This document shows, piece by piece, positions 1 to 64,000 of a DNA stretch of 64,000 bases. The first letter of the stretch is position 1. Each line of letters begins with the position of its first letter. The position numbers were made by a program, and so were the translations under genes. This DNA comes from Candidatus Moraniibacteriota bacterium (GTDB taxonomy: Bacteria > Patescibacteriota > Minisyncoccia > Moranbacterales > UBA1568): positions 185-64,184 of the forward strand of contig JBATNG010000009.1 of assembly GCA_049290235.1 (NCBI GenBank), read 5' to 3'. The notes under the pieces are model-generated. The model saw only the letters and a program-made list of their open reading frames with translations. It did no database searches and was not told the origin of the DNA.

Positions 1-90
1 TAGGGCGTATGACATCGGCGCTAGGAGATACAGTCCTGGCGACACCACCCCTCCTGCGGCGCCGACTGCGCTCGGGGTACAATAGACACT

Positions 91-2118
91 ATGAGACTCA
101 GTATCCTCAAATCATCGATCTGGCTGTCACTGAAGACCGTGAGCGGACGGCTCGCGCTGGTGTTTGTCACGTTCTTCATGCTCGCGGGGAGCACACAGGC
201 AGCGAATCTGAACGAGCCGGGTGGCATGACACAGAAAATGGACGAGGCGTGGGACGCCGTTCCGCCGAGTTCATATCCGGGTGACAACGGCGGATGGTGG
301 TGTGACAGTGGTTCATGCAGCCCCTATTCGATACTGAACGACAGTGGCGCACCGACATCTCCGCCAAATGTTCTGCGCCTGACGTTTCAGGGAAGCATTG
401 GCGGTGGATCGCCAGCACACAGTTACTTTGGATATCCGTCTGCTCTCATGCCGAATACTGGTTTGATCTATAACAGGATACGGATGCGAGTGTCATCAAA
501 TTGGACGGACGCTGGTAACGTAGGAACCAAGTTCTTTTTTCCTCGAGCAAACGCTGCTAACGAAAATAGCTACATTGGTTTGACCAATTTCGGCACGGCT
601 AGCCTTCATTGGTCGGAGAACGGCCAAGGCTGGAACACTCAAGATTACTATGCAATGAGTGGGTCTCTATCAAAAGGCGTTTGGCATGACGTTGAGATTC
701 TGCTGTACCAAGGTACAACATCAACGTCTGGCGACGGGTATGCCAGAATCTGGGTTGATGGAACTCAAGTATTAAACCAGAGCGGGCTCCAGATGATGCC
801 CAGCGGAACGAAAGGGTTTGGATACATTTTTTACGATCCGACGTTTGGCGGCGGATTAAACAACCCGCCTGCTCCGCAATTCCTCGACATTGACCACTGG
901 TACGTAAGCGTTCAAGCCAGCGGTGGCGGTGACACTACTGCACCTACCGGCGTCGCGATAACAGCGCCATCAAACGGAGCAACAGTCAGCGGCAGCAGTA
1001 CGACCGTCACGGCATCTTGTTCGGATAACGTGGCCGTTTCCAGCGTACAGATGCTGCTCGATGGCAGCAACCTCGGTTCGCAGGACACGACGAGCCCGTA
1101 CTCTATCACCTGGAACACGACAGGCGCTAGCAACGGCTCACATACGTTGTCCGCGCGCTGCACCGACACCAGCAGCAATCAGACGACTTCGTCGACTATC
1201 AACGTCACGGTCAGCAATACTGCTCCATCGGGCGAGTGTCCGTCGAATTGGAAGTCACTCAACCCAACGTGGTTATGGTGTGATGACTTCGAGACTGACG
1301 AATCAGCGTCGTGGTTCGATCGCAATGGTGCCACCACGTTTCTCCGCAACGCGAGTGCTGCTCAGTCTGGGAGTTTTGGCATGCGGGCCACGTATCCAGC
1401 GACAACCGGCGTGGCCAATGCGGGTGACTTCAAAATCGCCTTCGGTTCCGCCCCAGTGACGCCCAAGGTTGATACTGCTGACAATACCAAGTATACCGAG
1501 ATCTACTGGCGGACATTCATCAAGACCTCGGCCAACTGGCTCCCGGGAACGGGCGCCAAGTTCACCCGCGCCACAGGCTTTGTCGCCTCCGACTGGACGC
1601 AATCGTTCATTACGCACTGGTGGGATAGTTCAACGTCGGGGGTGATGATGGTCGACCCGGCATCCGGAGTGTGTCGCGGTGGATTGAAACCAAATGGGAC
1701 GACAGTCTGCACCAACAATACGGTCATCACGAGTGGCTGGAATGATTTCAATAACCTGTACTGGCTCGGTGGGGATAACGGGACGCTCCCGGTCTTCGCC
1801 AATGCCCGAGCTAACACCTGGCAATGCATCGAGGGTCACACGAAGCTGAACACGGCTGGAAGCTCGAATGGGCTCGAGGAACTATGGGTCGATGGCACAC
1901 TCGAGGCTCAGTCCGCGGGGCTGAATTTGGTCGGTACCTACAGCACCTATGGCATCAATGTGTTTTCCGTCGAGAACTACATGAACGCCGGGACGGACCA
2001 ATCCCAGTACCGTGACTGGGATAATCTAGTGGTCGCTACGACTCGCGTGGGGTGCACGGTCGGCGGTGGTAGTGATACGACGGCACCCGCTGCCCCGACC
2101 GGATTGGGAGTGAATTGA
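91..2118 (+). CDS. Secreted protein: signal peptide, two concanavalin-A-like/jelly-roll (lectin/glycanase/lyase-like) regions separated by a bacterial Ig-like domain
   Basis: N-terminal hydrophobic signal peptide (LALVFVTFFMLAGSTQA). Central TTAPTGV...SCSDNVAVSSVQMLLDGSNLGS...YSITWNTTGASNGSHTLSARCTDTSSN segment typical of Big/Ig-like domains. Flanking Gly/Asn/Trp-rich beta-sandwich-like sequence. Uninterrupted 675-codon ORF. Confidence 0.5.
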   Translation: MRLSILKSSIWLSLKTVSGRLALVFVTFFMLAGSTQAANLNEPGGMTQKMDEAWDAVPPSSYPGDNGGWWCDSGSCSPYSILNDSGAPTSPPNVLRLTFQGSIGGGSPAHSYFGYPSALMPNTGLIYNRIRMRVSSNWTDAGNVGTKFFFPRANAANENSYIGLTNFGTASLHWSENGQGWNTQDYYAMSGSLSKGVWHDVEILLYQGTTSTSGDGYARIWVDGTQVLNQSGLQMMPSGTKGFGYIFYDPTFGGGLNNPPAPQFLDIDHWYVSVQASGGGDTTAPTGVAITAPSNGATVSGSSTTVTASCSDNVAVSSVQMLLDGSNLGSQDTTSPYSITWNTTGASNGSHTLSARCTDTSSNQTTSSTINVTVSNTAPSGECPSNWKSLNPTWLWCDDFETDESASWFDRNGATTFLRNASAAQSGSFGMRATYPATTGVANAGDFKIAFGSAPVTPKVDTADNTKYTEIYWRTFIKTSANWLPGTGAKFTRATGFVASDWTQSFITHWWDSSTSGVMMVDPASGVCRGGLKPNGTTVCTNNTVITSGWNDFNNLYWLGGDNGTLPVFANARANTWQCIEGHTKLNTAGSSNGLEELWVDGTLEAQSAGLNLVGTYSTYGINVFSVENYMNAGTDQSQYRDWDNLVVATTRVGCTVGGGSDTTAPAAPTGLGVN

Positions 2119-2262
2119 GGAGAGAGGGTTTTTCAATGCCCGATTCACAGTTTTCAATGAAGACGAATTGAACCGATGGCCCAATCCTGCGCCTTGCTCC
2201 TGAGCTGATTCCGTGTCATACTGCTTTCGCCGTATTTGGCGTTTTCTTTTTTTCTCTCTGAC

Positions 2263-3720
2263 ATGGCCAAGGACAGCGTCGTTCTCCGATTCGACAAGGT
2301 GTCCTTTGAACACGGGCACAAGAAACCCATCCTCGATGAGGTAAGCTTTGCCGTGCGGCGGGGAGCGAAACTGACGCTCATGGGTCAGAACGGCGCGGGC
2401 AAGAGCTCGCTCTTTGGTCTCATCATGGGTGAGTCGAAGCCGACGAGTGGGCGGATTTCCATTGATCGGGATGAAGCCGTGGCGATCGGGCGTCAGACGA
2501 TACCTCGGGAGCAGCTGGACTTTACGCTTGAGCAATTCTTTCAGCAGTTTTTCCATGACAAGCAGTGGGATCTGCCCAAGCAGATTCAGGCAGTCCTAGA
2601 AATCGTGCACCTGCCGATGCCACCCTTGGATCGGACCATCCGAGAGTTCAGTGGCGGGCAGCAGGCGCGGCTCCTCCTCGCTTCGGCCTTGATCCAGAAT
2701 CCGGATATCCTCCTCCTCGATGAACCGACGAACAATCTCGACGCCGAAGGGATCGCGCATCTGACTCAATTTCTCATCGAGTATGACAAGACCGTGATCG
2801 TCATTTCCCACGATGCGGACTTTTTGAATTCGTTCACGCACGGCGTGCTGTACCTCGACATCTTCACGCACACCATCGAGCAGTACACGGGCGACTACTA
2901 CGATGTCATAGAGGAAATCGCGAAGCGCATCGCCAAGGCCGAGAGTGAAAACGTCCGTTTGGAGCGCACGATCAAGGAGAAGAAAGATCAGGCGAATGTC
3001 TTTGCCAACAAGGGTGGCAAACTCCGCGCTGTCGCCAAGCGGATGCGGACCTTGGCCGAGGATCTCGAGGAGAATAAGATGGATGTCCGCAAAGAAGATA
3101 AGACGCTGCCGGCATTTGAGATCCCAACCCGTGGCGTCGTCGGTCCGATCGTCGATATCAAAACAGTGTCGCTTATCGCACCACTCGGGGTGGCTGTGAA
3201 ACGGGTCGATCTGGTCTTGAAGAAGAATACGCATCTCCTCGTGACGGGCCCGAACGGGATCGGCAAGAGCACCTTCCTCGAGGCGCTGGCGACCGGGGAC
3301 ACGGATCGTGCCGTCATCACGCCCGGAGTGAAAGTGGGCTACTATCGGCAGGATTTCTCCACACTCGATTTCAATGAAACGGTGGCCAACACCCTCCTCG
3401 CCGTGATGGAGGAGAAGAATATCGAGCAGGCATACCGAATCGCCGCGAAATTCCTTATCCCCGCGGAACTCCTCCAGAACAAAGTCGACAGCCTATCCGA
3501 GGGGCAGAAGGGGCTCCTCATGTTCGCAAGGCTTTTCGCCGAGCGGCCGGACCTGCTCATCCTCGATGAGCCGACCAATCACATCAATTTCCGCCACTTG
3601 CCGGTGATCGCAGCGGCTCTCGACCAATACCAAGGCGCGATGATACTCGTCTCTCATGTCCCGGACTTCGTGGCGCAGATCCGGATCGACGAGGTGCTCG
3701 ACCTCGAAATCTTGCGCTGA
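2263..3720 (+). CDS. ABC-F family ATPase (two tandem ABC ATPase domains, no TMD; EttA/Uup/YheS-like translation-factor type)
   Basis: Two Walker A motifs (GQNGAGKSSL, GPNGIGKSTF), two ABC signatures (LSGGQQARL, LSEGQKGLL) and two Walker B motifs (ILLLDEPTN, LLILDEPTN) in one polypeptide. ORF-track start at 2236 is a TTG; the ATG at 2263 (MAKDSVVLRF...) gives a typical ABC-F N-terminus. Confidence 0.85.
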   Translation: MAKDSVVLRFDKVSFEHGHKKPILDEVSFAVRRGAKLTLMGQNGAGKSSLFGLIMGESKPTSGRISIDRDEAVAIGRQTIPREQLDFTLEQFFQQFFHDKQWDLPKQIQAVLEIVHLPMPPLDRTIREFSGGQQARLLLASALIQNPDILLLDEPTNNLDAEGIAHLTQFLIEYDKTVIVISHDADFLNSFTHGVLYLDIFTHTIEQYTGDYYDVIEEIAKRIAKAESENVRLERTIKEKKDQANVFANKGGKLRAVAKRMRTLAEDLEENKMDVRKEDKTLPAFEIPTRGVVGPIVDIKTVSLIAPLGVAVKRVDLVLKKNTHLLVTGPNGIGKSTFLEALATGDTDRAVITPGVKVGYYRQDFSTLDFNETVANTLLAVMEEKNIEQAYRIAAKFLIPAELLQNKVDSLSEGQKGLLMFARLFAERPDLLILDEPTNHINFRHLPVIAAALDQYQGAMILVSHVPDFVAQIRIDEVLDLEILR

Positions 3721-3874
3721 AGGAAATATCAGGTGCGTCCAGAATGTCCTCTCGGACGCTGTCCCTAGGGGGCCGATAGCTATTTTTCTGACGGCTGCAC
3801 CCGAGAAACGCTTGGATAAAGCAAAAGTACTGGCACTGCCTGTACTACTATGGAGGTGGTCAAATCAACGCAGT

Positions 3875-4747
3875 ATGTCAGAACAAACACCACAAGCAAG
3901 GCAGCAGTTGCTCGCTCGAGGGATAGCGGTCTTGGTGGTGGTCTCGGCTGGTGTGTTTGTGTTCTTCATCCTGCAGCCGTCTGCTCACACTGAGAGAGTG
4001 TCGGACAGCCACAGCGGGAGCGATGACGGAAACCGACACGGCTCATTCATTGACTTCATCGTTGAAGAAACGAGAGTGATCGGGGAAACAGCCCTGGAGG
4101 CAATCACCCATCCAGAGACTATCTGGACTGGGACGGGCGGTACGGGAGAGTCGGCGTACTATCGGCATGAGGATATCAGTGTGACCCTCTTCTGGGTCGG
4201 TGAACGGGCTGACGAAGACAATCAAGGTATCCCCAATCGGCGCAGTGCCTGGGACGATTCGTGGGAACAGCATTATGGCGGATTTGATGACCCCGACGAT
4301 CGGAATGCGGATTATTTTCCTGCCGGGTTCCTGCCGAAAGAGAATCCTTTTTATTTCGCTTTGCCCTACAATGATTTCGACGAAGATGGCGTGCGCCGGG
4401 CCGAAGCCTACTCGGTCGTCCCATGGGCTGGTGTGGAGACGTGGGGGGAGAAGGAATCGATGTTGAAGAATCGCTGGATCAAGATCATCAAAGGAGGGAA
4501 GGTCGCCTACGCTCAATGGGAAGATGTCGGTCCCTTTGAAGAAGACGATGCAGCGTACGTGTTTGGGACCGCTGATCCGAAGAGCGAAACGAATCAACAT
4601 GCGGGACTCGATCTCTCACCGGCCGTGAATGACTATCTCGATTTGAAGGGTGTCGACAGCGTCAGTTGGCAGTTCATTGAGGAGGCGGATGTCCCCGCTG
4701 GTCCTTGGAAGGAAGTTGTCACCCGTTCTCAAGTCACGTGGAAGTAG
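3875..4747 (+). CDS. Membrane-anchored secreted hypothetical protein (acidic, Trp/Asp-rich ectodomain)
   Basis: ORF-track ORF starts at 3656 and overlaps the upstream gene. The internal ATG at 3875 (MSEQTPQ...) is followed by a single TM helix (GIAVLVVVSAGVFVFFIL). No recognisable catalytic motif. Confidence 0.5.
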   Translation: MSEQTPQARQQLLARGIAVLVVVSAGVFVFFILQPSAHTERVSDSHSGSDDGNRHGSFIDFIVEETRVIGETALEAITHPETIWTGTGGTGESAYYRHEDISVTLFWVGERADEDNQGIPNRRSAWDDSWEQHYGGFDDPDDRNADYFPAGFLPKENPFYFALPYNDFDEDGVRRAEAYSVVPWAGVETWGEKESMLKNRWIKIIKGGKVAYAQWEDVGPFEEDDAAYVFGTADPKSETNQHAGLDLSPAVNDYLDLKGVDSVSWQFIEEADVPAGPWKEVVTRSQVTWK

Positions 4748-4800
4748 GATGTACAGTGAACGGTACTGAGTGCGAACGGGGAACATGATCGTCGGGATTC

Positions 4801-7800
4801 GTGTGGGGAGCGGAGATGACTGGATCGATTGAACGGCGTATGCAACGGAACGGAAGAGAGAAAATTTTTCACGATCAGCGAGGGATTCGGAAGCGCTATG
4901 TCGTTTCGGCAGTTTCCCTGTTCGGTTGCTTGATAGTCGGGGTGTTCAGTGTGACCGCCGTGAGCATCCTCAGGACGCCCGCCCTGCCTCCGTTGCCAGT
5001 CTCTTCAGGGGTATCCGCCGAGAGTACGGTTTCCGAGACCGTTCCCCAACCGGTTTCCCTGGTTACCCCGCCGATAGCGGCCTGGCAGCGACTCCTCACC
5101 ACCTCCACGGTAGAGCGGAATCCGGCTCAATTGTCGGAAGTGTTTGGTTTCTTCGTCAACTGGGATGACGATAGTCTCGCTTCCCTGAAGGCACATGCGG
5201 CGGTGCTGGACGGTCTCATCCCGGAATGGCTCCACCTCGCGAGCGGGACCGGGGAGGTAGTCTTGGATGATCCGGCCCGGGCACAAGAGACCCGCGAGTT
5301 CCTCGAAGCCCAAGACTATGCCCTCCCGATCTATCCATTGATCAATAATTACAATCCTCGGACTGACGGTTGGGATAGCGAGAGTCTGGTCGCGATGCTG
5401 TCTTCTCCCGACGCTCGCCACACCTTGATCGCCACACTCCTCGATTATGCCACCGCTCAGCATGCCGCCGGCATCACGATCGACTTCGAGGCGGTCCCGG
5501 ATACGAGTCAGGCGGCCCTCGTACTCTTCATGGGGGAACTGTCATCAGCATTCCACGAGAAAGACTTGAAGGTCATGCTGTGTCTCCCACTCGTCGATGA
5601 TTCATTCGATATCGCGACTTTGGCAGAGGCGAGTGACCACCTCATCCTCATGGCCTATGACGAGCATGTCCCGAGTGATTCCGTTGCCGGGCCGATTGCC
5701 TCGATGGGGTGGTATGTGAACGGGATCGCTGAACGTTTTCGTACCCTCTCGCCCGAAAAATATATCGTTGCTCTCGGGAATTACGGTTATGATTGGCCTG
5801 CTGACGGATCACCCGGCCGATCGTTGACGTTCCAGGAAGCCGTGCGTATCGCCGACAGAGCGAACCGTGCCGTGACTCTGGAGTCCGCCTCGCTCAATTC
5901 CACTTTTTCTTATTCAGGTGAATCGGGGATCGCTCATCAGGTCTGGATGCTGGATGCACTCTCAGTATTCAATCAGGTGACTAGCGCCGAAAAACTCGGC
6001 GGGACAGGGCGCTATGCCTTGTGGCGGCTCGGTTCGGAGGATCCGACGCTCTGGAATCTCTTCCAGCGTCCTCAGGTGCGAGGTCGGGCCGCGGCTGAGA
6101 AACTCAAGACGATACGCTTCAGCTATGAAGTCAGCCATGAAGGAGCTGGAGAAATCCTCCAATTGGCCGAGGCACCTCGGGCAGGGAGCCGGGATATCAC
6201 ATACGATGAGGCGACCGGACTGGTGATCGCCGAGAGCCTGACTGACTTCCCTCGCCCCTATGTCTTGAAGCGCTGGGGTGGCAATGACTCGAAGAAAATC
6301 GCGCTCACGTTCGATGATGGTCCGGACGCGACGTACACGCCAGAGATATTGGAAATCTTGAAACAGTATGATGTCCCAGCAACGTTTTTTGTCGTCGGGT
6401 TGAATGCGAGTCTGAACCCGGAGATTCTGAAAACCATCCTCCGCCAGGGGAGTGAGATCGGCAATCACACCTACACCCACCCGGACATCTCGGTCATAAC
6501 ACAAAAGCAGTTCCGTCTCGAGCTCGATACCACCGAGCGCGTCATCGAAGGGGTACTCGGGAGGAAAGCACTCCTCTTCCGGCCTCCTTACATCGAGGAT
6601 ACGGAGCCCGAGAACGCCGAAGAAGTCGGTCCGCTCATCCTCACGCATGATCTCGGATACTACACGGTCGGTTTGCATATCGATTCGAACGATTGGAGAC
6701 AACCGAGGGCGCGGATGATCGCTGATAGTGTGTTGGATCAGGCTCGGGCGGGAGCGGGTAATATCGTACTCTTGCACGATGCGGGCGGCCGGCGCGAGCA
6801 AACTGTCGCGGCACTGCCGCTCATCATCGAAGGACTGCAGGCCGATGGATTCGAAATAGTCCGGGTTTCAGAGCTGATGGGGCTCACTTCGGCGGAAGTC
6901 ATGCCACTGGTGACAGCTGATGAGAGGGCGATGTCTCATATCAATGGGCTCACTTTCCATTTCGTGAGCGCTTTCAATGTCTTCATGCGAATGATGTTTG
7001 GCATCGGGATCATTTTGGGGATCGGACGGTTTTTGATTCTCGGGTCACTTGGGTTCGGGAACACATTGAGAGCCCGTTTCATACGGAGAAGGCTTGAACG
7101 GCGTGAACAGCAGTATCATCCGACAGTGGGAGTTATTATCCCGGCGCACAATGAAGCCGGAGTGATCGTCCGGACGGTCCGTGCTGTCCTCGCTTCGGAT
7201 TACCCAGTCTCGAAGGTGATCGTCATCGATGACGGATCGACAGATCAGACCGTCGCAGTCATCCGCGCGCACTTTCCAGATGATTCCGAAATCAGCGTCA
7301 TTTCGCAGGTACATGGTGGCAAGTCGGCCGCTCTGAATCGAGGAATAGCAGAAACGACCGCTGAGATCATCGTGACTCTGGATGCGGATACACTCTTTCT
7401 CCCCGATACGATCCAGAAGCTCGTCCGGCACTTCGCTGACCGGACGGTGGGAGGGGTGTCAGGCAATACGAAAGTCGGCAACCGTCTCAATCTCCTGACA
7501 CGCTGGCAGGCGCTCGAGTATGTCACGAGCCAGAACCTGGATCGTCGCGCCTTCGAAGTGCTGAACTGCATCCCGGTGATTTCTGGCGCCGTGGGGGCAT
7601 GGCGTCGATCGGTGCTTCTCGAAACGGGGGGATTCTCGAGTGACACTTTGGCCGAAGACGCTGATGCAACGTGGAGTCTCTTGCGTTTGGGCTACCGAGT
7701 CGTGTATGAGGAGGAAGCCATGGCCTATACGGAGGCGCCCGCGACCGTACGAACCTTCATCAAGCAGCGTTTCCGTTGGGCGTACGGCACCTTTCAGACG

Positions 7801-8235
7801 GCTTGGAAACATAAGGGAGCTTTTTTCTCTGGCCCAGCGAGTGTCGGGTGGGTGGCTTTGCCGAACGTTTTCATCTTTCAAATCCTTTTTCCTCTCGTCG
7901 CCCCGATCATGGATGCGCTCTTCATCAGTTCCCTGGCGTGGTATGGCTGGCAGCAGTGGCAGCATCCGCTCACACTCCCCAGTTCTCAGGGGTTCCCCGA
8001 AGTTTTCGGTTATTATCTCTTGTTCCTGGCGATTGATTTCTTGACCGCACTCATTCCTTTTCTCTGGGAGCGTCAAGAGAGACTCAGTCTCCTCCTCTGG
8101 CTCCCGCTGCAACGATTCTCCTATCGGCAGCTCCTCTATTACGTGACCTTCAAGGCCCTGTGGGCAGCCGCCAAGGGCACTCTGACGTACTGGGGGAGGA
8201 CGGAGCGCAAAGCGACAGTAGAAGTAGGTTCCTAG
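4801..8235 (+). CDS. Tri-domain membrane protein: GH-like (beta/alpha)8 domain + CE4 polysaccharide deacetylase (NodB homology) + processive family-2 glycosyltransferase (NodC/chitin-synthase/PgaC-like)
   Basis: N-terminal TM helix. Then GITIDFE and GNYGYDW motifs reminiscent of GH18-type barrels. NodB motifs TFDDGPDATYTPEILEILKQYDVPATFFVVG ... HTYTHPD. Second hydrophobic segment (GIGIILGIGRFLILG). GT2 motifs VIIPAHNEAGVI...VIVIDDGSTDQT, LDADT, QRFRWAYG (QxxRW) and a C-terminal TM bundle. Confidence 0.75.
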   Translation: MWGAEMTGSIERRMQRNGREKIFHDQRGIRKRYVVSAVSLFGCLIVGVFSVTAVSILRTPALPPLPVSSGVSAESTVSETVPQPVSLVTPPIAAWQRLLTTSTVERNPAQLSEVFGFFVNWDDDSLASLKAHAAVLDGLIPEWLHLASGTGEVVLDDPARAQETREFLEAQDYALPIYPLINNYNPRTDGWDSESLVAMLSSPDARHTLIATLLDYATAQHAAGITIDFEAVPDTSQAALVLFMGELSSAFHEKDLKVMLCLPLVDDSFDIATLAEASDHLILMAYDEHVPSDSVAGPIASMGWYVNGIAERFRTLSPEKYIVALGNYGYDWPADGSPGRSLTFQEAVRIADRANRAVTLESASLNSTFSYSGESGIAHQVWMLDALSVFNQVTSAEKLGGTGRYALWRLGSEDPTLWNLFQRPQVRGRAAAEKLKTIRFSYEVSHEGAGEILQLAEAPRAGSRDITYDEATGLVIAESLTDFPRPYVLKRWGGNDSKKIALTFDDGPDATYTPEILEILKQYDVPATFFVVGLNASLNPEILKTILRQGSEIGNHTYTHPDISVITQKQFRLELDTTERVIEGVLGRKALLFRPPYIEDTEPENAEEVGPLILTHDLGYYTVGLHIDSNDWRQPRARMIADSVLDQARAGAGNIVLLHDAGGRREQTVAALPLIIEGLQADGFEIVRVSELMGLTSAEVMPLVTADERAMSHINGLTFHFVSAFNVFMRMMFGIGIILGIGRFLILGSLGFGNTLRARFIRRRLERREQQYHPTVGVIIPAHNEAGVIVRTVRAVLASDYPVSKVIVIDDGSTDQTVAVIRAHFPDDSEISVISQVHGGKSAALNRGIAETTAEIIVTLDADTLFLPDTIQKLVRHFADRTVGGVSGNTKVGNRLNLLTRWQALEYVTSQNLDRRAFEVLNCIPVISGAVGAWRRSVLLETGGFSSDTLAEDADATWSLLRLGYRVVYEEEAMAYTEAPATVRTFIKQRFRWAYGTFQTAWKHKGAFFSGPASVGWVALPNVFIFQILFPLVAPIMDALFISSLAWYGWQQWQHPLTLPSSQGFPEVFGYYLLFLAIDFLTALIPFLWERQERLSLLLWLPLQRFSYRQLLYYVTFKALWAAAKGTLTYWGRTERKATVEVGS

Positions 8236-8347
8236 TTGACGGAGACTCTCGCGGGACAGTCGGTGGATGGTTCGCTATTTGAACCGCAGTGCGTCGACCA
8301 GCCCGCAAGAGCTACGCCCTAGCGTTGCTGGCGGGGGGCGTAAGAAC

Positions 8348-9535
8348 TTATTTGTATCGTAATGCATCCAATGCATCAATTCTACTCGCTGAGCGAGCGG
8401 GGAAAACGCCGGTGAGGAAACCGACAAAAGCGCCGAAGCCAATGACAGTCATGATGAACCAGAGGGGAGAATAAAACAGCGAGACGGCCTCGCCGCCGAA
8501 CCGGGTGGCGACTGCATTGATGAGGAAATTGATGATGAACCCACCGACATAGCCGATACCGACACCGCCGACTGCTCCGAGGAAACCCATGAGGGTCGAT
8601 TCCATGACGAACATGAGTGAGATATCGGACTTAGAGGCGCCAATGGCTTTCATGATGCCGATTTCCTCGGTCCGCTCGAGGAGTGTGATCGTCATTGTGT
8701 TGAACATCCCGATGGCCGAAACGATGAGGGCGATCATCCCGAAGACCATGAGGACGATCTGGATGGCGCGAAAGACTTTGTTCGCTTGATCGATGGTTTC
8801 GGAGATGGAAGAGGCCGTGAAGCCGAGCGCGCCGATGGCGGTTCGGACGGACTCGATGACATCTGTTGAGCGGCATTTCACTTTGAGTTTGGTGTATTGG
8901 TCGATGGTCAGCGACCCGAGGGAATCGAGCGGGACATAGACGATATTCTCGGCGCCTTCGCCGATACCGACAATCGTGTAGGCGGCCCCGAGATCGACCG
9001 ACGTTCCGCGGCCAGCCGCGTCCGGATTGATGAAGAGGGTGAGAGCCATGGTCTTCCCGAGCATTTCCTCAGGCGTAACACCATAGACCTGAGCAACGGC
9101 CTTGGTGATGACGATTTCACGGACATTGCCACGATCGAAGAGTCGACCGGACTCGACTTTCAATCCCTCACTTTTGAGATAGCTTGGCCCGGTCGAGATC
9201 GTCGAAACATCGAGGGTGATGTTGTTGAAGCGGCCCTGGCCGGCGAGTTCGAGAGCGGGGATGACATCGATGACATCCGGGATAGCACCGAGTTTCTCGA
9301 TCGCGGAGCGGTCCAGCCGCGCGGACTTGTCCTCACCGAGTGTGACATCGAGGGAGACGAGGGCGTCGGAGGTCGTGATTTTTTGGAGGAGTGTGCGCTG
9401 CAGTCCATAGCCGAAGGAAACGAGGAACATGATCGCCGAGATGCCGACCGACATCCCGAGGATGGTCAGGAGCGTCCGCATGGTGCGCGCCTTGAACATG
9501 CGGAGCGAGAGTTTGAGGACGTCGAAGAAGCGCAT
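8348..9535 (-). CDS. ABC transporter permease, FtsX/MacB/LolE-type (4 TM with large extracytoplasmic loop)
   Basis: N-terminal TM helix, long periplasmic domain, three C-terminal TM helices (pattern like MFKARTMRTLLTILGMSVGISAIMFLVSFGYG). Directly downstream of an ABC ATPase on the same strand. Confidence 0.8.
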   Translation of the reverse strand: MRFFDVLKLSLRMFKARTMRTLLTILGMSVGISAIMFLVSFGYGLQRTLLQKITTSDALVSLDVTLGEDKSARLDRSAIEKLGAIPDVIDVIPALELAGQGRFNNITLDVSTISTGPSYLKSEGLKVESGRLFDRGNVREIVITKAVAQVYGVTPEEMLGKTMALTLFINPDAAGRGTSVDLGAAYTIVGIGEGAENIVYVPLDSLGSLTIDQYTKLKVKCRSTDVIESVRTAIGALGFTASSISETIDQANKVFRAIQIVLMVFGMIALIVSAIGMFNTMTITLLERTEEIGIMKAIGASKSDISLMFVMESTLMGFLGAVGGVGIGYVGGFIINFLINAVATRFGGEAVSLFYSPLWFIMTVIGFGAFVGFLTGVFPARSASRIDALDALRYK

Positions 9536-9659
9536 ACCCCGTTACAAATTCGGATAATTAGTAGTTCTTTCTTTCATACCATTCTCAAACCTTATTGTGT
9601 ACCTCTCGTTTAAATACAGGAGAAGGCCAACAGTGATTGCAAATTTGTAACGGGGCATA

Positions 9660-11006
9660 CTAGCTGTATTTCAAGAGCATGATAATCTCGATCTCACGCG
9701 CGATCTTTTCGACCGTGTCACGCCGGAGCCCCACCCCACCCTGCAGGAAGGATTTATCCAGTTTCCGCGAGAGTTCGATTTGGCCGATAGTGCTCTCAAG
9801 CCGGAGCTTCAAGGCTGCCTGGAGCCGGAGCCTCGCTTCGTCGGAGAATTTCAGATGGAACTCTTTCTCGAGGTAGAGGGCCAGTTTCAAGGCTCCTTCT
9901 TCTGCTGTCGTGCGGAGTGCCTGAGTCATGTCGAGGATACTGCCGACCCGCTTGGCGAATTTGATGGCACGCAGTTTATTCCAGCCAGCGCCACCCTGGT
10001 CCAGTTCGAGGTCGAGCCGATTCGCGAAGAGCGTGACATCGATGTTCTTGAAGAGGAGCTCTTTCAGGAACGCCTCGGCCATAGAGACCTGTTCGTCGGA
10101 GAGTTCGGAGAGGAGGTGGGCGAGGAGCTGTTTGGCTTTGAACGGGATGAGGAGCATGTCGACTTGCTGAGGGAGAAGGTTCTTGAAGGAATTCATGAGA
10201 ATTTTCAGCTCACTGTTCTCTTCCTTGTCTTCCATGAGGAAGTCCTCCATCTTCTTTTCCTTCAGAATGGGGCGCTTTTCCTTGAAGACCTGTTCTTTGA
10301 TAACCCGCCCGTCCTTCATATGGATGACGCGGTCGGCATAAACGAGGTGGTCGGGATTGTGTGTCACCATGATGACAGTCTTCTTGTCGACGTCGTTCAG
10401 CTCCTTCAGGATATCGAGCACGTTCTGGGCGGACTCGGAGTCGAGGTTGCCGACGGGCTCATCGGCGAGGATGATGTCCGGATTGTTCACGAGCGAGCGA
10501 GCGATGGCGACGCGCTGTTTTTGGCCGCCCGAAAGCTGATTGGGCATTTTGTCGCCCTGCTCGGCGATACCGAAACGTCGCAGGAGTGCAAAGCCGTCTT
10601 TTTGACGTTCGGCGGGCGTTTCACCACGGAACACGCGGGGGAGGCAGACATTGTCGAGGATATCGAGAGACGGGATGAGGTAGAACGCCTGAAAAACCAT
10701 ACCGAGCGTACTCTGGTGGAGATCGAGTGTCTCCCGCTCAGTCATTTTTGAAATCGGTTTACCCTTGATGAAGACATCGCCATACGTGGCAGACTGGAGT
10801 CCGGAGATCGAGTAGAGGAGGGTCGATTTGCCGCAGCCGGACGGCCCGAAAATGATCACATACTCCTGGGGGTAGATCGAGATATTCGTCTCTTCGAGCG
10901 CCCGCATCTCATTGGGCTTGCCGCGATTGTAGATGATCCGGAGCTTATCGATCACGATCAATGGATCGACCGATTGCTTCGATGGGGTGGGAAGGGTATC
11001 AGGCAT
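9660..11006 (-). CDS. ABC transporter ATP-binding protein (LolD/MacB/FtsE-like) with ~200-aa alpha-helical C-terminal extension of unknown function
   Basis: Walker [13 protein letters not shown]-loop, signature [15 protein letters not shown], Walker [14 protein letters not shown]-loop VTHNPD within the first ~235 aa. Remaining ~210 aa are charged/helical with no match I recognise. Confidence 0.85.
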
Positions 11007-11271
11007 TCCTTTTTCTTGTAGGATAGCATATCTTAGCTTAGTTTGGGCATGATTCGCTGTACGGCCGAGAGTGCTTTCGGTATGATGAGGATGCCTGTAT
11101 GAAGCTTTCGACTCAAACCATCTTGATCCTCGGTCTCGTTCAGTGCATCATCCTGACTCTCGTTCTCATACTTTTCTTCCGTTATCAGCACTCACTCGAG
11201 TCAGCCAGACCGGACACCGTTCCAGAGACCAATCTTGAAGTCAGAAAGTAAACAATCTCGATACTGCCATT

Positions 11272-12000
11272 ATGGAAAGCCTTCTTAAATCCCTGCATCC
11301 GATCCTTTATCGGTGCTATCGTCTTCATGACTGGGCGAGCGATTTCCTCGTGCGACACATCTTCAGCGTGAAACGGGGGATTCTGGTCTTGGCGCACCTC
11401 TCTCTCTTCGGCTTTCTCTTTCCCGAGATGCGTAAGGATTTCGGGGAACTCGCGGCCAATCTCCTCATCGTTATCCTGTTCATCAGTCCACTGTCGAAGA
11501 TCTTCCGGATGCGACTCTTCGTCCAGCTCATGATGCTGCGGCGGGAACTCGGCATCATGATGGGCTACCTCGCGACGGTTCACGGAGTGGGCTACCTCAT
11601 TGACCCGGATTGGTTCGGCTTTATCGTGCGGCCACTCTTGCAGGGCGATATCTGGGGCAATGATCCACGCTATGTCTTCGGAATCCTGGCGTATGGACTC
11701 ACACTGCCGCTCCTTCTCACCTCCAATGCCCTCTCTCAGCGGCTTCTGGGGGTGAAGTGGAAGCTGCTCCATCGAACCGTGTATCTCATGTTCGCCTTCG
11801 CGATCATCCACCGCTTCCTCATCAAGGGTGCACCAGCCCTCGTGCTCTTTGAAATCGCGCTGCTCCTCGGTTCGTACGGGCTATTGAAAGCGCTGGCCTG
11901 GAAGAACTTCCTCCCACCCTTGGTGACCGCTATTGGCTTGGTCGCAGAGGACTACCAGCGTTTCAAACAGCCTGTCGTAGCGGAGTCAACCTCGGTCTGA
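11272..12000 (+). CDS. Ferric-reductase-like transmembrane heme-binding protein (MsrQ/YedZ-like)
   Basis: Six predicted TM helices. Conserved histidines in a WK.LHR.VYL...IIHRF pattern characteristic of the ferric reductase TM domain (MsrQ). Only one Cys, so not DsbB/VKOR. Confidence 0.55.
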   Translation: MESLLKSLHPILYRCYRLHDWASDFLVRHIFSVKRGILVLAHLSLFGFLFPEMRKDFGELAANLLIVILFISPLSKIFRMRLFVQLMMLRRELGIMMGYLATVHGVGYLIDPDWFGFIVRPLLQGDIWGNDPRYVFGILAYGLTLPLLLTSNALSQRLLGVKWKLLHRTVYLMFAFAIIHRFLIKGAPALVLFEIALLLGSYGLLKALAWKNFLPPLVTAIGLVAEDYQRFKQPVVAESTSV

Positions 12001-12081
12001 ACGGGTTCTTCAGCCAATGTAGATGATGGAGGGAGGGAGTGGTATACTGGGAGGGTTAATTCTTAGAGACTGTCGAAACGT

Positions 12082-12963
12082 ATGGATGAGATGCAACCAA
12101 TTTCCGAGGGAGAGGCGGTGCAGGCTGAAAAATCCTGTTGCAGGAATCAAGGAGCTTGCCGTTGTGGATATGAGAATGAATCAGGAGAAAAGGGGGCATG
12201 GATCGTCGCGGGTGCGGTGCTGCTCTCGGGGCTGATGGTAGCGGCGAGTATCCTCACTTCTGTGAAACCAGGGAAGTCGACCGGGGCCGATGGGGCACCG
12301 TCCGCCCAACCGACTGCCGCCCAGCCTGCCGCGGCGGTGACACTCGATCAGGTGAAGGCACTCTTCACTTCCAAAAACCTGGCTTTTGGGAACAAAGAGA
12401 GCAAGGTCTTGTTCGTTGAGTTCAGCGATCCAAGTTGTCCGTTCTGTCATGTCGCTGCCGGAAAAAACCCGAGCCTCAATAAGCAAGTCGGGGGTCAGTT
12501 TGTCATGGTGAAGGAAGGTGGGACCTATATCGCACCAGTGCCTGAAATGAAAAAGCTCGTTGATGCCGGTAAGGCCGGTTTCGTCTGGCTCTATGCCAAT
12601 GGGCACGGCAATGGTGAGATGGCGACCAAAGCCCTATACTGCGCTCACGAGAAAGGGAAGTTCTGGGAGGTTCATGATCTTCTCATGAATGAGACGGGCT
12701 ATAGTCTGTTGAACGATGATGTGAAGAACGATATCGCGAAAGCTGGTACACTCGCTAATTTCTTGAAGAGTGCTGTGAGTGTGGGTGAAATGCAGGCTTG
12801 TCTGGAGAGCGGCAAGTATGATAACCGCATTGTCGATGATATGGCAGTAGCTCAGCAATTCGGCTTCCGTGGCACACCGAGCTTCTTCATCAATCAGACC
12901 AATTTCGCTGGGGCTGTCAGCTTCAAAGAAATGCAATCGACAGTGGACAAGTTGCTCAAATAA
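12082..12963 (+). CDS. Membrane-anchored DsbA-like thioredoxin-fold thiol:disulfide oxidoreductase with Cys-rich cytoplasmic N-terminus
   Basis: CPFC active-site motif (FSDPSCPFCHV) in a thioredoxin-like region, DsbA-like helical insertion. N-terminal CCRNQGACRCGY cluster followed by a TM helix (WIVAGAVLLSGLMVAASILTSV). Confidence 0.7.
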   Translation: MDEMQPISEGEAVQAEKSCCRNQGACRCGYENESGEKGAWIVAGAVLLSGLMVAASILTSVKPGKSTGADGAPSAQPTAAQPAAAVTLDQVKALFTSKNLAFGNKESKVLFVEFSDPSCPFCHVAAGKNPSLNKQVGGQFVMVKEGGTYIAPVPEMKKLVDAGKAGFVWLYANGHGNGEMATKALYCAHEKGKFWEVHDLLMNETGYSLLNDDVKNDIAKAGTLANFLKSAVSVGEMQACLESGKYDNRIVDDMAVAQQFGFRGTPSFFINQTNFAGAVSFKEMQSTVDKLLK

Positions 12964-13039
12964 TTCGAGACTTCGCCAGGTGTCTCCCATCCTGGTATCG
13001 GTGGTGAGGAGTATAGTTGGTGAGTTTCCGGGGACAAAA

Positions 13040-13071
13040 AAATCCCATTCCTCTGAAAGGGAGTGGGATTT
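13040..13071. terminator. Bidirectional rho-independent terminator between the convergent DsbA-like gene and rplT
   Basis: 12-bp stem (aaatcccattcc / ggagtgggattt, one G-U) with 8-nt loop, A-run upstream and T-rich downstream. Confidence 0.45.
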
Positions 13072-13088
13072 CTCTGCCTGCAGAAGCC

Positions 13089-13439
13089 TTATTTCGCGAG
13101 GACTTCTTTTACAAAGGTGGTGAAGATGGTCGGATTCTCGACGGCCATCTCGGAGAGGACTTTGCGGTCGAGATCGATCGATTTCCGTTTGAGGAGAGCG
13201 ATGAACTTGGCGTAGGTCGTGCCGTTCTCTCGGAGGGCATTGTTCAGACGAACGATCCAGAGGGCGCGGAAGGTGCGCTTCTTGGCGCGGCGGTCACGGC
13301 GGGCATATTTTCCGGCTTTGATGACGGCTTCCTTTGCCTTGGTGAAGAGCTTCTTGCGGCCCCAACGGTAGCCCTTGGCTTTCTTCAGGATATTCTTGTG
13401 GCGCTTCTTGGTCATCACGCCGCGCTTGACTCGGGACAT
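13089..13439 (-). CDS. rplT: 50S ribosomal protein L20
   Basis: MSRVKRGVMTKKRHKNILKKAKGYRWGRKKLFTKAKEAV... is a canonical L20 sequence, 116 aa, downstream of rpmI and infC. Confidence 0.95.
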   Translation of the reverse strand: MSRVKRGVMTKKRHKNILKKAKGYRWGRKKLFTKAKEAVIKAGKYARRDRRAKKRTFRALWIVRLNNALRENGTTYAKFIALLKRKSIDLDRKVLSEMAVENPTIFTTFVKEVLAK

Positions 13440-13523
13440 ACGGTAGAAAAATCGATATTAGGAATGCTCTATTCTGTCTCAAAAGGGCGAAGAAGTCAAA
13501 TCCTGCTGCCCGTCTGAACCGAT

Positions 13524-13721
13524 TTATGAATGGAGGAGTGCTCGTTTGACGTTCTTCACATCGACCGCGAGGACGACATGGTCGGCACGCTTGGCCCGGG
13601 TGGCCTTGCCGGTATCGCGGGTATTGTAGTGGTTCTGGCCAGTTGAACGGCGCTTCAGCTTGCCGGTCCCGGTGACTTTGAATTTCTTCGAGACATTCTT
13701 CTTCGTCTTCATCTTGGGCAT
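13524..13721 (-). CDS. rpmI: 50S ribosomal protein L35
   Basis: MPKMKTKKNVSKKFKVTGTGKLKRR... is a canonical L35 N-terminus. Start trimmed to the ATG at 13721 (the ORF-track ORF begins 13 codons upstream). Confidence 0.9.
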   Translation of the reverse strand: MPKMKTKKNVSKKFKVTGTGKLKRRSTGQNHYNTRDTGKATRAKRADHVVLAVDVKNVKRALLHS

Positions 13722-13826
13722 AGGGTTAACTGACAACCAACTACTGACAACCGACAACAAATACAGAAGACGATTGTCGGGGATGCGAGTGGTGGGTCGT
13801 GGGTGGTTAGTGGTGGGTTATTTTAA

Positions 13827-14375
13827 TTATTCCGGAGCGATGAGGATGCTGAAACCGCGTGGTCCCCGGGTCACATTCTCTTCGATCTTGTGGGGGACCG
13901 TCAAGGTTTTCACAAAGGCGAGGAGGTTTTCTTTTGCTTTGTCGCCCATGGCCTTCTCGCGACCGCGGAGCATCAGGTCGACCTTGATCTTGTTACCTTT
14001 CAGCATGAACTTCTCGGCTTGGGTCTTCTTGAAGAACAAGTCATGCTTTTCGGTTCGGTAGCCGAGACGGATGCCTTTGGTCTCGACTTTCTTCTGTTTG
14101 GCTTTGGCTGCCTGAGCCTGTTTCGCCTGATGGTACTGCATCTTGCCATAGTCAGTGACACGACAGACGGGGGGCACTGCTTGGGGTGAGACTTCAACGA
14201 GGTCGAGACCCTTCTCCTTGGCGATGACCATCGCATCGGCCGGACTCATGGTCCCGAGATTTTCACCCTCCTCGGTGATCACGACAACTTCGGCAGCGAG
14301 AATTTGCTCGTTGACGAGGTAGCGTTGTTTGACGACAACTTTCGGTTTGGGGCGATGGTGCCTGCGGCGTCTCAT
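13827..14375 (-). CDS. infC: Translation initiation factor IF-3
   Basis: NEQI...EVRLI-like N-terminal region and C-terminal domain (KTQAEKFMLKGNKIKVDLMLRGREKAM). Conserved infC-rpmI-rplT gene order. Confidence 0.95.
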   Translation of the reverse strand: MRRRRHHRPKPKVVVKQRYLVNEQILAAEVVVITEEGENLGTMSPADAMVIAKEKGLDLVEVSPQAVPPVCRVTDYGKMQYHQAKQAQAAKAKQKKVETKGIRLGYRTEKHDLFFKKTQAEKFMLKGNKIKVDLMLRGREKAMGDKAKENLLAFVKTLTVPHKIEENVTRGPRGFSILIAPE

Positions 14376-14472
14376 AAATGACTGACGACCGACAACTTAC
14401 AACTGGCAACATTGAAACCTTAACTGGAGTCGTTGTTGGTTGTTGTGGTTGTTGGTTATTGGTTAGCAAACG

Positions 14473-14875
14473 GGTGGAGTTGATGGGAATTGCACCCATG
14501 TCCAGTAACGTTTATCTAAAATAGTCTACAAGCGTAGTGTGCTTTGGGTACAGACAGAAGGTAGAAAGCGCACAAAATCCTTCCGTCAGCTTTTCTTTGG
14601 CAATACAACTTGAGGCGTAAAGAAAAAGAAATATCCTCGCGTCGTCTCAATGGTTATGGCACCGGAACTTCTCTATTGAGAATCAAGAGTCCGATGGCTT
14701 CGCACTATATTAGGCGAGAGCAGGAGCGAAAGACGGAGCAAAAGCTTGCGCGATTGCGTTCTTTGCTTTGGTGATGAAGTTTGCATTTATCATCGTGAGA
14801 GCGAGTTTTACGACCATGCCCTCAAGGTCGGCTTGCCTATTTTAAAAGTACGCCCTGTCGAGTCTAGACAACCCC
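14473..14875 (-). ncRNA. ssrA: tmRNA (SsrA), ~400 nt, predicted tag peptide AKNAIAQAFAPSFAPALA (or a shorter C-terminal portion)
   Basis: Minus-strand 5' end GGGGUUGUCUAGACUCGACAGGG closely resembles the E. coli tmRNA 5' end GGGGCUGAUUCUGGAUUCGACGGG. 3' end GGACAUGGGUGCAAUUCCCAUCAACUCCACC forms a T-arm plus a 7-bp acceptor stem with G3-U70 wobble (alanine identity), discriminator A and CC. Internal in-frame ORF ends ...GCU CCU GCU CUC GCC UAA. Located immediately downstream of smpB. Confidence 0.8.
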
Positions 14876-14915
14876 CGCCCGCAATACTCCGAAGAGGATT
14901 CCGGGCGGCAGCAGT

Positions 14916-15371
14916 CTAGTAGTTTTTCATCTCCCGGCGGATGCGGCGGTCACTCTCGCGTTTCCCGATGTCGGTCCGCTTGTCGAACTGCTTTTTTCCC
15001 TTCCCGACGGCGAATTCAAGCTTCACGAGTCGCCTCTTAATATACAGACGAATCGGGACCAAAGTCAAGCCTTCGGTCCGGGATTTCCCGATGAGTGAGC
15101 GGATTTCTGATCGGCGGAGGAGGAGGGTGCGCGGCCGGCGATCCTCATGGTGGATCTTCACGCTCGCCCGAGCATAGCGGGGGATGAGGGCATTGGTGAG
15201 GATGAGCTCGTTTCCATGGACGGTGACAAAGGCACCTTTCAGGCTCGCATGGCCGGTCTTCACGCTCTTTACCTCGCCGCCGGTCAAGACCAAACCCGCC
15301 TCATAGTGGTCCTGGAGGGCATAATCAAAAGTCGCGCGGCGATTGTAGGCGATTTCTTTGGTTGGTTTCAT
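14916..15371 (-). CDS. smpB: SsrA-binding protein SmpB
   Basis: Full-length SmpB similarity: GGEVKSVKTGHASLKGAFVTVHGNELILTNALI ... basic C-terminal tail. Confidence 0.95.
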   Translation of the reverse strand: MKPTKEIAYNRRATFDYALQDHYEAGLVLTGGEVKSVKTGHASLKGAFVTVHGNELILTNALIPRYARASVKIHHEDRRPRTLLLRRSEIRSLIGKSRTEGLTLVPIRLYIKRRLVKLEFAVGKGKKQFDKRTDIGKRESDRRIRREMKNY

Positions 15372-15550
15372 ACTCTTTCTCTGACTTTCTACTAGCTTCT
15401 GTATACCAGATATGGCGCTCTAAAGCCATTATTACTCTTATCCGGTAGTTGACAATATACACGAAAGATGCTATTCTGTCCAGTCAAAGGGAAATCTCTT
15501 TGGCCTTGGTTGCGGAGCTGCGCAACAGTGTACGTGTTTGGGAGAAAGTT

Positions 15551-15755
15551 CATGGACAGCAAGAGAATGGGTGAAATTGCCATAGCAATCCTGAAGCAAC
15601 AGCTTCGGGAGGATGGGGTTCACGTCTCGCCTCGCGGCCTCGGAGAGAAGGCCAAAAAGGCAATCAAAATGGGAATTCCTGAGAGTGAGTACCGGGAATT
15701 CGTGGAGGTTATAGTTCGTGCTCACATCGACGAAGTGTTCGAGAAGAAACAGTAG
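15551..15755 (+). CDS. Small hypothetical protein (~67 aa, charged/helical)
   Basis: ATG at 15551 preceded by GGGAGAAAG RBS. The plus-frame product (MDSKRMGEIAIAILKQQLREDG...) looks protein-like, whereas the fully overlapping antisense ORF 15471..15758 does not. Confidence 0.3.
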
Positions 15756-15934
15756 CATGGCGTTGCGCCTCTTTGTCTGGTAGATGGTTGATCCGCTGGA
15801 TTATAAAAGGGTAATTGCACCTCCTCCTTCGGGAGAGTTGGGCAGGATAAGAACCTGATCCTCACACCAGACAGTCTGCCGCGTACCCCACCAGGGTACC
15901 CGGCAGTTTTCTTTTTGTTTACGATATCGAAAGG

Positions 15935-16202
15935 CTTCACCCCGTTAGAAAAACTATAATTCGGACAGTCTCAATATCTTTCGAATCTTTGACGGACAAA
16001 ACAGTGGTATGCTTTACGGACCACCACCTTTTCTAACGGGGTTCACTTTTTGGCTCTTTTGGGCTACGGTAGACAGTATGTCCGGTAGTAGAACTTCAAA
16101 ATTTCTCCTATCGAGCGTGGTATATTTGAAGCACGATACATCTGAAAAATGACAGGGTATAGAAACCAATTTTGATGCCCGTTTGAAGTTCCACTACCGG
16201 AT
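15935..16202 (+). promoter_or_regulatory. Structured leader upstream of argS: two nested long-range inverted repeats, the second occluding the argS start codon
   Basis: Perfect 14-bp inverted repeat ACCCCGTTAGAAAA (15939-15952) / TTTTCTAACGGGGT (16029-16042). 19-bp inverted repeat with one mismatch CCGGTAGTAGAACTTCAAA (16082-16100) / TTTGAAGTTCCACTACCGG (16182-16200), ending 2 nt before the argS AUG. TATAAT hexamer at 15955-15960. Confidence 0.35.
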
Positions 16203-17804
16203 ATGAAAGAGAAAATCGCCAGAGAAATTCAAAGAATATTTGACGAGCACCTAGCCTTTTCTGATGGCAGGCATTTAATCGTTGATGAGGTTTTGCATGT
16301 CGTCCGCCCAACGGAAGAAAGCTTCGGCGATTATACAAGCAATATCGCGCTTGCTTCCTCCAAAGAAATTGGAAAACCACCGAGAGAAATTGCTGAGATT
16401 GTTAAAAAAGAATTCTCTCTCCCGGAGATCGGAAAAATTGAAATCGCTGGACCGGGGCATATCAATTTCTATCTGAGTGATGCGGCATATGCTGAAACGG
16501 TTGCGTACATATTGAAAGAAGGTGGTCGCTACGGGAACTCGATGCAGGGTGCTGGGGAGCGAGTCAACAATGAATTTATCTCGGCCAATCCGACTGGACC
16601 GCTGCACCTCGGCAATGGCCGCGGGGGATTTTATGCCGACAGTCTCGCACGTGTCATGAAGAAAGCCGGTTATGATGTGACGAACGAATACTATGTGAAT
16701 GATGCCGGGGAACAGGTGATGAAGCTCGGACACAGCGTCTTGAGAGACAGCGAGGCGGTGTATGGCGGGGAATACATTGATGAGATAATTTCGAAATTAG
16801 AAATTAGAAATTCGAAACTTTCGGTTCGGGAGGTGGGAGAACGAGCAGCCAAACACATACTTGAACATTTGATTCAACCGATCGTGCAGGATACGATGCG
16901 CGTGCATTTTGATGTTTGGACTTCAGAAAAGAAAATTATTTCTAATGGCTATGTCGACAAGACACTCGCGATTTTGAAAGAAAAGAAACTTACCTTTGAA
17001 TCTGAGGGGGCGCTCTGGCTGCGTACCACCGAGTTCGGCGATGACAAGGACCGGGTGCTGGTGAAGAGCGACGGCTCGAAGACCTACTTCGCCTCGGATG
17101 CCGGGTACATCCTGAACAAGATGGAACGGGGATTCACGACTTTCATCGAGACGTGGGGGGCGGACCATCATGGCTATATCAACCGGTTCAAAGCCGTGGC
17201 CCGAGCACTCGGATTCACGGGCGGGATCCATTTCCTCATCGTGCAATTGGTGAAGCTCGTGAAAGATGGTCAGGAAGTGCGGATGTCGAAGCGGGCCGGG
17301 AATGTTGTCGGGATCGATGAACTCATCGAGAAAGTAGGGCATGATGTCGCGCGTTTCTTCTTCCTCATGTATAGCCCCGACACACACATGAACTTCGATC
17401 TGGGTCTGGCCGAGGAGCGTTCGGAGAAGAATCCAGTCTACTATGTGCAGTACGCGTTCGCTCGTCTCTCGAGTGTTGAGCGGAAAGCGGTTGAGGCGAG
17501 CCTCGTGGCTTCATCAGAGCATCTCGAACTTCTCGTCCATCCGAAGGAGCGCCTGCTCATCCGCGAACTGATGGCATTTCCTGAACTCATCGAACGGATG
17601 GCGAGTGAAAAGACCGTGCACCAGTTGCCGCAGTATGCGGTCCGGCTCGCCGATCGTCTCCACTCGTTCTATGCTGATTGTAAAGTGATCGATGAAACGA
17701 ACCCTGGGCTTTCGGGCGCGCGGCTGGTACTTATCGGTGCGACGAAAACGGTGCTCGGAGAAACGCTTCGCCTCATGGGTGTGAGTGCGCCGGAGAAGAT
17801 GTAA
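16203..17804 (+). CDS. argS: Arginyl-tRNA synthetase
   Basis: Class I aaRS. HIGH-region variant ISANPTGPLHLGNGRGG, KMSKS variant MSKRAGN, ArgRS anticodon-binding C-terminal domain. 533 aa. Confidence 0.95.
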   Translation: MKEKIAREIQRIFDEHLAFSDGRHLIVDEVLHVVRPTEESFGDYTSNIALASSKEIGKPPREIAEIVKKEFSLPEIGKIEIAGPGHINFYLSDAAYAETVAYILKEGGRYGNSMQGAGERVNNEFISANPTGPLHLGNGRGGFYADSLARVMKKAGYDVTNEYYVNDAGEQVMKLGHSVLRDSEAVYGGEYIDEIISKLEIRNSKLSVREVGERAAKHILEHLIQPIVQDTMRVHFDVWTSEKKIISNGYVDKTLAILKEKKLTFESEGALWLRTTEFGDDKDRVLVKSDGSKTYFASDAGYILNKMERGFTTFIETWGADHHGYINRFKAVARALGFTGGIHFLIVQLVKLVKDGQEVRMSKRAGNVVGIDELIEKVGHDVARFFFLMYSPDTHMNFDLGLAEERSEKNPVYYVQYAFARLSSVERKAVEASLVASSEHLELLVHPKERLLIRELMAFPELIERMASEKTVHQLPQYAVRLADRLHSFYADCKVIDETNPGLSGARLVLIGATKTVLGETLRLMGVSAPEKM

Positions 17805-18000
17805 TGTCCGGGGAAGATGCCTCTGAATGTGCTAGAAGATAAAGAGTAACTCCGAAACAAAATTATGTCGAAAAAAACAGTCCGTGAGGATGTATATGCG
17901 CTCTTCTTCGCTGCCAAACTCTCTGTCGTCGTCGTTGGAGCCTTTATCTTTGCGTTCGGTCTCGATATTTACGATATGGTCCAAGCGATTGAACAAATGT

Positions 18001-18612
18001 ATGGTGGCTAAATACGCGGGCAATACCTACTATCTCGTCCGGCACGGCGAAGCGGAGAATAATGTCCGGAATATACTCAACTCTCTGCCGGAGAGGAATA
18101 CCTATCCACTGACGGAGCGTGGTCGGGAACAGGTTGGTGCGACGGCTCGTCTCCTCAGGTCTGTCGAGGTGGATGTTATCTGGAGCTCACCGATTCTACG
18201 GACACGGGAGACGGCGGAAATCATCGCGCACGAGACCGGCCGAGGAGTGAACATCGATGGTCGGTTGTGCGAGGCATACTTCGGCGTCTTCAATGGTCGG
18301 CAGCAGCAGGAGTTCTTGGAGAAGTATCCTGAGGCAGAGATGCGACTCGCTCCGGATCCGGCAGATGGCGTTGAGAGCTATGTCGATATCCGCGGGCGGG
18401 TACGTTCCTTTCTCTCATCGATGAATGAAAGCTATCGAGGGAAGAAAATTGTCATCGTCTCGCACTCTGACACGCTCCAGGAACTCTACGCCGAGCTCTT
18501 CGGCGAACCGGTCGGTGCCGAACAAGGAGTAGGTCATTGGCTCCCCGAGAAGGGGTCCTGCCTCGTCGTGACACCGAACGGCGTTCGCTCACTCAATTTA
18601 GTAACCCAATAA
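18001..18612 (+). CDS. Histidine phosphatase family protein (phosphoglycerate-mutase-like)
   Basis: YYLVRHGEAENN RHG catalytic motif. ETGRGVNID...HSDT second His region. Start set at the ATG at 18001 (MVAKYAG...), since the upstream part of the ORF-track ORF is low complexity. Confidence 0.7.
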   Translation: MVAKYAGNTYYLVRHGEAENNVRNILNSLPERNTYPLTERGREQVGATARLLRSVEVDVIWSSPILRTRETAEIIAHETGRGVNIDGRLCEAYFGVFNGRQQQEFLEKYPEAEMRLAPDPADGVESYVDIRGRVRSFLSSMNESYRGKKIVIVSHSDTLQELYAELFGEPVGAEQGVGHWLPEKGSCLVVTPNGVRSLNLVTQ

Positions 18613-18614
18613 GT

Positions 18615-19058
18615 ATGGGTGAGAGAGTCTTGTTTTATAGCGAGCATGATCCGTTATCAAATTTTTATGTTCGAGTATTTGTATGGCAGGGGAAGGAGTG
18701 GCGGTCTGCAGAGCATGCGTATCAGGCCGCGAAATTTTTCAATACAGACCCGGAGATTGCTGAAGCTATCCGTACGGCCTTGACATCCGCTGAAGCGAAA
18801 CATATCTCGAAAACACACCGGGCACGCCGACAGCAGGACTGGACCGCAAAGAAGTTGTCGATCATGGAGGACATTCTTCGCACGATGTTGGTACAGGATG
18901 ATTCGCTCAGGGCATTGCTCATTTCGACCGGAGAGAGCGAACTGGTTGAGGATTCACCAGAGGACGGCTATTGGGGCCGGGGACCAGATGGGCAGGGACA
19001 GAACCGGCTTGGTCGGATCTGGATGAAACTTCGAGGTGAGCTCATGAATGAGGCCTGA
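18615..19058 (+). CDS. NADAR/YbiA-family protein (DUF1768; N-glycosidase-like)
   Basis: FYSEHDPLSNFY...W.SAEHAYQAAKF...EDILRTML...GRGPDGQGQNRLGRIWMKLR pattern matches the YbiA/NADAR fold. ATG at 18615 lies 3 nt after the upstream stop. Confidence 0.7.
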   Translation: MGERVLFYSEHDPLSNFYVRVFVWQGKEWRSAEHAYQAAKFFNTDPEIAEAIRTALTSAEAKHISKTHRARRQQDWTAKKLSIMEDILRTMLVQDDSLRALLISTGESELVEDSPEDGYWGRGPDGQGQNRLGRIWMKLRGELMNEA

Positions 19059-19103
19059 GGATGATAGACTGACAATGTAATTTCTGGTCACCAGAGTTCT
19101 GTT

Positions 19104-19787
19104 ATGGATAAGAGACAACACGAAGCGCTGCTCAAGACGCTTGAAGACACCGGACAGCTTGAGGAATACAAGAAGTCATACGACAACTACTCGGTTGGCA
19201 TTGTACCGGAGATCCTCGGAACCATCCTCGTCACTTGTGGCAATCTGGTCTATGGCCACACGCCGTCGTACGGCAAGTTCAAGGCGGTCGAAGTGATCGC
19301 CCGCATCCCATACCAGTCCTGGGAGGTGGCGAGCTATACGCTCCTCACCATGTTCTACTCGAACGAGCAAAAGGCGATTGATCTCTCCAAAGTCTCGCGT
19401 TTCAGCCGGATCTCTCAGGACAATGAGACGATGCACGTCGTGGTCCTGTCGCAACTGGCGAGGAAGTATGGCGAGGACGGTCTCATCCGGCACACGCTCA
19501 TCCCGCTCCTCTTTTCTTTCGGGTATGCCGTCGCTTCGTTTGTCCTCTATCTCTTTAGCCCCAAAAGCTCGCTTCAGCTGAACTATCTCTTTGAAGACCA
19601 CGCGTTCTCGCAGTACTCGATCTTCGTCGAGAAACATGCCGAAGAGCTGAAAACGAAGCCGGTCATGATCGACTTCCTCGAGTTCTACGGCCGGCACGTG
19701 AAAAGCGAGTACGAACTCTTTGTCTCGATCAAGAACGACGAGATCATCCACCGCAATATGTCGGCGCATCGGGCGGATGAGCTCTAG
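19104..19787 (+). CDS. Alternative-oxidase-like di-iron carboxylate protein
   Basis: Four-helix-bundle ligand pattern: EVIARIP (LETVA-like), NETMH (ExxH, cf. NERMHL), EDHAF (cf. LEEEAIH), NDEIIH (ExxH, cf. RADEAHH). Length 227 aa matches the AOX core. Confidence 0.5.
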   Translation: MDKRQHEALLKTLEDTGQLEEYKKSYDNYSVGIVPEILGTILVTCGNLVYGHTPSYGKFKAVEVIARIPYQSWEVASYTLLTMFYSNEQKAIDLSKVSRFSRISQDNETMHVVVLSQLARKYGEDGLIRHTLIPLLFSFGYAVASFVLYLFSPKSSLQLNYLFEDHAFSQYSIFVEKHAEELKTKPVMIDFLEFYGRHVKSEYELFVSIKNDEIIHRNMSAHRADEL

Positions 19788-19962
19788 CGAGCTAGCTGCT
19801 TACTTCGCGGGCACTTGACAGACGTGAAATATTTCGGTATGGTCATGCGGTACCAAGAACTTTACAGAAGGTTCTTTTCTTTTGTCTTGGTATGGGGAAA
19901 CAGACTGTTTTTTACAAACCTATATCGTGAGCGCGCTCATGATACACTATAAGGATATGATC

Positions 19963-20856
19963 ATGTCTTTGCAGCAGAACACATGGCGGCTACTCCTTCT
20001 CGGGGCCTTCCTAGGACTTTTCGGAATCGGGGCTTGGGCCGCGACTCCACATCTGGCCTGGATACCTGATCGTCTCGCACCCGATAGCTTCGTGCCAGGA
20101 ACGAATACCTCTTACCTGGTAACGCTCCAGAATCTCGGTCCGAAGCCGCTATCCGAAGCGCCACATCTCACCGTCGAAGTCCGGGGCGATATCGCTCCCT
20201 ATGTCACGGTGCAAGACCCGAAGTTTCCGGGGGCGATCCGTTCCGGCGGAATGATCGGAATCACCCTCCGGATCGCGGTGCCGACCGATGTCCCGCTTAG
20301 CGTCAAACGAGGGGAATTGGTGCTCTTGAAGCGCCTGCCCAACGGAACGGTGAAGGAGGAATTCTCGCCGCCGCTACCAGTCGAGCTCACCTTCTCGGCC
20401 ATACCCATGCCAGGTGACCCCGGCGAGGCAGGAAAGCAGGATCTCCTCGGGATCGATTCCAATGGAAACGGCGTCCGAGATGACATCGAGCGTTATATTG
20501 TCTTCGCTTATCCGGATTCCGCGAAGAGGCGTGAAGCCCTGATGCAGAATGCGCGAACGCTCAGCGACTATCTGCGCGATCATGAAGACAAGACGAAGAC
20601 TCGGCAGCATGGCGGGAAGGAGAGTGAAAGAGCTGGAGATTGTCTAAACTATGTGTTCAATGATGATCTCGATGCTAGTGATAAGGCTGACGATGAGTTA
20701 ACGGCGAAGTTCCTGAATACTCAGGAACGCAGCCGAGCGTATCGGAAAGCCGATGTCCAAATGGGCGGCTATGTATCGGATACTGGCCTGGCAGTACATC
20801 GCCTGAACCGTCAGAAGGCGGCCTGCCTCTTCGATGCCGACGCCTTGCCCAACTGA
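19963..20856 (+). CDS. Secreted hypothetical protein
   Basis: Signal peptide MSLQQNTWRLLLLGAFLGLFGIGAWAATP from the ATG at 19963 (the ORF-track ORF starts 27 codons upstream). Acidic C-terminal half. No recognised domain. Confidence 0.5.
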   Translation: MSLQQNTWRLLLLGAFLGLFGIGAWAATPHLAWIPDRLAPDSFVPGTNTSYLVTLQNLGPKPLSEAPHLTVEVRGDIAPYVTVQDPKFPGAIRSGGMIGITLRIAVPTDVPLSVKRGELVLLKRLPNGTVKEEFSPPLPVELTFSAIPMPGDPGEAGKQDLLGIDSNGNGVRDDIERYIVFAYPDSAKRREALMQNARTLSDYLRDHEDKTKTRQHGGKESERAGDCLNYVFNDDLDASDKADDELTAKFLNTQERSRAYRKADVQMGGYVSDTGLAVHRLNRQKAACLFDADALPN

Positions 20857-20879
20857 AACGACTACGAAAGGAGAGTGAC

Positions 20880-21944
20880 ATGCTTCACTATTGGAAAGTG
20901 CTTCTCATCGCGCTGATATTCGTCTGGCCGATGTATTCCTGGGCAGTTTGTCCAACCCAAGAGACCGCGATTCTCTACATCAATGGAGTGGACAGCACTA
21001 AGAAGGTCGCGGAGAGATCAAGTGAACGACTAACGAAGGAGGTTCTTTCGAGGGTATCTGAAAACATCAAGGATTGTCTTACCTCTGACATCGTCTACAA
21101 TACCAACGAGCCGCTTTACCTTGATTTCCTCGAGGCCGGGCTGCAGAAGGCTGAGGAGGAGGGGGAGGCTCCAGAGACATTCTGGCGACTCGTCTTCCGT
21201 CTCGCGAGTAGTAATGCCTTCCCGTGGTTCAGTCCCTTTGTGGACGATCTCTACGGAAAGGTAGCGCGCGAAGCGACGCTCTATGTACTGGGCGACCAGA
21301 CGGATGAGCATCTCGTCAAGTATCGCGAGCATCTCGCACTCGGCCGGCGCATCGTTCTCGTCCCGCATTCGCAGGGCAGCCTCTATGCCAACGAAGAGTG
21401 GCAGATGCTCTCGACTAGCGAGCGGTCTCAAGTGAAGACGGTCGCGGTCGCGACGCCGAGCGATCGGGTAGCGAGTGGCGGATCGTACACGACGCTCTTC
21501 GAGGATAATCTGGCGCGCTACTTCTTCGTGCTGGCGTTGCCGGCAAACGCGGCCAATACCGAGCCTTGCGAAGACGAGTATGTCTGTCATGGCTTCCGGG
21601 AGTCCTATCTTCATGGGACGAACAGCCGGACGCGGATCGTCAACGATATCCTCACATTGCTTCCGGAACCAGTCGTCGGCGGAACGATTGAAGGTATCGT
21701 TACGGATGGACTCGCGAATGTGCCGCTTCCGGGGTGGAAAGTTCTGCTCTACCGGAGCCTGGCTCAGTTGCCGATCGCCCAGACAGTGACGAATGTCGCT
21801 GGGTGGTACCAGCTTCCCATCATCGCTCCGGGGAGCTATCTCATCCGCGCGACGGACGGGTTTGATGCCTATGGCGCTCAGTTGGTGCGAGTTAAGGCCG
21901 GCGAAACGACAGTGGTGAATTTCCCGCCGCCGGTGCCGTTCTGA
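20880..21944 (+). CDS. Secreted alpha/beta-hydrolase-like (lipase motif xHSQG) protein with C-terminal carboxypeptidase-regulatory-like beta-sandwich domain
   Basis: Signal peptide. VLVPHSQGSLYA resembles the GHSQG lipase nucleophile elbow. C-terminal GGTIEGIVTDGLANVPLPGWKVLLYR...APGSYLIRATDGFDAYG...VKAGETTVVNF matches CarboxypepD_reg-like domains. Confidence 0.5.
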   Translation: MLHYWKVLLIALIFVWPMYSWAVCPTQETAILYINGVDSTKKVAERSSERLTKEVLSRVSENIKDCLTSDIVYNTNEPLYLDFLEAGLQKAEEEGEAPETFWRLVFRLASSNAFPWFSPFVDDLYGKVAREATLYVLGDQTDEHLVKYREHLALGRRIVLVPHSQGSLYANEEWQMLSTSERSQVKTVAVATPSDRVASGGSYTTLFEDNLARYFFVLALPANAANTEPCEDEYVCHGFRESYLHGTNSRTRIVNDILTLLPEPVVGGTIEGIVTDGLANVPLPGWKVLLYRSLAQLPIAQTVTNVAGWYQLPIIAPGSYLIRATDGFDAYGAQLVRVKAGETTVVNFPPPVPF

Positions 21945-22285
21945 CCCGTTTGGGCCACAATTTGGTCCGGTCTTCCCAGCGGGGGCCGGTTTTTTCTTGA
22001 TTTCCGAGGACAGGGATGATAGGCTCGAGATACAATTTCGAAAGGCATCTGAGGAGTGATCAGCTCCGAGCCGTGAGAAGAAAATCATCCCATGTTACGA
22101 GTTTCGGGATTGATGAATAGACCTCGCCGGGCAGGCCCGTCATAGCCATAAATAAGAGTTGTTAGTTTTTAGGGCTTCGTTTTTAAGGGACATCCCTAAT
22201 CACTAGTCACTAATCAACTAATAACTGCAGCCGAGGTGGTACCACGTCTTGCGACGTCCTTAGCACAAGTGTGTGTTAAGGGTTT

Positions 22286-22792
22286 TTGTTTTATGAAATG
22301 TATATGGAAGAACCAAAAAGTGTAATTCCCCTTAGAAAGGGAATTGAAATGCAAGAGGCGAAAATCGAAGCTGGCATTGCTCGACTTCGGCGATGGATAG
22401 CTCGTCTGGAAGAGACTCGTAAGATGGTAGCCGGGTGGATAATTGCAGCTCGTGAGCAAGGTGATGATGAGTCTGTAGCACAGTATGAAATAGAACTTGA
22501 GGACATTGACCTACGTCTTGAAGGAGCCAGGCTTCATATTGAAGAAGGCCAGGCAATTGTTGATGAGCGCCAATGGCAGCAATTTCAACACGAAATGCAG
22601 GTTTTTGAAGAGGAGATGCGGGCAGATATCTTGAAAACAATCGGAGACGAGTTGGCGATGGTCGAGGGCATGATTGCGATGTTGGAAGCTACAGAAACAG
22701 TATCAGCAGAACGAGAAAGGGAAATAGTAGAGTTGCGTAGTCGTAAACAAGCACTCGATGCGACGAGAACCAAGTACGAAAAAAGTATATGA
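22286..22792 (+). CDS. Coiled-coil hypothetical protein, translationally coupled to ileS
   Basis: Highly charged heptad-like sequence. Stop TGA overlaps the ileS ATG (ATGA at 22789-22792). Lower GC than flanks. Exact start (22286, 22298 or 22304) uncertain. Confidence 0.45.
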   Translation: MFYEMYMEEPKSVIPLRKGIEMQEAKIEAGIARLRRWIARLEETRKMVAGWIIAAREQGDDESVAQYEIELEDIDLRLEGARLHIEEGQAIVDERQWQQFQHEMQVFEEEMRADILKTIGDELAMVEGMIAMLEATETVSAEREREIVELRSRKQALDATRTKYEKSI

Positions 22793-25692
22793 AGTTCAAA
22801 AAAGTCGATGCCAAGGTGAGTTTCCCGAAGATAGAGGAGGCGATCATCGAGCGCTGGGAAGAGAACAAGACATTTGAAAAGTCAGTGACCAATCGCGAGG
22901 GGAAGCCACACTATGTTTTCTATGACGGGCCGCCGTTTGCGACGGGGACGCCGCACTATGGCCACATCGTGGCGTCGACGATCAAGGACCTCGTCCCGCG
23001 CTATTGGACCATGCGGGGCTATCAGGTAGAACGCAAATGGGGCTGGGACTGCCATGGGCTCCCCATCGAGAACATTGCGGAAAAGGAGCTCGGCATCACC
23101 CACAAGAAAGAGATCGAGACCCTCGGTGTCGCCAAATTCAACGAGGTCTGCCGTTCCAAGGTGCTGGAGTACGTCGACGAGTGGAAGAAAGTGATGCGCC
23201 GTTTCGGTCGCTTCGCGGACATGGAGAACGCCTACCGCACCATGGACCGAGACTTCATGGAGAGCGTCTGGTGGGTGTTCAAGGAACTCTGGGATCGGGG
23301 ACTGGTCTACGAGAGCTATCGCACCATGCACATCTGTCCGCGCTGTGAGACGACCCTGTCGCAGTCCGAAGTCGCCGAGGGCTACAAGGACGTGAAGGAC
23401 TTGGCGGTCACGGCGAAGTTCGAGCTCGTTGATGAGCCGGGGACATATGTCCTCGCCTGGACCACGACACCCTGGACCTTGCCGGGCAATGTTGCGTTGG
23501 CGGTGAATAAGGATATTGAATACTCACTCGTACAGTCACCAATACCAAATGAGCTTTATATTGTTGCAAGTGAACTTGCCGGTAAGATTTTCACGCCAGA
23601 AGCAGCAATAGTTAAGAAAACTTTTAAGGGCTCAGAGCTTATAGGTAAAGCTTACAAGCCTTTGTTTGATTATTACGCGAAGGACGAAACATTAAAGAAT
23701 CGTGAGAACGGATGGAAGATCTATCACGCGGATTTCGTCACGACTGACATGGGTACCGGCATTGCGCATGAAGCGCCGGCCTTCGGTGAGGACGACATGC
23801 AGCTCGGCAAGGCGAACGATCTGCCGTGGGTGCAGCATGTGAATATGGACGGCAGTATGAAAGCCGAAGTGACGGATTTCGCTGGCCGGCCAGTAAAGAG
23901 CAAAGAGGATCCGAGTGCCATGGATGTGGAGATCATCAAGTACCTGGCCAAAGCGGGGACGCTTTTCGCGAAGGAAAAATACGAGCACAGCTACCCGCAT
24001 TGCTGGCGCTGCGATACGCCGCTCCTCAACTATGCAACCAGTTCTTGGTTCGTCCGTGTTGCCGAACGCAAAGAAAAGATGATCGCGCTCGCCGATGATA
24101 TCAACTGGTCGCCGGAGCACATCAAGGCTGGCCGCTGGGGCAAGTGGCTCGAGGGTGCGCGCGACTGGTCCATCAGCCGTCAGCGCTATTGGGCATCCGT
24201 CATGCCAATCTGGAAATGCGAGTGTGGAGAACTCCGTGTTTTTGGTTCCGCGACCGAGCTCGAGGAAGCGAGCGGAGTAAAAGTCGATGACCTGCACAAA
24301 CATATCGTTGATAAAGTAACCGTGCCGTGCGCGAAATGTGGGGGAGTGATGCACCGCGTCCCGGATGTACTCGACACCTGGTTTGATTCGGGCTCGATGC
24401 CGTATGGCGAGCGGCACTATCCGTTCGAGAACAAAGAGAAATTTGATGCGGCGTTTCCGGCGCAGTTCATCGCCGAGGGTGTCGATCAGACCCGCTGCTG
24501 GTTCTACTACCTCCATGTCATCGCGACCGGGATCAAAGAGACGAAAGCGTTCCAGAACGTCGTGGTAAATGGCATCGTCCTTGCCGAGGACGGTCGCAAG
24601 ATGTCGAAGAAATTGAAGAACTATCCGGACCCGATGGAGATACTCAATAAGTACGGGTCGGATGTCTTGCGCTATTATCTCCTCTCTTCACCGGTAGTCG
24701 CGGCCGAAAACCTGAATTTCTCCGAGCGTGACATGTCCGATATCCAGCGCAATGTCTTCCGCATGCTCTGGAATTCGTACTCATTCTTCACGACCTATGC
24801 GGCGATTGATAACTGGGAGCCGAAGGCGGACGCGAAACCGTCCGACAATCTTCTCGACCGTTGGATCCTGTCCGAGCTGCAGCTCCTCACTCGTGAAGTG
24901 AACGCAGCGATGGAAGCGTACGAACTGAATCGGGCGACGCGCGCCTTTACGCCGTTTGTCGATAACCTGTCGAACTGGTATATCCGCCGAAGTCGTAAGC
25001 GCTTTTGGAAGTCCGAGGATGACGGCGACAAGGAACAGGCGTATCAGACGCTCTATACTGTCCTCGTCACGCTCGCGAAACTGATGGCACCATTCACGCC
25101 ATTCATCGCCGAGGAAATCTATCGCAATCTCACTGATGAAGAATCAGTCCACCTCGCTGAGTATCCGGTTGCGGATGATTCACTGATTGATGAAAAATTA
25201 AATGAGGATATGAACCTCATTCGATTTATTGTTACAGAAGGGCTGAATGATCGCGTAAAGCATGGAATTAAAGTGCGCCAGCCGCTATCTAGAATTCATG
25301 CTCGTCCAATCGAAAAAGAACTTCAAGAAATAGTGAAGGAGGAACTCAATGTTAAAGCGTATGACAGTGAAGGATATTCTGAAGATTCAAAAGAGACAAT
25401 GATAATGCTTGATGTTACGCTGACACCTGAACTGAAGCTCGAAGGTGAGGCTCGGGAAATCATCCGGGCGATTCAGGAAGGTCGCAAGAAGGCCGGGTTC
25501 AATGTGGAGGATCGGATCAGTCTCGGCTATACCGGCAAGGATGCTGTCTTTTCAAGTGCGGAATTGAAGGACCTCATCGCTCATGAAGTCCTCGCGACAT
25601 CCGTCCAGTCGGGTACCCTCGCTGATGCTGAGTACAGTGAAACGGTGGATATCGGAGGGGAGGCATTTGTCTTCTCATTGAAACGTCCATGA
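22789..25692 (+). CDS. ileS: Isoleucyl-tRNA synthetase (type 2, eukaryote/archaea-like form)
   Basis: HIGH region PHYGHIVAST, KMSKS KMSKKLKN, CP1 editing domain, Zn-binding Cys pairs (CAKCGG). N-terminus MKFKKVDAKVSFPKIEE typical of type-2 IleRS. Confidence 0.95.
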   Translation: MKFKKVDAKVSFPKIEEAIIERWEENKTFEKSVTNREGKPHYVFYDGPPFATGTPHYGHIVASTIKDLVPRYWTMRGYQVERKWGWDCHGLPIENIAEKELGITHKKEIETLGVAKFNEVCRSKVLEYVDEWKKVMRRFGRFADMENAYRTMDRDFMESVWWVFKELWDRGLVYESYRTMHICPRCETTLSQSEVAEGYKDVKDLAVTAKFELVDEPGTYVLAWTTTPWTLPGNVALAVNKDIEYSLVQSPIPNELYIVASELAGKIFTPEAAIVKKTFKGSELIGKAYKPLFDYYAKDETLKNRENGWKIYHADFVTTDMGTGIAHEAPAFGEDDMQLGKANDLPWVQHVNMDGSMKAEVTDFAGRPVKSKEDPSAMDVEIIKYLAKAGTLFAKEKYEHSYPHCWRCDTPLLNYATSSWFVRVAERKEKMIALADDINWSPEHIKAGRWGKWLEGARDWSISRQRYWASVMPIWKCECGELRVFGSATELEEASGVKVDDLHKHIVDKVTVPCAKCGGVMHRVPDVLDTWFDSGSMPYGERHYPFENKEKFDAAFPAQFIAEGVDQTRCWFYYLHVIATGIKETKAFQNVVVNGIVLAEDGRKMSKKLKNYPDPMEILNKYGSDVLRYYLLSSPVVAAENLNFSERDMSDIQRNVFRMLWNSYSFFTTYAAIDNWEPKADAKPSDNLLDRWILSELQLLTREVNAAMEAYELNRATRAFTPFVDNLSNWYIRRSRKRFWKSEDDGDKEQAYQTLYTVLVTLAKLMAPFTPFIAEEIYRNLTDEESVHLAEYPVADDSLIDEKLNEDMNLIRFIVTEGLNDRVKHGIKVRQPLSRIHARPIEKELQEIVKEELNVKAYDSEGYSEDSKETMIMLDVTLTPELKLEGEAREIIRAIQEGRKKAGFNVEDRISLGYTGKDAVFSSAELKDLIAHEVLATSVQSGTLADAEYSETVDIGGEAFVFSLKRP

Positions 25693-26006
25693 ATACATCA
25701 CCCTTTGGGCTCCTGATAGCCTATGCTCTCTCGGCGACGGCCATCCAAGGAGCGGTGACAGTGCTCGCCCGAAAGTATGGTATCGGTTTTTGGGTGCTCG
25801 TTCCGCTCATCATCGTGCATCAATACTTTTTTCTTTCGGTGTATACGAAGGCTGAAAACTTCACGCTTGTATGGTTCTCCCTCGTTGCGCTGACGACCGT
25901 GACCGCTCTCCTTATCGGGCATTTCGCATTCCAAGATACCGTTTCGTGGGTGAATAATGCCGGTATCGCATTGATAGTCACAGGCGTTGCTCTGACGAAG
26001 CTGTGA
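25689..26006 (+). CDS. Small 4-TM membrane protein (SMR/EamA-like, DMT superfamily)
   Basis: 105 aa, four hydrophobic segments, C-terminal GIALIVTGVALTKL typical of SMR/DMT proteins. ATG overlaps the ileS stop (ATGA). Confidence 0.5.
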   Translation: MNTSPFGLLIAYALSATAIQGAVTVLARKYGIGFWVLVPLIIVHQYFFLSVYTKAENFTLVWFSLVALTTVTALLIGHFAFQDTVSWVNNAGIALIVTGVALTKL

Positions 26007-26064
26007 TGGAGCGATGCGGTAGAATAAGAATATACCCGAGAAATTTTCTTGATCTGAAACGAGT

Positions 26065-26628
26065 ATGAGTCGGGTTATTATCTTTTGCGGACCGCCGGCG
26101 TCTGGGAAAACGACGCTAGCGAGTGAGGTTTCCAGACGATTGAATATCTTCTGTCTGCATAAAGACGCTTTGAAGGAACGGATGTATACATTGCTGGGAG
26201 GAAAGTCGCTTGAGGATAGTCAGAGGTATGGGCGGTGTGTGATCGAGATGATACTCGCGCTTGCAGAAGACTCGATCAATAATGGCGTTGACGTCATAGT
26301 GGAAAGCCCGTTCAATCATCCTGATAATCTGAAGCGGTTTCGCGGATGGCAGGAAAAATATGACATAGATCTTCGGGTGATTGTTTGCTCTATCGATGAG
26401 GCAGAGCGCAAACGTCGGTATGGGACCCGGGTGCGTCATCCAGGACATCACGATCAGGAACGATTAAACCAGTATCCGTTTCATCCGGATGACTTCGATT
26501 ACGGAGTGATGCCAGGGAAGAAGCTTGTGGTAGAAACTGTCGGTGACCAAGAAGCATCCGTCAAAAGAATTCTAGAATTCATTTTAACTACCAGGAAACC
26601 CCGCACTTCTTGGACGGCCATCACATAG
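26065..26628 (+). CDS. P-loop kinase-like ATP-binding protein (AAA_33/zeta-toxin-like fold)
   Basis: Walker A VIIFCGPPASGKTTLA at the N-terminus, ~187 aa, no other motifs recognised. Confidence 0.6.
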   Translation: MSRVIIFCGPPASGKTTLASEVSRRLNIFCLHKDALKERMYTLLGGKSLEDSQRYGRCVIEMILALAEDSINNGVDVIVESPFNHPDNLKRFRGWQEKYDIDLRVIVCSIDEAERKRRYGTRVRHPGHHDQERLNQYPFHPDDFDYGVMPGKKLVVETVGDQEASVKRILEFILTTRKPRTSWTAIT

Positions 26629-26644
26629 CCGGTCAAGAGTGCGG

Positions 26645-26940
26645 GGAGGAATGGAACCATTACGAAGTCCATTCCTATGGACGAGCTGGTTACATGAGAA
26701 TGCTTATTCTCATGACAGAAAAGGAAACCCCGGACTATTGTCCGGGGAGAAGGTCATTTTGATTACTTTCGAGGTAATGGGAGTCGAACGGGTGGGAACG
26801 AGATAAGTTTCCTTTCAGCAGGAAGGAAACGATGGTGAGTGTCGACGGATGCGAACAAATGAGCATTCGGCGCCACCCCGGGCAAAGAGTGAATGAGTGA
26901 CGGCGAATGAACGACACGGAACTCCCGTTACCCGCTCAGT
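26645..26940 (+). ncRNA. rnpB: Probable RNase P RNA (M1-like, reduced size ~300 nt)
   Basis: Ordered matches to bacterial RNase P RNA conserved regions. GGGGAGGAA...AGUCCAUUCCUAUGGAC (cf. GGGGAGGAAAGUCCGGGCUCCAUAGGGCA). GGUAAUGGGAGUCGAACGGGUGGGAACGAG (cf. GGUAAGGGUGAAAGGGUGCGGUAAGAGCG). CCACCCCGGGCAAAG (cf. CCACCCGGAGCAAGG). ACGGAACUCCCGUUACCCGCUCAG (cf. ACAGAACCCGGCUUAUCGGUCAG). P3-like hairpin GGAAUGGA/UCCAUUCC. P1-like pairing GAGUGCGGG / CCCGCUC. Lies in a 340-nt ORF-free convergent gap and is followed by a terminator. Confidence 0.5.
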
Positions 26941-26944
26941 CAAA

Positions 26945-26977
26945 GATAAAAGCCTTCCATTCCGGAGGGCTTTTATC
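26945..26977. terminator. Rho-independent terminator hairpin (bidirectional)
   Basis: Perfect 10-bp inverted repeat GATAAAAGCC / GGCTTTTATC with 13-nt loop. The stem ends in U-run on plus (GGCUUUUAUCUUG) and A/U-rich on minus. Follows the RNase P candidate on plus and the PaaX-like gene on minus. Confidence 0.5.
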
Positions 26978-27827
26978 TTGCCGGGAGAGCAAATGATTTT
27001 CTGAGTGATTTTTTGAGGCGCTCAGCCTTTTTGCGATTGCGTGAGATGACTATTCTCATGCGACCATTGGCATCGAGGACATCGCTGAATTTTTCTGCAA
27101 TGGATTCATCCCAACTATCTGCGGTTTGATACAATATTTCGACTCTTTGGGCGATCCCTTTATCGAGCCAGGCCTCAATGAGAAAATCCCCGAAGATATT
27201 GATATAATAATTATTTTCTGGAAAGAGAGGCACCTTGAGTGCGTGGTATTGACTCATGGTCCCGTCGAAATATTTCCGTACGCTTTTATCGAGAAAGGTC
27301 GCTCCTCCTGCGGTAACCAAGAAGGGATGACCCCGCTGAGTTGTATTCTCTATCACTGATTCCTCATTCTCTGTCCGAGCGAGGAGAAACCATTCATGCG
27401 GATTGTAGAGGAAGACTGGCTCATTGGGTCTCAGTGTCTCCAAGAGAAGATGGTAGGCATGCGTCCAAAAAACATCGGCTTTATGAACATCGTTAAAGTA
27501 GTACTTGATCCTTTCTGTATCCTCGAGTTCGAGAAAGTACCCCGGGCTGCTTTTCTGGGTGTAGTTCTTTTTTGCTTGGTCAAAGTAACTCGTCATCTGG
27601 TTGATCCAAGTTACGTTGAGTGAGGCTGTGCCTTTGAGCGTCAGCACAAGCTCCTCATCTTTGAGGGATCGGAGTGCCGCGTAGACAGCCTGCTTGGTGG
27701 TCTTGGGCCGATCCTCCTGGATCTTCTCAATTAAGCTTAGTATCAAAACCGGCCCATTTTTGAGGTGGTTCAATATGGACTCCTTTACCAATTTTGGCTT
27801 AATAAGAGACATTATCCTTATACTCAC
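26973..27827 (-). CDS. PaaX-like winged-helix transcriptional regulator family protein (hypothetical)
   Basis: N-terminal wHTH-like segment (KESILNHLKNGPVLILSLIEKIQEDRPKTTKQAVYAALRSLKDEELV), ~190-aa C-terminal helical domain. Divergently arranged with the next gene across an AT-rich 137-bp region. Confidence 0.45.
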   Translation of the reverse strand: MSIRIMSLIKPKLVKESILNHLKNGPVLILSLIEKIQEDRPKTTKQAVYAALRSLKDEELVLTLKGTASLNVTWINQMTSYFDQAKKNYTQKSSPGYFLELEDTERIKYYFNDVHKADVFWTHAYHLLLETLRPNEPVFLYNPHEWFLLARTENEESVIENTTQRGHPFLVTAGGATFLDKSVRKYFDGTMSQYHALKVPLFPENNYYINIFGDFLIEAWLDKGIAQRVEILYQTADSWDESIAEKFSDVLDANGRMRIVISRNRKKAERLKKSLRKSFALPAR

Positions 27828-27964
27828 TCATTGCACCAGTAAAAACAAATTTTACTGCGTACCATTTTATATCATAAAAATAGCGACATTGTCTAGGGGC
27901 GTATACACTCAGGAGTTTTGAATTATAGGAGCGTCTTTTAACAATTTTTTAAAGGGAGGGAAAT

Positions 27965-28774
27965 ATGAGTAAGAAGAAATTGGTGATCATCGCTGGTATC
28001 ACGGGAGCTGTCGGTACCGCCCTGCTGGAACAATTTGGAAGTTTGAGAAACACCGTCGTGCTTGGTATCAGTCGGCAAGCAAGGAGATCCGAAGCCTTTA
28101 TCAGCAATAAAACCGGAAAGCTATACGCATCGACCCTGATCTGTTCCTTACCCGAGATGAGTGAATCGAGCTGCGTGGCTTTTGTTTCCCTTATCGATTT
28201 TGAGCAGTTTTCTGATATTACCTACATTCACTGTGTCGGAACATATCTTTTCGAAATCGATCAGGAGGGGCACTTTATGGTTGCCAATGACTGTGATCAC
28301 GATGGAATAAACGATGAGTGTATGTTGTTGTCATACAATTATTTCCGTTGGATGACAGTGTCGCTTATCGTGCAAACAAAGACTCATCTCACGTGTGCGA
28401 TTTTTGCGGGACTCGCTGATCAGCATCGGCCACGGATCATCCAATCATGGTGGAGGAGCATGGCTCGAGTGAAAGAGTACATGAAAACTGTGGTGAACGA
28501 ACGGGTGGGTATGTTCATCTTCAATATCAGCTCGGTTCTCTGTCCGCATGAAATCATTACGCGGCCCTATGTCTTCGTGAACACTGAAGCGGATTCACGA
28601 ACCTGGCTTTCGCCTTACCAGCTAGCTACATCGGTTCGCCGTCAACTTCAGAACAACAAGGGAGGGTATCACGCAGCGGACATCTTCAACCCTTGGAACG
28701 GGTTCTATCCGGAGTTCTATTCGGATGAGCAGATGGTCCCGAGGCGACTGGCCGAAACACAAAGAAGGAAGTAG
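27965..28774 (+). CDS. Rossmann-fold NAD(P)-binding protein (SDR/NmrA-like), Cys-rich
   Basis: N-terminal KKLVIIAGITGAVGTALLEQF GxxGxxG dinucleotide-binding motif. Strong RBS AGGGAGGG 5 nt upstream of ATG. Confidence 0.55.
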   Translation: MSKKKLVIIAGITGAVGTALLEQFGSLRNTVVLGISRQARRSEAFISNKTGKLYASTLICSLPEMSESSCVAFVSLIDFEQFSDITYIHCVGTYLFEIDQEGHFMVANDCDHDGINDECMLLSYNYFRWMTVSLIVQTKTHLTCAIFAGLADQHRPRIIQSWWRSMARVKEYMKTVVNERVGMFIFNISSVLCPHEIITRPYVFVNTEADSRTWLSPYQLATSVRRQLQNNKGGYHAADIFNPWNGFYPEFYSDEQMVPRRLAETQRRK

Positions 28775-28834
28775 TCCATTTGTTCTTTTTTGAAACTGGC
28801 TGTTTGACCATAGTGTTGAACAGCCTTTCTTTCT

Positions 28835-29458
28835 TCAAATCATTTTCCCGTCAAGCTTTACCGCCCCTTGTCGGAGGATCTGGATTCCTTCGGGGGTCCA
28901 GCGGACCAGGGTCGATGGTGCACTTGTGAGTGTCCCCCCATCGATGTAGAGATCGACCTGATCGCCAAAGTATTTTCGGGCTTCTTCGATCGATGTGGAG
29001 GCTGGTTCACCAGCGATATTGGCCGAGGGGGCGATGAGTGGTCCGGTGTGTCTTAGTAGGTTGCGGAGCGGCTCGTCTGATGGTACACGGAAAGCGATTG
29101 ATCCGGTTCCGCGATGTAAATGGACCCAGCGCGCGGGATCAGTGGTCGGGAGGATGACACTGACTTTCCCCGGCCAGACCGAGGCGAGAAATGCTCTGGT
29201 TGATTCATCGGGATGGACTGAAAACTGCGTGAGCTCTTGCGTGTCACTGATGAGGATGATGACCGCCTTCTGCATATCACGCCGGTGCAATTGAAACACT
29301 TTCTCGACAGCCTCTGGTATGAGTGCGTTCGCCACGATGCCGTAAACCGTATCAGTTGGGAGTACTACCACCCCGCCCTCGCAGAGGGAGCGGATCGCCT
29401 CAGCGGTGTGAGATTGCTTTGTTGGGTCGGTGGTATGAGACATTGCGATGGTGTTCAT
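28835..29458 (-). CDS. tsaC: L-threonylcarbamoyladenylate synthase (YrdC/Sua5 family)
   Basis: YrdC-domain hallmark VVVLPTDTVYGIVANA, ...HRRDMQKAVIILIS..., ~207 aa single YrdC domain. Confidence 0.85.
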   Translation of the reverse strand: MNTIAMSHTTDPTKQSHTAEAIRSLCEGGVVVLPTDTVYGIVANALIPEAVEKVFQLHRRDMQKAVIILISDTQELTQFSVHPDESTRAFLASVWPGKVSVILPTTDPARWVHLHRGTGSIAFRVPSDEPLRNLLRHTGPLIAPSANIAGEPASTSIEEARKYFGDQVDLYIDGGTLTSAPSTLVRWTPEGIQILRQGAVKLDGKMI

Positions 29459-29535
29459 TGGACGACTTTTACCCTACCACTCATCGAGCTTTGTTGGAAG
29501 AGGCGGAGATTGGTATCTATCGCTATACTGGATCT

Positions 29536-30156
29536 ATGGAGAAAAAAAATTTCGGGCTGACGGAAAAGGAAGAGGCATTCATTCGGCGACTGTCGACGCC
29601 GGAGAAGATCCAGGATCATCTCGACACCCTCCCCTTCAATTTCGAAAAACAGGGACTGACGTTTTACTCGCCGCGCGTGGTCATACGTGAGGGCAAGGCA
29701 CATTGCATCGAAGCGGCGTGCCTGGCCGCGTTCGCGCTCTGGTACCATGGAGCCGAGCCTCTTATTCTTGATCTCAGATCACTCCGCTATGACTTCGACC
29801 ATGTCGTGACGCTCTTCCAGCGCAATGGCTACTGGGGTGCCCTCTCGAAAACGAATCACGGCGTCTTGCGCTACCGTGACCCGATCTATCGGACGGTGCG
29901 CGAACTTGCCCTGACCTACTTCCACGAATACTACTTGACGACTACGGGGCGGAAGACGCTTCGCGAGTATTCGCGGCCATTCGATCTGAAGCGTTTCGGA
30001 ACTGAGTGGGTGACGAGTGAAGACAGCCTCATCGATATCGCCGAAGCGCTCGACTTGTCACGACATCATCCGCTCGTGCCTCGCGTAAACGAGCGCCAAC
30101 TTCGTCTCGCATCAGCCATTGAGCGGCAGACTGGTTCAATTCCCGAATGGCGATAA
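29536..30156 (+). CDS. Transglutaminase-like (papain-fold) Cys-His protein, hypothetical
   Basis: GKAHCIEAACLAAFALWYHGAEPLILDL (G.C..A..L...L...G.P) followed by DFDHVVTLFQRNGYWGAL, which resembles the Cys...His...Asp core of transglutaminase-like domains. Start at the ATG at 29536, downstream of the ORF-track start that overlaps tsaC. Confidence 0.45.
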   Translation: MEKKNFGLTEKEEAFIRRLSTPEKIQDHLDTLPFNFEKQGLTFYSPRVVIREGKAHCIEAACLAAFALWYHGAEPLILDLRSLRYDFDHVVTLFQRNGYWGALSKTNHGVLRYRDPIYRTVRELALTYFHEYYLTTTGRKTLREYSRPFDLKRFGTEWVTSEDSLIDIAEALDLSRHHPLVPRVNERQLRLASAIERQTGSIPEWR

Positions 30157-30264
30157 GTGACGAGGGTACTGGTGTATCGCTCTTGTTGACTTCCAGCATC
30201 TTTCCGAGCAGTCGGTCAGCAATATCTGCACTCGTGAGCGCAGATATGTTACAATATACTTGCT

Positions 30265-30651
30265 ATGGAAGAACACCCATTTATTCGTCCCAAGGTTTGT
30301 GTCATCGATGACGATGCTGATTTGAGGGAGATCTATCTCCTCAACTTGAACCGCGAGAATTTAGATGCGGTTCTCGCGCGGGATGGTGAAGAAGGGATGC
30401 GTGCCATTCGCGAACATTTACCGGAGGCTATCATCCTTGACCTTCAAATGCCCAAGAAAGATGGGTTTGAGGTGTTGGCAGAGTTGGCGGCAGATACGAA
30501 ATTGCGGGATATCCCGGTCGTCATTCTTTCGAACGCGGATGATGAGGCTTCTTTCAAGAAGGTGGGTCAGTTCGAGACTCACTTCTACCTCGTGAAAGCA
30601 CTCACTACACCTCAAAAGGTAGTCAAAATTCTCAGAGAAGTGATGAAGTGA
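30265..30651 (+). CDS. Stand-alone response-regulator receiver (CheY-like REC) domain protein
   Basis: VCVIDDDADL (acidic pocket), ILDLQMPKKDGFEV (phospho-acceptor Asp), conserved Lys near the C-terminus. 128 aa, no output domain. Confidence 0.85.
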   Translation: MEEHPFIRPKVCVIDDDADLREIYLLNLNRENLDAVLARDGEEGMRAIREHLPEAIILDLQMPKKDGFEVLAELAADTKLRDIPVVILSNADDEASFKKVGQFETHFYLVKALTTPQKVVKILREVMK

Positions 30652-30670
30652 TCGAGATGTGTTCAGGAAT

Positions 30671-30692
30671 GCACCCGAAAGGGTGTTTTTTG
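30671..30692 (+). terminator. Rho-independent terminator after the REC gene
   Basis: GCACCC-GAAA-GGGTG followed by TTTTTTG. Confidence 0.6.
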
Positions 30693-30862
30693 TTGGTCCA
30701 AGCACTGTCTCGGTCCGGTAGCATCCACCGCTTTCGTTAGAAATCCGGCAACAATAACCACCGACTCTATTGGGGAGCTCACTGGTCCTAATGTAAAATA
30801 ATTGCCTGAATAAGCTATAGAGCGAGTAATTTGTCATATCTGAGCAAATTAAGCACTAACCA

Positions 30863-30891
30863 TTGACAGGAAAGCTGACATATGCTAATAT
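30863..30891 (+). promoter_or_regulatory. Sigma70-type promoter upstream of the 3D-domain gene
   Basis: TTGACA (30863-30868), 17-nt spacer, TAATAT (30886-30891). ~80-nt leader containing the hairpin GTCGC-ACTAAAA-GCGAC. Confidence 0.4.
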
Positions 30892-30976
30892 GTTCAGTCG
30901 CACTAAAAGCGACTTGGCCGGTACCAATCGATACATTCAGGCACATAACCGACCAGTTCATCTGTAATGACACCCT

Positions 30977-31519
30977 ATGCGGTCCGCAATTTGGACGCTC
31001 TCTCTCGTGGTTTTCTCTTTTGTGCTCAGTGCTCCATCAACATACGCCGCTTTGAATGAGGTGGCAGTACCTCGCTATGATATCGCCTCTGATCCCCTAC
31101 TCCTCATTTGGACCTTTGGGACGGAACAGGCAAAGCCGGCTGTGACCGCGACTGGTGAGCTGACAGCTGACGACAAAAAGCTCGCCCGTTGGAAGGAAAA
31201 ACAAGCTCACCTCTGGGCGAAGCTCGAGACCGGTAAACGCTTCACGATCAATGCCTCGGCCTATACAGCCGCGGCGGACGAATGTGGTAAGGATGACGGT
31301 ATCACGGCTTCTGGCTTGAAAGTGGCTGAGGGCCGAACCCTGGCTTGCCCGTCGAGCTACCCCTTTGGCGCCCGGATCGCGATCGAGGGCCTGGGAGAAT
31401 TCCGCTGTGAGGATCGCGGTGGCGCCATCAAGGGTAACCATATCGACATCTATATGGAGACCAAAGCACAAGCCTTCGCCTTTGGCCGCCAGCACCTCGA
31501 AGCCCAAATTATAGACTAA
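30977..31519 (+). CDS. Secreted 3D-domain protein (MltA/YabE/Rpf-associated cell-wall-binding/lytic fold)
   Basis: Signal peptide. TINASAYTAAADECGKDDGITASGLKVAEGRTLACPSSYPFGARIAIEGLGEFRCEDRGGAIKGNHIDIYM carries the three conserved Asp of the 3D domain. Confidence 0.75.
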   Translation: MRSAIWTLSLVVFSFVLSAPSTYAALNEVAVPRYDIASDPLLLIWTFGTEQAKPAVTATGELTADDKKLARWKEKQAHLWAKLETGKRFTINASAYTAAADECGKDDGITASGLKVAEGRTLACPSSYPFGARIAIEGLGEFRCEDRGGAIKGNHIDIYMETKAQAFAFGRQHLEAQIID

Positions 31520-31632
31520 CGGAGTGCGCTGGGGAGCTTTGGCTCCCCTCCTCCATAAAGCTCTCAAGTCGCAAGATTTTGAGGGCCTTACAGAGGATTC
31601 GTTCCTTCAACCAACCAGCCAAGGAGGCTGAC

Positions 31633-32130
31633 ATGATTGCTCAAACTACCAGTTCTTTTCGGTCGCTTGACCAAGGAGATGAACTCTGCACGCTCTCGGA
31701 CGCAAGGAAGCTCGCAGCCATCTTGCGTCAAGTGGACTCGCACACCGTTTGGGGATGCGTAATTCAGGAGGTGCTCCTGTTCGGCAGTGTGGCCCGCAAT
31801 TACGTGGGTGCCGATCTCGACTTGGTGCTTGTTGTTCCAGAAGATTGGTTCCAGGAATATGTAGACCTTGCGGGAGAGTGGTCTGGATATGGTGGCCAAA
31901 AGGTCGTGCACCACCGCGAAAGGCGCTTCCAGGCCGCCACCGATGCACTCTTGTTGTACGGCAACTACCAGGTTTCTGGTCCGACCGAGCTTGAGTGGAA
32001 CTCTCACTACATCGACCTTCACGTGTTTCCGACCGATTGGCGCAGCCGGCTGGCCGGGCTCCAAGTGCTCCTGTGTCATCATGATTCGAAGTTCATGGAG
32101 AACGTGGCTCGTGAGGCAATCCGCCTCTAA
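31633..32130 (+). CDS. Pol-beta-superfamily nucleotidyltransferase domain protein (stand-alone)
   Basis: LLFGSVARNYVGADLDLVLVVPE is the hG[GS]x9-13DxD minimal-NTase motif. Strong SD AAGGAGG 7 nt before the ATG at 31633 (the ORF-track ORF begins 18 codons upstream). No adjacent HEPN-like partner seen. Confidence 0.6.
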   Translation: MIAQTTSSFRSLDQGDELCTLSDARKLAAILRQVDSHTVWGCVIQEVLLFGSVARNYVGADLDLVLVVPEDWFQEYVDLAGEWSGYGGQKVVHHRERRFQAATDALLLYGNYQVSGPTELEWNSHYIDLHVFPTDWRSRLAGLQVLLCHHDSKFMENVAREAIRL

Positions 32131-32236
32131 GGAAGCAGGAAGTTGTTCTCGTACAGGCGCGCCCGGACTCCGGAGCGTGCCAATTTTTTTGATTGACTCC
32201 CCCCATCCCCTTTGCTAGGCTGCCAATGTTCCAATC

Positions 32237-32307
32237 GGCCAGATGTCCGAGCGGTTAGGAAGAGGTCTGCAAAACCTCGTACAGGAGTTCGACTCTCCTT
32301 CTGGCCT
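32237..32307 (+). tRNA. tRNA-Cys (GCA)
   Basis: Cloverleaf read by hand: acceptor GGCCAGA/TCTGGCC, anticodon stem GAGGT/ACCTC with loop CTGCAAA (GCA), T-arm AGGAG-TTCGACT-CTCCT, discriminator U. CCA not encoded. Confidence 0.85.
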
Positions 32308-32469
32308 CAGTCATGTTTAGACGCAGCGGTTCCCTGCCCGTCCCCGCCTGTAACGCTGCAGCACGGCGGGTAAGTCTGGAGAGAACTTTGCTTCGGGCCT
32401 CCTGTAACCACACTGATCCGCTCATTTTCCCTGTAGGGTATAATGAAGGGGCTGCAGTTCGGATTGTTT

Positions 32470-32552
32470 GCCGCGGTGGCGGAATGGTATACGCAGCGGA
32501 CTTAAAATCCGCGGGCTTCACGGCCATGAGAGTTCGAGTCTCTCCCGCGGCA
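32470..32552 (+). tRNA. tRNA-Leu (UAA), class II with long variable arm
   Basis: Acceptor GCCGCGG/CCGCGGC (7 bp), D-stem GCG/CGC, anticodon stem GCGGA/TCCGC with loop CTTAAAA (UAA), 15-nt variable arm, T-arm GAGAG-TTCGAGT-CTCTC, discriminator A. Closely resembles E. coli tRNA-Leu. TATAAT hexamer ~20 nt upstream. Confidence 0.9.
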
Positions 32553-32567
32553 CAAGAAAAAATATCT

Positions 32568-33674
32568 ATGGGTATTGCTGCTTTTCTCATCGTCATTCAG
32601 TCGGTTATCACTTTTGTTCATTGGGTCGTCTGGCGGGTGCTCGACAACTATTGGCCACTTGTTGGGCAATTTCGCACCGTCGTTTTCACCCTTATTATCG
32701 CGCTTTCATTTTCGTTCCTGATCTCCAATATCCTGACCCGGCTCGCTTCGGGAGACGTGACGCGCACTGTTTATTTCTACGCTGCGATGTGGCTTGGGAC
32801 GGTGCATTTCTTATTTCTTGCCGCTGTTGTGCTTTCTCTCTTATCATTGATCGTCGATTCGCTCGGCGGCGCAGTCTCGCCCTGGATCGCATTTATTTTT
32901 TTCATGGGGGCGCTTGGATTGAACGGTTTCGCCCTCTGGAATGGGTTTCAAGTTCACCCGAAGCACTTCACGGTCGTGCTCCCCAATCTCCCGGACCAGT
33001 GGGTTGGTAAAAAGGTGGCCTTCTTTGCGGATTCGCATTTTGGAAATATCCACCGGTCAGGAACTGCCGAAGATATTGCCCAGCTAATTGGGGCCGAGAG
33101 TCCTGCGCTCATCCTGATGGGTGGCGATTATTTTGATGGGCCGCCAATTGACGCTGAACTCGTGACCGCGCCGCTCAAGTCACTGACTGCGCATATCCCC
33201 AGCTATTTTGTCTCAGGTAATCATGAAGAATATGGTGACACGGTTGGTTTCCTTCAATCGCTCGAATCCGCCGGCTTCCACATCATCAATGATAAGCGCG
33301 TGATTGAGGACGGCCTCCAGATTGTTGGACTAGACTTTGTCACGACGCGGACACCCGAGGCGACGGAGATGGTGATGATGCACCTCATGGTGAATCATGA
33401 TCTGCCGACCATCGTCTTGAAGCATGTGCCACGCAATATCGGGCAACTCGTCGATGGTGGCGCGGACCTGACTCTGCACGGACACACGCATGAGGGTCAG
33501 ATGTGGCCCTTCAGCTGGGTGACGTGGCTTGTTTATCATGGCTATGATTTTGGCCTGAAGCCATACGGTGATGCTCTCGTGTACACGACGAGCGGCGCGG
33601 GCAGCTGGGGCCCGCCGCAGCGCTTTGGTACAGCGGCCGAAGTAGTCTTCTTCACGCTCGAGCGAAAAGAATAA
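32568..33674 (+). CDS. Membrane-anchored calcineurin-like metallophosphoesterase
   Basis: N-terminal multi-TM region. Metallophosphatase motifs ADSHFG, LMGGDYFDG (GDxxD), VSGNHEEY (GNHE), GHTHEGQ (GHxH). ORF-track ORF 32313..33674 runs through tRNA-Leu, so the start was reset to the ATG at 32568. Confidence 0.8.
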   Translation: MGIAAFLIVIQSVITFVHWVVWRVLDNYWPLVGQFRTVVFTLIIALSFSFLISNILTRLASGDVTRTVYFYAAMWLGTVHFLFLAAVVLSLLSLIVDSLGGAVSPWIAFIFFMGALGLNGFALWNGFQVHPKHFTVVLPNLPDQWVGKKVAFFADSHFGNIHRSGTAEDIAQLIGAESPALILMGGDYFDGPPIDAELVTAPLKSLTAHIPSYFVSGNHEEYGDTVGFLQSLESAGFHIINDKRVIEDGLQIVGLDFVTTRTPEATEMVMMHLMVNHDLPTIVLKHVPRNIGQLVDGGADLTLHGHTHEGQMWPFSWVTWLVYHGYDFGLKPYGDALVYTTSGAGSWGPPQRFGTAAEVVFFTLERKE

Positions 33675-33700
33675 TTCGGAAAATATATCTCGTCCAGACC

Positions 33701-33728
33701 CCCCGGACTTCATCCGGAGTTTTTTTAT
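33701..33728 (+). terminator. Terminator-like hairpin plus T-run between convergent genes
   Basis: CCGGA-CTTCA-TCCGG followed by AGTTTTTTTATTTG. Confidence 0.4.
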
Positions 33729-34312
33729 TTGTTCTCAGCTTGCAGTTTTTTGACGACCGTGGGTATCTTTTTGAAGTCTTCAATCAGAGTTTGCCGCATG
33801 CCGCCGTTGTACAACGCCGCTGCTGGATGGTACAGCACAAAAAATACTTGCGGACCGATGTCAGGAAAAGATCGTCGGAACGCCTGGCCGTGGACTTCGG
33901 ATATCTTTTTACCCGGTATGAAGTGTTCCATTGCATGACGGCCGAGTGTCACGATGATTTTCGGTTGGATAATTCGGATCTGCTCGTGAAGCCAGGGCAT
34001 ACAAGCAGCGATCTCCTCTGGTAAAGGGTCACGATTTTCTGGCGGGCGATACTTCACGACATTGGTGATATAGATATCTTGGCGTTCAAGCCCGATGGTC
34101 GCGAGCATTTCATTCAAAAACTTTCCGGCGGCTCCGACAAAGGGTATCCCCTGGATGTCCTCATTCTTTCCAGGTGCCTCACCGACGAACATGATATCAG
34201 CGGCAGCACTTCCATCTCCGGGCACAGCTTGTGTCGCTGAATCACGAAGGGAACAAGGGCACTCCAGAATCATCCGGGCATTAAGTACTTTTAGGGCCGC
34301 CTCGCTTTCCAT
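33725..34312 (-). CDS. Uracil-DNA glycosylase, family 4 (Fe-S cluster type)
   Basis: Motif A GEAPG (FVGEAPGKNEDIQGIPFVGAAG), CPC Fe-S ligands near the N-terminus, HPAAALY motif near the C-terminus. 195 aa. Confidence 0.85.
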   Translation of the reverse strand: MESEAALKVLNARMILECPCSLRDSATQAVPGDGSAAADIMFVGEAPGKNEDIQGIPFVGAAGKFLNEMLATIGLERQDIYITNVVKYRPPENRDPLPEEIAACMPWLHEQIRIIQPKIIVTLGRHAMEHFIPGKKISEVHGQAFRRSFPDIGPQVFFVLYHPAAALYNGGMRQTLIEDFKKIPTVVKKLQAENK

Positions 34313-34426
34313 AGGTTGATTTCAATACTCGTGAATAAAGTAGAAGGAACAAATGTTTTACCGGGATTGGATTCTACAAAGAGAATGTCTTGCTCATCTT
34401 TCGCTTTGATAACGTAACCCCAATTA

Positions 34427-35398
34427 CTACGCGACGTGCCAGCCGGCAGTCGACTCAACGATCTTTCCTTTCAATTCAAACCCACTGGCGAGTTTATGAC
34501 CGCCGCCGCCGAGGGTGTGGGCGATCGCTGAGACATCGACGCCGTGGTGTTCCGAGGCGCGCAGGCTGCCACGGACGGTCGACTCATCACGTTCCGAAAG
34601 GACGAGCGCAAAACGGGCTTCTGGTACCGTGGAGAGAATTGAAGCGACTTGGTAGACATCATCCGATGTTGCTTCGCATTCGTTGATATCAGAACGCGTG
34701 ACCGCAGTGACGAGCAGTCCTGACTCAGGAATAAACTTTGCCTTCTCAAACGCGATGCCCCAGAGTTTCATCGCCGAAATGTTTTTATTGGCAAAAATCG
34801 TGTTGGAAATTTTTGTTAGCGGCGCACCAAGTTTCATGAGATGCGAGGCGATATCCATTACCTGTGGCGATACAGAGGAGTGCTGGAAATTGCCAGTATC
34901 AAAAAGGATGCCAGTGAGGAGCGCGGTGGCCATCTCTTTGGTGATGTGGGCCTGAGTATGCATGAAGAACAAATATACGAGCTCGCTTGACGACGAATAC
35001 TTCGGATCGATCATGACGATGTCTGCCGTGAGGTCGATATCGGGATGGTGGTCGATAAGGACGGTGACCTGGCGCTCTTCGAGACGATCGCACAACAAGT
35101 GGAACCCACGGTCGACACTATCCGCTGCGACGATCACATCAAACGATACGAGGTCAAGCTGATCGGGATGAAAGAAATCAGCATGAAACAGCGAATTCAA
35201 ATTGTCAGGAAAGGGATCATAGCAAGCGATTGAGACCTGCTTCCCCTGCCCTTCCAAATAGTATTTCAAAGCGAGATTGGCACCGACAGTATCGGGGTCG
35301 GGTCGTTTATGGGCAACGAGCAAAATCTTCTCCGCTCGCTCAAAGACAAAGCGCAGAGATTTAAATTCTTTCCCGAAATAGCGCATAGAGTTGATCAA
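34427..35398 (-). CDS. nrnA: DHH-family phosphoesterase (NrnA-like bifunctional oligoribonuclease/pAp phosphatase)
   Basis: DHH motifs HKRPDPDTVGA ... IDHHPD. DHHA1 C-terminal GGGGH motif (HTLGGGGHKLASG). 323 aa. Confidence 0.85.
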   Translation of the reverse strand: MINSMRYFGKEFKSLRFVFERAEKILLVAHKRPDPDTVGANLALKYYLEGQGKQVSIACYDPFPDNLNSLFHADFFHPDQLDLVSFDVIVAADSVDRGFHLLCDRLEERQVTVLIDHHPDIDLTADIVMIDPKYSSSSELVYLFFMHTQAHITKEMATALLTGILFDTGNFQHSSVSPQVMDIASHLMKLGAPLTKISNTIFANKNISAMKLWGIAFEKAKFIPESGLLVTAVTRSDINECEATSDDVYQVASILSTVPEARFALVLSERDESTVRGSLRASEHHGVDVSAIAHTLGGGGHKLASGFELKGKIVESTAGWHVA

Positions 35399-35739
35399 GA
35401 ATGTGTATCTTGAATGGATTTGAGTAATCGTTCGACCTCGTCGGCCTTTTCCTCAGTTGTGTCTAACTCAAAAACGAGTTTCGGTAGTGGGCGGGTTGAA
35501 AGCTTCTGATGAAAAAGCCATTCGACTCGGCGATGTTCGTGCTGAAGGGTTTTCATGACGTAGTGACGATCATCAGGGGGCAGAACACTGAGCGACACAT
35601 GAGTTGAACGAAGATTCCGTGCGGTATCGACTTTTGCAATTGTGACAATGACACCAGTTTTCAGCGAAACTTCACGTGTCAAAATTAATCCGAGGATATC
35701 TCGAATCAGATCGTTCAGTTGAGTAATTCTATCGTGCAT
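35395..35739 (-). CDS. rbfA: Ribosome-binding factor A
   Basis: KH-like RbfA sequence (RITQLNDLIRDILGLIL...VSLKTGVIVTIAKVDTARNLRSTHVSLSVL). 114 aa. Overlaps the nrnA start by 4 nt. Confidence 0.85.
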   Translation of the reverse strand: MHDRITQLNDLIRDILGLILTREVSLKTGVIVTIAKVDTARNLRSTHVSLSVLPPDDRHYVMKTLQHEHRRVEWLFHQKLSTRPLPKLVFELDTTEEKADEVERLLKSIQDTHS

Positions 35740-35741
35740 AG

Positions 35742-35813
35742 TGCCCCCACCAGGAATCGGACCTAGATCTCTCCCTTAGGACGGGATAGCTCTATCCATT
35801 GAGCTACAGGGGC
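35742..35813 (-). tRNA. tRNA-Arg (CCU)
   Basis: Minus-strand cloverleaf: acceptor GCCCCTG/TGGGGGC (two G-U), D-arm GCTC-AATGGATA-GAGC, anticodon stem with loop GTCCTAA (CCU), T-arm CTAGG-TCCGATT-CCTGG, discriminator A. 3' end abuts the rbfA start codon. G32 and C55 are slightly unusual. Confidence 0.6.
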
Positions 35814-35926
35814 AACCAACTACTCTAATGGAAAATGACTCCCCTGGCAAGAAAAATCCATTGTATCAGTAAAACTGTGGATAACCTGAGGATAAGTATG
35901 AGATAGGCTCTTGTGAAAGCCTCGGC

Positions 35927-36001
35927 GGTGGACCATACCGGATTCGAACCGGTCACCCCTTCCATGCCATGGAAGTGCTCTACCAAATGAGCTAATGGCC
36001 C
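35927..36001 (-). tRNA. tRNA-Ala (GGC)
   Basis: GGGCCATTAGCTCATTTGGTAGAGCACTTCCATGGCATGGAAGGGGTGACCGGTTCGAATCCGGTATGGTCCACC. G3-U70 wobble pair, anticodon loop ATGGCAT (GGC), canonical D- and T-arms, discriminator A, CC encoded. Confidence 0.9.
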
Positions 36002-36059
36002 TTCACTGCGCAATGTCACATAGTACCTTACAATCATATCGATATATTTTGATTCGTCA

Positions 36060-37457
36060 ATGACGCTAGCTGTACGAATAGTCAATGTACGCTATACTGT
36101 AGGGCTAAATATGGGACTATCCTGGCTTACATTCAAGAATTTCGAACAAGTACTGATATACGCGTATATCTGGCAGATTCCGTTTTCTTGGCGCCATATA
36201 TTTGATCCGAGCCGAAGCCAGATTAGCCCTAGTTTTAACGAATATATGGATATATCTCTCTATGTTGGAGAGGTAATCCTATTTATTGCACTTATTATAC
36301 ACATAACATACAACAAAAAAATAGTAACGTCAATACTTAATAGTATTCATAAAACTTATAACACAAAACAGATACATTGGTTGTTCCACGTGGAACAGAA
36401 AATTTTAATTCTTGTACTCATACCATTTTTTATACTTCATCTGTTAAGTTCGATTGATATGCTTCTTTCATTAGTTACTTTGTTACGTGTCTGTTTTTTT
36501 ATCATATTCATATATTTGATTCATTCTGAATATGTTTCACGTGGAACAAAGTTTCTGAACGATCTATTTATAATTTTCGTGATAAGTTTGATTATTCAGT
36601 TGATTATATCGTTCGGGCAAGTTGTAACCGGTTCATCTTTGGGGTTGTACTTCATGAATGAATCAGTTCTATCTCTAAACTTGAGCAATATCGCCAAGTC
36701 TCATCTGCTGAACTATGAATTACTGCGTGGTTATGGAACATTTCCACACCCAAATGTTCTGGCAGCATATGCAGTATTTGTTCTGGTTTATGCATACTCA
36801 TTTCGAGATATATTGTTCCACGTGAAACATAATCTAAAATTCCTGATCCCGATAGTAGCTTTCGTTGTATTGCTTACACAGTCGAAACTATTCATACTTT
36901 TCTTGCTTTGCATGCTGCTCATCATTTCATCAAAAGCAACTCAAATGTTCCACGTGAAACATCTATTTCGTATATTGATACTGATACTCGTGACATTTAG
37001 TATATATTTTGTATTTCATAGAGACTTGCTGACCACAGCAAGTACGCGTGTAAATCAGGCGGAAATTCAGATTCAGCAGTACAGATCTCAATTGTTCGGA
37101 ACCGGAATTGGAACTTATCGCCTGAGTTATGACACGCTTCAAGTAAATTGGTGGAATATGGAGCCGATCCATTTCGTACCGTATATTGTACTATCAGAAT
37201 TAGGACTAGGATTTTCAATATTTCTTATCTACTGTGCCTATAAATATATTAAAAATGTTCCACGTGAAACATGGGGGATAATTCAGTACTTCACTGTATT
37301 TCTCTCCTTTATGTTAGGTGTCGATCATTATACCTGGGATATCTATCAAGGTACTTTTCTTTTAGCTACAACTATCTGGATGATATTGACACTTGACAAT
37401 ACTATCAATATTATGCAAAGTAATGTAATTAGTCAACTAATAGAAAAGACTGGTTAA
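36060..37457 (+). CDS. O-antigen ligase / Wzy-type polysaccharide polymerase family membrane protein (low-GC gene)
   Basis: ~10-12 predicted TM helices. YGTFPHPNVLAAYAVF motif resembles the Wzy_C/O-antigen-ligase signature (G..H.HN..L). A 465-codon uninterrupted ORF in ~25-35% GC DNA is strong coding evidence. Confidence 0.6.
   Translation: MTLAVRIVNVRYTVGLNMGLSWLTFKNFEQVLIYAYIWQIPFSWRHIFDPSRSQISPSFNEYMDISLYVGEVILFIALIIHITYNKKIVTSILNSIHKTYNTKQIHWLFHVEQKILILVLIPFFILHLLSSIDMLLSLVTLLRVCFFIIFIYLIHSEYVSRGTKFLNDLFIIFVISLIIQLIISFGQVVTGSSLGLYFMNESVLSLNLSNIAKSHLLNYELLRGYGTFPHPNVLAAYAVFVLVYAYSFRDILFHVKHNLKFLIPIVAFVVLLTQSKLFILFLLCMLLIISSKATQMFHVKHLFRILILILVTFSIYFVFHRDLLTTASTRVNQAEIQIQQYRSQLFGTGIGTYRLSYDTLQVNWWNMEPIHFVPYIVLSELGLGFSIFLIYCAYKYIKNVPRETWGIIQYFTVFLSFMLGVDHYTWDIYQGTFLLATTIWMILTLDNTINIMQSNVISQLIEKTG
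36382..37272. repeat. Five copies of an 18-bp palindromic element ATGTTCCACGTGAAACAT (core GTTCCACGTGGAAC) dispersed inside the O-antigen-ligase-like CDS
   Basis: Copies centred at ~36390 (TTGTTCCACGTGGAACAG), ~36540 (TATGTTTCACGTGGAACAAA, opposite orientation), ~36820 (TTGTTCCACGTGAAACAT), ~36954 (ATGTTCCACGTGAAACAT) and ~37264 (ATGTTCCACGTGAAACAT). They fall in different reading frames (FHVKH / FHVEQ / VPRET / VSRGT), so the repeat is at DNA level. Each unit is 18 bp, i.e. 6 codons. Confidence 0.8.
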
Positions 37458-37792
37458 TAAGATTTCAAGAGAAAGTAGGATGATTATTGAAATCGGCTGT
37501 GGGTTTTGCATTGGTACCGATACTGTGGGTGGTTTCAGACAGTAGCTTCCATTTGCTCAGCGTAGATACATGACCCACATCTACCCAGTTGCTTTGATCT
37601 CAGCATCTCATCTGTATCGATGAGTTTTCAACGTTTAGTGGATAGCTTCCAAGCAAGGTGCAATGATGCTGAGTCTTGGTTCAGTGAGGAACAATATTAT
37701 TTCTGGGTTTAAAGTATCGAGGATACCTCTTTGAGAATAGAAATTGATACATCTCTGCCACTGTTGCAAATAGTATGTTGTGATATACTTTA

Positions 37793-38779
37793 TTGCATAT
37801 GGGTGTATCACAAACAAAAAACAATTTGCGTTGGAGCATTTTTGTATTCGCTTTTTTGTGTCTCGCGAGTTCGGCGCTGTATGTCGTGGCTGATGAAGTT
37901 TCAACCACGGATGTTGTTGCGTTTAATGATGCCGATACGGATGGATTATCGAATGAAGAGGAAAAGATTTACGGCACCGATGTGGATGTCGCTGATACGG
38001 ATGGTGATGGCTATAGTGATGGTGTGGAAATAGAAGGAGGATTCGACCCATTGAAACCTGCTCCTGGGGATCGGATTGTACAAGAAGAGGTGACGACAAT
38101 TGTACAGTCAGCGGAACTTCAATCGAGCAATCTCACATCGAAGGCAAAAGACGAGTTTGCTGCGCTCCTAGAAACGAAAGGAGAGAATACTGAAATCACA
38201 AACGAGGATTTCACATCTGTGTTAAATACAGTGATGGCGACGAGTCAAAAAGAGATAGAGTTGCCTGAAGTTGATAGTTCATCGATTAAAGTTAAAAAAA
38301 TTGCTGCGAATCTCTCTGATGAGGAGAGGACACAGCAGAGTAGAGAAGATACAATAGAGTATCTTACGCTTGCTGCATACATCCTTTTGTCGAATATACC
38401 AACTCCGGTCAAAGACGAATTTCAATTTGAGAATTTTATCGCTGCTTCAAGTAGCGCGATGATGGCGAGTTTGGTTTCTGGGGATTTTAGTTTTCTTGAT
38501 GAATCTGAGAGACGAGCCAAGAGCGCGCTCGATGAAATCAATCAGTTAGAAGTCCCTGAGAACATGGTCAACACTCACATGAAGGCGATTCAGTTGCTTG
38601 CGTATATCTCGAATATGAAGCAGAGTGTTCAGAGTTCTGTATCGCCTGAGGATCCGCTGGCACAGATGATGGCGTTTTCAAAAATCATCGGTGTGGTTGT
38701 TTCCTTACAGAGCTACATGCAAGACACCGAGACAATGCTTACCCAATATGGTATTCAAGGGATATCACTTGATTTATAG
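37793..38779 (+). CDS. Secreted/membrane-anchored protein with thrombospondin-type-3-like Ca-binding Asp repeats, hypothetical
   Basis: Signal/anchor WSIFVFAFLCLASSALYVVA. DADTDGLSNEEE ... DVADTDGDGYSDGVE repeats. Acidic helical remainder. Confidence 0.5.
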   Translation: MHMGVSQTKNNLRWSIFVFAFLCLASSALYVVADEVSTTDVVAFNDADTDGLSNEEEKIYGTDVDVADTDGDGYSDGVEIEGGFDPLKPAPGDRIVQEEVTTIVQSAELQSSNLTSKAKDEFAALLETKGENTEITNEDFTSVLNTVMATSQKEIELPEVDSSSIKVKKIAANLSDEERTQQSREDTIEYLTLAAYILLSNIPTPVKDEFQFENFIAASSSAMMASLVSGDFSFLDESERRAKSALDEINQLEVPENMVNTHMKAIQLLAYISNMKQSVQSSVSPEDPLAQMMAFSKIIGVVVSLQSYMQDTETMLTQYGIQGISLDL

Positions 38780-38788
38780 TCGGAGAAT

Positions 38789-39865
38789 ATGCTAACGCCT
38801 GTGAATCATCACTACCGATCGAGGAAGGCAATTGCATCACTGATGATACTGTCTGTTGTTTTTGTTGGCGCGGTCCCGCGTCCAGTATATGCGTGGGATG
38901 CAGCGTTTGGTGCGACCATCGGTGAAATCATTCAGACAATCCGAGAGCAGTTGCTGGCTATGCTGAAAGGTATTGCCAAGCGTGCCGCGATCGAGATTGC
39001 GAGAGACGCTGCCAATAAGCTGGTTGGTGGCGGATCTTCAAAGAAGGCAGCTTTCATCACTGACTACAAGGAGTATATCTATGGCATCGCATTGGACGAG
39101 GGCATGATCTATATGAATGACCTCCTCACGACCGTGACGGGAGGCAAGAATTCGGCACTCAATTATGTCGTGGCGGGAGGAAGTCTACAGCAACTAGGAA
39201 TGAATTATGTGAACTATTTGAATTCGGAAGTAAATGCCGCCTTTGCTGCTGACCGCTGTAAGTACAATCTGGATCAGTATACGCCCAATGTGATGGTATC
39301 GCTCGGCGAAGGGGATTGGCGGACCTTGAACGCTATGGTGTCAGTCGACTGTAATAACCCGCTGGGCTTAAGCCTCATGATCAAGGAGGAAACTCAGAAA
39401 AAGATAACCCAACAGCAGGAAATAGCGAAGACCAAAGCCATCGCGGGCAAGGGATTTACGGGTCTCGAGATCAATGGGAAAACAGTTTCACCCGGCTCCA
39501 TCATTGCTGGTGTCACAGAAACAACCCAAACTGAAGTCTTAAAATTGGTCGGAAATTCGACTGAATGGGGGGAGCTAATTGCGGCAGCAGCGGGTGCCTT
39601 TGCCAATCAGGCGCTGAACAATATTTATCAAAAAGGTTTTGAGTCAGTCTCGAAGAACATCAGTCGTGAACTCGGAAAGGTTGATTCGCAGATACGTGAT
39701 GCGAGAACTGGTCTACAGCAGAAACTCGGTCCGGGATCACAATTCATGCGCAATTCGAATCAGCAGCTTGGTGGCTGGAGCGGGAGCGCATCAAGTGCTG
39801 GAAAATACACGGGCGTTCAGCAATCCCTTGTCAATTTCAATTCGACTCCCGACCCCGACCCGTAG
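38789..39865 (+). CDS. Secreted hypothetical protein
   Basis: Signal peptide IASLMILSVVFVGAVPRPVYAWDA. Gly/Asn/Gln-rich mature region. No recognised domain. Confidence 0.5.
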   Translation: MLTPVNHHYRSRKAIASLMILSVVFVGAVPRPVYAWDAAFGATIGEIIQTIREQLLAMLKGIAKRAAIEIARDAANKLVGGGSSKKAAFITDYKEYIYGIALDEGMIYMNDLLTTVTGGKNSALNYVVAGGSLQQLGMNYVNYLNSEVNAAFAADRCKYNLDQYTPNVMVSLGEGDWRTLNAMVSVDCNNPLGLSLMIKEETQKKITQQQEIAKTKAIAGKGFTGLEINGKTVSPGSIIAGVTETTQTEVLKLVGNSTEWGELIAAAAGAFANQALNNIYQKGFESVSKNISRELGKVDSQIRDARTGLQQKLGPGSQFMRNSNQQLGGWSGSASSAGKYTGVQQSLVNFNSTPDPDP

Positions 39866-39935
39866 ACATTCCTTGAAGGAAATGCTTCTTTCGTTTTGTA
39901 CTTGGCAGCCGAGGGTGGAATACGTTTTGACACAA

Positions 39936-39968
39936 ACAAAAAGAGCTGTCTGAGGAGAGCTCTTTTTT
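39936..39968. terminator. Bidirectional rho-independent terminator
   Basis: AAAAAGAGCT-GTCTGAGGAG-AGCTCTTTTTT, a 7-bp stem flanked by an A-run and a T-run. Follows the secreted-protein gene on plus and the 3' end of tRNA-Val on minus. Confidence 0.5.
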
Positions 39969-40044
39969 GGTGGACAATACTGGATTCGAACCAGTGACCT
40001 TCACAATGTCAATGTGACGCTCTAACCAACTGAGCTAATTGTCC
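39968..40044 (-). tRNA. tRNA-Val (GAC)
   Basis: GGACAATTAGCTCAGTTGGTTAGAGCGTCACATTGACATTGTGAAGGTCACTGGTTCGAATCCAGTATTGTCCACCA. Anticodon loop TTGACAT (GAC). Canonical arms, CCA encoded. Confidence 0.9.
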
Positions 40045-40139
40045 AATTTTGAAACGAGTGGAAGGGGACAGTAGTTTGAATCCCCATGAACCAAAAAGAA
40101 ACACCGTGATACTGTAGCACAATTTTTGTCGGAGGCAAA

Positions 40140-41024
40140 TTAGCTCGGCACTACGCCCGATTGACTTTCTCTCGGCTCGAGCACCGCCTCCGTAGTCGCG
40201 GGTTTTTTTGGAGGAGTGGCGATAGAGTGGAAAAAACTCACGCGAAGTGCCTGATCAAATACATAGTAGAGGCCGAAGGGGAGCGAGAGTACGGGCGAGA
40301 GGATTCGGTCCGGACGGAGTTCAGACACCCCCGAGATGGCGGTACAGCTCTCGATGAGTAAGGCAAAGCAGAGTGCGAGTAGTGCTGCGTAGAAGAAAAA
40401 AAGAGTCGAATTGAAGGTCTGTCGTCGATACAGGCGAAAACCGAGATCGAGAGCGGGGGATAATCGGACATGCCCCAAGAGCGTGTAGAGGAAGGTAAGT
40501 TCCTTGATGCAATAGAGGTAGATGCTGATGACCAGGAAGAGAAGTAAACCGATTTCGAGAATTCCGCCGAGTATCGATGGGTTGAATCGCCAGGCAGCGA
40601 GGCAGGGGATTGCGAGTAATGATACGACTGCGATGAGCATGAGCCAGTACACGAGATCGCAGGCGAGGGAAACAAAGAGCGCTCTGAGGTACTCCGTTCG
40701 TGAGATTCGTTTCTGCCGAGACAGCCCATTCTCTTTCCTTACACGACCGAGCAGCAGGACGAGTGGTCCGCGGAGCGCCGACTGAATACAGGCAGCAAAA
40801 AGAGACAAACCCATGAGGCTGATGGCTGATGAGTGTGTGAGGGTGTGGAGAAAGACGGAACGATCGCTAGAATCCGATAGCATGTGTTGTATCTCCCCGG
40901 CTGCATACGAGCTGATACCGATGAGGGCCCCGATCGGGATAGCGATCCACCACACAAAATGTCCTCGCCAAGCCATGCGTAACGCACGGATCGTGATACT
41001 CGTGAGGGGCGCCATTTCAGGCAT
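40140..41024 (-). CDS. Polytopic membrane protein, hypothetical
   Basis: ~7 hydrophobic helices across 294 aa. Hydrophilic Pro/Thr-rich C-terminal tail. No motif recognised. Confidence 0.5.
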   Translation of the reverse strand: MPEMAPLTSITIRALRMAWRGHFVWWIAIPIGALIGISSYAAGEIQHMLSDSSDRSVFLHTLTHSSAISLMGLSLFAACIQSALRGPLVLLLGRVRKENGLSRQKRISRTEYLRALFVSLACDLVYWLMLIAVVSLLAIPCLAAWRFNPSILGGILEIGLLLFLVISIYLYCIKELTFLYTLLGHVRLSPALDLGFRLYRRQTFNSTLFFFYAALLALCFALLIESCTAISGVSELRPDRILSPVLSLPFGLYYVFDQALRVSFFHSIATPPKKPATTEAVLEPRESQSGVVPS

Positions 41025-41050
41025 AAGCAGTGAAGTGAACGCGGATAGGG

Positions 41051-42901
41051 CTACGGTGTGGCTGTGGCCAGTGCCGGAGTCGGTATCATTTCTCGGATGA
41101 TAGCATCAAACTCGTCTTTTTCGAGCGTTTCTTTCTCTAGGAGCGTGGTCGCAATCCGATCGAGAATGGTGCGTTTCGCAGCGAGAATCGCTGTTGCTTG
41201 ATCGAAAGCATCGGCAATGAGACGAGAGACTTCGGAATCAATAGAGCGAGCCGTTTCTTCTGAGTAATTGCGCTCTTCGTGCATCTCACGGCCGAGGAAG
41301 ATAAGCTCTTCTTTTTTTCCAAACGTCCGAGCACCAAGCTGGCTCATGCCGTAGCGGGTGACCATATTGCGTGCCATCTGGGTCGCGCGCTCGAGGTCAT
41401 TCGAAGGGCCAGTGGTGACAGTACCAAAGATGAGCTTTTCACTTGCATAGCCTCCGAGGAGCACCGCGAGTTCGTCAATGAAATAGTCATCGGTGTGTAA
41501 CGTCTTGTCTTCGGATGGGACCGCCATGGTGTAGCCGCCAGCATGACCGCGTGAAATAATCGAGACTTTGTGGACCGGGTCGGCATTTTTGAGACTTGCT
41601 CCGACGAGGGCGTGGCCACCTTCGTGGTAGGCAATGATTTTCTTTTCTTCCTCATTGATAACGCGACTGCGACGCTCCGGACCGAGGATGACCTTCTCGA
41701 TGGATTCGGCGAGTTCTTGCATCCCGATCTCCTTCATATTTCGGCGGGTGGCGAGGATAGCCCCTTCATTGACCAGGTTGGCGAGGTCAGCGCCAGAGAA
41801 ACCGGGTGTGCGTTCAGCGATCCGGCGCATATTCACATCATTGGCAAGCGGCTTGTTCTTGGTGTGGATCTTCAGGATGGCTTCGCGCTCATTGATATCC
41901 GGTAGGTCCATGGTGACCCGGCGATCGAAGCGGCCTGGGCGGAGCAAGGCTGGGTCGAGGACATCGGGACGATTGGTCGAAGCGATGACGATGACACTCT
42001 GATCCGTCTCGAACCCATCCATCTCAACGAGGATTTGATTGAGCGTTTGCTCACGCTCATCGTGTCCGCCGCCCAAGCCTGCGCCACGATGGCGTCCGAC
42101 AGCGTCGATTTCATCGATGAAGACGATCGCTGGGGCATTTTTCTTGGCTTGCTTGAAGAGGTCGCGGACGCGTGACGCGCCGACACCGACGAACATCTCC
42201 ACGAATTCGCTGCCGCTGATGTTGAAAAAGGGGACACCAGCTTCACCGGCGACGGCCTTGGCCATGAGTGTCTTGCCGGTTCCTGGGGGCCCAAGGAGGA
42301 GGACCCCTTTCGGGATCTTGGCTCCCATTGCGAGAAATTTTTTCGGCATCCGGAGGAATTCGACAACTTCCATGAGTTCCTGCTTGGCTTCGGTTGCTCC
42401 AGCGACATCTTTGAAGGTGATACGCTTTTTCTTATCCTTCGGGTCGAGGACGCGAGCGCGACTCATACCGAAACTCAGCGCCTGAGCATTGCCGCGCTGG
42501 GCTTGGCGCATCATGAACCAGATAAAAGCCGAGATGAGGATGAAGGGGAGGATGAAGGGGAGGAGGGTGAGCATCCAGTAGCCGAAACCCGAGTCTTCTT
42601 TCACGGTGACCGAAACAGATTTGAACTTTTCCTTGTCGATCTGATAATTAGCGAGCGTTTCGGTGAACGAACTCTCCGATTCTTTGCTGGCCTTCTCTTT
42701 CGATCCGTCCTGCTTCACGATCTCGAGCGTATTGCCGGTCACGACGATTTCCTTGATCTCACCGGCATTGATCTGGGTTACGAGCTCCGAGAGCGAGACA
42801 TCAGTCGATCGCTTTTCGGGTGATGAATAGAGGATCATGATCCCGGAAAGCAAGAGGAACAAGAACACTACGAGCCCGATATTTTTCATCAACTTATCCA
42901 T
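41051..42901 (-). CDS. ftsH: ATP-dependent zinc metalloprotease FtsH
   Basis: N-terminal TM, periplasmic domain, second TM. AAA module (GPPGTGKT Walker [12 protein letters not shown] Walker B, SRH). HEGGHAL zinc-binding HExxH. 616 aa. Confidence 0.95.
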
Positions 42902-43005
42902 AGTATTGAAAAGGAATTAGGAGGAAAGAATCAAGAATTAAGACAGCCGTATTTATTATAGAGTGATAAAAGCAAGCTTCAGCCTACCATAGGATAACTC
43001 ATTTT

Positions 43006-43710
43006 TCAACCCGATGCTCCTTCAGTCGCGGGCGGCGTGTTTTTATGCTTTTGACTGAGAATATGGGCGGTTTTTCTGAGAGTAGCGATGATGTTTGGAT
43101 TGAAGGTTTCGAGAAGTGGCAAGAGTTCGTGGCGGATACGATTTCGGGTGAAGCGTCGGGAGAAGTTACTTCGGTCGACTCTCGAATGGATTCTTTCCGT
43201 CTCGATGAAAGCTTCAATTTCCATGCGATTGAAAGCAAGGAGCGGCCGGGCAAGATTGGAATGAGCTCGTTCAAATGGTGAGAGCCCAGCCATCCCCGAA
43301 CCACGCAAGAGGTTTAAGAGAAATGTCTCGGCGACATCATTCATGGTATGGGCAGTGGCGATCACATCAAAGTCATGCTTTCTGCGAAGCCGTTCGAAAA
43401 ATCGATAACGAATGATACGCAATTGCTCTTCGACATTGTTCTTGGGGCGTTCTTTTGGATGGAGTGTAGAAAGTGGCACGGACCAGGCTTCGCACAACTT
43501 CTGAACAAGCACTTCATCCCGGTTCGAATCGCGGCCGCGAAGTCCATAGTTTACGTGCGCTACCCTGAGTGTGAATCCATGCTTTTCACGGAGCCGCGCG
43601 AGCAACATGAACAGCGCGACACTGTCGGGACCACCTGAAACAGCCACGATAATCTTCGAGCCACGGGGAAGCAGGCTATTTTTCGCGAGCGCGTTCTGAA
43701 AACGGCGCAC
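43006..43710 (-). CDS. tilS: tRNA(Ile)-lysidine synthetase (N-terminal PP-loop ATPase domain form)
   Basis: PP-loop IIVAVSGGPDSVAL, followed by ...HVNYGLRGRDS...TAHTMNDVAETFLLNLLRG. The ORF-track ORF (431 aa) extends far upstream in a frame overlapping gmk. I place the start at the GTG at 43710 (VRRFQNALAKNSLLPRGSK, 19 aa before the P-loop). The ATG at 43815 would overlap gmk by ~70 nt. Confidence 0.65.
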   Translation of the reverse strand: MRRFQNALAKNSLLPRGSKIIVAVSGGPDSVALFMLLARLREKHGFTLRVAHVNYGLRGRDSNRDEVLVQKLCEAWSVPLSTLHPKERPKNNVEEQLRIIRYRFFERLRRKHDFDVIATAHTMNDVAETFLLNLLRGSGMAGLSPFERAHSNLARPLLAFNRMEIEAFIETERIHSRVDRSNFSRRFTRNRIRHELLPLLETFNPNIIATLRKTAHILSQKHKNTPPATEGASG

Positions 43711-43744
43711 AAAAACCAGTCCAGCGTGCGTTACCGCGAGGCCG

Positions 43745-44308
43745 CTACTTCTCGAGATGGGACTCGATGATGGCTTTGACTTGGCTAATTGCTTCGTCGA
43801 GCTTGCCTTCCTCATTTTCGACTTGGTAGTCATAGATATCGAGATGCTTGAGCCATTCCTTGGTATAGGCGAGTCGTTCTTGAAAATATATCTCGTCTTT
43901 TCCGTTGTCGCGCGCTCGCAATCTGGTCTCAAGAACTTCAATTGGAGCGGAAATGTAGATGGCTGGAATTTCCGGATGTAACTTTTTGATCGTGAGGACG
44001 CCTTTCCAGTCGACTCGCCACAAAGCGATGCCACCTTTGGTCTGTATCCGTTCGAGTTCTGCTTTCGTGACGCCATAGAGCGCACCATTCTCATTGACTG
44101 AGTATTCGGCGAAGTTTCCTGTTGCGATGCCTTCCGTGAAAGCTGTTGGCGAAACAAAGTAGTACGAATCGCCTTCCCGTTCGCCGGGCCGTATCTCCCG
44201 GGTGGTGGTAGTGATAATGCGTTCGACCGGCAGTTTCGACCGGAGACCATCGATGATTGAGTCCTTCCCTGAGCCGGCCGCCCCGGAAATGATGAAGACA
44301 TTTTTCAT
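43745..44308 (-). CDS. gmk: Guanylate kinase
   Basis: P-loop ISGAAGSGKDS. GMP-binding signature TTTTREIRPGEREGDSYYFVS. Start at the ATG at 44308 (MKNVFIISG...). Confidence 0.85.
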   Translation of the reverse strand: MKNVFIISGAAGSGKDSIIDGLRSKLPVERIITTTTREIRPGEREGDSYYFVSPTAFTEGIATGNFAEYSVNENGALYGVTKAELERIQTKGGIALWRVDWKGVLTIKKLHPEIPAIYISAPIEVLETRLRARDNGKDEIYFQERLAYTKEWLKHLDIYDYQVENEEGKLDEAISQVKAIIESHLEK

Positions 44309-44366
44309 ACTTGTTTGATGCTTGTACTTACGAAAGCGCCCCTCAGGAGAGGGACGCGTTGGCACA

Positions 44367-45491
44367 TTACTTTTTCACCGGGAGAAGTCCGAGACGGTGC
44401 GTCCGTGGCTCGATGGAGAGAATTTTCCAACTGTACGGTTTGCCGACCTCAAAAACTTCTTCCATCTTGCGGCCAGGGTAGATGTCGGAGAATTCTGAGA
44501 CATGGGCGAGGCCGTGGATGTCTTTGTCGAGGTAGACGAAGGCGCCGAAGTGATTCATCTTGTCGACGGTCCCAGGGACTTCGTCGCCGACCTTGTAGCG
44601 CTCACCGACATGTTCCCATGGGTCAGCCTTCAGCGCTTTCATGGACAGCGAGATCCGGTTGTCGTCGATACCGATTATCTTGGCTGAGACAGTATCACCG
44701 GTTTTCACGATTTCGCGCGGATCATCGATGAGCTGCCAGGCGAGTTCAGAGATATGGACGAGTCCCTCGAGGCGTTTGTCGGCGTGTTCACCGGGGAGGG
44801 CAAACTTCACGAAGGCACCAAAGTCCACGACGCCGGAGACTGTTCCTTCGATTGTGTCACCGACGTGGAGGAGGTTGAGAAATTCTTTTTCCTTTTCGCT
44901 CTGGGCGGCTTTTTCGGAGACGATGAGCTTTTCACCTTCACGATCGGCGTCCAGGATGCGGACGGTCAACGTTTCGCCGATGAGCTTCTTCAAGAGGTCG
45001 AGGATCTTGTTCTTGTCACCGTCCTCAACACGCGGGTAGTGTTCACTCGCGAGTTGGGAGACGGGGAGGAAGCCAGGGATGCCGTTGACCTCGATCATGA
45101 GCCCACCTTTGTTGGCATCGCTCACCTTGGTCTCGACGACTTCTTTCTTTGTGAGCTTGGTCTCGATGTCTTCCCAGCTCTTGTCATACGACGCTTCTCG
45201 GATGGACAGCTCGATCATGCCATCCTCGTTCTCAAAGCTCGTGAGGGTGGCTTGGACCGTATCGCCGAGACGGAGCTTCACGCCTCCGCCGAGGCCGTCT
45301 TTCATCTCTTTCCCCAAGACAATACCCGTCCCGAGGGAGCCGAGATCGACCAAAGCCGAACTTGATCCGACATGAATGACTGTACCAGGAATAACATCGC
45401 CGATATCGGGTATCGGGGCCGAATGCGTCTCATAGAGCTGCTCGAGCTCGGTCATATTACTTTTCAGCTTCAGATCGGTCATGTTTGACAT
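44367..45491 (-). CDS. rpsA: 30S ribosomal protein S1 (four S1-domain form)
   Basis: Four tandem S1/OB repeats (GDVIPGTVIHV..., G.IVEGTVS..., GDTVSAKIIGID..., G..VPGTVDKMNHFGAFV...). 374 aa. Long AU-rich leader upstream. Confidence 0.9.
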   Translation of the reverse strand: MSNMTDLKLKSNMTELEQLYETHSAPIPDIGDVIPGTVIHVGSSSALVDLGSLGTGIVLGKEMKDGLGGGVKLRLGDTVQATLTSFENEDGMIELSIREASYDKSWEDIETKLTKKEVVETKVSDANKGGLMIEVNGIPGFLPVSQLASEHYPRVEDGDKNKILDLLKKLIGETLTVRILDADREGEKLIVSEKAAQSEKEKEFLNLLHVGDTIEGTVSGVVDFGAFVKFALPGEHADKRLEGLVHISELAWQLIDDPREIVKTGDTVSAKIIGIDDNRISLSMKALKADPWEHVGERYKVGDEVPGTVDKMNHFGAFVYLDKDIHGLAHVSEFSDIYPGRKMEEVFEVGKPYSWKILSIEPRTHRLGLLPVKK

Positions 45492-45879
45492 AGGGGGATA
45501 GCGTGGAGCGCTTAGCGGGTAGCTTGGAGGGAAGCAACGAGCTAAAGGCTGCGTGGGAGTGGGGAATCCCGTAAAAAATTAAAACCCCGGGAATCGGGGT
45601 GCCAAAGAATCAAAACAGGGGACCAAAAGAGAAGAAAAACAAAGGAAACGCTTCTCGATCAGGATTCAGGCATCCCGTATTCAATTGTTTTACAGCTTAG
45701 ATAACGTGGGGCCAGTCTAGCAGGGAAGCCCGAAAGAATCAAGCCAGACGCGCTCTGGTTCGACCCGCATGCACAAGAAACCTAACGGTCGTTAATGTTT
45801 GTGTGCAAAGTGTAAGAAATTTCATCGAGAGGATGCGCACAAAGTATAACGGTCGTGTGTATCTGTGAGCGTCTTTTGG

Positions 45880-45925
45880 GGTGTTTTGGGCAAAAGAAAG
45901 CGCCCCGGTGCAGTGCAACGGGGCG
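45880..45925 (-). terminator. Rho-independent terminator for the small-membrane-protein operon (minus strand)
   Basis: GC-rich 7-bp stem CGCCCCG/CGGGGCG with 11-nt loop, followed on the minus strand by CUUUCUUUUG. Confidence 0.4.
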
Positions 45926-45959
45926 AGGTTGTGTGTGGACTGTGAAGTCTTTGGGTGGT

Positions 45960-46175
45960 TCAGTCTGTAAAGCCGAAGCGCTTGCGCCACTCGGTATCTT
46001 TTCGCATGGGAATGCAGAGCAGCATCGTGGAACCGATGACTGCAACGATGAATCCGAGGAGTGACCAGATGATGTAGAGATTCACGTCCATCGGGAATTG
46101 CTGTGGCCGAATGATGCAGGCCAACCCGAGAGTCATGATTAGGAGGGCGAGGAGGCGGAAGAGAGGGGTGAACAT
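45960..46175 (-). CDS. Small two-TM membrane protein (paralog A, 71 aa)
   Basis: MFTPLFRLLALLIMTLGLACIIRPQQFPMDVNLYIIWSLLGFIVAVIGSTMLL... ATG at 46175 with AAAGGAAAC RBS. Clear paralog of the next gene. Confidence 0.5.
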   Translation of the reverse strand: MFTPLFRLLALLIMTLGLACIIRPQQFPMDVNLYIIWSLLGFIVAVIGSTMLLCIPMRKDTEWRKRFGFTD

Positions 46176-46206
46176 GGAACGTTTCCTTTCGTGTGGGCTT
46201 GCAGGA

Positions 46207-46467
46207 CTAATGTTGTGGTTGAGACGGTGGTGACTGGGGCCGACTAGGAGTGGTATGCTCATCCTCAGGCCATTCCGTACGAATAAGTTCGGAGAGACGC
46301 TGTTCTGCCAGGAAACAGACGGCATCGACGAATAAGGCGATGAGGCCGAGGGTGCCACAGATGATTTGCAGATTGAAGTCCATCGGGACAGACAGTAGAC
46401 GGACTATGCAGGCAAACCCGAGCAGTAGTAGGAGAAGCTCGAAGAAGCGGAAAAAGCGCATGGCCAT
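46207..46467 (-). CDS. Small two-TM membrane protein (paralog B, 86 aa, Pro-rich C-terminal tail)
   Basis: MAMRFFRFFELLLLLLGFACIVRLLSVPMDFNLQIICGTLGLIALFVDAVCFL... aligns with paralog A (GxACI[IV]R....PMD.NL.II). GAAAGG RBS before the ATG at 46467. Confidence 0.5.
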   Translation of the reverse strand: MAMRFFRFFELLLLLLGFACIVRLLSVPMDFNLQIICGTLGLIALFVDAVCFLAEQRLSELIRTEWPEDEHTTPSRPQSPPSQPQH

Positions 46468-46489
46468 GGTGATTGCCTTTCGTGAGAGG

Positions 46490-46822
46490 CTAGCGGTCGA
46501 GGTTGATGAGGTAATGGCCGAGGTCTGCTTGTACGATAGCGGCATGTAATACTCTTATCTCGATCTCGATATCGATCAGGATGACTGGCGATGCAGCGGC
46601 TTCCGGCTTCACCTTTAGAGCGAGAAACTTGTCCTCAGGATCTTCAGGGAGCGGGTGTTGGAAGCGCAGCATGTGTGTGTTGCTCAGCTTGACGTAGAGT
46701 GGGAGGCCCCAATAGCCAGGGCGCCCCTGTCTGAGGAGCATTTCTTCGATACCAGCTTCGAAAATGAAGGCTTGGAGCTGCCGAAGGCTAAGGTAGGTGG
46801 GAACAGGGAAGGAAGTGCTCAT
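46490..46822 (-). CDS. Hypothetical protein (first gene of the putative three-gene operon)
   Basis: 110-aa ORF on the same strand directly upstream of the two paralogs. No motif recognised. GC-rich region where spurious ORFs are common. Confidence 0.3.
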   Translation of the reverse strand: MSTSFPVPTYLSLRQLQAFIFEAGIEEMLLRQGRPGYWGLPLYVKLSNTHMLRFQHPLPEDPEDKFLALKVKPEAAASPVILIDIEIEIRVLHAAIVQADLGHYLINLDR

Positions 46823-47249
46823 GATGATGCCTTTCTGCAGCTATGGCTGCGCAGGTTGGGAAGGGACAGTCATGGACAGTACTGGTTAGTCACGAATTTG
46901 TCAAGTCGAAAATTGAGGGAGTGAAGCTTGGTACTATGCTCATCTACACGCATTAAATTTTTTGTGTATTTAGCACCCAGGCCTTACTGGCACAGATAAA
47001 ATCCAGGTAGGTTTTCTCGTGGTTGGCGAAGTATTTTTAAGCCAAAAGCAGGAACATTTGATGGGTGTGGTGGCTTGTCGGCGGAGCTATTTCTTGCTAC
47101 GATGAGGTATATTTCCAGCGACTGTATTGCCTATTTTTGTTATGAATCCCGTTAGAAGTACGGAGCGCCAATAGAGAACGGGTCAAGAGGTATGGTATTA
47201 ATTTAGACTGATATTAATTAAGCAGGGACAAGAACCTGCTTCTAATGGG

Positions 47250-47909
47250 ATGAATATCCAGTATTACGGCGATTATTGCTTCAAAATCACGACCAAGCCA
47301 AATGGCCGGGCGACCGAAGACGTGGTCATTGTGACCGATGTGCCGGAGAAGGGGCTCGGACTGCGCGCTCCCCAGGGCGAGGCGGATATCGTCTTGCTGT
47401 CTCATCAGTCGCCCGAGGCCGAGGAGTTGTCGGTCGTGAAAGGAGAACCAGTCAAGATCTTTGTGCCGGGCGAATACTCGGCCAAGGGGGTCGCGATCCT
47501 TGGATTCTCTAGCCTGCGTGACACCGTGGGTGGTGCCAAGCGCGGTCAGAACACGATATTCCTATTTGAAACGGAGGAGATGCGGCTGTGTTTCCTCGGG
47601 GCGCTCGGGACGGAACCGGCACCGGACGTGATCGAACGGCTCTCGGGGGTGGATATCCTATTTGTCCCGGCGGGGGATGGTGATACGTTACCTGTCAACC
47701 TGATCGATGACCTCGTGCGCAAGATCGAGCCGAAGACAGTTATCCCGATGCACTACAAGATCGTGGGTATGACGACGACCTTGCCGGATGAAAAGCCATT
47801 TTGTAAAGTCATGGGGAATTGTCCGAAGGAGACTATCGCCAAATGGAATGTGAAGAAGAAGGATCTCGAAGGCAAGAATCTGGAAGTAGTGCTCCTCGCA
47901 AAGAATTAA
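47250..47909 (+). CDS. Hypothetical protein, possibly degenerate metallo-beta-lactamase-fold (Lactamase_B_3-like)
   Basis: Alternating beta-strand pattern, VLLSHQSPEA, DILFVPAGDGDT, VIPMHYK segments reminiscent of MBL-fold hydrolases but without a full HxHxDH motif. Confidence 0.4.
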   Translation: MNIQYYGDYCFKITTKPNGRATEDVVIVTDVPEKGLGLRAPQGEADIVLLSHQSPEAEELSVVKGEPVKIFVPGEYSAKGVAILGFSSLRDTVGGAKRGQNTIFLFETEEMRLCFLGALGTEPAPDVIERLSGVDILFVPAGDGDTLPVNLIDDLVRKIEPKTVIPMHYKIVGMTTTLPDEKPFCKVMGNCPKETIAKWNVKKKDLEGKNLEVVLLAKN

Positions 47910-47961
47910 ATCCTCGGATGCTATGCGTTGGAATCTCCAAAACTGGATTGAGGAAGTGAAG

Positions 47962-48315
47962 ATGAAGCCGGAGCATATCCGTCAGCGCTATGTCGTCGGT
48001 TGTGTGTTCGCTTCGATGTTCTTCGTGATCATCGTGTGGTCACTCACGGTATCGGAAAATTTCAAGCGAACAGTCGCAAAAACCGAAGATGTGACGGCTG
48101 CTGGCGGTATCTTGCCGAAGCCCTCGGACTTTTCTCTGGATGAGCTGCTCTCGGGGGAGAAGGCGCCAGACGCGACCTCACCGAAATCGGGCGAAGAGTT
48201 TCTCCGAGAGCAAGTGGAGAATCGGACTCGTATCAATCCAGACGAAGAAGGAGTGATCCCGAAAGACGATCGGCCACAACAGGAGACAGCTGATCCGACA
48301 ATGCCGCTACGCTAA
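47962..48315 (+). CDS. Membrane-anchored hypothetical protein
   Basis: TM helix [19 protein letters not shown] then a charged Pro/Glu-rich tail. Start at the ATG at 47962. Confidence 0.4.
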
Positions 48316-48319
48316 ATCT

Positions 48320-50779
48320 ATGACTGACAAGACTGAAAAGAACGTATTTCACTCGGGACGTATCGAGTCGCGCAATATTACCGAAGAGGTGAAACAGTCC
48401 TATCTCGACTATGCGATGTCGGTCATCGTGGGTCGGGCGCTGCCGGACGTGCGTGACGGTCTGAAGCCGGTGCATCGTCGCATCCTGTATTCGATGTGGT
48501 CGACGGGGCTGCGTTCCAGTGCCAAGTTCCGCAAGTCTGCGACCGTCGTCGGTGAAGTGCTCGGCAAATACCATCCGCATGGTGACACAGCGGTCTATGA
48601 CACCATGGTCCGCATGGCGCAGGATTTCTCGCTCCGCTACCCACTCATCTGGGGCCAGGGAAACTTCGGCTCGATGGATGGTGATCGCGCGGCGGCCTAC
48701 CGATACACCGAGGCGAAATTGAAAGCGATCGCCGAAGAGATGCTCGTCGATATCGACAAGGACACCGTGGACTTTATCCCGAACTTTGATGGCGTCCATG
48801 AAGAACCGGTGGTTCTGCCAGCCAAACTGCCGCAGCTCCTCCTCAATGGCACCGTCGGTATCGCGGTCGGTATGGCGTCGAACATCGCGCCGCACAATCT
48901 AAACGAGCTCGTCGATGCCATCTGCTTTCAGATCGACAATCCGGAGTGCGATGTCGATGACTTGATGCAGTTCATCAAGGGGCCAGACTTTCCAACGGGC
49001 GGCATCATTTACAACACGCGGGACATCCGTGAGACCTATGTGACGGGCCGTGGACCGATCACGGCGCGAGCGGTGACGGAAATCGTCGAGAACAAGGCGG
49101 GTGTTTACCAGATCATCGTCTCCGAGATGACCTATGCGACGAATAAGGCGAGTCTCATCGAAAAGATCGCCGATCTCGTGAAGGAAGACAAGATCCAGGG
49201 CATCCGGGATTTGCGTGATGAGTCCGACAAGGACGGCGTGCGCATCGTCATCGACCTGAAGAAAGACGCGTTTCCGCAGAAAGTATTGAATAAGCTGTAT
49301 TCGCTGACGGACCTGCAGAAGAATTTCAATGTGAACATGCTGGCTCTGGTCGACGGTGTCGATCCACAAATCCTCAACCTGAAATCTATCCTCGAGCATT
49401 ACATCGTCCATCGAGAGCGCGTCGTCACGCGGCGCAGCGAATACGAATTACAAAAGGCCAAGGACCGCGCCCATATCCTCGAAGGCCTCAAGAAGGCACT
49501 CGATCATATCGACGAAATCATCAAGACGATCAAGCAGTCACCGACAAAGGAAGAGGCCCATGCGAACTTGATGAAGAAATTCAAGTTGTCCGACAAGCAG
49601 GCGGCGGCGATACTCGAGATGCGCCTCCAGACGCTCGCTGGCCTCGAACGCAAGAAAATCGAAGACGAACTGGCGGAGAAATTGAAACTGATCGCCTTCC
49701 TCGAAGACCTTCTTCGGCACAAGAAAAAAATTCTCGCGATGGTCAAGACTGAACTCATCGAGGTGCGGGACAAGTTCGGTGATGAGCGCCGGACCAGGGT
49801 CATGAAGAACGGCATCGGCGAATTCCGGCAGGAGGATCTCATCCCCAACGAGGAGGCGATCGTGACACTCTCAGATGACGGCTATATCAAGCGGATGAAC
49901 CCGACGGTTTATCGTGTCCAGAAGCGCGGTGGCAAAGGCGTGATCGGTACGACCACCAAAGAGGAAGACAAAATCGCCAAGGTCATCTCCATCGAGTCTC
50001 ATGACAACCTCATGTTTTTCACCAACACTGGCAAGATCTTTCAGACCAAAGCCTATGAGATCCCCGAATCCTCGCGCACAGCCAAGGGTCAGGCGGTCGT
50101 GAATTTTCTCCAGCTCTCGAATGAAGAGAAGATCACGGCGATGATCGCACTCGGCAAGGATGACGCGTCGAAATTCCTCTTTATGGCAACGACGGACGGC
50201 ACAGTGAAGAAATCCAAGCTCGAGGATTTCGCCAATGTCCGCCGGTCCGGACTGATCGCGATCAATCTGGAAAAGGGTGACACACTCAACTGGGTCGCAC
50301 CGACGACTGGCACCGATGAGGTCATCATCACGACGGCGAGCGGTCAGGCGATCCGCTTCAAGGAGGGCGATGTCCGAGCGATGGGCCGGGGTGCGGCTGG
50401 GGTCCGCGGTATCAAGCTCCGCACCGGGGATCATGTCGTCGCGATGGATGTCGTCGAAAAGGGGGCCAAGGAGCGCGAGCTGCTCATTCTCTCCGAAAAT
50501 GGCTATGGCAAGCGGAGCGACCTGAAGCATTACAAGATCCAGAAGCGCGGTGGCTCCGGGATCAAGACGATGAATGTGACTCCGAAGACCGGTAAGCTCG
50601 TCTCGGCCTATATCACCAGTCCAACCGATAGCGAGTCGGATATGCTCGTGACATCCGAAAAGGGCATCATCATCCGCGTGCCATTTCAGTCGGTGCCGCT
50701 CCTCTCGCGCGTCACCCAGGGCGTGCGCGTCATGCGCCCCCAGGCCGGGGACCGCGTCGGAGCCTTCACTTTGTTGTAA
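48320..50779 (+). CDS. gyrA: DNA gyrase subunit A
   Basis: N-terminus [27 protein letters not shown] with the active-site Tyr region, QRDR-like segment, GyrA-box-containing C-terminal beta-pinwheel repeats. 819 aa. Confidence 0.95.
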
Positions 50780-50794
50780 CCCAGAAAGACGACA

Positions 50795-51976
50795 ATGGAT
50801 AATTCAGTACTCAAGCCGCGCCGAAAAACACGTGTGGTGATGGTCGGATCGGTCGGGATCGGTGGGGATAATCCAATCCGTGTGCAGACGATGACAAATA
50901 CCGATACGCTTGATATCGAGACGACGGTTGTTCAGATCAAGGCATGTGTCAGTGCGGGTTGTGAACTCATCCGATTGACGACACCGACCCCGAAACATGC
51001 CCAGGCACTCGGTCCAATCCGGGAAAAGCTTCTGCAGGATGGAGTACGTGTCCCACTTATTGCTGATGTGCATTTTCTCCCTGCGGCTGCTTTCGAAGCG
51101 CTCAAATGGGCAGACAAGGTCCGCCTGAACCCTGGGAATTTCTTGGATGGGAAAATATTTCGGGAGTTTACTTTTGATGATGCGAGCTATTCTGAGGAGG
51201 TCGCGCGAATTGAGAAGAGCCTTCTCCCGTTTATCGAGGCTGCCAAGTCGGCTAAGAAAGCCATCCGTATCGGATCGAATCATGGTTCACTCTCGGACCG
51301 AGTCCTCTCTCGTTTCGGGGATACTCCGATTGGTATGGTGGAGTCGGCGATGGAGTACATGAGGATCTTCAGGAAGCATGGCTTTGATGATATTGTTGTC
51401 GCGATGAAGGCCTCTGATCCTTTGATTATGATCGAGGCCAACCGACTTCTCGTTGCAACTTTAGAGAAAGAAGGGATGGACTACCCAATCCATTTGGGAG
51501 TGACTGAGGCTGGAAATGGAGAGGAGGGACGGGCGAAGTCGACACTCGGTATTGGCACTCTCCTCCTGGAGGGCGTGGGGGACACGATCCGTGTTTCACT
51601 AACCGAGGACCCAGTGAAGGAGATCCCTACATGTTACGGGATCTTGCAAGCTGCCCGCCGCAGGATCACTCGCACAGAGTTTATTTCTTGCCCATCGTGT
51701 GGCCGAACGTTGTATGATCTTGAAACGGTGACCAATGTGATCAAGGAACGGATGGGTCATTTGAAAGGAGTACGTATTGCTATCATGGGATGTATCGTGA
51801 ATGGACTTGGAGAAATGGCAGATGCCGATTTCGGTTATGTTGGTGGTGCGAGAAATAAAGTGAACCTGTATCACAAGAAAGAACTGGTGAAGCGAGATGT
51901 ACCATCAGAGCGGGCGGTGGACGAGCTCGTTCTGCTCATAAAGGCTAAGGGAATGTGGATCGAACCACGTGCTTAG
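50795..51976 (+). CDS. ispG: 4-hydroxy-3-methylbut-2-en-1-yl diphosphate synthase (IspG/GcpE)
   Basis: PIRVQTMT hallmark, TIM-barrel A domain, C-terminal 4Fe-4S ligands (CPSCGRT...GC.VNG). Confidence 0.95.
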   Translation: MDNSVLKPRRKTRVVMVGSVGIGGDNPIRVQTMTNTDTLDIETTVVQIKACVSAGCELIRLTTPTPKHAQALGPIREKLLQDGVRVPLIADVHFLPAAAFEALKWADKVRLNPGNFLDGKIFREFTFDDASYSEEVARIEKSLLPFIEAAKSAKKAIRIGSNHGSLSDRVLSRFGDTPIGMVESAMEYMRIFRKHGFDDIVVAMKASDPLIMIEANRLLVATLEKEGMDYPIHLGVTEAGNGEEGRAKSTLGIGTLLLEGVGDTIRVSLTEDPVKEIPTCYGILQAARRRITRTEFISCPSCGRTLYDLETVTNVIKERMGHLKGVRIAIMGCIVNGLGEMADADFGYVGGARNKVNLYHKKELVKRDVPSERAVDELVLLIKAKGMWIEPRA

Positions 51977-52064
51977 GTAGAGTTCAACTCAAGAGACGCG
52001 CGACTTGACGAAAGACTGGTCCTTTAGTATGAAGAGGGTACCTTTTCTCATGGAGGTAGAGGGT

Positions 52065-52247
52065 ATGAATAAGCCGATAGATGAAAGTGGTTTCCCAGTA
52101 ACTATCGTGCCAGTTGGTTCGCAAGTGACCGTCCGGCCATGTAATGCGGCGATTCGTGAAGAGCAAGATTCTTCACTCCAGGTTCCGGATGAGCAGAAAG
52201 CGGGTATCCACGGGTCCGATAGGGTCAGTAAGTCTGATGTGAGTTAA
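52065..52247 (+). CDS. Small hypothetical protein (60 aa)
   Basis: ATG at 52065 preceded by a strong SD GGAGG. Product MNKPIDESGFPVTIVPVGSQVTVRPC... Lies between ispG and rpsO. Confidence 0.3.
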   Translation: MNKPIDESGFPVTIVPVGSQVTVRPCNAAIREEQDSSLQVPDEQKAGIHGSDRVSKSDVS

Positions 52248-52418
52248 AGGAAACATCGCTTGGGGTGGTAGCACTCCTCCCCAAGCGACAAATAAACAGG
52301 GGTGGTACTTGCTAGAATGTTGAAAGTAGGTTATTCTCACAAGGTAATTTTTATACATCGAGCGTGGACTGGTCTGGCGGATGGCTGTTCAGACGAGTGC
52401 ATTGCTGACAAAGACGCT

Positions 52419-52682
52419 ATGGCGCTCTCGCACAAGCAGAAGGAAAAGGTAACGGGTGATGTGAAACGGCATGATTCGGACACGGGTTCTCCCGAGTATC
52501 AGATCGCTCTTTTCACGGAGCAGATCAAGCGACTCACCACCCATTTGAAGAAGAATAAGCAAGACTTTCATTCTCGTCGCGGTCTCTTGAAGATGGTCGC
52601 CAAGCGCAAGAAACTCCTCACATACCTCGCGAAAGTGAACGAGAAGGCACATAAGGCACTCGTGAAGAAACTCGGGTTGTAA
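52419..52682 (+). CDS. rpsO: 30S ribosomal protein S15
   Basis: MALSHKQKEKVTGDVKRHDSDTGSPEYQIALFTEQIKRLTTHLKKNKQDFHSRRGLLKMVAKRKKLLTYL is canonical S15. Start at the ATG at 52419. Upstream hairpin at 52257-52287. Confidence 0.9.
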   Translation: MALSHKQKEKVTGDVKRHDSDTGSPEYQIALFTEQIKRLTTHLKKNKQDFHSRRGLLKMVAKRKKLLTYLAKVNEKAHKALVKKLGL

Positions 52683-52744
52683 ACTTTTCCGCCACGCGAG
52701 TGGCGGTTTCTGTTGAGACATCTGTAAACCGGTGAAACATTTTT

Positions 52745-53242
52745 ATGGCGAAGTTTAGTGATCAGAGAGTAGGGGTGCTCGTCGATATCCAGAATCTCTA
52801 CTATAGTGCCCGCGTCTTGTATAGCAAGAAAGTGAATTTCAAGGCGGTCCTGGAGGCGGGGACCAATGAACGCAAGCTCATCCGGGCACTGGCCTATGGC
52901 ATCAAGACGACGGAGGGCATGGAGGAGAAGTTCTTCGAAGCGCTGACGAAGAGTGGCTACGATGTGATGACGAAGGATCTGCAGATCTTCCCCGATGGGT
53001 CGCGCAAGGGTGACTGGGATGTCGGTATCGCGATCGATGCAATCAAGATGGCGGCGAAGCTCGACGTCATCGTACTCGTCTCGGGCGACGGGGACTATGT
53101 CCACCTGGTGGAGTATCTCCAAAACACCTATGGCTGCCGAGTGGAAGTGATCGCCTTCGCTGAGTCATCCTCGGCCAAGCTCGTGGAGAAAGCCGATGAC
53201 TTCCTCAATCTCTCCGAGAACAAGAAGCGGTTTCTGATTTAA
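52745..53242 (+). CDS. NYN-domain (LabA-like, PIN-like) ribonuclease family protein
   Basis: VGVLVDIQNLYYS ... DWDVGIAIDAI ... VIVLVSGDGDY acidic motifs characteristic of NYN/LabA domains. Inserted between rpsO and pnp. Confidence 0.8.
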   Translation: MAKFSDQRVGVLVDIQNLYYSARVLYSKKVNFKAVLEAGTNERKLIRALAYGIKTTEGMEEKFFEALTKSGYDVMTKDLQIFPDGSRKGDWDVGIAIDAIKMAAKLDVIVLVSGDGDYVHLVEYLQNTYGCRVEVIAFAESSSAKLVEKADDFLNLSENKKRFLI

Positions 53243-53380
53243 CGGGGGGGAGTCAGTTGAGTGACAAGTTTCGAAAGGAACTTGTTTTTCCTTTTGACAA
53301 AGGCTTAAAAAAAAGCTACTGTGTAGGCGTTAACTTAGTAATTTCGTCCAGGGGGTTTATAGGTACACGGCTTCGTGTTA

Positions 53381-53467
53381 ACTAACAACCTACGACCGAT
53401 AACCAACAACAGAGAAAACCTCTGAGTATCTCGTTGTAGGTTGAGAGTTGTTCGTTGTAGGTTAGTT
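53381..53467 (+). promoter_or_regulatory. pnp leader: long imperfect hairpin with internal direct repeat (candidate RNase III/autoregulatory site)
   Basis: AACTAACAACCTACGACCGATAACCAACAAC is largely complementary to CTCGTTGTAGGTTGAGAGTTGTTCGTTGTAGGTTAGTT (direct repeat CGTTGTAGGTT x2). Lies within the 265-nt gap before pnp. A TTGACA hexamer at 53294. Confidence 0.35.
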
Positions 53468-53507
53468 CTCAGCCGCGTGTTTATGAGCCCTGGGGCGGTT
53501 CAACTCT

Positions 53508-55649
53508 ATGCAAGGAGCCAGAAAATGGTCTCTCCAGCTCGGTGGGCGTGAATTAAGCATCTCGACCGGTCTCTTGGCTGGTCAGGCGAACGGGGCGGTG
53601 ACGGTGCAGTACGGCGACACCGTCGTCCTCGCGACTGCCGTCATGAGCAGTTCGATGTCAAAAATCATCGGCTATTTCCCACTCATGGTGGATTTCGAGG
53701 AGCGGTACTATGCCGCGGGCAAGATCAAGGGTTCTCGCTTCATCAAACGCGAAGGCCGGCCATCGGACGATGCGATCCTCTCGGGTCGAGCCGTGGATCG
53801 GACGATCCGACCACTCTTTGATAGCCGGATGCGCAACGATGTCCAAGTCGTTACGACGGTCCTGTCGATTGATGGTGAAAATGAGCCTGATGTTGTCGCG
53901 ATGATCGCGGCCTCGGCGGCACTGACCCTTTCCGATATCCCGTGGAATGGACCGATCGGCGCGGTCCGTGTGGGTATCGTCAATGGCGGTGGGTTCGTCC
54001 TGAATCCATCGAGTGAAGAGCGGGGGGCGAGCACGCTCGATCTCCTCATCGCCGGGACGCAGACCAAGATCAATATGATCGAGTGTGGGGCAAACGAAAT
54101 CCCGGAAGAAACCATGACTGAAGCTTTCCGTTTCGGGCATGAGGCGATCCAGAAAATCACGGCCTTTATCGAGACCGTGAAGAAAGAAGCCGGTCGCGAG
54201 AAGCAAGCGGCGGCTCTGCTCGTCGGAACACCCGAATTCGAGACGAAGATGAAGGAATATATCGGTTCACTGGGTTTGGGTGAAGCACTGTTCCTCCAAC
54301 CGAAGGCAAAGATGGCGGAGAAGGTGGCCAGCATCGAGACTGCAGCGAGAGAATATGCTGCCGCGAATTTTCCGAACGAGGCGCATCAGTCAGAGATTCT
54401 CTCACTTATCATGGAAGAACTCTCGGACGCAGCACTCCACGTGAATGTATTGGAGCATGATCGTCGTCCCGATGGTCGGAAAATGACGGAGATTCGCCCG
54501 CTCGCTTCCCAAGTCGGGGTCCTCCCGCGGACGCATGGCACGGGTCTCTTCACTCGCGGTGAGACGCAAGTCTTGACCGTGACCACACTCGGCGCTCCGG
54601 GCGATGAGATGGTGGTCGATACGATGGAGACGGATGAAAAGAAGCGTTATATGCATTTCTATAACTTCCCGGCGTATTCGGTCGGCGAGGTCAAGCCGAT
54701 GCGTGGCCCCGGTCGGCGTGAAGTCGGCCACGGAGCACTCGCGGAGAAGGCGCTCTTGCCGGTACTGCCCACGAAAGAAGAATTTCCGTACACGATTCAT
54801 CTCGTTTCTGAAGTCCTCTCATCGAACGGTTCATCGTCCATGGGCTCGACCTGCGGCTCCACGCTTTCCCTCATGGATGCGGGCGTGCCGATCAAGAAGC
54901 CGGTGTCGGGTATCGCTATGGGCGTCATCACTGGTGGGGATGGAAGTTTCAAGGTCTTGACCGATATCCAGGGCCTGGAGGACCACTACGGAGATATGGA
55001 CTTCAAGGTCGCCGGCACGAAGGACGGTATCACGGCGATGCAGATGGACGTGAAGATCGATGGGCTCACCGCCGATACCTTGGGGTTGGCAATCAAGCAG
55101 GCGAAAGTGGCCCGGCTCGAGATCATGGATGTCATGCTGGCGGCCATCCCTGAGCCGCGCAAGGTGATGTCTCCATATGCGCCACGTATCATCACTCTGC
55201 ATATCAATCCAGAGAAGATCCGCGATGTGATCGGCCCGGGCGGCAAGATGATCAATCAAATCATCGATGAAACCGGTGTTTCCATCGATATCGAGGATGA
55301 TGGATCAGTGTTCATCACTTCGGTCGACGAGACGAGCGCCGAGAAAGCTGTCGAATGGGTGCGCAATATCACCCGGGAGGTGGTGGTCGGCGAACTGTTC
55401 CAGGGTCGCGTTACCCGAATCATGAACTTTGGCGCCTTTGCCGAGGTACTCCCGAACCAGGAAGGACTGATCCATATCTCGGAGTTAGCCGATTACCGGG
55501 TGGAAAAAGTGGAAGATGTCGTCAAAGTCGGCGACATCATCGCCGTCGTCGTCAAGGAGATCGATGCTCAGGGCCGGATCAATCTGTCGCACAAGCTGGC
55601 CAAGGCGAAAATGGTCCGCCAGGAACTCGGCGAAGAGGGAAAAGAATAG
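53508..55649 (+). CDS. pnp: Polyribonucleotide nucleotidyltransferase (PNPase)
   Basis: Two RNase PH-like domains ([26 protein letters not shown]...), KH ([12 protein letters not shown]) and C-terminal S1 domain. 713 aa. Conserved rpsO-pnp linkage. Confidence 0.95.
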
Positions 55650-55737
55650 TCACAGAAAACAGATAGAACGATACTCTCCACCAACTTCATTGTGTGGTGG
55701 TATACTGAGAGAGGAATAGCCTCTCTTTTGTATTGCT

Positions 55738-56952
55738 ATGAATTGGTTCAAAACACAAAAATCACTACCGCCGACGAGCGTGCCGGACCGCCTGCACGGA
55801 CTCATTCGGACGATGGAGGATGATCTCGAGGGGCGGGAAGCGCCAATCAGCATGCAGCCTCCGTCTGAACCGTTGGTCTCTTTCCGTCCTGAAGCTACGC
55901 TGGGGACTCCTTTTTTTGCGGCGCCCGGTGTCGTCTCGGATCCTGAACCGAAGCCGCCAAAGACTGAGGCAAGTCCTTTCCTTCAACCGTCATCCTCAGC
56001 GGAGCCGGCGTCAGAGCCTGAGGATGCACCGACATTTGATCCGCCACTCGTTGTCCCCAAAGTTCCTGCTCAGCTGCCAGTGGTTCCGCTAGCTCCCTCG
56101 GAATCTACACCGGTTGCTTTCAGTGCCGTACACCGTTCAGTCGCCCCATCGGTCCGGGAGTCACTGATGTCGCTCCGTCGGCTGACGCAAAGTTTCACGC
56201 CACTCCTTCAAGATCGGAAACTGCGACTGGTAGCTCTCGCAGCGCTTGCTTTACTCGTTATCGTTACTATCGCGGGTGCATATCTGTGGTGGCGTTCATA
56301 CGTGGAGAATGACCCGACCCAGCCAGAAGTTCGGGTGGAGTCGCCTACCACCGCGGGGGATCAGCTGAAAATGGAGCCGCCTTCCCAGACAAAGTATATG
56401 GCTGAACAGCCTAATATTCTCTCATTTGACACCGAGACCGTTTCCGCTGAGGCGATCAAGGCAACCTTGCTCCAGGCCGCCCAGACCATCAAGCAGGATA
56501 ATCTTTCGGGAGCGATCGAATTTCTCATTCGTGACCAGAAACTGAACCCGCTTGCCTTCTCCCGATTTGCTTATCTGGCGAAGATCAGTCTGCCAACGGA
56601 GCTTCTTGGGACCCTTGATGAGCCCTTTTCCCTCTATATCTACACTGATGCGGGGCGCCCACGTGTCACACTCTTGGTCTATGTGAAGGACCAGCCTGCT
56701 TTCACCGCAGTCCTCCTGCAGAATGAAAGCAAACTGGTTCAGGCGATCGAATCCCTCTTCCTCGATGTCACGACCGCGCCCAAAAACAATTTGAACTTCC
56801 GTGATGGCATGTATCTCGACCGGCCGGTGCGCTATGCGAATGTGGATGCTACTCTTGGACTCTCAGTCGACTATGCGGTCAGGGGGCGACAATGGATCGT
56901 CGGAACGAGCAAGGAATCACTCCGCGCCGTACTGGATAAAACGGGTTTATAG
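55738..56952 (+). CDS. Hypothetical bitopic membrane protein with Pro-rich cytoplasmic N-terminus
   Basis: Pro/Ser/Glu-rich first ~170 aa, single TM (LVALAALALLVIVTIAGAYLWW), ~200-aa extracytoplasmic domain without recognised motifs. Confidence 0.5.
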   Translation: MNWFKTQKSLPPTSVPDRLHGLIRTMEDDLEGREAPISMQPPSEPLVSFRPEATLGTPFFAAPGVVSDPEPKPPKTEASPFLQPSSSAEPASEPEDAPTFDPPLVVPKVPAQLPVVPLAPSESTPVAFSAVHRSVAPSVRESLMSLRRLTQSFTPLLQDRKLRLVALAALALLVIVTIAGAYLWWRSYVENDPTQPEVRVESPTTAGDQLKMEPPSQTKYMAEQPNILSFDTETVSAEAIKATLLQAAQTIKQDNLSGAIEFLIRDQKLNPLAFSRFAYLAKISLPTELLGTLDEPFSLYIYTDAGRPRVTLLVYVKDQPAFTAVLLQNESKLVQAIESLFLDVTTAPKNNLNFRDGMYLDRPVRYANVDATLGLSVDYAVRGRQWIVGTSKESLRAVLDKTGL

Positions 56953-57067
56953 CCTCTTTTTCGAAAGTCAGACACTTATTTTTTTAGTCGATCAGGTTTA
57001 GGTCAAACGGAATCAAGTGCACAGGGCAAATATTTCCGCGCTAACCCAGCATTCCTTGACTTCCAAA

Positions 57068-57096
57068 TTGACTCGAGCATATTTTTCTGCTATAAT
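57068..57096 (+). promoter_or_regulatory. Near-consensus sigma70 promoter (TTGACT-17-TATAAT) with no obvious downstream CDS for ~500 nt
   Basis: TTGACT at 57068-57073, 17-nt spacer, TATAAT at 57091-57096. A second TTGACT 12 nt upstream. Downstream ~480 nt has only short ORFs and includes a hairpin (GAAAGAC...GTCTTTC around an internal U6 run) and a CA/A-rich tract at 57250-57330. Confidence 0.45.
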
Positions 57097-57585
57097 TGAT
57101 TTGTCGAAGTGAAAAAGTTACTTGAAAATATGATCTGAACAGCGAAAGACCTCTCTTCCGCAAGTTTTTTGAGGCCGAGAAGTCTTTCACTGTTTAACCG
57201 TTCGGTGCATCGTCACCAACAGCTCCTAATCTGGTCTGGAGCGCGCCGCTAAAACAAACACACAAATTCGAGGAAATATAATATATCTCGACTTTGAAAC
57301 AAAAACACAAAGCAAAAACAAGTACCTTCAAAAGTTGTTAAGGCACAGCCAAAGAACGGTGAAAGATCAGGATAATACCAGAAAAAATCCTATACCGCGT
57401 GGGCATCAAACCACATGCAAGCTTGTATAATCAAATGCTTTTCACCCAAGCGTTTCATTATCGGCCTACATGTTGGGCACACGCAGCTGGGCGCTTGTTA
57501 CGGCCACATATTTATATATTCGGCGTCTACGGGCAAGCGCCCGGCACCAACAATAACTGGTGCCGGGAGAGAAAGAGGGGAGAAA

Positions 57586-57669
57586 ATGGAGAGTAATGGC
57601 TTGATAGGCCGTTTTTTGTTTGCCAAAATCATGATTCCTCGCTATCTTTCAGTGAAACAGCTTGGATAA
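57586..57669 (+). CDS. Candidate 27-aa hydrophobic peptide ORF with strong SD, immediately upstream of yraN
   Basis: AGAAAGAGGGGAGAAA-ATG. MESNGLIGRFLFAKIMIPRYLSVKQLG, stop 8 nt before the yraN ATG. Preceded by two GC hairpins (GGGCGCTTG/CAAGCGCCC and CCGGCACC/GGTGCCGG). Confidence 0.25.
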   Translation: MESNGLIGRFLFAKIMIPRYLSVKQLG

Positions 57670-57676
57670 GCCACAT

Positions 57677-58057
57677 ATGGAGAATCAGGAGATCGGAAAG
57701 GCGGGTGAAGATGCGGCCGCAGCGTATCTCATGGCGCACGGCTATCGTATCCGCGAGCGGAATTATGCCAACACTCGGGGATTGCGGCTCGGCGAGATCG
57801 ATATCGTGGCGGAAAAGCACGGTGAAATCGTTTTCGTCGAGGTCAAGGCGGCTTTCATCGCCGGGGGACGTGAGGACCGCCTCCCGGAGTGGCAGGTGAC
57901 CCGCGCCAAGCTTCGGAAGTTGGAGAAAGCAGCCGGCATATATCTGAAAGAACGCCGACTGGAGAATCGGGCGTATTCGTTTGATGTGGTGGCCGTTACC
58001 TTCACCGAGACCGGCAAACCAGATATCCGTCATCTCGACCACGTTTTCTACTCATAG
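57677..58057 (+). CDS. yraN: YraN-family (UPF0102) predicted endonuclease
   Basis: GKAGEDAAAAYLMAHGYRIRERNY...GEIDIVAEKHGEIVFVEVKA pattern of UPF0102/YraN (restriction-endonuclease-like fold). Start at the ATG at 57677 (the ORF-track start at 57662 is a TTG). Confidence 0.8.
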   Translation: MENQEIGKAGEDAAAAYLMAHGYRIRERNYANTRGLRLGEIDIVAEKHGEIVFVEVKAAFIAGGREDRLPEWQVTRAKLRKLEKAAGIYLKERRLENRAYSFDVVAVTFTETGKPDIRHLDHVFYS

Positions 58058-58106
58058 ACAGACCGATTAGCTTTCGTTATACTAGGACTATCATAAATGC
58101 ATCGCT

Positions 58107-58457
58107 ATGGCTCTGGATACTCAGGTGCTTGAAGGATTGAAGGAAAAGCTGCTAGCAGAAAAGGCTCGGCTTGAAGGAGAGCTTGCCCGGATGGCGAAAC
58201 CGACGGATGTGGCGGGTGAATATGAAACGCGGTTTGAAAACCTCGGTACGGATGCTGATGAGAATGCGACTGAAGTGGAGACGTATGTCGGGGATGTGGC
58301 CGTGGAAGGCACACTCGAGACAGAGCTCAAAGAAGTGAACGATGCGCTCGCCAAGATGGAGATGGGGACGTATGGCGTGTGCGAGAAGACTGGTCAACCG
58401 ATTCCGACCGATCGATTGGAAGCCTATCCGGCCGCTCGGACGCTCGTCGATGCTTAG
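58107..58457 (+). CDS. DksA/TraR-family-like protein (coiled coil + degenerate C-terminal zinc-finger region)
   Basis: N-terminal coiled coil (LKEKLLAEKARLEGELARM), acidic central region, C-terminal GTYGVCEKTGQPIPTDRLEAYPAARTLV resembling the DksA/TraR C4 finger but with a single Cys. Confidence 0.4.
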   Translation: MALDTQVLEGLKEKLLAEKARLEGELARMAKPTDVAGEYETRFENLGTDADENATEVETYVGDVAVEGTLETELKEVNDALAKMEMGTYGVCEKTGQPIPTDRLEAYPAARTLVDA

Positions 58458-58902
58458 AAAATGGTTTGGGAGTATGGTATTCACTTGCCCGAAGACGGTC
58501 CGCCCCGTCCTCGGGTTTTTTGTTTTCCTCGCGCTTATTGATGGTGCTTTACGCTTTGACCTTCTGTCTTTGCCCCATACAGTCTGTAATACTGGTATCG
58601 CGCTCGGTATCCGGCTTCCTGATTCATTCTTGTGGCTCAGTACCGCTTTGTTTCTGTGTATCGCCCTCTATCAGGCGTACCGACGGCACGAGGGAGTCGA
58701 ACAGCTCGCGTGGATGGCGGTATTCACGGGCGGAGCGATCAATGCAATCGATCGGGGACTGCACGGCTGCGTTACCGACTACCTGCATCTGCCGTTCTTC
58801 CCAAGTTTCAATTTGGCTGATATCATGCTTTCTCTCGGGGTGATGGTTCTCCTCGTGGTGATGCTCGGGATAATGCCTAATGTCAAGACGTATGTCCGCT
58901 AA
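58450..58902 (+). CDS. lspA: Lipoprotein signal peptidase (signal peptidase II)
   Basis: Four TM segments. LspA motifs CNTGIALGI (NxGxAFG-like) and FNLADIML (FNxAD). ATG at 58450 overlaps the stop of the preceding gene. Confidence 0.75.
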   Translation: MLRKWFGSMVFTCPKTVRPVLGFFVFLALIDGALRFDLLSLPHTVCNTGIALGIRLPDSFLWLSTALFLCIALYQAYRRHEGVEQLAWMAVFTGGAINAIDRGLHGCVTDYLHLPFFPSFNLADIMLSLGVMVLLVVMLGIMPNVKTYVR

Positions 58903-60412
58903 AGTCTATTCTGGAGCTACGGTTGGGTTGGATGGTGTCTTGGTCGAGATCGAGGCGGATGTCTTGACCAAAGGCTTGCACCAGTTCAATGTCGTCGGTT
59001 TGCCGGATGCTGCAGTCAAAGAGGCACGCGATCGAGTCAGCGCCGCGATCAAGAATACCGGTTTCCGTCCACCTCACATGAGTGGTCGGGTGACGGTGAA
59101 CCTCGCTCCGGCGGACCTCCCCAAGGGTTCCTCGGCCTATGATCTCCCCATGGCGCTGGCGTTTCTTTTGGCGACGAAGCAGCTGGCATTTCCTTATGTC
59201 AAACGTTTCTTCATCGGCGAGTTAGCCCTCGACGGACGAATTCGGCCGGTTTCAGGTGTGTTGCCGCTCACACTTTTCGCCAAACGCGCGGGGTTCGAAG
59301 AGGTCTTTGTTCCCGAAGCCAATGCCCACGAGGCGGCGCTCGTCCCGGGTATCCGTATCATCGCGTGCACAGCGTTGGACGTGCTGGTCGCTCATTTGGA
59401 GGGGAGAACGATAATCGCCCCGACACCCGAGACACATCCCCAAGACAATCGACAAGCGGAGAGCAGCGCCGACTTCGCTCATATCCGCGGCCAGGAACAT
59501 GCCAAACGCGCACTCGAGATCGCCGCGGCTGGTGGGCACAATATTCTCATGGTCGGTCCGCCGGGCTCGGGCAAGACGCTCTTGGCCAAAGCACTGCCGA
59601 CGATACTGCCGACGCTCACTTTTGAAGAATGTCTCGAGGTGACGCAGATATTTTCCGTCGCCGGCCGATTGTCACGTGGGGAGGCACTTGTGGAGAGTCG
59701 GCCTTTCCGGACACCACATCATACGGCGAGCGGGATCTCGCTCATCGGCGGTGGGACACTGCCGCGCCCGGGAGAAATCAGTTTGTCTCATCGGGGCGTG
59801 CTATTTTTGGATGAATTTGCTGAGTTTCCGCGTTCGCTCCTCGAAAGTCTCCGGCAGCCGCTCGAAGACGGTGTCGTCACGGTGTCGCGAGCAAAAGGAA
59901 CACTGACTTTCCCCGCGCGCTTCATGCTCGTCGCCGCGATGAACCCATGTCCATGCGGACACCATGGCGATCCCGAGCGGGTCTGTGGCTGCAGTGCCTA
60001 TCAGATAGAGAAGTACCGTCAGAAGATCTCGGGGCCGATCCTCGACCGTATCGATCTCCACATCGATGTACCGCGACTTTCCTATGATGAGCTGCGGGAT
60101 CGCTCGACGGGTGAATCGAGTCAGACAGTGCGGGAGCGGGTACAGACCGCCCGAGAACGCAGCCGCGATCGACTTCAGGGGAGTGGGAAGCAGTCGAATG
60201 CCGAAATGGATAACAAGCTGATCGAGAAGTATTGCATGCTCGATGAAGCAGGGCAGGCACTGCTCCGACAGGCCGTGGAACACTATCATCTCTCGCCGCG
60301 TGCCTATACGCGGATCCTGAAGACGGCTCGCACGATCGCTGATCTCGCCGGGGCGGAGGCCATCGCTGATCGGCACTTGGCTGAAGCCCTTCAGTATCGG
60401 TTCCGTGACTAG
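58892..60412 (+). CDS. comM: YifB/ComM-family Mg-chelatase-like AAA+ ATPase
   Basis: N-terminal Lon-protease-like domain (VEIEADVLTKGLHQFNVVGLPDAAVKEARDRV), AAA+ core (MVGPPGSGKTLLA Walker A, VLFLDEFAEF Walker B), C-terminal MgChl/ComM domain. Overlaps the lspA stop. Confidence 0.9.
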   Translation: MSAKVYSGATVGLDGVLVEIEADVLTKGLHQFNVVGLPDAAVKEARDRVSAAIKNTGFRPPHMSGRVTVNLAPADLPKGSSAYDLPMALAFLLATKQLAFPYVKRFFIGELALDGRIRPVSGVLPLTLFAKRAGFEEVFVPEANAHEAALVPGIRIIACTALDVLVAHLEGRTIIAPTPETHPQDNRQAESSADFAHIRGQEHAKRALEIAAAGGHNILMVGPPGSGKTLLAKALPTILPTLTFEECLEVTQIFSVAGRLSRGEALVESRPFRTPHHTASGISLIGGGTLPRPGEISLSHRGVLFLDEFAEFPRSLLESLRQPLEDGVVTVSRAKGTLTFPARFMLVAAMNPCPCGHHGDPERVCGCSAYQIEKYRQKISGPILDRIDLHIDVPRLSYDELRDRSTGESSQTVRERVQTARERSRDRLQGSGKQSNAEMDNKLIEKYCMLDEAGQALLRQAVEHYHLSPRAYTRILKTARTIADLAGAEAIADRHLAEALQYRFRD

Positions 60413-60526
60413 CCTGGCAGGACTCGTCGAAGATCGAGTGACCGACCGGTACATGTATCGTCTTCGCCAGAGTCGCCTCGGGGCAGATGGACAACTGGCA
60501 GTGAAACGATATTGAATCCTCCAAAA

Positions 60527-61468
60527 ATGAAAATAATACTAACAATCGGGCTTCTCTTTGGCGGATACTGGGCTTATCGGGCACTGACGCCGCCGTTTGC
60601 TGATTCGCGCGAAGCCTTTGCTGCTGGTCAGTCGTCGGCGACACTGTGCGTGGCGGGTAATTCATTTCCGATGGTGTTTGACAGCGGTTTGTCTGTCGCC
60701 GAGGCGCTGCGAAGAGCCGGGTTTCATGTTTCGAAAAGCGATCAGGTGTACCCACCGGCCGATGTACCGTTATTGCCCGGGACAAATATCGTGTGGGTGC
60801 CGGCACGGACGATTCGAATCGTAGCGGATGGCGGGGAGCAGGATATCGAGACGATTTCACCCACGAGTGAGTCAATCATCGCTGCAGCGGGAATCAAATT
60901 GGACGAGGATGATATCGTCACACCAGAGCGTCCCGTGACGGTCGCGGACGGTATGAAAATCTCAATCACGCGGGTCGAGATTCGGGAGGAAGCGAAAGAA
61001 ACCAAGATCCCCTTTGCGACGAAAACCGAGGAGGATGACGAACTCTCGTGGCGGAAGAAGGTCGTGAAACAGAAAGGAGAGAATGGTATCAAGACAACCG
61101 TCTACAAGGTGAGCTATCATAATGGTAGGGAAGTAAATCGGAAGTTGCTCTCAACAGAGGTTACTCAAGAGCCAGTGACCGAGATCGTGACGCAGGGGAC
61201 GTACGTGAAGACAGGCAAGGCGCATCGCGGTGCGGCGTCATGGTATGCGTGGACCGGCACCATGGCGGCGGCCAATCCCTGGCTTCCGATGGGGAGCTAT
61301 GTGAAGGTGACGAACGTCGAAAATGGTAAGAGCGTCATCGTGAAGATTAATGATCGCGGGCCATTTGTCCCGGGCCGGATCATCGACCTCGATCGAGTCG
61401 CCTTTGAAAAGATCGCCTCTGTCGGTGCGGGTGTCATCACGGTGAAGATGGAAGAGATTGTGAACTAG
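60527..61468 (+). CDS. Membrane-anchored G5-domain + RlpA-like double-psi beta-barrel (DPBB) protein (septal lytic-transglycosylase-like)
   Basis: N-terminal anchor. G5-like segment (VTRVEIREE...KKVVKQKGENGIKTTVYKVSYHNGREV). C-terminal GAASWYAWTGTMAAANPWLPMGSYVKVTNVENGKSVIVKINDRGPFVPGRIIDLD matching the RlpA DPBB. Start at the ATG at 60527. Confidence 0.75.
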   Translation: MKIILTIGLLFGGYWAYRALTPPFADSREAFAAGQSSATLCVAGNSFPMVFDSGLSVAEALRRAGFHVSKSDQVYPPADVPLLPGTNIVWVPARTIRIVADGGEQDIETISPTSESIIAAAGIKLDEDDIVTPERPVTVADGMKISITRVEIREEAKETKIPFATKTEEDDELSWRKKVVKQKGENGIKTTVYKVSYHNGREVNRKLLSTEVTQEPVTEIVTQGTYVKTGKAHRGAASWYAWTGTMAAANPWLPMGSYVKVTNVENGKSVIVKINDRGPFVPGRIIDLDRVAFEKIASVGAGVITVKMEEIVN

Positions 61469-62297
61469 GCAGAGGGTTTCTCTCCTGGCTCAAGAGATCA
61501 ATGGTCAGGTAGAGTCCGGCTGCAAAGAGACCGACAATGTCCCAACCGAGGAAAATATATCCGGGAATGCCCGAAAAGTGACCACCGGCCGGGTAGCTCC
61601 ATAGGCCAAGTGGAACGGCGACGAGATCGGCAATCGAACCCGCTGCCATCGCGATGAGGCCTACCATTGCCAGGGGGACACTTCGCATTACTGCGATATA
61701 GGCAAAGTCGATGAAGAGGAAGAATAAGACGAGCCGCAACGGTACTTCGGCCCAGTGATGAATAGCAAGGAGCACAGCCAAGGCCGCCACGCCGGTCATC
61801 CATAATGCCTGCGAAAAAGCGGGTGGTTTGTGATACAGATGAAGCGTGGTTTTCAATCGGAGTAGTCCTTGAAATATACCAACGACAAGAATTGAAATAT
61901 TTGCCCAGGTAAATGGGAGGTAGAGCGGAATCGAGAGGAAGGAGACCGTTTCGTAACTCCAGAGACCGTTGGCGATGAAGAAAGCCTCTTGTCCGGCACC
62001 AGCCACCGCAAAAACTCCGGCGACGAGGGCGAGTTTCCAGCTTCGAGCATAGAGAATGAGAGAAAAACAGGTGAGGGCGATGGGAATCGTAGCGAGACCA
62101 GGGGATGTGGAAAGGAACCAGACTGAGATATAGTTGATGAAGAGTGCACCGACCAGAATAAAAAAATTGACGCCAGGTGAGAAGTTTTTGTAGTGGGGAA
62201 ACGGAATATCGTGCATAATAGGTACAATTATACGTCGTATGTCGGTCAAAGCAAAGAAATCACTCGGGCAGAATTTCTTGAAGGACGAAAGTATCAT
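61437..62297 (-). CDS. Polytopic membrane protein, hypothetical
   Basis: ~8 TM helices. Ser/Pro-rich C-terminal tail. No motif recognised. Overlaps the previous gene's 3' end by ~30 nt on the opposite strand. Confidence 0.45.
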   Translation of the reverse strand: MILSSFKKFCPSDFFALTDIRRIIVPIMHDIPFPHYKNFSPGVNFFILVGALFINYISVWFLSTSPGLATIPIALTCFSLILYARSWKLALVAGVFAVAGAGQEAFFIANGLWSYETVSFLSIPLYLPFTWANISILVVGIFQGLLRLKTTLHLYHKPPAFSQALWMTGVAALAVLLAIHHWAEVPLRLVLFFLFIDFAYIAVMRSVPLAMVGLIAMAAGSIADLVAVPLGLWSYPAGGHFSGIPGYIFLGWDIVGLFAAGLYLTIDLLSQERNPLPSSQSLPSSP

Positions 62298-63039
62298 CCA
62301 ACAGATATTGACCGTGGCAGATATCGGGCCACAGGATCAGGTTTTCGAGATCGGTCCGGGAACAGGTGCGATGACTGGATATCTCGACATGCGGGCAAAA
62401 CAAGTAGTCGCGCTTGAACTCGATCATCAATTGGTCGAGCGGCTGACGAAGCATTTTGAAACAAGCGAAGGTGTGTCGATTCTGGAGGGGAATATCCTCG
62501 ATGTGAATTTGAATGAGATGCTCACGCACGCCGAATTTGAATCAGGGAAATACAAAGTCGTCGCGAATATTCCCTACTACATCACCGCGCCGATCATCCG
62601 CACGCTGCTCTCACTCGTGGTGCGGCCAGCGAGTCTCACCCTCATGGTGCAGAAAGAAGTGGCCGAACGACTGACCGCACAGCCGGGGGCGATGAGCCTC
62701 CTGTCGCTCATGGCACAGTACTACAGTGATGCGACGCTTGCCTTCGTTGTGCCACGGGGAGCCTTCGATCCGGTGCCAAAAGTCGACAGTGCGGTCGTCC
62801 ATCTTGTCCCTAAACGCCCTTTTGATCCTGAGGCAGATCGCCAATTTTTTCGGCTGGCGCGCGCTGGCTTTGCTGCTCGTCGCAAGACTCTTTTGAATAA
62901 TCTTTCCTCGAGCCTTCACTTGGAAAAGACCGTGGTTGCGAGTGCACTCGATGCCGCTCGGCTACAAAGTGACATCCGCGCTCAGGTGCTCTCTGTCTCG
63001 GACTGGGAAATGCTTCAGTCGAAATTGGCGACAGAGTAA
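62239..63039 (+). CDS. rsmA: 16S rRNA (adenine1518/1519-N6)-dimethyltransferase RsmA/KsgA
   Basis: KSLGQNFLKDESII, SAM-binding VFEIGPGTGAMT, ANIPYYITAPII and C-terminal helical domain. 266 aa. Confidence 0.9.
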   Translation: MSVKAKKSLGQNFLKDESIIQQILTVADIGPQDQVFEIGPGTGAMTGYLDMRAKQVVALELDHQLVERLTKHFETSEGVSILEGNILDVNLNEMLTHAEFESGKYKVVANIPYYITAPIIRTLLSLVVRPASLTLMVQKEVAERLTAQPGAMSLLSLMAQYYSDATLAFVVPRGAFDPVPKVDSAVVHLVPKRPFDPEADRQFFRLARAGFAARRKTLLNNLSSSLHLEKTVVASALDAARLQSDIRAQVLSVSDWEMLQSKLATE

Positions 63040-63100
63040 AAACCGATTATACGGATTCTGCTCTCATGATGCTGTCGGATGTAGCCCTTGGTTTGGGTGG

Positions 63101-64000
63101 CTATCGTGACAGTGCCGCCGCGAGGAAAGCACCATAGCCGGTAGCGAGGAGTAGGAACCAGCCGGGGAGCTTGCGATAGGCGAGGTAACGATGGTCGGCT
63201 GAAGAGAGCTGGAGCAGCCAGTAACCGAGGGCACCGAAGAAAAGTCCGAGCGGAAACAATGAACGGATCGAGAGGACGAATGGACTGAGAGCGAAGACAA
63301 TGAAGACCGCTGCTCCGATGAAACGTTTGGCCCGATCCTCGCCCCAGATCACCGGGAGGGTGCGAACACTATCGGCGCAGTCACCCTCGATGTCTTTTAA
63401 ATCTTTGATAGGGATGATGGCGAGATACGCGAAGAAGAGGAGAACGGGGATAGAAACAGGAAGGGCAGAAATGTTTTTTTCGGCTGAGAAGACGATAAAA
63501 CCAGCGAACAGGATGAGGAGGCTAGCCATAGCGGCGAGCGCGGTGGCGACAATCGGGATGCGTTTCAGTCGAAGCGGATCGGCGGAGTAGACCCAGGCGA
63601 GGGCCTGATACAAGACGAGGAGGAGTGCCGCCTGGGTGGAGACGAGTCCGGCCAGGAAAATTGAGCCAGCGAAGAGGAGGAGGCCGATGGTCCGGTAGGT
63701 CGGAACGTCGATCGCGCCGGTCACGAGCGGCCGGTGTCGGTTTGTAATTCTGTCGATATCGACATCACGGAGATCGTTCACTACAACGGAAGCCAGCCAG
63801 GCACAACTGACGGCGATGGTAAGTACGAGCACACCGGAGAAATGAAAGAAATCAGCGATCCAGATTGACTCCCCGTAGAACGAGGCGAGCCCAGCGCCGA
63901 TGAATAACAGCCCGACATGGTAGAGGAGCTGCGGGAAGCGGATATTATTGACGAGTTCCCAGAATATCCTTCGGAAGAAAGTGAATATAAGTGCAGCGAT
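63101..64000 (-). CDS. UbiA-family aromatic prenyltransferase (5'-partial; continues beyond window end)
   Basis: NDLRDVDIDRITNRHRPLVTG (NDxxDxxxD first Asp-rich motif), multiple TM helices. The in-frame minus-strand translation continues without a stop to position 64000 (IAALIFTFFRRIFWELVNNIRFPQLLYHVGLLFIGAGLA...), so the true start lies outside the window. The ORF-track start at 63832 is an internal GTG. Confidence 0.75.
   Translation of the reverse strand: MAALIFTFFRRIFWELVNNIRFPQLLYHVGLLFIGAGLASFYGESIWIADFFHFSGVLVLTIAVSCAWLASVVVNDLRDVDIDRITNRHRPLVTGAIDVPTYRTIGLLLFAGSIFLAGLVSTQAALLLVLYQALAWVYSADPLRLKRIPIVATALAAMASLLILFAGFIVFSAEKNISALPVSIPVLLFFAYLAIIPIKDLKDIEGDCADSVRTLPVIWGEDRAKRFIGAAVFIVFALSPFVLSIRSLFPLGLFFGALGYWLLQLSSADHRYLAYRKLPGWFLLLATGYGAFLAAALSR

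Follow-up and report, generated by a model that had tools for sequence, protein, structure and literature searches.

A widespread GH18-CE4-GT2 fusion protein as a candidate single-polypeptide exopolysaccharide machine

The window analyzed here, a stretch of 64,000 nucleotides from a Candidatus Moraniibacteriota bacterium, contains a gene that joins a GH18 glycoside hydrolase domain, a CE4 deacetylase domain and a GT2 glycosyltransferase domain in one chain. With a probability of about 0.68 we consider the encoded protein a synthase-dependent exopolysaccharide machine that consists of one polypeptide, belongs to the PgaC/IcaA/MatB lineage and makes, partly deacetylates and trims a GlcNAc polymer. 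The donor sugar, the product, its linkage and the role of each ectodomain are what we infer from the analyses described below. In the proposed mechanism the cytoplasmic GT2 domain would polymerize UDP-GlcNAc processively, and the growing chain would be pushed through a channel formed by the transmembrane helices of the fusion itself. On the outside, the tethered CE4 domain would take off some of the N-acetyl groups, and the tethered GH18 domain would cut the chain at GlcNAc residues for release, for length control or for the clearing of stalled polymer, a role that would parallel PgaB-GH153, BcsZ and PelA of multi-protein systems. For the Patescibacteria we additionally propose that a membrane-anchored partner with a weakly double-psi beta-barrel (DPBB)-like domain would work together with the fusion and would probably bind or cut the glycan that the fusion handles.

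Architecture of the fusion protein

The fusion ORF (4801..8235, + strand) comprises 1144 codons in its longest reading from GTG 4801 and contains no internal stop. The N-termini of homologs and the sequence GGGGAG, located 5 nt before ATG 4816, argue for a start at ATG 4816 or 4840 instead of GTG 4801. ATG 4816 is the probable start, resulting in a protein of 1139 aa, and ATG 4840 is possibly an alternative. An earlier reading made from the sequence alone (the sequence-only reading) had described a polypeptide of 1144 aa; its single uninterrupted frame stands, but the length is probably 1139 aa. Residue numbers given here count from GTG 4801 unless ATG-4816 numbering is stated. The motifs quoted in that reading were all found (IDFE 227, GNYGYDW 326, TFDDG 503, HTYTH 556 and QRFRW 989), and its three domains in a single chain were confirmed by Pfam matches to GH18, CE4 and GT2 above the gathering cut-offs.

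The N-terminal third, which had been called GH-like, is a true GH18 (beta/alpha)8 barrel with a predicted extracytoplasmic location (5137..6063, + strand). Residues 190-402 matched Glyco_hydro_18 (PF00704) with 45.1 bits at a gathering cut-off of 29.6. Sequence matches in the PDB were 5jh8 (phmmer, E = 5e-24), YdhD and SleL, and a Foldseek comparison of the AlphaFold2 model with 5jh8 gave a TM-score (TMt) of 0.88 and an rmsd of 2.4 Å; the model also matched SleL and class V chitinases. The catalytic acid of the barrel, for which a structure check had been proposed, is kept: the catalytic pair D228-x-E230 (nt 5482-5490), MAYD (residue 284) and the Trp of beta-8 (residue 408) are intact, and D228-x-E230, M284-x-Y-D and W408 were invariant in 120 homologs (D and E in 120/120). 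SleL, YaaH, YdhD and the 'probable chitinase' 5jh8 from Chromobacterium have the G-x-x-(I/V)-D-F-E, MxYD and YGYDW motifs as well as the fold in common with this domain. These enzymes stand alone, either soluble or linked to LysM, whereas the GH18 domain of the fusion is joined to a synthase and predicted to be tethered to the membrane. Between GH18 and CE4 a small beta-sandwich linker domain is predicted (6130..6279, + strand; AlphaFold2 strands 439-488 in ATG numbering), which is kept across the fusion family with a mean pairwise identity of 0.52. The corresponding values are 0.53 for GH18, 0.61 for CE4 and 0.66 for GT2, and the catalytic residues of all three domains were invariant across 47-120 homologs.

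The CE4/NodB-type deacetylase domain (6295..6900, + strand), also predicted to be extracytoplasmic, was identified by Pfam, NCBIfam and PDB matches, the latter to 7y51 and Bc1960. The Polysacc_deac_1 match of residues 495-598 reached 112.6 bits, which is above the gathering cut-off, and the five CE4 motifs follow one another in the canonical order (TFDDG 503, HTYTH 556, RPPY 594, DSNDW 628 and LLHD 657). All of them, MT1 to MT5 including the Asp-His-His metal triad, were invariant in homologs; this score and these motifs bear out the proposed NodB-type assignment. In BLAST the domain is 36% identical to NodB (117 bits). It resembles NodB, PgdA and PdaB rather than PgaB (CE4 plus GH153), which gave no BLAST match to the fusion protein at E = 1e-3.

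Pfam, NCBIfam, motifs and Foldseek all indicated a GT2 synthase domain of the GT-A fold, predicted to be cytoplasmic and processive (7126..7809, + strand). Residues 774-996 matched Glyco_tranf_2_3 with 124.5 bits, above the gathering cut-off, and the motifs DDGS 810, DAD 861, AED 952 and QRFRW 989 were invariant in homologs. With invariant D, DxD, ED and QxxRW elements followed by C-terminal helices, the assignment as a processive synthase made from the sequence held up. The best NCBIfam model was PgaC_IcaA (TIGR03937) with 174.5 bits, close to the 183 bits of a MatB-like protein on the same model. Against a placement in the PgaC/IcaA/MatB lineage stands that the domain remains far below both equivalog cut-offs, 422.3 bits for PgaC_IcaA and 550 bits for NodC (TIGR04242), on which it scored 99.6 bits. 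By BLAST its distance to PgaC (127 bits) was nearly the same as that to NodC (103 bits), Pfam matches of fusion proteins to Chitin_synth_1/2 were weak, and Foldseek matched the domain to the Chlorella virus hyaluronan synthase and to PcManGT.

Predicted membrane topology

The alternating arrangement proposed earlier, with outward-facing GH18 and CE4 domains and GT2 on the inner side of the membrane, is supported as a prediction by charge bias and by the secondary structure of the AlphaFold2 model (pLDDT 85), in which the helices lie where expected. Hydropathy and charge locate TM1 at residues ~29-57 (4885..4971, + strand), corresponding to the AlphaFold2 helix 24-52 in ATG-4816 numbering. The N-terminal tail in front of it carries 9 Lys/Arg and is predicted to be cytoplasmic. 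A long helix (6916..7113, + strand; hydropathy/charge and AlphaFold2) includes TM2 with a hydrophobic core at ~721-750 and continues into the basic stretch RARFIRRRLERRE, which marks the predicted return to the cytoplasm. Thus 9 Lys/Arg before TM1 and 7 after TM2 flank 660 residues. Three long C-terminal helices (7837..8175, + strand; hydropathy, conservation and AlphaFold2), located in the membrane or at its interface, would build the polysaccharide channel. PN..FQ..FP..SP.MD and QRFxYRQL are conserved motifs of these helices, which are collinear with the C-terminus of the MatB-like protein and in homologs align with the C-terminal region of the PgaC_IcaA model.

Distribution and gene neighborhood

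A survey of relatives, suggested in the sequence-only reading, revealed the same three-domain chain of ~1130 aa in at least 581 species genomes from at least nine phyla. GH18, CE4 and GT2 were present in 120/120 of the best database relatives, nearly all of them 1030-1250 aa long, and in the best 80 of the 581 confirmed GTDB loci the query was matched from residue 4-111 to ~1126-1139. The fusion is therefore real as one chain, but the unusual design that it had been taken for is common in databases and not unique to the window. Usual synthase-dependent exopolysaccharide systems need three to seven genes, and here synthesis, de-N-acetylation and cleavage are located on one polypeptide. Since one portable gene occurs in so many genomes, it offers a compact model for the coupling of modification and cleavage to polymerization, and it may also provide a way to obtain partly deacetylated GlcNAc polymers, PNAG or chitosan-like, from one gene.

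No universal neighbor gene of the fusion was found among the 80 GTDB loci, and in Calothrix, Acidobacteria, Deinococcus and Bacillus the gene stands alone beside unrelated housekeeping genes. The lack of conserved neighbors in most phyla fits the earlier suggestion that the machine is self-contained. Against the proposed exopolysaccharide machine stands that a gene for an outer-membrane exporter was not detected beside the fusion in diderm hosts. In the window the neighbors are the gene of the DPBB-like partner and ABC transporter genes. A divergent PMT_2-like gene near the fusion was lineage-restricted within the 80 loci.

Comparison with characterized systems

A two-domain CE4-GT2 fusion has already been characterized with MatB, and in the literature searched no experimental study of the three-domain GH18-CE4-GT2 family was found. 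BA5436 from B. anthracis was rejected as a three-domain fusion, being a deacetylase of 245 aa; BA3480 from the same organism, with 927 aa, is listed only as GT2/deacetylase.

MatB (SCO2962) from Streptomyces is a bifunctional deacetylase/synthase of the order CE4-TM-GT2, and the MatAB product was reported as PNAG, with dispersin B sensitivity, no visible effect of chitinase and recognition by an anti-PNAG antibody (PMC5972031). Judged by sequence, MatB is the closest characterized relative of the fusion: residues 495-1137 align collinearly with the MatB-type protein of S. viridifaciens with 40.5% identity over 659 aa (413 bits). In both proteins one chain holds a NodB-like CE4 domain on the extracellular side, one TM helix, a PgaC-like GT2 domain in the cytoplasm and further TMs at the C-terminus, but MatB is devoid of the GH18 domain present in the fusion. 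MatA, a proline-rich membrane protein, is unlike both the N-terminus of the fusion and the upstream partner. As a candidate for the missing GH18 part it was rejected, showing no BLAST similarity to the fusion N-terminus.

The E. coli PgaABCD system likewise combines a GT2 synthase, a CE4 de-N-acetylase and a (beta/alpha)8 hydrolase, and the GT2 core of the fusion is 33% identical to PgaC. In contrast to the fusion, E. coli uses four proteins for them, the synthase PgaC, PgaD, PgaB with CE4 and GH153, and the porin PgaA. Moreover, the hydrolase of PgaB is a GH153 domain C-terminal to CE4 and acts at the outer membrane, whereas the fusion has a GH18 domain N-terminal to CE4, and the resemblance to PgaB is functional only. 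An equivalent of PgaD or PgaA was not found for the window fusion.

The staphylococcal IcaADBC system pairs a GT2 synthase with a CE4 deacetylase at the surface, whose substrate is a GlcNAc polymer, within a monoderm envelope (PMC4391728, PMC7112194), and the fusion shares this pairing. The Ica proteins are separate, comprise no hydrolase and require IcaD and IcaC; neither homologs of these two nor any other small membrane partner gene of the PgaD/IcaD type were found adjoining the window fusion gene. Rhizobial NodB and NodC follow the same order as the fusion, CE4 and then GT2, with identities of 36% and 32%. They differ in being separate proteins whose products are short lipo-chito-oligomers that need NodA, and nodA or a nod gene context was not found beside the window fusion. 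NodB is also cytoplasmic. The hyaluronan synthases of Chlorella virus and vertebrates resemble the GT2-TM part in their GT-A domain, interface helices and small TM channel within a single chain, but they are only 16-18% identical to the fusion, make another product and have no ectodomains.

Linkage of the product and alternative readings

The product linkage could be beta-1,6, as in PNAG, or beta-1,4, as in chitin or chitosan-like polymers, and we somewhat favor beta-1,6. A beta-1,6 product fits poorly with the CE4 domain, because this domain resembles NodB, PgdA and PdaB and not PgaB, and with the GH18 domain, because to our knowledge all GH18 enzymes characterized so far cleave beta-1,4 linkages. 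Should the product be PNAG, the domain described here would set a precedent within GH18 for action on a beta-1,6 linkage.

It is possible, though we regard it as the less likely case, that the fusion makes a beta-1,4 GlcNAc chain instead of PNAG, either as a chitin/chitosan synthase or as a source of partly deacetylated chito-oligomers sized by GH18. The complete chitinase-type active site of GH18, with nearest structures of the chitinase and SleL types, points in this direction, as do the canonical CE4 motif order, a match to NodB where PgaB gave none, the weak Chitin_synth_1/2 matches and a similarity to NodC nearly as high as to PgaC. A GH75 chitosanase-family gene located directly upstream of the fusion in Calothrix and Brunnivagina is consistent with a beta-1,4 chain, but among the 80 loci examined just two distinct ones, both cyanobacterial, had it. 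MatB possesses the same NodB-like CE4 domain, yet its product behaved as PNAG (PMC5972031), and the GT2 domain has PgaC_IcaA as its best model, which in some homologs aligns through the C-terminal TM region. With the same reservation one may think of a one-gene chitin/chitosan machine that would make the beta-1,4 chain, convert it partly to chitosan and cut it with GH18 as a true chitinase-type domain, assisted in Patescibacteria by the DPBB-type partner as a new glycan-active protein and possibly serving attachment of the epibiont to its host.

The nearest GH18 relatives include the spore-cortex enzymes SleL, YaaH and YdhD, and the nearest CE4 relatives are peptidoglycan GlcNAc deacetylases and PdaB. 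The substrate of both ectodomains might accordingly be the peptidoglycan of the cell itself and not the polymer; they would then open or mark the wall locally for passage of the polymer. We consider this unlikely: diderm and monoderm phyla, whose walls differ greatly, have retained the same fusion, the polymer is the substrate of the deacetylase in the precedents MatB, IcaB and PgaB, and two enzymes tethered above a synthase channel would most simply act on the emerging chain.

Transglycosylation is common among GH18 enzymes, and some members of the family are lectins with no catalytic activity, so the GH18 domain might mainly anchor or retain the polymer on the cell surface without hydrolysis. 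The two upstream Asp of DxxDxDxE are replaced in the fusion by Ala and by Thr/Ser/Asn, and the exchange of the second Asp for Ser, Asn or Thr throughout the fusion family would agree with such a function. The same replacements are seen in the YdhD/5jh8 subfamily. The G-x-x-I-D-F-E form, however, also occurs in relatives of the SleL/YaaH type, which are active enzymes. With D-x-E, MxYD and the beta-8 Trp invariant, a transglycosylase or lectin is in our opinion rather improbable.

A frameshift or assembly join between separate genes, for which ~6250 and ~6900 had been suggested as places to check, has next to no probability and is already refuted, because hundreds of independent full-length homologs exist and an independently assembled fragment of 837 aa, 100% identical to the fusion, spans both positions; no evidence for an artefact was found.

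A conserved partner gene in Patescibacteria

The gene directly upstream of the fusion (3875..4747, + strand) encodes a protein of 290 aa with a membrane helix at the N-terminus (residues 6-32), a further helix (58-78) and a conserved beta-rich domain of ~190 aa. It had been suspected to belong with the fusion, and for the Patescibacteria this is supported: the two genes were found paired in 8 loci, which represent at least four genomic contexts, with the partner gene directly upstream of the fusion in L001, L010, L012, L029, L093, L095 and L096. The window protein is 65% identical to the syntenic gene product in L001. The partner family has more than 3200 homologs and gave no Pfam match. Its AlphaFold2 model (pLDDT 84.7) showed weak Foldseek matches to kiwellin, barwin-like proteins and expansins (E = 4e-4 to 4e-2), which weakly suggest that the beta-rich domain of the membrane-anchored protein is DPBB-like.

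Two other identities of the partner were rejected. As a counterpart of MatA it showed no BLAST similarity to the MatA-like protein of locus L006, which is proline-rich with a single TM. As a divergent GH75 chitosanase like the neighbor in Calothrix it gave no match by BLAST or hhalign, and the sole trace was a Foldseek match to V-Csn with E = 0.11. The Moraniibacteriota genome L001, with a size of ~1.2 Mb, retains the 3.4-kb fusion gene together with its dedicated partner, and this retention suggests a role of the pair at the cell surface or in host attachment.

Integrity and domain content of the fusion gene

The open reading frame at 4801-8235 (+) comprises 1144 codons without an internal stop, as expected for the single uninterrupted chain proposed in the sequence-only reading, and its base composition is even with that of the flanking DNA. 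A frameshift or assembly join near 6250 or 6900 is excluded by an 837-aa fragment from a separate Candidatus Moraniibacteriota contig, which is 100% identical and crosses both positions, and by the best database relatives, 120 of 120 of which carry the same three Pfam domains, nearly always within 1030-1250 aa. An artefactual reading frame is thereby refuted. The longest reading opens with GTG 4801. Homologs start a few residues ahead of a conserved IFHD motif and GGGGAG is located 5 nt 5' of ATG 4816, so that this ATG, or alternatively 4840, is probably the true start. Residue numbers count from GTG 4801 except where stated.

Pfam searches identified three domains, each scoring above the gathering cut-off: Glyco_hydro_18 at residues 190-402 (45.1 bits, cut-off 29.6), Polysacc_deac_1, the CE4 domain, at residues 495-598 (112.6 bits) and several GT2 models at residues 774-1047 (Glyco_tranf_2_3 124.5 bits, Chitin_synth_2 30 bits). 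The motifs from which these parts had been recognized were found at the positions quoted, and all catalytic signatures are invariant in two homolog alignments, one of 47 and one of 120 sequences. These are G-(I/V)-x-(I/V)-D228-(F/Y)-E230, M284-x-Y-D and W408 in GH18; TFDDG 503, H556-T-x-x-H560, RPPY 594, D628-x-x-D-W and L-x-H659, in canonical order, in CE4; and DDGS 810, D861-A-D, E952-D and Q989-R-x-R-W in GT2. The barrel retains its catalytic acid (E230). Mean pairwise identity among the homologs ranges from 0.53 in GH18 through 0.57 in the C-terminal helices and 0.61 in CE4 to 0.66 in GT2, and no domain is in decay. Nearest to the GH18 part are 5jh8, a "probable chitinase" of Chromobacterium (E = 5e-24), and YdhD, YaaH and SleL, and G-x-x-I-D-F-E, MxYD and YGYDW are common to all of them. 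This likeness confirms the N-terminal third as glycoside-hydrolase-like.

Predicted topology and fold

Nine Lys/Arg are located within the first 32 residues, ahead of a hydrophobic helix at 38-56; a second hydrophobic stretch at 721-750 is followed by RARFIRRRLERRE. Applying the positive-inside rule to the charges flanking both helices, the ~660 residues between them (GH18, a small beta-sandwich and CE4) are predicted to be located outside the membrane and GT2 inside, in agreement with the alternating topology suggested earlier. With 47 homologs as input, AlphaFold2 gave a model (mean pLDDT 85, pTM 0.64) that comprises, in ATG-4816 numbering, TM1 (24-52), a disordered linker (53-87), the GH18 barrel (108-416), the beta-sandwich (439-488), CE4 (494-695), a single long helix (701-766), GT2 (771-998) and three long C-terminal helices (1008-1120). 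Using Foldseek against the PDB, the barrel matched 5jh8 (TM-score 0.88), SleL and class V chitinases, CE4 matched Bc1960 (0.83), and the synthase part matched Chlorella virus hyaluronan synthase (0.5-0.62) and PcManGT.

Distribution and genomic context

A database search revealed more than 1600 relatives at E <= 1e-10, and at least 581 were confirmed when a single genome from each GTDB species was scanned. The best 80 of these at least 581 loci align almost over the full length and are recorded under Patescibacteria, Cyanobacteria, Acidobacteriota, Actinomycetota, Chloroflexota, Planctomycetota, Verrucomicrobiota and Alpha- and Gammaproteobacteria. Among cultured bacteria, the fusion is also encoded on annotated replicons of Deinococcus, Sphingobium, Novosphingobium, Bacillus mycoides, Prevotella nigrescens and Sulfitobacter, where it is annotated only as "glycosyltransferase". 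The GH18 part alone, used as query, retrieved 393 clusters (50% identity) at E <= 1e-30. Among the 150 best of these, roughly half are complete fusions of ~1080-1250 aa; in most of the shorter matches the domain begins at the same ~100-residue offset, and most of these look like copies truncated by contig ends. The fusion is widespread and generically annotated.

Neighbour clustering of the best 80 of the at least 581 GTDB loci found no universal partner gene, and the fusion is surrounded by unrelated genes in Calothrix, Acidobacteria, two other metagenomic contigs, B. mycoides and Deinococcus. Both results support the self-contained function that had been postulated. In 45 of the 80 loci, mostly from Acidobacteriota, a gene for a PMT_2-like GT-C membrane protein is located directly upstream on the opposite strand; this glycosyltransferase has ~490 aa and the gap is usually ~30-180 bp (L028-L089, e.g. 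L037 and L031:6031-7908). In Calothrix and Brunnivagina the gene directly upstream encodes a GH75 protein of the chitosanase family (L002:5811-6644, L013:6756-7538). On a Deinococcus plasmid the next gene after the fusion encodes a sensor diguanylate cyclase (L008:9594-11129), which hints at c-di-GMP control in this lineage. The Sphingobium locus contains a BLUF blue-light sensor gene upstream (L009:5391-5807) and, at the 3' side (L009:9378-12723), in this order, a VirJ-like gene overlapping the fusion, a gene for an MprF-like lysyl-phosphatidylglycerol synthase and a two-component system. No outer-membrane exporter gene adjoins the fusion in diderm hosts; a product that is oligomeric or stays in the periplasm would be compatible with this.

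Relation to known synthases and putative product

The nearest characterized relative, judged by sequence comparison, is Streptomyces MatB (CE4-TM-GT2); a MatB-type protein of S. viridifaciens is 40.5% identical to the window protein over 659 aa, from CE4 through the last helix. BLAST comparisons gave 33% identity and 127 bits with E. coli PgaC (GT core only), 32% and 103 bits with NodC, 36% and 117 bits with NodB and no match with PgaB; PgaC and NodC compared with each other gave 25% and 67 bits. The top NCBIfam model was PgaC_IcaA with 174.5 bits (cut-off 422), and the NodC model reached 99.6 bits (cut-off 550). Similar scores were obtained for the MatB-like protein and for further fusion homologs, and in some homologs PgaC_IcaA extends through the C-terminal membrane region. 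These comparisons and the scores below the cut-offs place the fusion in one lineage with MatB, as an equivalog of neither PgaC/IcaA nor NodC. In putative function it resembles a fused PgaB-plus-PgaC or IcaB-plus-IcaA.

A single-chain GlcNAc-polymer machine is the best-supported reading. Both the observation and the interpretation of the sequence-only reading are supported. GT2 would polymerise and translocate the chain, CE4 would remove part of the N-acetyl groups on the outside, and GH18 would cut the chain for release, length control or clearance. A beta-1,4-linked product is somewhat less likely than a beta-1,6-linked one. The chitinase-type GH18, the NodB-like CE4 and the GH75 neighbour point to beta-1,4, whereas the PgaC_IcaA ranking and the MatB precedent favour beta-1,6. 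MatAB was assigned to PNAG (beta-1,6 poly-GlcNAc) synthesis by staining with antibody F598 and dispersin B sensitivity (PMC5972031), and the CE4 of MatB likewise resembles enzymes acting on beta-1,4 substrates (PMC5972031; PMC4391728). Remodelling of peptidoglycan by the GH18 and CE4 ectodomains is unlikely compared with the polymer machine, and a GH18 acting as transglycosylase or lectin slightly more so. Fusions between GT and deacetylase domains have been noted in a survey of synthase-dependent operons, which makes no mention of GH18 (PMC7112194), and no paper on the GH18-CE4-GT2 form was found in the literature searched. The three-domain form is a new variation on MatB-type fusions and on the known synthase-dependent systems for GlcNAc polymers. 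Its significance would be greater if the product were chitin- or chitosan-like, or if GH18 acted on PNAG.

The upstream partner gene

The window shares synteny with L001, a Moraniibacteriota genome of 1.2 Mb in which the gene order is ABC-F ATPase, 290-aa unknown gene, fusion and convergent MacB/FtsX-type ABC transporter genes; the remainder of the window contains housekeeping genes. The suspicion that the upstream gene 3875-4747 (+) belongs with the fusion proved correct for Patescibacteria, where it is a real partner. L001, L010, L012, L029, L093, L095 and L096 each have a homolog directly upstream of the fusion in the same orientation, and including the window the pair occurs in 8 loci with at least 4 distinct neighbourhoods. 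Thirteen exact coincidences of contig size between partner and fusion homologs agree with this pairing. Two pairs adjoin the EF-Tu/S10 ribosomal gene cluster, both on Patescibacteria contigs: one is located between the EF-G and EF-Tu genes (L093:6001-10437), the other precedes the EF-Tu/S10 genes by ~1.4 kb (L096:3908-8360). The Moraniibacteriota locus L010 has two partner copies upstream of the fusion, 5981-6604 (-) and 7282-7860 (+).

The partner family has more than 3200 members, and many Trp, Asp and Glu residues are invariant. Identity between members from Patescibacteria and a Marinitoga (Thermotogota) protein, whose gene has no fusion nearby, is still ~62% over 200 aa; L092:6001-6678 and L094:6001-6666 are further family members, and the family includes genes without a nearby fusion. 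No Pfam or PDB sequence match was found for the partner. Its model (pLDDT 84.7) shows two helices, one of them a membrane helix, and a beta-rich domain with weak but consistent Foldseek matches to double-psi beta-barrel proteins (kiwellin, barwin-like proteins, expansins, cerato-platanin). The invariant G-L-D-L-S-P stretch resembles the HFD motif found in expansins and in GH45 enzymes. We infer that the partner is an accessory protein that binds or cuts glycan, and its family is probably an undescribed glycan-active domain family.

The ABC-F family ATPase gene (2236-3720) adjoins the partner gene on the upstream side, a position kept in L001; its match to a ribosomal-protection-like model (311 bits) is below the 380-bit cut-off. 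The 675-aa protein encoded at 91-2118 has a Big_7 Ig-like domain and weak matches to polysaccharide lyases (PL14-like), and the syntenic region of L001 also contains Polysacc_lyase- and Chondroitinase_B-like genes. Together these genes may represent a glycan-degrading surface repertoire adjoining the synthase.

Follow-up and report, generated by a model that had tools for sequence, protein, structure and literature searches.

Five putative chromosomal parS sites within the open reading frame of a WaaL-like membrane-protein gene of Candidatus Moraniibacteriota

Introduction

A gene encoding an O-antigen-ligase-like membrane protein in a Moraniibacteriota genome contains five near-identical palindromes with a CACGTG core, raising the question of what maintains the same DNA sequence five times within one open reading frame (ORF). 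The original prediction, made from the window (the whole 64-kb stretch of DNA analysed here), favoured frame-neutral mini-elements inserted in the gene and listed as alternatives clustered binding sites for a CACGTG-recognising protein, a restriction-modification or methylation motif and recombination hotspots for glycan-gene variation. We found the 16-mer shared by the sites to be the canonical chromosomal parS consensus TGTTNCACGTGAAACA, which is bound by ParB/Spo0J. A review on ParB describes the conserved chromosomal parS as being 'mainly TGTTNCACGTGAAACA', with TGTTCCACGTGGAACA as a variant for P. putida (PMC7022226), and TGTTNCACGTGAAACA-type parS sequences are also given in many other ParB papers. 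Judged from the sequence, we assign a probability of about 0.88 to the reading that the five palindromes are chromosomal parS sites, constituting a multi-site centromere that overlaps with the ORF of a membrane protein.

Results

Five copies of the parS consensus within one gene

Five copies of TGTTYCACGTGRAACA, all of them exact matches, are present in the window, starting at the first positions of the five sites listed in Table 1, and no further copy was found in the 64 kb beyond those in the host gene. The longer form ATGTTCCACGTGAAACAT is matched five times with 0-3 mismatches, a number never reached in shuffled sequence (mean 0.03 matches). The near-identical palindromes occur only inside the O-antigen-ligase-like coding sequence. 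The 14-mer core GTTYCACGTGRAAC is exact in 5/5 sites and has no match in the window outside of these, even with two mismatches allowed. While the palindromic repeat as such is real, its unit had been set too long at 18 bp: the conserved unit comprises 16 bp, TGTTNCACGTGNAACA, which all five sites fit, and the positions flanking the 16-mer show only a preference for A or T (89-96% W). All parS sites visible in the 64-kb window are packed within 890 bp of one protein-coding gene; half-parS heptamers, 20 of which lie outside the full sites, are scattered along the 64 kb with no visible clustering or enrichment.

Table 1. Coordinates of the sites, their host gene and its syntenic neighbours in the window.
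Feature	Coordinates	Strand	Match to ATGTTCCACGTGAAACAT	16-bp sequence	Peptide	Mean identity (11-genome alignment)	Placement or basis
parS-1	36382..36397	none	36381-36398	TGTTCCACGTGGAACA, perfect palindrome	(L)FHVEQ	0.943	predicted TM2-TM3 cytoplasmic loop
parS-2	36533..36548	none	36532-36549	TGTTTCACGTGGAACA, orientation reversed relative to sites 3-5	(Y)VSRGT		TM4-TM5 turn
parS-3	36814..36829	none	36813-36830	TGTTCCACGTGAAACA	(L)FHVKH	0.955	TM6-TM7 loop
parS-4	36946..36961	none	36945-36962	TGTTCCACGTGAAACA	(M)FHVKH	0.972	TM8-TM9 loop
parS-5	37256..37271	none	37255-37272	TGTTCCACGTGAAACA	(N)VPRET	0.943	TM10-TM11 turn
Host gene, 12-helix WaaL/Wzy_C-like (O-antigen-ligase-like) membrane protein	36060..37457	+					homologues, AlphaFold model, PDB match
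rbfA-like gene, upstream syntenic neighbour	35395..35739	-					synteny with loci L010, L014 and L015
Secreted protein with TSP3_bac repeats, downstream syntenic neighbour	37793..38779	+					located behind the host gene in all related loci examined

Sites 1, 3 and 4 are read in the codon phase xTG-TTC-CAC-GTG-RAA-CAx and sites 2 and 5 in the phase xxT-GTT-YCA-CGT-GRA-ACA; as these two phases combine with C/T and G/A variants of the sequence, four distinct peptides result in the window. The translations given before (FHVEQ, VSRGT, FHVKH, FHVKH and VPRET) are correct, but they arise from only two codon phases in the window and not from three frames as had been stated, the third phase (reading CSTWN) occurring in relatives.

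Genomic setting and candidate binding proteins

Motif scans, tblastn/phmmer and Pfam gave no parA, parB or dnaA, either in the window or in the related loci, for which approximately 10 kb on each side of the gene were covered as far as the contig extends. A Pfam search of 38 window ORFs gave no partition or replication-initiation genes. The Spo0J, Soj and DnaA probes are effective, as they matched 43 of 120 control loci at an E-value of 1e-50 or better. The control set comprises 120 sampled metagenomic loci in which pairs of parS lie close together; parA and parB are the usual neighbours there and a WaaL-like ORF appears in none, so that the context of the host gene is atypical for parS. Two conserved neighbours of 294 and 358 amino acids resemble membrane or secreted proteins and not DNA binders, and the rbfA-like neighbour serves as a landmark for the conserved position of the array on the chromosome. 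The GC skew stays positive in all bins of the window; neither the 36 kb upstream nor the 27 kb downstream contains an origin. The host gene is found at 1.041-1.043 Mb of CP064975.1 (GCA_016699425.1), a complete Moraniibacteria genome of 1,217,328 bp with such an array, and in a Doudnabacteria relative the parS-bearing gene lies at a switch in both GC skew and gene orientation.

Since the parB gene was not located, we can only infer the binding of ParB: a canonical ParB would be encoded elsewhere in the genome and bind the five sites, and the array would then presumably represent the main centromere of the chromosome. The location of the sites inside one gene, away from parAB, and the finding of no ParB gene in the window or related loci would also fit another type of binder, i.e. 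a protein with no role in segregation, such as a Noc- or KorB-type ParB paralogue or a CACGTG-reading transcription factor, regulating the glycan-ligase-like host gene or its neighbours. However, the universal parS consensus is matched exactly over 16 bp in every site of every genome, whereas the known sites of paralogues, the Noc-binding site among them, deviate from it at defined positions. Moreover, 5-18 operators spread through an ORF would be an unusual regulatory layout, and the expansion in copy number observed in relatives looks like centromere arrays. We consider this type of binder improbable. The suggestion of clustered binding sites for a CACGTG-recognising protein is essentially the right one, since the sequence is that of the ParB site parS.

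Purifying selection acts on the DNA sequence of the sites

In a codon alignment of 11 genomes with 30-60% amino-acid identity, the five parS sites rank as the top five 16-nt windows of the gene in conservation, reaching values of 0.915-0.972 compared to a gene mean of 0.607, with parS-4 being the top window of the whole gene and all five being more conserved than the catalytic-type motifs of the host gene. Outside of the sites the conservation by codon position is normal (0.64/0.79/0.56), supporting that the host ORF is a real coding gene, while it is flat inside the sites (0.89/0.92/0.93). At the columns of the sites, the ten other genomes encode the core His by CAC in 29/29 cases compared to 24/84 elsewhere, Arg by CGT in 23/24 compared to 12/98 and Phe by TTC in 28/31 compared to 85/345. 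The alignment column of parS-1 is shared with 10 other genomes, the codons GTT TCA CGT GGA of parS-2 are identical in 9/10 other genomes, and in all 29 aligned close relatives the sites fall into identical alignment columns. Because the synonymous positions (His CAC, Arg CGT, Phe TTC) are fixed, the constraint acts on the DNA, i.e. the parS sites are under DNA-level purifying selection. This fixation goes against the AT-rich codon usage of the gene itself (GC 0.35, GC3 0.34, in a genome of ~53% GC), and the earlier suggestion of conservation at the DNA and not the protein level is confirmed by the ten other genomes, in which the rest of the gene drifts.

These data speak against the possibility that a functional loop peptide is repeated and conserved in the protein, its resemblance to parS being coincidental. 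Such a peptide could account for residues that do not vary across 29 relatives at the respective alignment positions and for the occupation of structurally equivalent turns. However, one and the same 16-mer, using two phases here and three in relatives, yields the unrelated peptides FHVK, VSRGT and CSTWN, the third positions are held against the codon usage of the gene, and homologues lacking parS carry unrelated loop residues. As the relatives do not encode the same peptides with different codons, this explanation is already contradicted and we regard it as very unlikely.

The sites occupy predicted cytoplasmic loops of a WaaL-type protein

The host protein is predicted to adopt a 12-helix WaaL-type fold with conserved extracytoplasmic Arg and His residues. 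The AlphaFold model (pLDDT 81.7, pTM 0.83) has WaaL (7tpg_B) as its sole meaningful PDB match, with a probability of 1.00 and a TM-score of 0.49/0.55 at a weak E-value of 0.045. No variation was seen at H230 and H371, and R223 is conserved to at least 90%, distant homologues included; all three are located on the extracytoplasmic side of the model. The protein of the window has no Pfam match at E <=0.01, while PF04932 is present in the syntenic loci L014 and L015 and in distant homologues; the label 'O-antigen-ligase-like' holds in view of the homologues, the match to WaaL and PF04932 in the syntenic relatives. The first ATG of the ORF is located at 36060, the relatives beginning at ATG 36111, and the NCBI annotation covers only the C-terminal 57% of the gene.

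Each parS site is located at a helix-helix turn of the model, one per predicted cytoplasmic loop in five loops. The loops on this side carry a net charge of +8.1 and a K+R density of 0.20, and the opposite side, bearing R223, H230 and H371, a net charge of -5.1 and a K+R density of 0.07, suggesting by the positive-inside rule that the loops with parS are cytoplasmic. At the aligned places, O-antigen-ligase/Wzy_C homologues without parS carry loops comparable in length but with unrelated residues, which argues against the sites being six-codon insertions.

Confinement and expansion of the sites in relatives

We compared 15 loci, i.e. the window, 13 Moraniibacteria loci (9 of them recorded under other or no labels) and one Doudnabacteria locus. 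The host gene, amounting to 22.6 kb across these loci, contains 105 parS sites (<=1 mismatch), and the 289.5 kb of flanks contain 0. The sites are confined to one zone and not dispersed, lying in the host gene in 5/5 cases in the window and in 105/105 cases across the 15 loci. Among the best 145 representatives of the family (8,178 members) from an index-free profile search, 77% have at least one parS-derived peptide and 68% at least three, and those with parS peptides that carry an organism name are all Candidatus Moranbacteria or Moraniibacteriota.

Three relatives have an expanded array at the same syntenic locus, with 18, 18 and 14 perfect parS sites in intact ORFs of 643-684 amino acids, the sites being grouped at the same five loop positions. 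The site density increases from one per 130-310 bp in the gene of the window to one per 34-100 bp in the expanded relatives. A genome having only TGTTTCACGTGAAACA sites uses just two phases, with 8 and 6 sites and 0 in the third, these two being the phases that avoid a TGA stop, while all three codon phases occur in genomes carrying the GG variant. This pattern indicates that in the expanded relatives selection apparently acts on both layers, the parS sequence and the open ORF. Tandem Repeats Finder applied to the expanded array of locus L013 showed spacers without mutual similarity, so that recent tandem duplication does not account for its extra sites.

Mobile in-frame palindromic mini-elements of the type of Rickettsia palindromic elements (RPEs), inserted in the gene, would be palindromic, have a length that is a multiple of three and be repeated within a single ORF, as had been noted for the five palindromes. 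This explanation is contradicted by the sites being neither insertions relative to homologues, the alignment giving no clean six-codon insertion or gap, nor dispersed in unrelated genes, as neither the rest of the window nor the 289.5 kb of flanks from related loci yielded a copy. Furthermore, the positions are orthologous across genomes with only 30-60% protein identity, occupying the same columns in 29 relatives, and the spacers of the expanded arrays are dissimilar, leaving such elements hardly any likelihood. A restriction-modification or methylation target CACGTG kept or tolerated in the gene is the least probable of these readings, since this 6-bp palindrome, although of the kind that type II enzymes recognise, shows neither avoidance nor enrichment in the window (16 compared to 13.3 expected; 27/100 shuffles reach 16) and the constraint spans all 16 bp. 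For recombination hotspots generating glycan-gene variation we found no support, the locus being syntenic and stable.

Discussion

Our data are best explained by the five palindromes being putative chromosomal parS sites, i.e. an element of a known kind that is arranged in an unusual way. We found no earlier description of this arrangement and, in the literature searched, nothing relevant on parS or ParB in Patescibacteria or the Candidate Phyla Radiation. According to this model, ParB (Spo0J) dimers would bind the 16-bp parS sites and load as CTP-dependent sliding clamps building the partition complex, which in studied bacteria is moved by ParA and recruits SMC. The peptides imposed by the palindrome, FHV[K/E] and V[S/P]R[G/E]T, would be tolerated in five short, positively charged, predicted cytoplasmic loops, and the DNA of the host gene would bear two overlapping constraints, a working membrane-protein ORF and a multi-site centromere.

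A stronger, doubtful version of the model is that Moraniibacteria and some neighbouring Patescibacteria have long conserved the WaaL-like gene as a dedicated 'centromere host gene', in which the overlap is functional and not merely tolerated. Co-translational insertion of the nascent 12-helix protein could tether the ParB-parS complex to the membrane in very small cells, or the occupancy of the ORF by ParB could couple expression of the envelope glycan ligase to the chromosome cycle. If this were the case, the conserved AT-richness of the gene and the enlargement of its loops, in which 5 parS sites become 18, would reflect adaptation of the centromere and not of the enzyme.

The array provides a candidate chromosomal centromere, at the sequence level, for a lineage of the candidate phyla radiation. 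It would also be a clear natural case of overlapping codes, a 16-bp protein-binding palindrome being kept only where the protein absorbs the imposed peptides, and parS copy number shifts via loop expansion with the ORF remaining open. For annotation, this suggests that (M/L)FHV(K/E)(H/Q), V(S/P)R(G/E)T and CSTWN in predicted proteins can be read as parS footprints, that an ATG supplied by a parS site may yield false start codons and that gene callers can mis-annotate parS-bearing genes.

Comparison with known parS arrays and palindromic elements shows which features are shared and which set this locus apart. The chromosomal parS of Bacillus subtilis (ten sites, TGTTNCACGTGAAACA) is the same 16-bp palindrome, likewise present in several copies per chromosome. 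Chromosomal parS sites often lie within coding sequences, and one B. subtilis parS inside spo0J encodes VPRET, which is also the peptide of site 5 here. Typical chromosomal parS sites occur as single sites spread across a broad origin-proximal region, in different genes and near parAB. In contrast, all the sites seen here share a single ORF of 1.4 kb, with one site for each predicted cytoplasmic loop, at positions orthologous across the family, and parAB is absent within 27-36 kb.

Several to many parS sites acting as one centromere region are likewise known from Myxococcus xanthus (22 sites), Streptomyces coelicolor (21), Corynebacterium glutamicum (10) and Caulobacter (5) (PMC7022226). Compared to clusters of the Myxococcus/Streptomyces type, the array described here is denser and located entirely inside an intact ORF. 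Such clusters span several to tens of kb around parAB and are not known to be confined to a single gene. Closely spaced ParB sites in high number are also found at locus L068, identified in our analysis, where 15 parS sites lie in ~1 kb adjoining dnaA, and in the tandem repeats of plasmid centromeres such as F sopC, which use plasmid-specific sequences. These arrays are intergenic, whereas those described here are translated as membrane-protein loops. With the RPEs the sites share the presence of palindromic DNA in frame within protein-coding genes. However, RPEs comprise about 100-150 bp, are dispersed in many unrelated genes and are polymorphic as insertions, whereas the sites of the WaaL-like gene comprise 16 bp, are restricted to a single gene, are orthologous between genomes and are identical to a known protein-binding site.

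Palindromes in the window match the parS consensus

A scan with ATGTTCCACGTGAAACAT (up to 3 mismatches) finds five places in the window, compared to a mean of 0.03 in dinucleotide-preserving shuffles, both agreeing with the original prediction of five near-identical palindromes confined within the window to an O-antigen-ligase-like coding sequence (table). The core GTTYCACGTGRAAC is exact in all five sites and, allowing up to 2 mismatches, has no other occurrence in the 64 kb, and CACGTG alone is present at its expected frequency (16 observed, 13.3 expected). The conserved unit comprises 16 bp, with flanking positions favouring A or T. The sites are translated in more than one codon phase, as had been proposed, the window using two phases rather than three.

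Nearly all papers returned by a full-text literature search with the core strings concern ParB and parS. The chromosomal centromere-like site is described as 'mainly TGTTNCACGTGAAACA', the Pseudomonas putida site being listed as TGTTCCACGTGGAACA and that of Myxococcus xanthus as TGTTCCACGTGGAACG (PMC7022226), and all five window sites fit this consensus exactly. Judged by sequence, we consider the five palindromes to be parS sites, the ParB binding sites of the ParABS partition system, with a probability of about 0.88. We infer that a ParB exists and binds them because its canonical site is perfectly conserved.

Coordinates of the features discussed, in the window or in the record named
Feature	Record	Position	Strand	Remark
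Host gene	window	36060-37457	+	465-aa ORF containing all five sites
Site 1	window	36381-98		LFHVEQ
Site 2	window	36532-49		YVSRGT
Site 3	window	36813-30		LFHVKH
Site 4	window	36945-62		MFHVKH
Site 5	window	37255-72		NVPRET
TSP3-repeat protein gene	window	37793-38779
Multidomain protein	window	4801-8235	+	1,144 aa
PF01786-matching ORF	window	19104-19787	+	227 aa
Host gene	L013	130-2061		18 perfect parS sites, same syntenic locus
Host gene	L014	10001-12055		18 perfect parS sites, same syntenic locus
Host gene	L015	10001-11995		14 perfect parS sites, same syntenic locus
Doudnabacteria Wzy_C gene	L011	10001-11470		three parS sites
Non-coding parS array	L068	1044-2027		15 parS in ~1 kb
Host gene	CP064975.1	1.041-1.043 Mb of 1.217 Mb		record coordinates, not distance from origin

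The host gene encodes a WaaL-like protein with one site per predicted cytoplasmic loop

The host protein has no Pfam match of its own at E ≤0.01; PF04932 (Wzy_C/O-antigen ligase family) is found in distant homologues and in relatives from the same syntenic position. The best protein matches bear the name Candidatus Moraniibacteriota or Moranbacteria, a lineage within the candidate phyla radiation (Patescibacteria). With 29 relatives as input, AlphaFold predicts 12 long helices (pLDDT 81.7, pTM 0.83), and the sole meaningful PDB match of the model is the O-antigen ligase WaaL (7tpg_B; probability 1.00, TM-score 0.49/0.55). Codon-position conservation outside the parS sites (0.64/0.79/0.56) matches that of a genuine coding gene evolving under purifying selection. 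Host-gene GC3 (0.22-0.37) is the lowest among ORFs of at least 150 aa in 11/11 Moraniibacteria loci (window and L001-L010), in which the remaining ORFs have a mean GC3 of 0.50-0.62; since synteny is conserved, this AT-richness is a stable property rather than a mark of recent transfer. The NCBI protein record P0001 holds 267 aa, leaving out all but the C-terminal 57% of the ORF, and other family members start with MFHVK, where the parS site itself provides the ATG; parS may therefore mislead start-codon calling.

According to the model's helix boundaries, every site coincides with a turn between two helices (TM2-3, TM4-5, TM6-7, TM8-9 and TM10-11). Across 29 sequences, the loops on the parS side have a net charge of +8.1 and a K+R density of 0.20, compared to -5.1 and 0.07 on the opposite side, where the conserved R223, H230, H371 and DHYxWD motifs are situated. 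The positive-inside rule and the analogy to WaaL topology both predict a cytoplasmic parS side; with 12 helices and its two ends inside, the protein would have exactly five cytoplasmic loops, placing one parS site in each.

Conservation of the sites at the DNA level

Across 29 relatives (30-60% identity) the five parS-derived peptides line up at shared columns amid variable flanks, and taken alone the shared positions could reflect constraint on the protein. We fetched ten related loci, nine from a species-representative genome collection and one from the closed genome CP064975.1. When all 16-nt windows of the gene are ranked by conservation in the resulting 11-genome codon alignment, the five parS sites take exactly the first five places, scoring 0.915-0.972 versus a gene mean of 0.607 and exceeding the catalytic-type motifs. 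Site columns were picked from the window sequence alone and scoring was limited to the ten genomes other than the window: His at the core is CAC in 29/29 cases at sites versus 24/84 elsewhere, Arg is CGT in 23/24 versus 12/98 and Phe is TTC in 28/31 versus 85/345. The three codon positions inside sites are equally conserved (0.89/0.92/0.93). The fixed synonymous codons, the top-ranked windows and the flat periodicity therefore rule out a protein-level explanation, supporting the earlier view that conservation acts on the DNA.

The original prediction also regarded each copy as an in-frame six-codon insertion resembling Rickettsia palindromic elements. This is unsupported by the family alignment: Wzy_C homologues lacking parS show no clean 6-codon gaps and keep short loops of similar length at the parS positions, with unrelated, often basic residues. 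The sites were accommodated in pre-existing loops.

Confinement to one gene and expansion of the array

Across fifteen loci (the window, one Doudnabacteria locus and 13 Moraniibacteria loci, of which nine are recorded under other labels or without an organism name), parS with up to 1 mismatch occurs 105 times in 22.6 kb of host gene and not once in 289.5 kb of flanks. In the Moraniibacteria loci checked, the gene order is conserved as metallophosphatase, UDG, DHH, RbfA, host gene, TSP3-repeat protein, two unknown proteins, FtsH, TilS and S1-domain protein.

Three Moraniibacteria loci (L013, L014 and L015) carry expanded arrays whose sites cluster at the five loop positions seen in the window, 34-101 bp apart within each of the five groups, in ORFs of 643-684 aa with zero internal stops. 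The L013 spacers show no similarity to one another, so maintenance is limited to the 16-mers. All L014 sites are TGTTCCACGTGGAACA (C/G variant) and use three codon phases (FHVEQ, VPRGT, CSTWN). All L015 sites are TGTTTCACGTGAAACA (T/A variant), which in one phase would yield a TGA stop; L015 avoids that phase, using the other two for 8 and 6 sites. Selection on both the parS sites and the reading frame is evident in these natural variants.

Index-free profile searching across 1.84 billion representative proteins yielded 8,178 family members. In the best 145, parS-derived peptides number at least one in 77%, at least three in 68% and at least eight in 27% (maximum 18), the count correlating with protein length (r = 0.61). 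Judging by the expanded arrays, site number appears to be under selection. The Candidatus Doudnabacteria gene, also present as a second copy (L012), has no further parS within ±10 kb in L011. It lies exactly at a switch of GC skew from negative to positive and of gene orientation, which may mark a replication origin.

Genomic setting

Sequence probes and Pfam lists revealed no parA, parB or dnaA in the window or the flanks of related loci. The partition-gene probes gave strong ParB or Soj detection in 43 of 120 control metagenomic loci with closely spaced parS pairs, and none of the 120 contains a WaaL-like ORF; the usual setting of tight parS pairs is therefore beside parAB, from which the host-gene arrangement departs. 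Dense parS arrays exist outside genes too in other lineages, as seen in two metagenome contigs, one (L068, 35% GC) having its array ~1.1 kb from dnaA and the other (L121) carrying 13 parS across 14 kb.

GC skew is positive in all window bins, which puts any origin more than 36 kb away on the upstream side or more than 27 kb away downstream. The window's housekeeping genes, among them gyrA, ftsH, tilS, argS, infC, smpB and pnp, are ordinary chromosomal ones. The multidomain protein has glycoside hydrolase 18, polysaccharide deacetylase and family-2 glycosyltransferase domains; taken with the TSP3-repeat protein and the WaaL-like gene, it suggests that envelope and glycan functions are abundant in this region. 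A further ORF matches Pfam alternative oxidase (PF01786, E 3.6e-7), which is unexpected as candidate-phyla-radiation genomes are usually described without respiratory chains.

Proposed mechanism and relation to known systems

Clamp loading and spreading of ParB are established in other bacteria. By extension to the host-gene array, each 16-mer would be recognised by ParB dimers, which would load as CTP-dependent clamps and then spread, nucleating a single partition complex inside 890 bp, with several adjacent sites raising the loading rate. The sites are probably located inside the gene since they are tolerated in loop codons, the location then being inherited with the gene; functional coupling of the centromere to the membrane-protein gene seems unlikely.

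Both parS as an element type and parS within coding sequences are already well known. What appears to be undescribed in the searchable literature is a whole multi-site parS array confined to one ORF, a layout of one site per cytoplasmic loop kept across a family, and growth to 18 parS sites with the reading frame preserved.
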